From Selaginella moellendorffii (Eukaryota; Plantae; Lycopodiophyta): a stretch of 31,135 bases of DNA. The notes beneath the pieces are model-generated. The model did no database searches. It was not told the DNA's origin and worked only from the letters and a program-made list of their open reading frames with translations. Position 1 is the first letter of the stretch, and each line of letters opens with the position of its first letter. The position numbers and the translations under genes were made by a program. The stretch is taken from positions 26,855-57,989 of the forward strand of contig NW_003314278.1 in assembly GCF_000143415.4 (NCBI RefSeq), given 5' to 3'. Below are positions 1 to 31,135 of the stretch, in pieces.

Positions 1-32
1 TATGTATGTATGTATGTATGTATGTATGTATG

Positions 33-64
<32 letters not shown>

Positions 65-278
65 TATATATGTGTATGTATATATATACATATATATATA
101 TATATGTATATATATATGTATATATATGTATATGTATATGTATATATGTATATATATGTATATATATGTATATGTATATGTATATATGTATATATATGTG
201 TATGTATGTATGTATATATATGTATGTATGTATGTATGTATATATGTATATATGTGTGTGTGTGTGTCTATATATATA
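1..278. repeat. Compound microsatellite (TATG)n/(TA)n/(TG)n, truncated by the window start
   Basis: Directly visible in the sequence; the MYVC-type ORFs here are repeat artefacts. Confidence 0.98.
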
Positions 279-719
279 GATGGTAAATAACTATCCCAAT
301 ATTAATACTAAAAATTCACTTATTTTGCGATCATCCTTTTAAAGGTTCAAATGAGTCATCCCACTAAACCACTTATCTATGGATGATAAACACCTGTGAA
401 TATGTGATATATCCTAAGTTGAGATGTCAAGATATATATGTGATCATTGTTTGAGAGAATCTTCTTTAAACAAAAATGCTAAAAAATCACTCAATTGAGA
501 AAAAAGTATTTAATAGAAGTTATAATAGATGCACTAACTAGAGCACTAACTTCCACCTAATGAATCAAATAGTTAAAAGTAACAATGATGTGCTCAGAGT
601 TAGCAGTTGAAAAAGGCCCTATCAAATAAAATACTATTAACTCAAACAAATAAGAAATAGCAATTAACTCTAATATTTAAACAACTAAATTTCATTTTAT
701 TTTAGTCACCTAACCATGC

Positions 720-1800
720 CTTTGAGAATTTAGAGGAGTCTGACTCGAGATGATGGTCCTATTGCCAAAGGTCCACTCAAAGAAGATCTTTGGAGGGGGC
801 TCTAGATTTCCGTTCTCCTCCAAACTCAAGTCCAAAAAACTTTCTCAACAACATCACCTTCTTCCATAGTTATACACTTGACAAAATACTTGAACACCTG
901 CCTCATTTCTCCTTCTGTAAAGCGCTGGCTCAGGTGTACCTTTGCCAACAAACTCGGCCAGGTGTCATGATATGAGACCAGTGTAAAATAGGAGATCGTT
1001 GATGTCATTGTCAAATGGCTCATTGAATGGAAGAAAAAAACCTCATATCCGTTGCTATGAACTCACACTTAAATGTCGTGCACCAGACAGCTCTAGATCT
1101 GTTGACAATCCAGCTCAGATATTCTCTTGCAACTCAACAATCCTCTTCACTGGAGAATTGTATACTGAACATTGTTTGCTTGACATTGAGTGGATATCAC
1201 TTTGAACTTTGATTTCTTCGAGTAGAGACCAGAGCTTTGGATGGCCCAACGTAAGTGAAAGACAGCGGTGGAGAGAAAAATGTGTCTGAGAAGCACAGAA
1301 GTTCCAGCTTAGTCGAGCGCAACGGATCGCAGAGCTACATCAAGGCCTCTTCTCGGTTTAAGTTGCTGAATTGCTGCACGATTTGCCTGTGCCACTGCCA
1401 TACCTTCAGGAAACATGTTTGCCGATGTACCAAACTGAGGAACAAAGTTTGATTGGTTAAAGATTCTTAAGCACAGTTTGGAGGATTGGAAGCATGTCCG
1501 GCAAGAGCCATCGAAAATCTTCCAGCCTCTAGAGAGAGTAAGAAGGTGACACGTCTTTAAGTGCTCGCAAACCTTCCCATGCTGCCGATGGTGGCAATAG
1601 CTTGTGGAAGAACTCCACAAGATAGGGAGCCAAGATAAAATTTCTGGTTCCTCCATAATAACACCTTGCTCCCTTCCTGATGACTCAGGTCCGTCTCTTA
1701 TCCGCTACACCAGTTTTCTGTACATCCTCTGCTGGCAAACGCTCCCCTGAGGATTACTTGTGCTTCTTCTTCTTCCGTTTCTTCTCTAATTCTACAGTGC
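720..1800 (-). pseudogene. Possible decayed coding sequence of unknown identity
   Basis: The minus strand reads as protein-like text broken by stops (e.g. ...NFILAPYLVEFFHKLLPPSAAWEGLRALKD..., ...WPSLLAKVHLSQRFTEGEMRQVFKYFVKC...). A possible GT..AG intron lies at ~1803-1868. No family recognised. Confidence 0.25.
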
Positions 1801-2221
1801 CTGACAATTCTCTTTACTCCTCCTTACGTTGCAGATCGCTCAACCCCTAAACGCTAAGATCAGAGATACCTTGGAATAGTCCTTAGCTTGCTCCTCACAC
1901 AGCTGGTTACTCCTTTTGATCAACCACAGCAAATTCTTGGCATTGGAGCGCACAAAGGATTCCAAGCTCCAAAGCGTTATTCTCTCTATTATTTTGAGAT
2001 CTAACGTATTTTCTCACCACTAAGCCAAACCGGATTAAAAGCTAAATGATGATGTGCACGTGTTTTAATTTGACTAATTCCTGGACAATAATTGACAAAA
2101 GAATGGCCCACGATCACTTTTGTGATCATGGAGTCGCGAGCTCAGAAAAGGACTCTAAAGAGGGAATTTAGAGCCTCGAAAGGAATCTGTGTTGCTCGTA
2201 TGCTCTTGACAATGATGTCGA

Positions 2222-3369
2222 TCATGGCAGGATCTCTAGCACCTTGAACTGGGCGACGCTCCCCTCCCTGTTGGAAACCACGTAGTCGACGATCCGATCG
2301 AAGGTCCGTTCTGCAGGAGCTTGATCTCCATGGCTCCCACGCTGCCTTCTCTCCGATTCCTCAGGTAAACCACAGACAGGGACGACTCGAGCATCGAGCA
2401 GCACTCCTCCAGCTTGAGCAGCTGGAGTGATCCAAAACCGGCAAGGAGAGCTCCCAGTAGACGACGTAGTGGCCCGGATGCGAGCACAGGTCTACCCTGC
2501 TCGTGTAGTCCACCACAAAAACATCCTGCGGCAGTGAAGAGCAGGCGTTGACGACCGCGGTGTGGAGCTCGAGCTCGTCAGTCTTGTCCGTGTCGACGCT
2601 GAGGAGCACTCCCGCGCGGCGGACGAAGGCAAACTGCGGCGCGCTGCTGTAGAAATCCACCACTCGCAGCACGTCCGGACCCTGTATCTGTACAGCCCCG
2701 CTCGATTCGTGATGACGAGACGAGCTCGTACTCCTTCCTGAGATGCACATCTGCGAGCTCCACAATTTCACCACTGGTGCTGTTCTTGCAGTTGGAACTA
2801 GGAAGGGAAGATGGTGTAAAGGATTGGCGATGGAGGGGAGAGAGGACTCAAGTTGACCCCGAGGCTGCTGCACTCGGAGGAAGCGTAGAGCGGCGAGGCG
2901 ATGGGCAATTCGCCGCTGAGGAAGTCGATGACCGGATGATCCCGCGCCAGTTTTTCTTGCTGCACTCGTAAGTTTCCGACTTTGGGTTGGTTGGGCACTT
3001 TTGCTTGCCACCCGAGGTGCCGGAGCTGCAAGTTAAACTTGTGTAAGTTTCCATGGCGCTGGGAGATTTCTTTCGAGTTACGTTACCTTTCAGCATTTCA
3101 CGGACTGAAGCATCGGTGAGAATTCTCGAGTCGTCACCGCTGGCCATCCTCGTGACGTCAGACTCGATGTCCGTGTAGGACGAGAGCGACATGGCTCGCT
3201 TGAAATCGTCGCGGCAGGGAACTCCACACAGGCCGTGTCGCTTGAAGTATTTTACGTTGCCATTCTTTGCGAGGATTTGCTCCAGAATGCAGGCTTGCAC
3301 AGCGCCAACGTCACGAGTTATGTCGCCAACAAAGTTGAGGATTTGATCGTCTGAGTCTTTGGTGTTCAT
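2222..3369 (-). pseudogene. GH3: GH3 family acyl-acid amido synthetase (auxin/JA conjugating) pseudogene with frameshifts and a large internal deletion
   Basis: ATG at 3369 (MNTKDSDDQILNFVGDITRDVGAVQACILEQILAKNG...). Motif I SSGTSGGKQK is followed, in different frames, by PVIDFLSGELPIASPLYASSEC..GVNLSPL (motif II), ELADVHLRKEYELV, DVLRVVDFYSSAPQFAFVRR..LLSVDTDKTDE.EL, PGHYVVYWEL, LEECCSMLESSL..VY...R...SVGAMEIKLL and TFDRIVDYVVS..GSVAQFK, ending at stop 2222. The collinear motifs are spread across all three minus frames. Confidence 0.9.
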
Positions 3370-5112
3370 GATGAGCTGAGCGTCATACCGGTGCTCCGTA
3401 GCTCGGAAGAAGATTGATTTCCCCCAAAAAACTATGCAAGCGAAGAACAAGGAATGTGGTGATTTGGCAGAGATAAAGAAAGAGAGCGCTAGAAGCTTTG
3501 GACGAGACGAGACAAGCTGGACGATCGATGATGGAACAAAGATTTGCCAAGTGCTGGCTTTTATAGAGAAGAAGCACGACCGAAAAAGAGGATGTTTTCA
3601 GGTCGTCTGCATGTTTTCACCAAGAAAAAGAGAGTCATACTTGGAGCGCAATCAATGTTGAAGTCAGCAATATACTAGAAACCTAAAACCTCGTGGACTC
3701 TTAAAACCTGACATTCAATCTTGGGAGACTCGTGATTTTCGTTCGTGGAAGACGAGACGACAATGACCCCAACAGAGATAACCACAGGGGAGCGTCTTTC
3801 ACAAAACTTTGAAAGGCTTGCCGCCGCTCTCTTTCTCCTCAGAAGTTCCTCCAACTTCTTCTAGTGCCCTTCGCAATGACTCCTCGTGCTCCTGGAACAC
3901 AGAATTCATGACTTTGTGGATACGCTCTACGAATCTTAGCTGTGCGACTTACTTTCACTAGTCGTTTGGCGTGTTCGATTTTAGTCGTGTTCCAAGTAAA
4001 AAATGTAGTTTGCACCCTTTATCTCTTTCATGAATACAATTTAAAAGCTTTGAGTATTTGTAAGTACTGTGAAAACCTTGGCTTTTTAGAAGGATGATGA
4101 TAGATTTGAATGACCTTGAATGGCATTTTATAATTACCATTAAAATAATAAAATTGAGCTTCAAGGTTTATAAAAATAAATGCTCTCAATTAAATTTTTT
4201 TCTCATGCACTGGGAGATGCTGCTAACAAATATTTCACCGTCCTTTTGTTATATAATTACAAGACACAGAATGATAGAAAGCTAAATAGTATAAATAATA
4301 TAAAACAATATTGCACAGTCAATGGATCAATTTATTTAAAGTACTTGTATAGTGAATTTTCTTCTTGGGTTTTTGGCAATCTTTGGTGATCCTTGTTGGA
4401 ATATTGTGAGAGTAGCATATTTTTCTTGTGTTGGAAGACAAAGCTGTGGAAGTTTGATCATGATTATCACGAATGCTCAACGTTCTAAATGAGATAGTGG
4501 CCAGGGAAGCAATAACAATTACAATGGAAAGTTGTGATGTGTAAATGCACCATTCTCATAGTCAGGTACCTCCTTGGCATGGTATCTTCGTTTGCATGCT
4601 TGCTATACTAAAATTCCATTATATATATATAGTGAAGGCTGAATACAAAAATAATCAAAATAGTTGGCACACCCCAAGTCTGCACAGTTTTAGCTTGCTA
4701 GTGGACTTGAGGAGGGTTGCTAGAAGCCTTTTTCTATGATCGAAAAGCTCTCACTAAACTCCTATTAAGCATTGTTGATGTAGTGGATGGATGCGGAATT
4801 GCCGGGGATTTGGAGCAGTAGCCACCTTTTGCCAAGGCTTCAGGAACATTTTCATGTTGAGGCCTACATGTACCTACTATTTTCAGCCTTTATATAACCG
4901 CGATCCACCAGGCTATTCATGACGGAGTGTTGTGTGCAAGTAGGAGGCAAGAACATACCTGAGGCAGTTGGTGGCCCAAGTTTAATATTTATAAGAGGAT
5001 TTGGTTGTTAAAAAAATGATTGATTTATTTTCTGCTCGCTGGAAGCTGTTCGGAGAATGGACAAGTGTTCTTAAGCTTTAGGCCGGGACGAGTTAGAGTT
5101 AGGGTTCTCGGG

Positions 5113-6870
5113 ATGGCTTCTTCGCACGGTAAGACGCCCTTATCCGCGCTGTGACCCTGATGTTTGTTCCAGTTCTGTTCGAGGTGTTTGGGAGCTATCA
5201 CGACTCGCGGTTTGTGGAGTGCCGCCCAGGCAACGCGATGAAAGTTCTCCCGGACGAGCCAAAAGCAGGCTGCTTCTTCAAGCTGACGCTTGACATCCCC
5301 GCCAGAGCAAGCTTCTCTATGTTCGTCAGGACTGTGTGGAGCTGTTTAAGGAATTGGAGGGACGCCTTGAGCAGGAAGATTTAAATGGAGGGAGTGAGCA
5401 GGAAGACGTACGAGGGGCAGCTATCCCGTTTTGGAAGCTCTTCACAGGGCACCCGGGAACTGGAAAAACGATGATTGGCCTGCAGCTCTTGTTCACGTTC
5501 ATGAAGAAAGGACGCACTGTTGTGTACCACAACAAGATCATATCTTCTGGCTACGCAGTGTTCAAAGAGAAAAAACTTCATTCCGTAGGGGATAGAGCTG
5601 AGGTTGAGGGGTACTTAGGTGACCAGCGGACGATCTTCATAAATGACGGCTATGCTTTCAAGGGGCTCGGTTCCATAGCAGCCAACACACTGCTGATTGC
5701 AAGTGACAAGAGCTTTTTCAAGAGTTATGATGTTTTTTACGGACGCTTGTGGAGTGAAGAGGAGGTCAGGGAGTGCCACGAGCTCGTGTTTAGGGGGCAA
5801 CTAGATTGGGGCGATGTCCAGCGACACGTTTACTATGCTGGTTTTGTTCCAAGGCACGTGTTCCCGATACCACGGTGGTTCCTTTCTGTTCTCAACCAAC
5901 TGGAGGCTGAAATCGAATGCGAAAAATCACTGCTCTCCGTGATCTCTGCGGTTGTCTGGACAAGGAGTTCCCGGATTACAGTGTCCACCTTGACAGAGGA
6001 TCTTATTCGGCTAAAGGTTACACGAAGATTGGCTCAAAGTTTATAATGGAACAGCTGCTTTTGCAACTTGACGTGCCGCACTGGCGCGATGCGCTTGTAT
6101 CCTACAAGACGCGGCGAGGTCCCGTAGCGGATTTCAGAGGAGAGATCATGGAACTGCTGATCCATCTCACGTTTCCAAAGTTCCTCGCTGACTGTGAGCA
6201 GATCCTGCCCCGGACCATGCCCGCTCGAGCTCCAGGCAACGTCCAAAAGCTGGTGGTCGATGAGCAGGAGGATCTTCACGTCTATTTCTACTCCAGTTTT
6301 GAGGATTTGGAGGTGAAGATCAAGGATTGCCTGGACAAAGGTGCGAAGGCAGCTTATTTCTGGCCAAGGTTGCAGACGGATGCTGTCGTAGACAGCGTTT
6401 TCATTGACTTCAAGCGGCAAGTTACGTTTCTCCTGCAGGCCACTGTGGCCAAGACGTGTAGGACTGTTGTCTGGCACCCAGTTCACAAGCTGGTAGGCTT
6501 CCTACGTCAAAACAGCATAGGAGTTGCAGGGCTGTATTTTGTGACATCGGAAACCAGTTATACTCACTTCGGCTACCAGACCTGGAAGAAGGTGAGAGGG
6601 GTGCACCAAGATGAGTTGATACTGCCCGATCTTCCTCAGTACAAGGTGAAGTTTAAGATGCTCGAGAGCGACATGGAGAACCTGGAAAAGCTGCAGGAGT
6701 ACAGGGACGGCATTGATGAGATCTTGAAACTAATGGCGGTAAACACTTGTGTGCATATCAACATTCTTGACAAATTTTGTTTTTGGCAGAAATTCGGCAA
6801 TGATATGCCAGAGTGCTGTGTCCGGACGACTGACACGGACGTGGAAACTACTCCAACTGCGTGCGTGTGA
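5113..6870 (+). pseudogene. Crinkler/RHS (CR)-type protein: P-loop NTPase plus C-terminal PD-(D/E)xK-like restriction endonuclease-fold domain; two apparent frameshifts (~5330, ~5950)
   Basis: ATG 5113; phase-compatible intron 5129-5172. NTPase part: FVR/DC.ELF, Walker A LFTGHPGTGKT, VVYH, Walker B-like IFINDG, TLLIAS, WSEEEVREC, YYAGFVPRHVF. Then GSKFIMEQL, GEIMELLIH, YFWPRLQTDAVVDSV...FLLQATVAK, LYFVTSE...F.YQ and LPQYKVKF, matching the motif order of Crinkler NTPase+REase modules as I recall them. In-frame 51-nt intron 6739-6789; the true 3' end may extend past 6870 through a further intron. Confidence 0.8.
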
Positions 6871-7307
6871 GTTTTCTGGTATTTGCTTGTGAATGTTGGT
6901 TGGCTTAGCCGCTTTGAGCAGGACGCCTTATGCGTGGAGTGATCCGCTGGAAAAGCTTGGAGGGGACGACCGTTTTTTGCAAGGTTCAGACTTATGTTGA
7001 TAAGTTGTTGATGTACTTTCTCGCTGTTGTGCTGGACAACACAACACAAGCTGGACAATGCAGTTTAGGATAATTATTTTTTGTCTTTGGGAGCTGGAGT
7101 GATGTCAGTGATTGCTGTGTCTTCGTAAAAATATAATTAAGATAAATTTTAGAGTGTAGTGACCATGAGGTGCTTTGAAGAGTTTAGAACCAAGGCAGGA
7201 TCATAAAATGTGATGATATAACAAGTTTATGAGGGAGTGTTCTTGAGTAAACGGGTGAGTATATTGTTTTTGGGCGTGACTATTTATTTTGAGCTATCAA
7301 ATAAAAA

Positions 7308-7617
7308 TAGTAACTTCAAGGAGTGATCTGGATAGCAGGAAAATTCCAACGATATGGAAGTCGAAGTTTAACAGGTTCGTGAGCTGTCACGGGAAAATGT
7401 CTGTGTGTTCTTCTTTTTATGTCTCTATAGAGAGTGTCTTCATAAAATTTTCTGAAGCATTTTCTTGTGACATCTGGAGAGTGGGAAAATGTCACAGGAA
7501 AATGTCTGTGTGTTCTTTTCGTTTGATAATGTCTCTATAGAGAGTGTCTTCTTCATCATTTCTATAGCATTTTCCACAACATTTTCCCGCTCTCCAGATC
7601 ACTCCTTGAAGTTACTA
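7308..7617. mobile_element. MITE (non-autonomous TIR element, probably TA-target Tc1/mariner type)
   Basis: 37-bp inverted termini including the flanking TA: TAGTAACTTCAAGGAGTGATCTGGAtAGCaGGAAAAT (7308-7344) versus the reverse complement of 7581-7617, with 2 mismatches. Internal ~75-bp direct duplication; no coding capacity. Confidence 0.85.
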
Positions 7618-8623
7618 ACCTACAAATTGGGGAAGGGATATAGATGTAATTAGACTGCAGATAAGGACCACCATGATAAAGTTTTTTACTCAAATACCTC
7701 AACTACATCTTTAGTTGACCAATGCTCATTCAATTGCAATTTTAGTAGAGGAATGCATGAAGTTATAGTTGAAGTAGTCATCACTAATAAACTTTGTTGA
7801 AAATGGAATAAACAACATTATAGCCATTAAATATTTAAGGATGTTTTCAAACCTTATTACAAATATTTTGTGACTTGAAATTGTTTGTACTCTTATCATT
7901 TACAGATCTTGGATATTTAGCTCTCAAAGTCTAAAATTGATATTCACTATTAACAATAGTTTGCATTTGTATGCTAAATTGTCATTTATAATCCCTCCGC
8001 TCCTGTCCATCAAAACCACTTGGAACTCTATTTTCTGACTACATAATATATGTGTTTCCGTGCTTCTCCACAAATGCTCTCACAAATTTATTTAATATCT
8101 TAATGCAAGTTAATTCTTCTTACCTAGAATGTTATAAAGACCTTATAAAAGATTTATATTAAGATCACCATTTAATTTTCATGAGTGTAGAACAAATGCC
8201 ATCAATGCAAATTCTACTACAAACTTATCCCTCGTGACCTTGAGTGGAATTTCTTTACTTAGAAATCCATTAAACATATCATTGAATTGCCACATTCAAA
8301 TAAGTGTGTTGTCGATGAAAGAAGAAGTAACATAATTACATAAAACCATAGAAGAGTGTAACCTTTCCTATTTTTGAACTATGTATTGAACAATAAATTC
8401 TCATACTTCTATCACTATTTAAGATTGATAAAGAATGTTGAAGATCACTACAAACTCTTCTTCTTTGGTATCACCTCATTCTCCAAAGTCACTACCTCAT
8501 CCTCCAAACCAAAAGCACATTGACTCTATCATTCCCAATTGCTCTTCTACCTCTTTGCAAGAAAAATTCAAATTAGGGCTTTTTAGGGCAAAATTGTGAA
8601 TCAAGATTCGGGATCTTGCTTGA

Positions 8624-8862
8624 TTAGCCCTCTAAGATCCTGGACAGTGTAATCCGGGAACTCCTTGTCCAGGTAATAGGGTCCAGTGATTTTTCGCGTT
8701 CGATTTCAGCCTTCAGTTGGTTGAGAACAGAAAGGAACTGCCATGGTTTCGGGAACAGTGCTTTAGAACAAAACCAGCATAATAAACGTGCCGCTGCACA
8801 TAGTTGCCCCCTAAACACGAGCTTGTGGCACTCCCTGAGCTCCTCTTCACTCCACAAGCGGG
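8624..8862 (-). pseudogene. Inverted partial copy of the Crinkler-type NTPase gene
   Basis: RLWSEEELRECHKLVFRGQL...VQRHVYYAGFV...FLSVLNQLKAEIEREKSL...WTRSSRIT closely matches ~5744-5987 at the nucleotide level, with small indels. Confidence 0.9.
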
Positions 8863-8886
8863 GCTCGGGAGCCATGTGATGCTAGC

Positions 8887-9060
8887 GTGTTTACGAGTGG
8901 TGGTAGAGACGAGCAGCAAGAGGGTCACGACGGCCGGACGATGGAGAGGGTCCGGTCCCTGCTGCTGGAACTTTTAGAGCCCATGAAACAAGCTGGATAC
9001 GTCCCCTACACAAGGGAAGTTTACTTGGAGCAGCAGGGTGGCACAAGCGAGGATCCGTAG
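8887..9060 (+). pseudogene. Fragment of a PLS-class PPR protein (E+/start of DYW region)
   Basis: VFTSGGRDEQQEGHDGRTMERVRSLLLELLEPMKQAGYVPYTREVYL resembles the (V)HxFxxGDxSH...IxxxLxxLxxxMKxAGYVPDTxxVL consensus. It stops at 9058-9060 with no DYW catalytic core. Confidence 0.7.
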
Positions 9061-9472
9061 CAAACATCGTAACCGTCTTATCGACCGAATCAGGACCCGC
9101 AATCAGCAGCGTGTCGCCGCGGCTCTCCCCCGCATTCCTGTCGCGACGAGGAAGCTAACTTTAGGAAGAGCCCTAACGAAATGTATCGATACCAGTCAGT
9201 GTTTGGGCGAGCTCTTCTCAACTCCCAAAAGCTCGAGGATTAATTGCTATTGCGCGCTCTAGCTAGGGAGGAGTGAATTCGTGCCGGGCGGCTGGAAGAG
9301 TCGCGGCGCAGCGGCCGCATTGGCGGAGGCCTCCATTCTTCGCAGGCAGTGATGCTGAGGAAGAAAAGTGGATTAAGAATAGTCTGCTTTGATTCTGGAA
9401 ACTATACAGTAAAAGGAAGGATCACTCCTCCATGAGAGATCCCTCCATTCTTCCAAGTCTGAGATCTATGAT

Positions 9473-9757
9473 TTAGAAGGGAATGGCGCTTGAGACACGA
9501 GGATACACCACTCTCATCGGATGCCCGATCATCCTGCGCCCCTTGATACGGCGAAACGGGTACATGATCGCTCCCACGGGCCACTCCACCGCCGCCGCAA
9601 TTGCGAATGCCACAAATCCTAGCGTCGGCCCGATTACCTTGACATGGCATGGATTCTGCCGAGTCCCGCACTGCACGCACGACGGGATCCTGTGCCTGCG
9701 AGTGCGAGTCGTCGCTACTGGAGTAGCAACGTGAGTAGTCCCCACTGCTCTCGTCAT
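9473..9757 (-). CDS. Small (94 aa) conserved plant protein of unknown function with a Cys motif and one hydrophobic segment
   Basis: Uninterrupted ORF from ATG 9757: ...CVQCGTRQNPCHVKVIGPTLGFVAFAIAAAVEWPVGAIMYPFRRIKGRRMIGHPMRVVYPRVSSAIPF*. I recognise this as a land-plant conserved small-protein motif. A TATA box lies upstream. Confidence 0.8.
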   Translation of the reverse strand: MTRAVGTTHVATPVATTRTRRHRIPSCVQCGTRQNPCHVKVIGPTLGFVAFAIAAAVEWPVGAIMYPFRRIKGRRMIGHPMRVVYPRVSSAIPF

Positions 9758-9820
9758 TCTTCCTTTGATCAATGCTCTGGAAATTGAGAAGAGAAAACAC
9801 AAACTTCTTTCGCTTCGCAC

Positions 9821-10053
9821 TAGAAATTCTGTCTAGCTCCCATATGAGCTCTTCTTTTATACTCCTTGAGATGGCACCACGTGTAGCAATTGGCGAGCGC
9901 CAGCTGCTTAGCTCAAAACAATGCCACCTGGCTTAGCCGTCACTACTTTGAATCGCAGTCGTCCACATGGCAAATCTGATCGGACGCTCGAAATTTGAAA
10001 TTGCTTTAGTGGAAAAAGCCCTAAGTGACAAACTAGGGCTTGGGAGCTTGGGC
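9821..10053. promoter_or_regulatory. Compact divergent (bidirectional) promoter region
   Basis: Only ~300 bp separate ATG 9757 (-) and ATG 10054 (+). TATAAAA on the minus strand at 9855-9861; G-box CACGTG at 9878-9883. Confidence 0.6.
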
Positions 10054-10707
10054 ATGGACGATCAAGCTAGCGCGGTATGTAAAGAGGCCATTCCATGTCT
10101 AGGTCTGAAGATCTCGTTGTGAAGATAGAGGAGGAGTATATTTTGTTGGATTTGGAGGAGGTCTTTCACGGCGGAGCGATCCCGACCAATTGTCCATACA
10201 CTCTTTCGGTATCCTCCCCGATTTTTTGGATTTGTCTCTAACAGGAGCGAACGAATCTCTTGTTTAACAGGGTCTGGACACGCTTAATCCCATTCTTACT
10301 TTGGGCAATGGACTGAAGCTTGTTCGTCTCTCTTTCTTTTCCTAGTAGAACTTATTTGAAGCTTTCAGATCGGAGAGTACGAGGACACTGTCGGGTCCTG
10401 CATTGTTTTCTCTGAATCTGGTAAGGGCCTCCATTTCCATCTCACTGACGTTTCCGAAACTTTCGATTTCTTCCAGATGAGCCAACCGAAACAATCCGCG
10501 ACCCGGTTTTCCCCCTGGACATCGTCGATCCAACAAAGCAACCGATCCAAAAAGTAGTCAAGAGCGTTTGCTCGCTGCAGAAGAAGCTTAAGTTTCGCGT
10601 CATGAGTGACAAGGACCAACCTCTCACTGGTAAGTTCTCGCAATTCCATCTTTTACTGCTCCCTCTCTTTCTCTCTCGCGATCACAGGAGCAACAGCGAC
10701 GCAATGA
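10054..10707 (+). CDS. General transcription factor IIIC subunit 6-like (TFIIIC_sub6 / tau55-related) protein, 6 exons
   Basis: Exons 10054-10074, 10125-10208, 10271-10321, 10369-10420, 10477-10629 and 10688-10707 are all GT..AG and phase-compatible. Product: MDDQASAIEEEYILLDLEEVFHGGAIPTNCPYTLSGLDTLNPILTLGNGLKLIGEYEDTVGSCIVFSESDEP...VKSVCSLQKKLKFRVMSDKDQPLTGATATQ*. GLDTxNPIL...GEYEDTVGxxxxF is the family signature. Absent from the ORF track. Confidence 0.88.
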
Positions 10708-12481
10708 TCTTACCCGCGACGATTGTGATGGTATAAAAAAATAGGAGCCATTGGAGGTTCTTTAACTCCCACAGGTCCTCAAAGTCAGCGAGATCACTCA
10801 TTTAAACAAAATATTTAAACAAATATTTACTGCCCCAAGGTACCATCGTACTTTGTAAGTTGTAATGCTTTTAAGCTGCTCGCCCCAGAGATTGTGAAGA
10901 CCTCGCCTTGTAGTCATGAATGGATGAATCCAGAGCTCTTTTCTCCATCACTTTTAGCTTTTAGACGAAAAGAAGAGAACTGCTGTGACTAGTGGGTCAC
11001 TTGATTTGGGCTGGTGGTGGTGACAAACAGCAAGCGCAAAAACTCGAGTGGCATCCATCCCTCAAGCTTCTTTTCTAGGGGGCAACTTTCATCTCTCTCT
11101 TGGAAGGAAAAACCGGCTAGAGTTCATGCATGAACATGAACGGGAATATATTCGCCCAAAAATCAAAAAGAAAAACAAATCTCTGACGTGCGCATGGATT
11201 AAATTTGTCAAAATAATGCAACGCATGCTGATGGTGTGTGTGTAAGTGTGCGTGCATCAAAATCAAGGGTGGCATGGCATGGCCCCTCCGTACGCCCAAA
11301 TTGCACCCCAAGGCACACAGTATATTGTGACCACCCCTGCCGCCCTCAGTGTGTGTGTGTGGTGCCAACTGTAAGGCAGTAAAGGCGGCCACTGCCACGG
11401 TTGTACGGCCCCGAGCCTCATCAAGGCGCCGAACCAAGCCGACCATACCCGGACGCCCACGTCACCACCGCGGTCGCACGGCAACCGCACCACGTCACGG
11501 ACGCGGACTGACGCGGTCACGCACGTCCCTGACCGCGGTAGGGTTAAGCTATGGAAGGATATCTTTTTTTTTCTGATCTCTGCCACGCAGAGAAAGAATT
11601 CCCATAGCCCCATGCTATCCAGCGAACAGAAAAGGGGAAAGCGAGAAATCCCTGTATCGCGACTAATCAGCTCTCTCGATCTCGATCAATCAAGCAAAGC
11701 TTGGGATGAATTGGGCAATTGCTTTCCTTGACTTGGAAAATCGCAGGGCGGGGCAGGGCAGAGTGTTTTTTTGCTGCCCCTGGGCTGTGCATCGGATTGG
11801 ATCGCAACATCTCGGATGTGCGAGACGTCCATCCTCTTGCAGGCGAGGAGGAGGGCACAGCGCACAGGCCATTACTGATTCTTCCACCCGCAACTTGCCC
11901 ATCTCGGCATTTCATTTCACCTCTCTCGTTCAGACACGACGACACGAGGCCACAATCATGCTCTGCGCGACGGCGATCGCCGATGAATCGATCGGAGATC
12001 ATCACGGACCTTGCTTTAGCTAAAACAGGGGATTGCGAGCGATTTCCTCTATAATTCCAGAAATCTAGAGGGCTGGGATCTTGATTTCCAGTAGGATCTT
12101 GGATCCCGCCAACGACAACAAGACGCGCAGATCGGCGCATAGAAAGAGCCAAAAGATCGAAAGAAAACAGAGCCAATTTCAAACACCAAACGCAGGGGAA
12201 AACAGGGGAGAGGCAGGCATTGCCCATCAATTCCATGGCAGCAAGGCAAAGCAAGCAACCAAACCATGCCACCACCATCTCCATCTCGCTCCAGCTCCAA
12301 TTCAATGAGACTCGGACGACCAAAACCAGGCAGACAAGGAACCGACCCTCACTGAGCACACTCCAGTGATGGAGATGGAGACCGATTCCACCCTCGACAA
12401 ATTCAAGAGCGCTCGGATCTCGTCTCCCCGCTGCTTTGGCCTCTAAAAAGCGATTGATATTAGTATAGAGAGATCATAGTA

Positions 12482-12483
<2 letters not shown>

Positions 12484-12514
<31 letters not shown>

Positions 12515-12518
12515 CTCT
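12484..12518. repeat. (CT)n/(GA)n microsatellite, probably in the PLATZ 3' UTR
   Basis: Directly visible in the sequence. Confidence 0.9.
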
Positions 12519-12698
12519 CGCTAAAAAGGAAGAAAGACATCACAAGAAAAAGAGAAAACCTTGCGCTCTTGACCTTGCTGCTGCTGCTGGAATTCGAAAC
12601 TTACCTTGGTGAATCTCTATCAAAACTTCCAGAACCTTTGAAACAGTGATGTGATCGTGTTGACGCGAATCCTCTCGGTGTTCTTCTCGGTGTGTTGC

Positions 12699-14406
12699 TC
12701 TACAGTGCTCGAATTGTAGTTAGCGTTGCCACAGGAGTAGTGAGGCCCGACGATCTCATCCAAATCACTCACCACAGAGGAGATCTGTGAGGCACTCCTT
12801 TCCTGTGCTTGCTGCTGCTGCTACTGCCACTACTCCCGCCAATGTTGGCCAGGAACTTGGCCGCGGTCGTCGATCGATGACTCCTAAACTTCTTCATAGG
12901 CGGATTGGGATTCACAAACATCGACGTTCGTGCCGCCGCGGACTCGCCGAAATCGCACGAGATGCTGTCCTCTTCGTCGTCGCCCGAGGATCCCGAGGAT
13001 GTGGGCGACGAGGAATTGGCGTCCTCGAGCACGGAATTGGGCGACATCTCCTCGTCGCTGTCGGATTTGAGGCTCTCGGCGGGCGAGAGCACGAAGAAGT
13101 CATCGGGCTGGGCGTTGCTGGCGCCCTGGCGTGGGGCGAGGCTAGAGAGATCCTTTCCCCTGCGGACCACCGCATCCACCTGATCGAAAGGGAGAGAGAC
13201 ACACAAGAATCCAAGGTCAATTCTCTAGATTTTATGGATCCGAGTGCTCCAAATCGACCGATCGGTTACCTTGCAGGCCAGCGAGCAGTAGCGATAGGCG
13301 TCTTGCAAGCTCCTCTCGCACGTCTCGCAGGAATTTCCAAAGCCCCGGGAAGGCCGCGGTTGTGGGCGCTGATTTAGAAACACGACTCGCGCGCTGTTAA
13401 TGATATAAGTCTGCATCGCACAGAGGAATGTGTAACGGTCGGTGGAAGCAACAAAGGAAAACCAAAAAAAATCGAGAAGAGAAGAGAAGAGTGGTGGAAT
13501 TCCTCCTTGAATTTCACCACTCTCGACGGCGAGAAAGAAACATTCCAAACAGAGCTTCTGCGATGATCGACTGAAATGTTACCTGGACGAGCGCGCAATC
13601 CACGAATTTTTGGATGTCTTGGAGGCGGATGACATCGTGGTAGACATATCTCCTCACCTGCGCCACCGATCGAGAGAGGGGTGTGTCAATTTCCCTCCAA
13701 TTGGCAAGAAATGGGAGAGGGGGCAATTCACCAACTCGGCGAGAGATCGCCCAATTGGTGGTTCTGGAATTGCGAATTCCCGTCGCTGGATGGGATCTTA
13801 CCTGGAGGAGGCGGTGGGATTGATGCGCGGGGAGGCAATGCTGGCAGATGCCATAGCTGCAATCCACGCAAAAGACATTGCGCTCGTTCTTCTTGATGGT
13901 CGAGTGAGATGGGCAGGCCACGAAGAACTTCTCCGTGAGCAATGCCTCCAACCACGCTGGCCTCTGAGGCATCGCGCCAAGCTTCAGGCTATAGCCCACC
14001 TGGCAAGAACAACAAAGAAAGAAAAAAAAAGAAGAGGAAATCGATCAAAACTCGCCAAGGGAAAGAATTTGATGCATGGATTGGAATGTTGCTGCGCATG
14101 GATCAAGAGAGAGAGAGAGAGAGGGGCATGGATTGGAGCTGAAAAGACTGAATTTCCCCTTTGTTCTCGTTACCTAGGCCGGAATTTTTCTTGCGCGCGC
14201 TCGCTCGCTTCTCGCGAGAGATTTTCCTCGACTGGGACAACACAATGTGGCACGAGGCAAGAGAAGAGAGGATCAAGAATGGAGAGATGATGCGAGAAAT
14301 GTGCGTTCTAGAGTTGCGAAGCAGGGGCAAATTCGCGGCAGATCGAGCACCGCGCCCCTCGTTCGGCTCGGAATTGGAGGGCTCGGCGTTGAGAATCACG
14401 CACCAT
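12699..14406 (-). CDS. PLATZ: PLATZ zinc-dependent transcription factor
   Basis: Exons: 14406-14404 (ATG only), 13999-13802, 13657-13583, 13410-13270, 13179-12773 and 12699 (stop split TG|A). If that last intron is retained, the stop is at 12769. Motifs: PAWLEALL.EKFF..C..H....KNERNVFCVDC...ICQHC...H..H.LLQVRRYVYHDVIR, QTYIINSARVVFLNQRPQ, C.TC.RSLQD.YRYCSL.CKV and C-terminal RKGVPHRSPL. Confidence 0.95.
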
Positions 14407-17400
14407 AGGCACAGCTACAAGAAGATCCTCCTCCAAGAATTCCTCCTCACAAAACTCTCTGGAGAGCACAGCCGCCGATGGAAGTAAATGGTCTCATCCG
14501 CCATAGCCAACCCTCGCGGGCAGTGCATATAGAAAGCGAGGGAAGGCCCTGCCACATCGTGGCCGTTGCTACCACCAATCGGACGGTGGGCAGCAGTAAA
14601 ACCCTCCTGCCCGCACCGTCGGATTCAGCCATTTACTCGACGGTTCCCGTTGCCGGGATGGACGCGCCAGATGCGCCGCCCAGGGCAATCCAACGGCGGC
14701 ATTCCATGCCAACTGGAGCCCCGAGGCCGTGGCAACTTGGGGGCGAATTTCGGTCCGTCGATATCGCCCAGATCCAACCGTCAGAAACAACTCGCATGCA
14801 AGGTTTGTACCGCGCGGGAAATGGCGCGCTCCCCCCTGGGCTTGTAAAATATGCTAGATACGTACATTTATCAATGTATGGGTTTTAAATTCCCCTTGTC
14901 GTGGCCGCTCTTCCCCCCAGGGCATCTCTCCTCGCATATCCCGACGTAATATTCGCAGAATATTTCCCTCTCTAGCACAAGAACCCAAAAGTATGGCCTT
15001 TTTAGATAGATCTCGCGAACTATGTAAAATATTCTGGCAAACACCACACCACAAGTGCCGCTCCCAAGGTTCGAGCCCGGTGTCTCGCCCATGGAACACA
15101 AAATCTGACTAAAGAGATAACCTTGTCGGGGCGATAATCGTCCTTTATATCTTTCACCCCGCCACCCCGGATAGAAAAAAGAGTAACATAGTTTCACAGA
15201 CAGGGTCACATGCGTGGCCCAAGCTCTAGATTCCGGGTCGCGGTAAATATTCTATAAACCCAAAACACGACCATCTTTTTCTGCCGCTGTGCTTGTTTAT
15301 CCCGTTGATTAATGTTATGGTACTAGCCGCATGTGGGGTGTCACCATCGAGAGAGAGAAAACTGGCCTCTTGGGTGACAGCGAGCTCTCGGTCCATCGCG
15401 GTTTCGTTCAAACGCGGGATATTCCAGGAAATTAGGGTTTGCGGGTTTGACCGGGAAAGGGGACCGGCTTTTTTGTTTACCAATGCGCCATCAAGAAGAG
15501 GGTCCAATCCAATCCAGCAGAATGGAATTCTTAGATTGCTAGAGTGGTCTTTTTGGGTTATTACCCGTACAAAGTTTTGGATTGAGAGATAAATCACAAG
15601 CTTCTGGGAGTTGATCTTCTTTGAATTTAGACTTCGCAAGTGCAAGCAAGTCCAAGCAAAGCTACAGTGGGATGGGTTGCCAAAACTTGGGATGTTTGTA
15701 TGTTTTCCTGTTCCTGGAACTGACAAAAATGGGGAGCGCAATCAAGATTTTTGCTTGTACGCGTATTCTCTCAATCATACAACCCCAAACACCATACCAG
15801 TAGGAAGAATGCCAGCAACAACCGCAACATACCCGTCAGAGCGCTTTGAATGTTATGCAGGTTTGCCCCGGCCGTATGGATAGGCAGGTAGAGAGATGTT
15901 TTTGGAAGTATATACCAACAATCTCCATCGCCCTAACTACCACCAAATACATGTATAAAATATGCACTCGCCACCTTTTTTGTGTATGAATTGGAAGGAA
16001 AGGTGGCACCAGCGCTATGGAACATGGGAGAGTGGTGTCAACTTTGCAGCTGCAGCTTCTGCTGCTGCCAGGAGGCCCCATTTCATCCATCAACTTTTGC
16101 GCTCAGGGGTTTTAGGGCGTTTTCGGTCTCGGCAGCAAGCAACGAGAATGCCGCTGCTGGAGGAATGAATGTGTCTTGTGAAATTTGTGGTGCTAGACAA
16201 GGATAGATTGGAAATTTTAAGAGCCCGGAAAATGATAGGGGCATTATTTACAACAGGCAGAGTGTGGCCATTTATTGGCGGCGAGTGTAACGCGCCCAAG
16301 CGACTGGTCGTGCCTGGCACGTGGCAGGGTGCTACTGGCTCCAGGTGGCAGGTTTGGGTTGACCGCGGTCGCCGCGACAACCGCGCGGTAGCACTCGTAC
16401 GGCTTAGGGCTGGTTTTATAAGTTGATGAGAGCTCGTGAATCTTTTGATAAAACAAGGAGCATCGAGGGAAGGGAAAGACAAAGAATGCCCTTCTTTGTT
16501 ATTGTATCGCCTTCCAGCCGCTTGGTGTTGACCGTCTAGTCCATCCAATTCTACTTCTTGAATCCCACCTTTCTCTCCTTTCAACGCCGCGCATTTGTAC
16601 AAAATCCCAAATCTTTGCGTACCGCCACCTTTGCCACCAAAAGCCCAAAGCGTCTCTGTACGCCTACCATAGGTACATCGAGACAATATACAAGCAAATC
16701 TCTGTCTGAAGCTCCCAACGAGGGGAGAAAAACTATCCATTTCGGAGCTCTAAAGCTAAGCATTTATATCCCAAGATCGCGCAGTCCCAGTCATCTTCGC
16801 AACAGCGAGCTGGCTGGCTCGCGAGACTTGACCACGGCAAAAGCTCGACTTAAAATCTCTTTGCGGCACACTTGGGCGAGGAAGCCGGCGAGGAAGCCCG
16901 ATCCATGGGATTCTCGGATCTCTGAATCCGGGGATTTATTAAACCGCGCCCCAAAGTCTCCCTCAAAGGGAGAGTTCCGACGCATCAACACCACCACCAT
17001 CTTCTATATTGCTTGATTTTCTATCAAACTAGTTATTCTAAAGGTGGTGCACCCGTGTGCGTGCGTGGTATAGTGCATAGCATTTTGTATAATTCCCTTG
17101 CTTTCGCTTTGCTTGCGCTACCAGGTTGGATCATGCGACCGGCATTTTAATTTGATTAAACCCTAAGCAGTCAAAGGTTTGACCGGCTTATCCGTTCACG
17201 TACATCCCCATCGCATGGCATGCAAGCGTACATCCGGTATCATCATCGCGCATATAGCACGCAGGGCTACGTGGCGTGTGCCCATGGCCTCCGTGACAGG
17301 CATTCATGTTCGCCTGGCCCTAGATACTAGGGGCCCCACTTTCGCGACACGCGCGCCCTACCACCTTTCCCTTCCCGCGCAAAACTAAAAGACCTAAAAC

Positions 17401-17525
17401 AAATATTCGTCGAATCCTTCCAGCTTTAAAAGCCAGCCCGCTAAAGTGTAGAGATGGGCCGCAAGTGGGATTTTTTTGTCCGAAGGTTGTACACCATGTG
17501 GACAAAGAATTTGACTTAACGCACA

Positions 17526-19900
17526 CTATCTCTGGCTCTCTTTCTTTCGCTTTATCGTCTTCTCGCAACTGTTTTTTTCCTCTTTTTTTTTCTCGAGCAA
17601 GCTCTTGCGCGGCTCTGCGGCTCCTGCTGGTGCTTTGGAACTCACATTTTTTTTCTCTTTTGCGGCAGGCTTCTTTGCGCTGTAAGGGTACTCGGACGGT
17701 GCATGCCACAGGCCCCAAAGTATGGCGAGATGACAAGCGAGCAGTACCAGCGACGAGGTTGCGGTAGATGGATAAACATTCCAAACGCTTTCGATGAGGA
17801 TCAAGAGGAGCAGCCTGGAAAAGCAAAGAGATTTCCATCAGAGTATCAAAACAACGCACTTCGTGACACCGGTCCTGGGGATGGCAATTACTTTACCACT
17901 GCGCACCCCCCCGTCATTTACCTCACTGGAGTCGGCAAAGGCGCCTTCCAAAGTAGATATGGCAAGCTATAAAAGTACCTGACAAAATCACGGGCCACAA
18001 CACAAATGTGTTCTGCCTATATGGCTCATCAAAGTCAAATCGGCATACCAGGAGTAGAACTGGTAGTGAAGGGAGCGCGCAGCAATTATGCCAATAAAAT
18101 TTCCAGTGAAGAGGACTCCCACGACATCTGTACCGGTTTTGTCAATACGAATCAAATCAATCAATATACCGAGAGGGAATTCAAGTTGAAAGCATACGTT
18201 CTTGGCCTAGCGTCTGTCGCCGCGGCAAGCTCCAAGCCTTGCTCCATAACGACAACCGCTTCCCGCTCCTTCGCAGCATTGTTTGTATCCCAGATGCTGC
18301 TGCCATACCCTTCTCGTGCCTGCATTAACCATGGGAAGCCATTTAACGTCAAGCCTGAGTCTTATGCTACGGCAACCAAAATTACTTGCACCACTTGCGC
18401 TGGGAGAAGAGGAACAGCAAGCCTACGTGCAGTACCATCAAGAGGAGAGCGAAGATTTTTGATACGAAAAATCTCTCTGGAACAAACTTGAAGTTCACGG
18501 ACCTGAAAAAGAGGGAAAAAAAACACAACACAACTCCAATATCTGAAAAGTGCACAAGGCAGGCAGATGACCGTACCAGAAGTGAATAAAGACGCGACCC
18601 AAATTAAAAGCCCTTGAAATATATGCTGCAGGGTACGTTGTCAAGAAGGGGAGTCCTAGGAAAACCTGATAACAAAGTCGTTAATGAGGGCTTTTTTAGT
18701 TAGAGCCAAACCGAAATCCAACCTGTATAAGTGCTGCCACCATCAGAGCGACAAAAACACCGCCGAGTGATAGGGCCTGCAAACAAAAAAAAAGTAAGAT
18801 AAAGCAGCCCGACAGAAGCTTTACTTACTTTACACAGGAGCAGCAGAAGCGAGGGAGCATACAGGAGCACGCTCATCTTAACCGAGACGGCAAGACTGCG
18901 GAAAAGCTGGTTTGAGAATGAACAAACACGAACAGATTCGATTCATACCTGAACACAGCCATACCGACATACCACCATTGTGACATGAAGAGGGCGATAG
19001 AAGCATGCGCGAGAGTGATCGCCACACAGTCATTGAATAGGCGAAGGACAAAGATGGAATGTAGTCGCTTTGATAAAGTCAGCAGGAAAATCGCCCACCA
19101 AGGAACCTACTGCACAATTCACATTCCAGAGAAGGTATGTTACACACGCAGTGCCACCAAATTTGACCAACACTCACCACGCGAGTTCTCACGTAAATTG
19201 AAAGAACCAGACCCAGGTTCACCAAGTAAAGAAGCGCAAAGATAACCTGAAGAAAGACTCCATTTCAAGAGAAAGATGAAAAACAAGGAGGCAGCAAACC
19301 TGAGCAGAAGAAACTGCTCCACCAGTGAGGTATCGTATAGCCGAGTAAACATACAGAAACCCTGCCGGGTAGACCAAAGGTCCAGTGTCGCCTCTGAGCT
19401 CCTCGTAGTTTCTTTCGCCAGACAGAAATCCAAACACCTAAAAAACATCATCAAACATGAAGAACATTTTTTCCTTTCTCTCAAGCTCACCTGTGCCATG
19501 TACGCATCCCAGTCGATCTTCGTGTCTAAAATGAATAGAAAAAGCAAGATTCGTGAATCGGAAAAAACAAATCAAGCAAAAGAGTGCCACGAAAAATGCC
19601 CTCAGATCTCATAGCTATAAGAGCATCAAGCGAGCGGTTTTCTTCGCAGACACTCCGAGTAGTGGGAATCAAAAACAGCACCAGCAGCAGCAAGCAGCGT
19701 ACAAGCAATAGGGGGGAGGGAAGGAGTGGCTGCTTTGCCGCTCTAGGTCAGCTCAAATGTTTGTGCATCACCGGGCGATCGATCGATCGAGGAGAAAGAT
19801 CAGTGAACTTACATGAGACATTCTTGACAACCAGAGCGGTGAGTACCGAATCAAACGCGAAGGCGACGAGCGCCACGATCAGGCAGGGCCGCCATTCCAT
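17526..19900 (-). CDS. ALG3: Dol-P-Man:Man5GlcNAc2-PP-Dol alpha-1,3-mannosyltransferase, multi-exon
   Basis: ATG 19900; exon 1 19900-19813, exon 2 19525-19491 ([13 protein letters not shown]). Later exons give [64 protein letters not shown]...[25 protein letters not shown] and [16 protein letters not shown]. The 3' end is uncertain (17526 as read, possibly 17642; see findings). Confidence 0.95.
19598..19776 (-). ncRNA. Intronic box C/D snoRNA/scaRNA (~179 nt) in ALG3 intron 1, predicted guide for Cm34 of elongator pre-tRNA-Met(CAU)
   Basis: Terminal stem GCCC/GGGC (19776-19773 with 19601-19598). Box C GUGAUGC (19771-19765), D' CUGA (19751-19748), C' UUGAUGC (19629-19623) and D CUGA (19605-19602), with a long D'-C' hairpin. 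D guide UAGCUAUGAGAU (19617-19606). The host intron is 287 nt, whereas neighbouring introns are roughly 50-70 nt. Confidence 0.82.
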
Positions 19901-20216
19901 GACGAACCCTAAAACCTACCAAAACCTAAAATTCTAGAACCCTGCGATTATAGTTTAAAAGCTTATTGCTAATAAACACAAAGTTGTGTGAAAATCGGAT
20001 AAGAAGTCGGCATAGCGTTATGGAAGAATGGGGCCACCAAAGTGGTGCACTAGACGAAAAGCGAGACGATTCTATTGCCTGCTTACTTCTCACTTGATCG
20101 AAATCGATCATCATCCATCTTAAATTTGCAATGAACAGAGCAAATCAATAAAAGAACCTCGTCAACTACAAAAGATTATCACGTTTGTTCGGCAGCGAGC
20201 GATCAAACGCACTGTT

Positions 20217-21581
20217 TCATTCCAATCCATTCTTCTCGCACCTGCAAACCAGAAACAATCAAAAAGATTATAAGATCTCTTCTTCCTGCCATTGACACAC
20301 AGTTTGACAGGGCTGGTCGGTAGTTGCTCACAAGACGCCAATTAACACACACCACGACACAGCCCACCACGAAAAAGAAAGCCACGCAAAGAAAAAAAAT
20401 CCAAAAAGCGGAGAGAAAAACACGCACAATAGCTATAGGATCTACAACCCAAAAAGAAAGACACGACGAACAAACAAGCTTGCAAGCTATGGCTATGGCT
20501 GCTACTAGTCTACTTGCGAGAAAAGAGGAAGAGCCACTAACCTTGTGTGTTCGTCGTCCACCTTGCCAGCAACTTTGGAAGTGTGCGCCAGCAGCGAGAA
20601 TCCCCGGCTCAGCTTCTTCCACGACAGATTCGACTGCAAAGGGCTCGAGCTCATCGCACACTTTTCCTGTGAAGTCCCGGGCGTGATCGTCGTCGTGGGC
20701 GATGGCGCCACCACCCCCGTGAGCTCTGGCTCCACAAACACTGCCGACTTCATGTCGATCTGAGCTATCCGGACAGCTCCCATGAGCCGCTCCGGCAATT
20801 CATCCTCGCTCTGCGACTCCACCAGGAAGGCCATGTCCACCGAGACCGAGTTGACGTAGCCGAGAGCCAAGTGTAAGATGTAGCTGGCGACCGTGGAGGA
20901 GCCGATGTCTACGTCGATCTCCAGGTAGTTCGGGCCTCTCCAGTAGCGACAAGTGAGAGCTCGGCCGAGCAAGCACGCCGCGTGGTTGCCGACCGCCGCG
21001 CGGACGATCCAGGGCCCCTTGACGATCCTGTTGATGAGTTTGAATCGGCTGTTCCGGAACTCGTCGTCTCCGTGGATGAACTTGTGGAGCAGCGAGCCGG
21101 GCACGATGGGCTGCTCCACCGCGTAGTAGAACACCGCGCTGTGGTTGTCTCTCCCGGGAACTTGGAGGTTGATCGCCAGGAGGAAAGTCTTGAGACCATC
21201 CCCGGATCTGTGAGCTTGTTCTAGCGACTTGACGATCCGGTTGCCGGAGCTTCTTCCCAGGATGTGGTCAAGCCTGGCCGAGGAGCGCAGCCAATCCACG
21301 CCGACTGGCTTGGAGAGCCAGTCACCCGCAGGAACCTTGGATTTCTTCGCGAAGTAGTTTGCTCCCCGGACCTGGAAGAGACTTCCTGGAGGAGATGCCC
21401 AGCCGCGGCTCCCCCGCTCTAAATCAACCTCTTTGAGAGATCCCCCGCGCCGAGCCTCGCACGTCCAATCCAGAAAGTCCTCCTCCTCCTCGCTGCTTGC
21501 CACGGAGCTGCTCGTCTGCGAGGAGCTTGTCGGTGGGCTGGACAGATCCTCGTCATCGTCTGGCCGGCAATGCAAATTCAT
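20217..21581 (-). CDS. DUF1336 / ENHANCED DISEASE RESISTANCE 2 C-terminal domain protein (EDR2-like)
   Basis: 358-aa ORF 21581-20505 with GWASPPGSLFQVRGANYF..K.KVPA, GVDWL, INLQVPG, FRNSRFKLINRIVKGPWIVR.AVG..ACLLG.AL, NYLEIDVDIGSS and DMAFLVESQ.E.ELPERL.GAVR. A probable last intron 20541-20242 gives ...HTRCEKNGLE* (stop 20217); otherwise the stop is at 20505. Confidence 0.92.
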
Positions 21582-22299
21582 GATCCCGAGAGCCAGTGGA
21601 GCTGGAGCTCTCTCCTCCTGGACGCTGGAAGATCAAAGGGAAGAAATCAGCCCTTGAGGATGGAAATTCAAGGAAGGGTAGGGTCGCAGGAAGAAGAAGA
21701 AGAAGACGAAGAGGGTGGGCAGTACCTTTGGGCCCTAGAAACGCGCGGTCCAGGAGCTAAATTCGCCTCCGCGACCGCGACCTCGCCGCCGCCACGTCGA
21801 TGGATCACTCTGTCGTAAGCGCGATCCGATTGTTCTACTGCCGGTAAATCCCAGGATGCCAAAATCGATCAGGACGCGGGAGGTAGGGAGGAAATACCCA
21901 CAGATTTAGAAGCGCGGAGACGTCGCAATCGGGGACGGGAGCCTGCGCGCCTTCGTGCTCCTTTCAACGCCATAGCCAGCAACACATGGAAATTGTGGAG
22001 GTTTTGTTTGGTTTATATATATGGGGTTTTTCTTTGCACAATTTTCTTCAGTGGTCGGAAAGAAGAAATATGATTCGCGTTGATTTTTGAAGGAATCTGT
22101 TTTAGTTGGGCTGACTCATAATTGCACAAGCTACATAACTTGATTCTTAAGCTTTATGAAGTATTAAAATGCTATACTCCTGTGGCTAAACTTTTGTGTA
22201 TCAATGCAGAAGGTCATTGTGAGCTGCTGATGTTCTTAAAGTTTTCTAGGTAACATATACACAAGAGTCCTAAGAAAGAAATAGAAGAGAAATTTTATA

Positions 22300-25250
22300 C
22301 AAAAGTTATCTAAGAAGTTACCTCTCCTAGAAGTTTGTTGGGGGATTCCGTAATCAGGTCAGGTTGAGCTTATAAGAATCTGCTTGAAAATTTACTTCCC
22401 AAACCCTGAATAATGAATTGATTCACAAAAAGTGCAAATACATGTTGAATCAATTTTCAAACTAGTTGATTAAGAATATTTCTATGGTTCCCATAAACGA
22501 GCTTTGATGGAGTGGTGCTATATTTAAGTCCCATGAGGTTCATTAAGCATGTTTTCCTTCTAAGGTCCAAAATAGAAATGTATATGAGGTTTGAGATTTA
22601 GAGGGTTTTATAAACAAGTTTTATTCTCCCAATAGACATTAGAAATCTGGAGACTTGGCAAAATTTGTTACTTGTGTTTGCAAGAAATATATCCAATCTT
22701 TAAGTTTTTTATCCTAGAAAGGGGGATTGGGAAAATAATTTAGGAATCCATTGAAGAAATAGTTAACATGTTATTTCTTGTGTATTTCTTATGTAGTGAG
22801 TAATTGAAATTAGGTACAATCAAGTAAGAGTTGGTATAATAGGAGTGACTTTAGCAAGGGAATTTAACTATACCTAAGACAAAGGTGGCATAGACAAATA
22901 AATTGCAAAAGGAAAATTTATGGTGTACAATTTGATATTAAAGCTTTTTTCGTAATTCTAGTGAATGATATAAACAAATCACTAGAAAATGGGTAAAGGC
23001 AAAGACATGACTGTTTATGGAGCTTTTGGTCAAACAAGAAGTAATGGATAAAGAATCCATCTATAAGGAGGATTCTAATGAGGAAACTTCTAAACTTGAA
23101 TTTGGTGATGAAATTCTATTGTTAAAGGCTCAGTTAGATGCTTTTGAAGAACAATTAGCCAAGAATAGAGACTTTCATATGTAAGTTAAAGTGTGACAAG
23201 AAACAAATGCTCTAGCCTAATTTAAACACCTAAAAAAATGCCCTATATATTTGGGACCATTGAATATCCCTAGCCAGCCATAAATGCCTACTACTTTTGT
23301 ACCTCTATCTATCTTTTTTTAAATGTTCCAACCCATAGCTCAACACTTTGGCAAATTCTAAATGTACTTGAAATCATTGAGTTCCCTCAACCAACCATAA
23401 AGTTCTTACCTTTACTAACTACAATCTTATACCTAGGATTTTTATAAGACTCTTATTTGTCCTTAACTAAGTTACTTGTAGATACCACACCCTTAAGTGC
23501 CAACTCTAGTATTTGTTCTCTTTATCCTTAATATCTTTTACCATGTAGAGTTCTACCACTATTATTTGTCCATTTAACAATAGATCTCAAAAGAACACCT
23601 CTATTTTGCACAGATTTTAGTTGTTGCCATCCCTATTTAGATTGAAACTTGATTTAACTTCTTGTTAAGACAATAGTAATTATTTCTTATGCCAACTATT
23701 GGTTAGCATGGCACTATAGTGTTTACACACAACTTTTGGCCAAAGTTGCTTTCTTCCATAAACACTTTCAAATTTTTTATGGACAAAACTCAAATTCCAC
23801 CTTGCATATATTACAAGACTTCTAAATGCATTTACTCAATTCCCCTTCCGGACATGGCATAAGCTAAGGTCAAAAAATACCCAAGGACATTCATAAATTT
23901 GGAAGTGGGTGGCGATTGACATCTATTGTAAAACATGAAGATCCAGATAAATCTAGAAATAGGAGAGAGGAGTCTATTGAGTCAACTCCATCAGAAAATT
24001 AAGGAAGTGTTGGGAGAGGAGGTGCTTATAAGTAATAGGTAATTATACAAGAGGCTATGATAGACTAAGTGTCAATAGCCAAGAAGTTATAAAGGTTTTT
24101 TTTGAAATCAATCTTGTTATTACATAACTTGAATGTTGGTTGAGTCAAAAGAAGATTTGTGGCAAATGACTAAGTGAACTTTAGGCATGTTTTGCTAAGG
24201 GGCATTTATGAAACTTTATTGAGATAAAGAAAGACTTTGAAGAACTACTACTTACCATGCAAGACCATGTTGATGTTGATGGAATGATGCAAAAATGTCA
24301 AGTGGCATTGAATTCATTCTACATAATTTTTTTGCAAATCCCCACTCTCAAAATTGACTTTAGGTGGTTTGGCCTAAATTATCATAACCCTTTATTGTTG
24401 CTTGGGATCTCTATAATTGCTTTGGGATTAAGTATGAAACACCAAAGCCCACTCCTATTGCAGAAGCCTCTTCTATTGTAACCACTTTGGTATAAGAGAA
24501 ATTTGTGTTATTGATCAAAGTGTAAATGAGGCAAAATACTTGTATTTAGTTTGGATCTTTAATTAGGATTAGTCAAGCTGGCCCAATTAATTTGACTATT
24601 CTGGAGGCAAAAGCTCAATGTCATGAGCTTATGAGGAGTTTACTTAGAGATTGGAGTGTCAAACTTGAGTTGATATAAATGAGGAGGAGTGTGCATATGA
24701 GTTTCTAACAATAGATAGAAATTTATAGATAACTTATTGTGATTGAGCCATGTATCACCACTTGATAGCTCAACTTGGAAAGTGCAAAAGTGTTGCTATG
24801 GACTCCATTACCCCCTTAGCATTGATCCTACCCATGCAGCTTTGGAGGAGCCACAAATGGCATAGGCACAACATGTAAAAGCCTCAAATAAAGAGCCTTA
24901 GCTTGAAAAAGAAGTGATGTTAATGTCAAATTCATACTCATAAAACTCTTAAGGCCATTGGATTTCCCCAAGAGCTATAAAGACTATAAAAAACCCTATG
25001 GTGAGGGCATCAAGGCACTAAAACATGTTGTAGCCCTAGATGCTATGCAAAGAGATTCCTAGAAAACAATATTGGCAACTCTCACACATGACAATTTAGT
25101 TCAAGGTGTTTGCATGGGATGTTACAAGCCTTAAGATAACTCCTCTCACACTCTAAAACACACTAGAAATCCCAACTAAAGACACAAGTTCTAAAACACA
25201 CTTCTAAAGATCACTGTTAAACATTATTAAATATAGAAGCATTGAAGGAG
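22300..25250 (+). mobile_element. Heavily decayed transposon, possibly LTR-retrotransposon gag/protease remnant
   Basis: AT-rich and CpG-depleted, with protein-like text riddled with stops. Only a weak retropepsin-like segment (~24590-24680) and an LTR-like TGTTACA boundary (~25121). No clear catalytic motif. Confidence 0.35.
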
Positions 25251-25749
25251 CATGGACCATTTTTGAGCTTACGAGTTAAAGAGTTAAGTTGAGCTCAATT
25301 TTTAATTAGTGTTTAATATAGACTTTAAAATATTAAGATTATGGCAAATCTAATATTTTCATAACTCTCTGTATATTATATAGATAAAAATATTCTAAAA
25401 GACACTTCTTGTTCAAATAATTTAAATATTTACTATATGCCACAATAGAGAGGTTGGTTTGAATATAAAATAAGATAATATTTATTTACAGAAAAAGCAA
25501 TTTGTACTATATGCTATTTGGCTTTTAAATGTCAGGTGTTTCAGAATTTAAAAATTATTAAATTTGAAATAAGATTTTTTTTGTAAGGCCATATAACATT
25601 TAAAAGGGAAAAAATAACCATTATAAACTTATTGCATATAAAAGAGAGACTTGATTCTTCTCTAGAATAAAATCTTGAGGGGTTTGTTATAGCATAGTGT
25701 TTAGAATTTATGAATCTTCACTTATACTTTTATTTGAAAAGAGGGAAAT

Positions 25750-27347
25750 ACACATAAATGTTTGTAGGATCTAGTATTAATAATTTTAACTTTTGCAATT
25801 TTCTTCCTAGGGTAGTAAGTCAAAGGTTAGGAGCTACAATAGTCGTCCCATTGTATAGCACAACGAAATTATATAAGAAAAAGAATGATCATAAATTAGA
25901 GATAAATGCAATGATAGAGGGTGCAATAAATTGGGTGGAAAAGAATACCTTCCTACTTGTCCTAGATTGAGCCACCTCAAGTGGCTGATAAAGAGTGATG
26001 AAGAGAGTGCATCATAATATGTTAAAATCACTTACCATTGTATGGAGCCGAATAATCCACCAAATGTTAGTAAAATCCAATGTAAAGTGTGTGGGGATGC
26101 TTTTAAAGGGAAAATATTATACTTGGATCTATAATGACAAATTTACTTTTGTTCCAACCCCATGTTTTTATGAGGAATGAAATTAAGTAGGATTTTTAAG
26201 ATGGTGCTAGTTGTATTGCTATAACATTAATGCTAACTATATGAAGCAGCTTAAAGACACTATAGNNNNNNNNNNNNNNNNNNNNNNNNNNNNNNNNNNN
26301 NNNNNNNNNNNNNNNNNNNNNNNNNNNNNNNNNNNNNNNNNNNNNNNNNNNNNNNNNNNNNNNNNNNNNNNNNNNNNNNNNNNNNNNNNNNNNNNNNNNN
26401 NNNNNNNNNNNNNNNNNNNNNNNNNNNNNNNNNNNNNNNNNNNNNNNNNNNNNNNNNNNNNNNNNNNNNNNNNNNNNNNNNNNNNNNNNNNNNNNNNNNN
26501 NNNNNNNNNNNNNNNNNNATAAAATTTTTCCACGAAGTACATCATTGCACTTGTAAAGGAGTATATAGTCAAAAGAAAGGGTGGTGAGCACATAATTGCC
26601 ATTGAAAACTTTCCTTATTACACATGTCCAGACTTTACAAAGTGTAAGGAATATAGAAGGCCTATGCTCCTTACAAACATATGTACTAAATCTTCATCAA
26701 CACCTTACACCATATACACTAGGCAAGCTTTACTATTGCTAACTTGTAAAAAACTTTTAAAGCTAACTAGATTTTCCAAGATTATCAATATTTCTTCTTT
26801 ACTAATAATATAAACTTAGTATATTTTATATAATTAATAAAACAAATTTCATAGTAGTCTTTTAGATGCGTGATATTGTAGTATGTCACAAGAATATATA
26901 TATTATTATACTGATCATCACCATTGTTTCCATCCGAAGCTAAAAAACATATAGAGTATTTTTTAAAAGTCACAAAATTGAAATTCAGTATCTTGGAGCA
27001 GAATGGTATTTAATACTTTACATACATCCCAATGGTGAATTTCTCTAAGAATAAGTATTGGAGTTAGCATTCTTTTGAGGCAAGGAAAGGGAAGGTGAGT
27101 CTATACAAAGCATGTCTATTGTAATTTTTAAAAACATTAACATTTAAGGAAGGAAGATATATAGGAGTAAGGCCTTTTGTTAAGGTGTTACATGATCGAA
27201 TGAAAAAGAAAGTGACTTCATCAATCCAAATAGTGGCAATTATAGTTAAAGAAGTGGTCTATAACACATCTATAGAATACATTCCTTGGGCTTTTATTGG
27301 TGACATGAAGATTGTCCGTTTAAAGCGTCACTTTTCCTTTTCTAGTA
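25750..27347 (+). mobile_element. Decayed element carrying a SWIM zinc-finger remnant (MULE-like or other SWIM-bearing DNA transposon)
   Basis: 26607-26695 reads NFPYYTCPDF then, after a frameshift, AYAPYKHMY*IF, matching SWIM CxCPDF..CKHxY with Cys>Tyr and Trp>stop changes. Boundaries are approximate. Confidence 0.45.
26266..26518. other. Assembly gap (N run)
   Basis: N bases. Confidence 1.
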
Positions 27348-27532
27348 NNNNNNNNNNNNNNNNNNNNNNNNNNNNNNNNNNNNNNNNNNNNNNNNNNNNN
27401 NNNNNNNNNNNNNNNNNNNNNNNNNNNNNNNNNNNNNNNNNNNNNNNNNNNNNNNNNNNNNNNNNNNNNNNNNNNNNNNNNNNNNNNNNNNNNNNNNNNN
27501 NNNNNNNNNNNNNNNNNNNNNNNNNNNNNNNN
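27348..27532. other. Assembly gap (N run)
   Basis: N bases. Confidence 1.
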
Positions 27533-29464
27533 TAGGGTAAGTAGCTTGTGTCCACATGGCCATTTTTACACCACCACATTTAGATTTTGTTTGCCTTTGT
27601 TTTATGCTCTTTTTCAGAGGATGTAACTTTACATTGTTTGCATAACTCCTTAACACTAATTGAAACTTTGGCTTGATAAGGTGGTAGTGTTGGTTTAGGC
27701 TTTAAGTTTAATAGAACTCATAAGTCCTCTTACAACCTTCCAAAAATTGACTATTTCCAAAAATTGCTTAGATACCATTCCAATTTGTATTAGCCCTATC
27801 TACCATGAAACCACAAAAATTTGCAAGCTTATTAATCCATTTTGGCACAATATTAGAAAGAGACTTCCAACATATTTTTTAGGTTATTTAGTTTTGTACT
27901 TTAAACTCTACTATCACAATTGTCAAGTTACAACATAATCTATGAAAGCAAATATTAAAATCATTTCAATATAATAAAAATAAAAATTACTTTGGATTAT
28001 ACACATAAAATCCCATGCTTAGAAGAATGTACATGATAATGTTTGTAAGAGTTCCAAAGGTCAAAAGATAGAATGCCCTTGTGAGTTGGAGCTTCTAAGA
28101 AAGAAGACCTCTACACTAGATTAGAAGGAAGTTGTCAATGTTGGTAATAATAACAATGCTAGTGATGATGGAATCACGTTGATCTCGGGGTAAGAAAAAG
28201 TGACTTTTACAAATAAAAGGTGGTAACATATATTTTTGCAGTAATGATTGTTGGTAGCAATTTCATTTTAGCTCAACAAGATGTTTGTGAGGAAGAGTTG
28301 GAGGAACTCTCATCAACAATATACTATATGATAATAGTATATTATTCATTTCTTTTTTCATTCACTTAGCTCTTCTATAGATGTGTCTTATTTCCCTGAT
28401 AACACATTAAGGTACTATGGGTGTCTTTATTGGCTCATAAAATAGATTGCTAACATCTTTGTCGCGAATGTGATTTCGGGTATCGAAAGATACTAGTTGG
28501 CCAGTCCTTACGGACACTCTTTTCTTACTGCCATGACAGTGGAAGGTTGGTATAGTTGGTTCCCTTTATTGTTCCCACTTGAGCTAGTTGAGAAATTGGT
28601 CAATGACCGTGTACTTAAATCAGATAAACATAAGGTAGGAACCCTATGTGTTTCTTGCTGAGCATACTCGGCCTAGTTTGAGAAACTCCTATCATTAGCT
28701 TGCACTTGCTAGTATCAAGAACCCCCACGTATTGAGACTAGTCCCTCAATATCACTAAATGATAACTTACCGTGTCTGCCAAACACCCTCGCTATTATGC
28801 CCTTAGTGTTAGTCTCATTTCGGTCCTAAATGCTAATTATGGAAAGTGTCATAACACAATCTTTCATGAAAGATGACATGAACATGGACATGTGGTGCTA
28901 GTTCAACTATTTGTGCTGAAAAATACAAATTCTCTTTGACTTTCTAGATGGTCTTTTAGATATTGATCGGAAAGTTGAGGACTAGAATTTTCTCACACCC
29001 GACCACATGTGTGATGCATTCCTCTTGTTGAAAGCACTTATGCCTGAAGCTAGCTATGTCTTCATCCTACTGAATGACCTCAATTGAATATATGAGCTTA
29101 TAATGTGTGTAGCAGAAGTTTGTTTCAAGTCATTCTCTTCTAGGTGCATTATAAATCTTATTGGCATTGATACTAGGGGTGTCCAAGGGAAGCCTAAAAA
29201 GATGATTACATATTTCATATTTTTATATAACTTCTAAGCTTTTTTATTTTCTAGGTTATGATGTGAACCTATTATGCCTTATGCAAAAACACATATAATG
29301 GGTTTTGTGATAGTGAGTGTGCAACACATATTTTGCCTGGGTATGATAGTTCCACTGACATCATACCCAACTGTAAGGAACCAACTCCCCGAGATGTCGT
29401 AGGCTAAAGGATCCTTGAAGGCATGACCGAAATGATAAAAAATTCATCAGATGGGACCAAGTAT

Positions 29465-29627
29465 AAGATCGAGTCTAAGACTGACTCTGAGACCGAGTTC
29501 GAGATAGAGTCTGGGATTGAGTCTGAGGCTGACTTCGAGACCGAGTTTGAGACCAAGTTTGAGACCGAGTCCGAGATCCAAGATCAAGTCCGAGACCGAG
29601 TCCGAGGTCAAGTCCGAGATAGAGTCC
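29465..29627. repeat. Degenerate 12-bp (2x6) tandem repeat GAGACCGAGTCC/GAGTCCGAGATC
   Basis: Directly visible in the sequence. Confidence 0.85.
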
Positions 29628-29674
29628 TGTAAGCGACTAAATTTTCCATTCTACTTTAGTCACTTAACCACACC

Positions 29675-29773
29675 NNNNNNNNNNNNNNNNNNNNNNNNNN
29701 NNNNNNNNNNNNNNNNNNNNNNNNNNNNNNNNNNNNNNNNNNNNNNNNNNNNNNNNNNNNNNNNNNNNNNNNN
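29675..29773. other. Assembly gap (N run)
   Basis: N bases. Confidence 1.
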
Positions 29774-30556
29774 NCAGACTTGGGCTTGCTAGCCCCGAGA
29801 ATGGTGTCTCCACCACTCAACCTTTGCATTCGATCCAAGTGCTCCATGTGTCCGATCCCAAGACCGACACCCCAAGGTACCATCGACGTATCAGCTCGTT
29901 ATGCTAAGGCCATGCCCCTTTACCTTGGTCACACTGGTGGTCTAACACCACCTACATCACAGTCCCATCTCTCAAGGGCTGGGCCATCCGTCCATGAGTG
30001 ATCATTCTGGATCCACTCCTTAGCATCTTTAGGATGCCCACAGACATGGGGAATAGCCTTCCCCAATATCCCTTTTCCGGTCTTCACCAAGTCCCTTTCT
30101 ACCCATGGCCGTGTTCGCTAACACTGCCACTGGATCAAGGCCCACCGGCCCGGCCACTAAGTCCCACTATCCTCTAGGACTTCCTCACCGTGTGACTGTG
30201 TCCTTGGTCACCACATCAGAGGGCTACTCCTCTTCCTTTCCATAGTCTGGGACTTTGGGACACCATTTCGGAACACCGTAGCCCTACGCGGGCCTCATGG
30301 GTACTCTCCCTGCCTTCTGCCTTTGGGTGCTCTAGCCATGGGCTTAGAGTGAGGTTCTATTGAGCCACGCCTGGTATCCAAGTAGGTAGTGCCACCCACA
30401 CTTGGATTGGGAGCATCGACCATTCGATCTCCCGGGGGAACTAGAGCCGGCTCTTTAACACTTCACCAAGCTACCCCGTTTGTCGGTCCGTATTCACTCT
30501 AGTCTTGGACTTCCCAGTGGTCAGTTCATCACCCAACACTGGGTATGGCTTTCCTG

Positions 30557-30625
30557 GGCCAAACTGGCCTTTCGTGGGCCAAACTGGCCCTTCTTGGCCA
30601 AACTGGCCCTTCTTGGCCAAACTGG
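30557..30625. repeat. 19-20 bp tandem repeat, GGCCAAACTGG core x4
   Basis: The core starts at 30557, 30577, 30596 and 30615. Confidence 0.9.
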
Positions 30626-30855
30626 TGTGAGACACAAAATCCCTAGGCCCCAAAGTGGAGCTGGAAGGGCGCCACGTGGTAGTGGCCGAAGCGAAAGCCA
30701 AACGAGCGTAACATGTTTAGACTAAAAGCTCCGACTTGAAAGGTCGAGAGCGGGAGTGGAACTCCCAACAAAGTGCTCGAGGAATGAGCACGAAGCGAGC
30801 CATAAGAAAGGCTCTAGAAAGGGACCCGAAAGGACCAACACATGACATGTGGAAG

Positions 30856-31135
30856 TGTCCGAGATGGAGTCCGAGATGGACTCGAAGTGGAGTCCGATAT
30901 GGAGTTTGAGATGGAGTCCGAGATGGACTCGAAGTGAAGTCCGATATGGAGTCCGAGATGGAGTCCGAGATGGACCCGAAATGGAGTCCGATATGGAGTC
31001 CGAGATGGAGTCTGAGATGGAGTCCAATATGGAGTCTGATATGGAGTCCGAGATGGAGTCCGATATGGAGTCCGAGATGGAGTCCGAGATGGAGACCGAG
31101 ATGGAGTCCGAGATGGACCGAGATGGAGTTCGAGA
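30856..31135. repeat. 12-bp minisatellite (GAGTCCGAGATG)n, truncated by the window end
   Basis: Directly visible; the SISD-repeat ORF is its artefact. Confidence 0.95.

Follow-up and report, generated by a model that had tools for sequence, protein, structure and literature searches.

The first intron of the ALG3 gene of Selaginella moellendorffii seems to encode a box C/D guide RNA, a functional counterpart of human SNORD97 and SCARNA97, which would methylate C34 of the elongator tRNA-Met precursor. A probability of about 0.6 is assigned to this reading. It is based on the anatomy of the RNA, the splicing of its host, an intron-derived contig whose end lies close to the 3' end predicted, a guide core identical to that of a human guide, and the invariant GCU at the start of plant-type tRNA-Met introns. 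RNA-guided methylation of tRNA anticodons has few proven eukaryotic cases, of which C34 of human tRNA-Met was the first. According to a 2026 review, it is unknown whether this kind of methylation exists in plants. The Selaginella locus provides a concrete plant candidate, and it differs from the human guide exactly where the choice between spliced and unspliced tRNA falls.

Structure of the host gene

In the window, that is, the whole stretch of 31,135 nucleotides that was analysed, ALG3 lies on the minus strand. The coding part of exon 1 (19813-19900) begins with the ATG at 19900. Exon 2 (19488-19525, 38 nt) was defined from the sequence and from RNA-seq joints, and exon 3 (19297-19434) from RNA-seq joints and a Pfam match. 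The ALG3 family (PF05208) matches exon 3 at 9.1e-15 and a 3' exon at 7.5e-12, which bears out the identification of the host made in an earlier reading of the sequence alone (hereafter the sequence-only reading). Intron 1 (19526-19812, GT..AG) is 287 nt long, against 53 nt for intron 2 (a ratio of 5.4), in agreement with its earlier description as unusually long. Its splicing is seen directly: 21 raw RNA-seq reads carry the joint 19525/19813, as do contigs of the runs X8 and X5. All stranded raw reads are in one orientation, which fits a minus-strand transcript under the usual design of stranded libraries.

Anatomy of the predicted RNA

The predicted RNA occupies positions 19598-19776 of the minus strand (179 nt), as judged from dissection of the sequence, statistics of the architecture, and the X8 contig described below. 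A further 72 nt separate its 3' end from the 3' splice site of intron 1. The 5' arm of the terminal stem, GCCC (19773-19776), is complementary to the 3' arm, GGGC (19598-19601). The resulting stem of 4 bp is separated from the C box by a single G and directly adjoins the D box. The C box, GUGAUGC (19765-19771), agrees with the consensus RUGAUGA at six of seven positions, the final A being replaced by C. It is followed by a 13-nt D' guide, ACAAACAUUUGAG (19752-19764), and the D' box CUGA (19748-19751). An internal spacer of 118 nt (19630-19747) leads to the C' box UUGAUGC (19623-19629), the 17-nt D guide UCUUAUAGCUAUGAGAU (19606-19622), and the D box CUGA (19602-19605). The C box, D box and terminal stem of a box C/D snoRNA are thus all present, and D' lies 13 nt downstream of C and C' 17 nt upstream of D, which are the guide-length spacings expected of this class. 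This complete layout on the host strand had been claimed before, and every box and stem was confirmed.

The same cannot be said of the hairpin that the sequence-only reading had placed between D' and C'. It was dropped because neither the whole unit nor the spacer (z = -1.07) folds better than shuffled sequences. What borders the spacer beside D' and C' is a stem of 6 bp, GAGCGG (19743-19738) with CCGCUC (19637-19632), which was found in 178 of 20000 shuffles (0.9%); one of its pairs is broken in one allele. The spacer is 61% pyrimidine, with a 66-nt core of 74%. The whole intron is also 61% pyrimidine, and 9% of the segments in the window are as rich in pyrimidine. The D' guide is treated as an orphan: against the known sequences with which it was compared, it gave only partial matches of 6 bp.

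It should be considered whether such an arrangement might be non-functional, either a coincidence of motifs or the decaying remnant of a snoRNA within a long intron. A loose pattern that asks only for a C box, a D box and a stem of 4 bp is indeed common, with 4.8 expected and 5 observed per window. When D' must in addition follow C, and C' precede D, at a distance of 9-22 nt, the expectation falls to 0.0075 per window, and the one observed instance is that at 19598-19776. Multiplied by the guide match described below, this gives about 1e-8 per window, or about 0.002 over 250,000 windows. The alleles show no sign of selection: the two differ at 4 positions within the 179 nt, all in the spacer, which has a chance probability of about 0.2. 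No Rfam match to support the RNA was obtained either. At gathering thresholds, the whole window gave none, and a search of the unit region against Rfam 15 with E values up to 10 gave chance-level matches only. One of these, over 15 nt at the 3' end of the archaeal sR41 (CUAUGAGcgCUGA) and in the same anticodon-complement register, was rejected.

Evidence for an RNA product

In run X8, which is likely RNA, a contig of 203 nt (19601-19803, depth 11.5) covers nearly all of the unit. It is not joined to the exons, and positions 19526-19600 are uncovered; its source therefore appears to be an excised molecule trimmed at the 3' end, as opposed to the pre-mRNA. Its 3' end, in the 3' arm of the terminal stem, falls short of the predicted one by 3 nt, and on the 5' side it extends 27 nt beyond the predicted terminus. 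Such an intron-only contig would not be expected from chance motifs or a relic. On the other side stands the raw RNA-seq run X30, in which zero reads fall on 19600-19799 when about 3 were expected; this silence is what would be seen if, as we assume, the cDNA library misses non-polyadenylated RNA. From the X8 contig and the statistics above, a non-functional origin seems very unlikely.

The 179-nt unit is whole in X8 and X1, likely-RNA runs of one study, and partial in 13 further runs. All carriers, whole or partial, come to 15 runs from 8 named studies. The only other organisms found to carry it, X5 and X25, are strains about 98% identical and give no useful signal of conservation.

Pairing of the D guide with tRNA-Met

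The fifth guide base from the D box (D+5) is G19610. As the sequence-only reading had stated, it faces C34: the D guide places C34 of the target, ...GUCUCAUA followed by the intron bases GCU..., in the position to be modified. A19616, G19615 and C19614 are opposite the first three bases of the tRNA intron. The pairing targets were plant-type elongator tRNA-Met genes from metagenomes, from species other than S. moellendorffii. In silico, the guide forms 11-13 contiguous pairs (one G.U and 10-12 Watson-Crick pairs) with the precursor containing any one of the 25 distinct introns in this sample. At least 10 nt of pairing with the modified base at D+5, as is usual for box C/D guides, is thus found with these precursors of other species. 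With the spliced tRNA, the predicted pairing is limited to 8 contiguous pairs (one G.U and seven others). Because of this difference, the unspliced precursor is predicted to be the better substrate, as had been supposed earlier. An intron starting GCUAUAAGA would yield 17 contiguous pairs with the D guide.

The 25 introns, from 52 genes, all start with GCU. The fourth base is U in 13, A in 8, C in 2 and G in 2, and beyond the initial GCU the sampled introns vary. The introns of tRNA-Tyr, of which one plant-like gene was available, were too few to serve as a control for this conservation. The earlier claim of an intron start GCUA and of a 12-nt duplex including four intron pairs is accordingly upheld in part. 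Three intron pairs are secure, since GCU is found in 25/25, whereas the fourth depends on the species, A being present in only 8/25. The intron of Selaginella's own tRNA-Met is expected to begin with GCU, and probably with GCUA. ARAGORN, with and without its intron mode, found no tRNA gene in the window.

The guide of human SCARNA97 was taken from the probe sequence in PMC6601510. Over its last eight bases and the D box that follows (UAUGAGAU-CUGA) it does not differ from the Selaginella RNA, and the register is also the same: ...AAGAUUAUGAGAU-CUGA in human and ...UAUAGCUAUGAGAU-CUGA in the window share 12 identical bases. The U facing G30 is common to both. The next three bases differ. They are GAU in SCARNA97, pairing with A38-U39-C40 of the intron-less tRNA, and AGC (followed by UA) in Selaginella, pairing with GCU of the tRNA intron.

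This likeness might be read in another way, namely that the RNA is a SNORD97-type guide whose substrate, like that of the human guide, is mature tRNA-Met after splicing, and that the match of AGC to the intron is incidental. The common 8-base core is in favour of this, as is the fact that the human tRNA has no intron and that plant candidates have been aligned to the spliced tRNA (PMC6601510). We consider it unlikely: the pairing with spliced tRNA, G.U plus seven, is below the usual 10 or so, and the invariant intron start is matched by precisely those three bases at which the human guide is different. If the precursor model nevertheless fails, the Selaginella RNA would still add a new member, from a lycophyte, to the SNORD97 functional class.

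A genuine C/D snoRNA might also have its true target in rRNA, snRNA or mRNA, the match to tRNA-Met being a coincidence. Methylation of rRNA is the job of most plant C/D RNAs, and the D' guide has no assigned target. Against this, an 11-nt in-register match to this position of tRNA-Met, the only tRNA position for which humans and archaea are known to use a C/D guide, would occur by chance at about 1e-6 per guide. By arithmetic estimate, an equal match is expected about 1.5e-3 times within the approximately 6.5 kb of rRNA and snRNA. Moreover, the guide core is identical to that of a validated tRNA-Met guide, and a coincidental match is judged to be quite improbable. A search of the literature for the guide sequence as a string returned unrelated primers only, and an Arabidopsis RiboMeth supplement gave no match to it. 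In a control with a 15-mer, 57 chance copies were found in viral contigs, none of which had a C box and terminal stem.

Proposed mechanism

In the preferred model of a precursor-directed guide, the RNA would be transcribed within the ALG3 pre-mRNA. After splicing, exonucleases would trim intron 1 to a snoRNP core protected by the C/D kink-turn and the 4-bp stem. The RNP would presumably consist of the RNA with fibrillarin, NOP56, NOP58 and an L7Ae-type protein. The 17-nt guide upstream of D would then anneal to the anticodon loop while elongator tRNA-Met is still a precursor. This duplex would begin with G30 (as G.U), include U31-A37, and extend past the 5' splice site to take in three or four bases at the start of the intron (GCU, probably GCUA). 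C34, opposite the fifth guide base from D, would be converted to the 2'-O-methyl form (Cm34). Since such a duplex depends on bases of the intron and hides the 5' splice site, methylation would precede tRNA splicing, and the RNP would have to leave before the endonuclease acts.

The predicted duplex crosses the exon-intron junction and masks the A37/G bond. This means that the RNP might bind the precursor mainly to time or block tRNA-Met splicing, or to control tRNA fragments, and not to methylate it. In humans, Cm34 controls cleavage by angiogenin and not growth (PMC6601510), which would be compatible with such a role. The geometry, with C34 at D+5, is canonical for methylation and the same as in a proven guide, and a main function other than methylation seems improbable.

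If methylation takes place on the precursor, the presence of the tRNA intron might itself be explained. It is conceivable, though rather less likely than not, that land plants keep the elongator tRNA-Met intron because its GCU is half of a SNORD97-type docking site, Cm34 being intron-dependent and RNA-guided. If true, this would answer why plants retain just the tRNA-Met intron besides that of tRNA-Tyr. The invariant GCU of plant-type introns gives the docking idea a second, independent leg, and the idea is of a kind that can be tested in any plant.

ALG3 intron 1 in other plants

ALG3 orthologues were searched for with an exon 3 representative search and with word-index searches using the exon-3 ORF and the closest full-length match; the last of these returned angiosperms only. 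Of four ALG3 genomic loci examined, three cover intron 1, which is at one common codon in all three. The orthologous introns of 89 nt (locus L124) and about 95 nt (locus L122) are empty. The tRNA-Met guide is absent from 4/4 ALG3 loci examined, and two angiosperm genomes and one Logan contig covering intron 1 lack the RNA at ALG3. A further record, P0137, is an intron-less transcript. Because these other plant ALG3 loci are without the RNA, the link to an N-glycosylation host is, on the sequence evidence, incidental.

Comparison with known systems

SNORD97 and SCARNA97 (SNORD133) have been shown by experiment to guide Cm34 of human elongator tRNA-Met (Vitali and Kiss 2019, PMC6601510), as the sequence-only reading had stated. 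Like them, the Selaginella RNA is intron-encoded and has a D guide with C34 at D+5. The human RNAs have a long pyrimidine-rich internal region; the Selaginella spacer is also long, and its pyrimidine bias does not exceed that of the intron around it. The hosts are different, EIF4G2 and LARP4 in human and ALG3 in Selaginella. The similarity is limited to the 12 nt of guide and box; by Rfam, none is detectable over the rest of the RNA body.

The sequence-only reading had also supposed that plant candidates might already have been predicted. This was the case: SNORD97/SCARNA97 candidates from Arabidopsis and rape were reported in 2019 (PMC6601510, Suppl. Fig. S3C). As far as they are described there, these candidates have a D guide against the anticodon loop of tRNA-Met, like the Selaginella RNA. 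In that report, their antisense elements are called 'invariant' and are aligned to spliced tRNA, and the plant tRNA intron is not discussed. For this reason, angiosperm guides may target the mature tRNA.

A parallel in substrate is found in archaea. A box C/D sRNA for elongator pre-tRNA-Met is known from Haloferax volcanii (Joardar et al. 2011, cited in PMC6601510). It reportedly guides Cm34 on the intron-containing precursor, as proposed here for Selaginella. It works with archaeal proteins on a bulge-helix-bulge intron and is not hosted in an mRNA intron, unlike the Selaginella RNA in ALG3. If the docking idea holds for land plants, their Cm34 would be a eukaryotic parallel to the Haloferax system. 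Pseudouridine 35 of tRNA-Tyr is likewise an intron-dependent change of the anticodon loop, but it is made by a protein enzyme reading the precursor. In archaeal pre-tRNA-Trp, the intron itself guides Cm34 and Um39, whereas in Selaginella a guide acting in trans would recognise the intron as part of its target.

Anatomy of the Box C/D Unit

The minus-strand sequence of positions 19776–19598, within intron 1 of ALG3, is GCCC-G-GUGAUGC-ACAAACAUUUGAG-CUGA-(118 nt)-UUGAUGC-UCUUAUAGCUAUGAGAU-CUGA-GGGC. The complete box C/D layout described in the sequence-only reading is thus present at these coordinates, and G19610 is indeed the fifth base 5' of box D (D+5). Adjoining D' and C', a perfect 6-bp stem (GAGCGG, 19743–19738, and CCGCUC, 19637–19632; minus strand) closes off the spacer. 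A stem of this kind occurred in 178 of 20,000 shuffles, and one of its pairs is broken in one natural allele. Folding was no better than in shuffled sequence, for the unit as a whole or for the spacer alone, so the hairpin claimed within the spacer was not supported.

A loose pattern (C box, D box 40–260 nt away, and a 4-bp stem) was observed 5 times in the window, against 4.8 expected from simulations. When D' 9–22 nt 3' of C and C' 9–22 nt 5' of D were added, the expectation fell to 0.0075 per window, and the single occurrence was the unit at 19776–19598. The Rfam check suggested earlier was run, and no family matched the window, nor the unit region above chance level; family membership is therefore based on function-defining features, not on homology of the body. 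In a permissive Rfam scan, the sole C/D family aligned was archaeal sR41, through its 3' end (CUAUGAGcgCUGA, E 5.9), at 19600–19614 (minus strand). Because sR41 also carries the CUCAUAG complement, separated by two bases from box D, its sequence suggests that it may also be a tRNA-Met guide.

No target was found for the D' guide (19752–19764, minus strand). Its end, UUUGAG, is the complement of CUCAAA, one base off the CUCAUA of the anticodon loop, and is out of register with that loop, placing C34 at D'+3. An internal duplication of the guide half may have left the D' guide behind as a remnant.

The other carriers of the unit, X5 and X25 (sequencing runs or contig sets), are about 98% identical to the window. 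Their differences inside the unit are four, all in the spacer, and are not significant. Single-base differences between the window and runs with organism labels B and D, and also within label A, are found at 19334, 19539, 19667, 19712, 19729, 19739, and 19904. Given the identity of about 98%, these differences probably represent the second haplotype or close strains, not separate species.

Host Intron

The flanking exons belong to ALG3, as had been proposed: Pfam family PF05208 is detected in exon 3 (9e-15) and again in a 3' exon (7.5e-12). Intron 1 (19812–19526, minus strand; 287 nt, GT..AG) is spliced in reads, and its length agrees with the roughly fivefold excess over its neighbours noted earlier, intron 2 (19487–19435, minus strand) being 53 nt. 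Among the reads placed on 19250–19990, 21 raw X30 reads run straight from exon 1 into exon 2, with intron 1 removed, as do contigs of X8 and X5. All first mates are on the plus strand, which, given the usual stranded library design, indicates minus-strand RNA, the strand of the C/D unit.

The position of intron 1 (Y|TKIDW) is at the same codon in the three other plant ALG3 loci covering it, where its length is 89 nt (L124), about 95 nt (L122), and >160 nt (L121). The extra length in Selaginella is approximately that of the 179-nt unit, and no tRNA-Met guide is present in any other plant ALG3 locus examined. The 3' end of the unit is 72 nt 5' of the 3' splice site, reportedly the classic position of vertebrate intronic C/D RNAs (Hirose and Steitz 2001).

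The upstream neighbour of ALG3 (20508–21581, minus strand) consists of one long ORF, which encodes an EDR2 C-terminal domain (PF07059, 1e-79) and stops some 600 nt short of the start codon of ALG3. Assembly gaps lie at 26266–26518, 27348–27532, and 29675–29774.

RNA Evidence

The entire 179-nt unit is present in two likely-RNA contig sets from one study, X8 and X1, and partially in 13 further runs (in total 15 runs, 8 named studies). In X8, intron 1 appears as a single contig of its own, 203 nt long (19601–19803, depth 11.5), and the spliced ALG3 mRNA contig has a depth of 174.5. The intron contig joins neither exon and leaves the 3' part of the intron (19526–19600) uncovered. An unspliced transcript has another appearance, that in X5 being one contig reaching 30 nt into both exons; the X8 contig therefore appears to be an excised molecule. 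Its 3' end is no more than 3 nt from the predicted unit end, and its 5' end is 27 nt beyond the prediction. We read this contig as the trimmed or partly trimmed candidate snoRNA, longer than the predicted 179 nt.

The raw X30 reads have zero depth over 19600–19799. This is weak negative evidence, since only about 3 reads are expected at the ratio of X8, and we take it that this library does not capture non-polyadenylated RNA. It should be added that X30 reads cover 19525–19599, the portion of intron 1 3' of the unit, at depth 1–3, with none on the unit. These could stem from a fragment of the 3' side of the intron or from use of another acceptor site; two reads in this part bear the G of the other allele at 19539.

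Predicted Pairing with Pre-tRNA-Met

A metagenome scan with the unbiased 5'-exon pattern AGCGCGTAGRTCTCATA yielded 120 loci (L001–L120). Of these, 52 are elongator tRNA-Met genes of plant type, and their introns, 10–14 nt long, comprise 25 distinct sequences. ARAGORN in intron mode identified several metagenome genes as tRNA-Met(cat) with an intron. All 25 distinct introns begin with GCU (e.g., L010:88–172, L037:5315–5399, and L096:1496–1582). At the fourth position, 13 have U, 8 have A, 2 have C, and 2 have G, and the remaining bases vary. Of the intron start GCUA given in the sequence-only reading, GCU thus holds throughout and the A in 8 of 25. No published explanation for the constancy of GCU is known to us.

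The introns fall into two classes, with ends ..GAGU[UAG] and ..GAGAA. An intron-less tRNA-Met-like gene at L013:1838–1920 has an apparent insertion of about 25 nt in the T arm (GTTCGAGATTACCGTTACCGGTTTCCACGTGACCCTTGCACAGAGCA), which might be an intron at a non-canonical position, in a eukaryote other than a plant. The window itself has no tRNA-Met gene.

In silico, the guide forms a G.U pair and 10–12 Watson–Crick pairs with each surveyed precursor, 11–13 contiguous pairs in all, and only the G.U and 7 pairs with the spliced sequence CAUAAUCC. The proposed pairing with C34 at D+5 is supported for the surveyed plant-type precursors, with a length that varies by intron. If all 17 guide nucleotides pair, the Selaginella tRNA-Met intron should begin with GCUAUAAGA, a predicted start that resembles surveyed introns such as GCUUAAGAGUA and GCUAAAGAGUG.

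Within the window, the 15-mer AGCUAUGAGAY-CUGA has a single copy; in viral contigs it turns up 57 times by chance, never together with a C box and terminal stem. Multiplying the expectation for the architecture (0.0075 per window) by that for an 11-nt match in register (about 1e-6) yields an estimate near 1e-8 per window.

In the mechanism we propose, the RNA would be processed from the intron as a box C/D snoRNP, pair across the 5' exon–intron junction of pre-tRNA-Met, and direct methylation of C34 ahead of tRNA splicing. Because the duplex would contain intron bases and cover the splice site, the putative order is methylate, release, splice. We hypothesize that GCU is a guide-docking site across all plants.

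Comparison with Known Systems

As had been suspected, plant candidates were already predicted in 2019, solely from Arabidopsis and rape; their antisense elements were termed "invariant" and aligned to spliced tRNA (Vitali and Kiss, PMC6601510). A literature search found no follow-up on these candidates. According to a 2026 review, operation of the mechanism in plants is unknown, and intron-dependent modification is among the possible reasons for the retained intron.

With respect to substrate, the closest analogue is a Haloferax C/D sRNA, which, as cited in PMC6601510, acts on elongator pre-tRNA-Met. The closest known system is human SNORD97 and SCARNA97, which guide Cm34 of elongator tRNA-Met (Vitali and Kiss, PMC6601510), as the sequence-only reading had stated; target base, guide core, and intronic origin are all common to the window unit. 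The SCARNA97 guide, deduced by reverse-complementing the probe in the methods of that paper, is ...GUGAAGGGUAAGAUUAUGAGAU-CUGA, compared with ...UCUUAUAGCUAUGAGAU-CUGA in the window. Over the final eight guide bases and the D box the two sequences agree completely, and the register is common, with D+1 U opposite G30 and D+5 G opposite C34. The guides diverge precisely opposite position 38, human GAU being replaced by AGC, the complement of the GCU that starts the surveyed plant-type introns. Human GAU pairs with A38-U39-C40 of the intron-less human tRNA-Met; the window unit thus departs from the human guides at the three bases by which a spliced or an unspliced substrate is selected.
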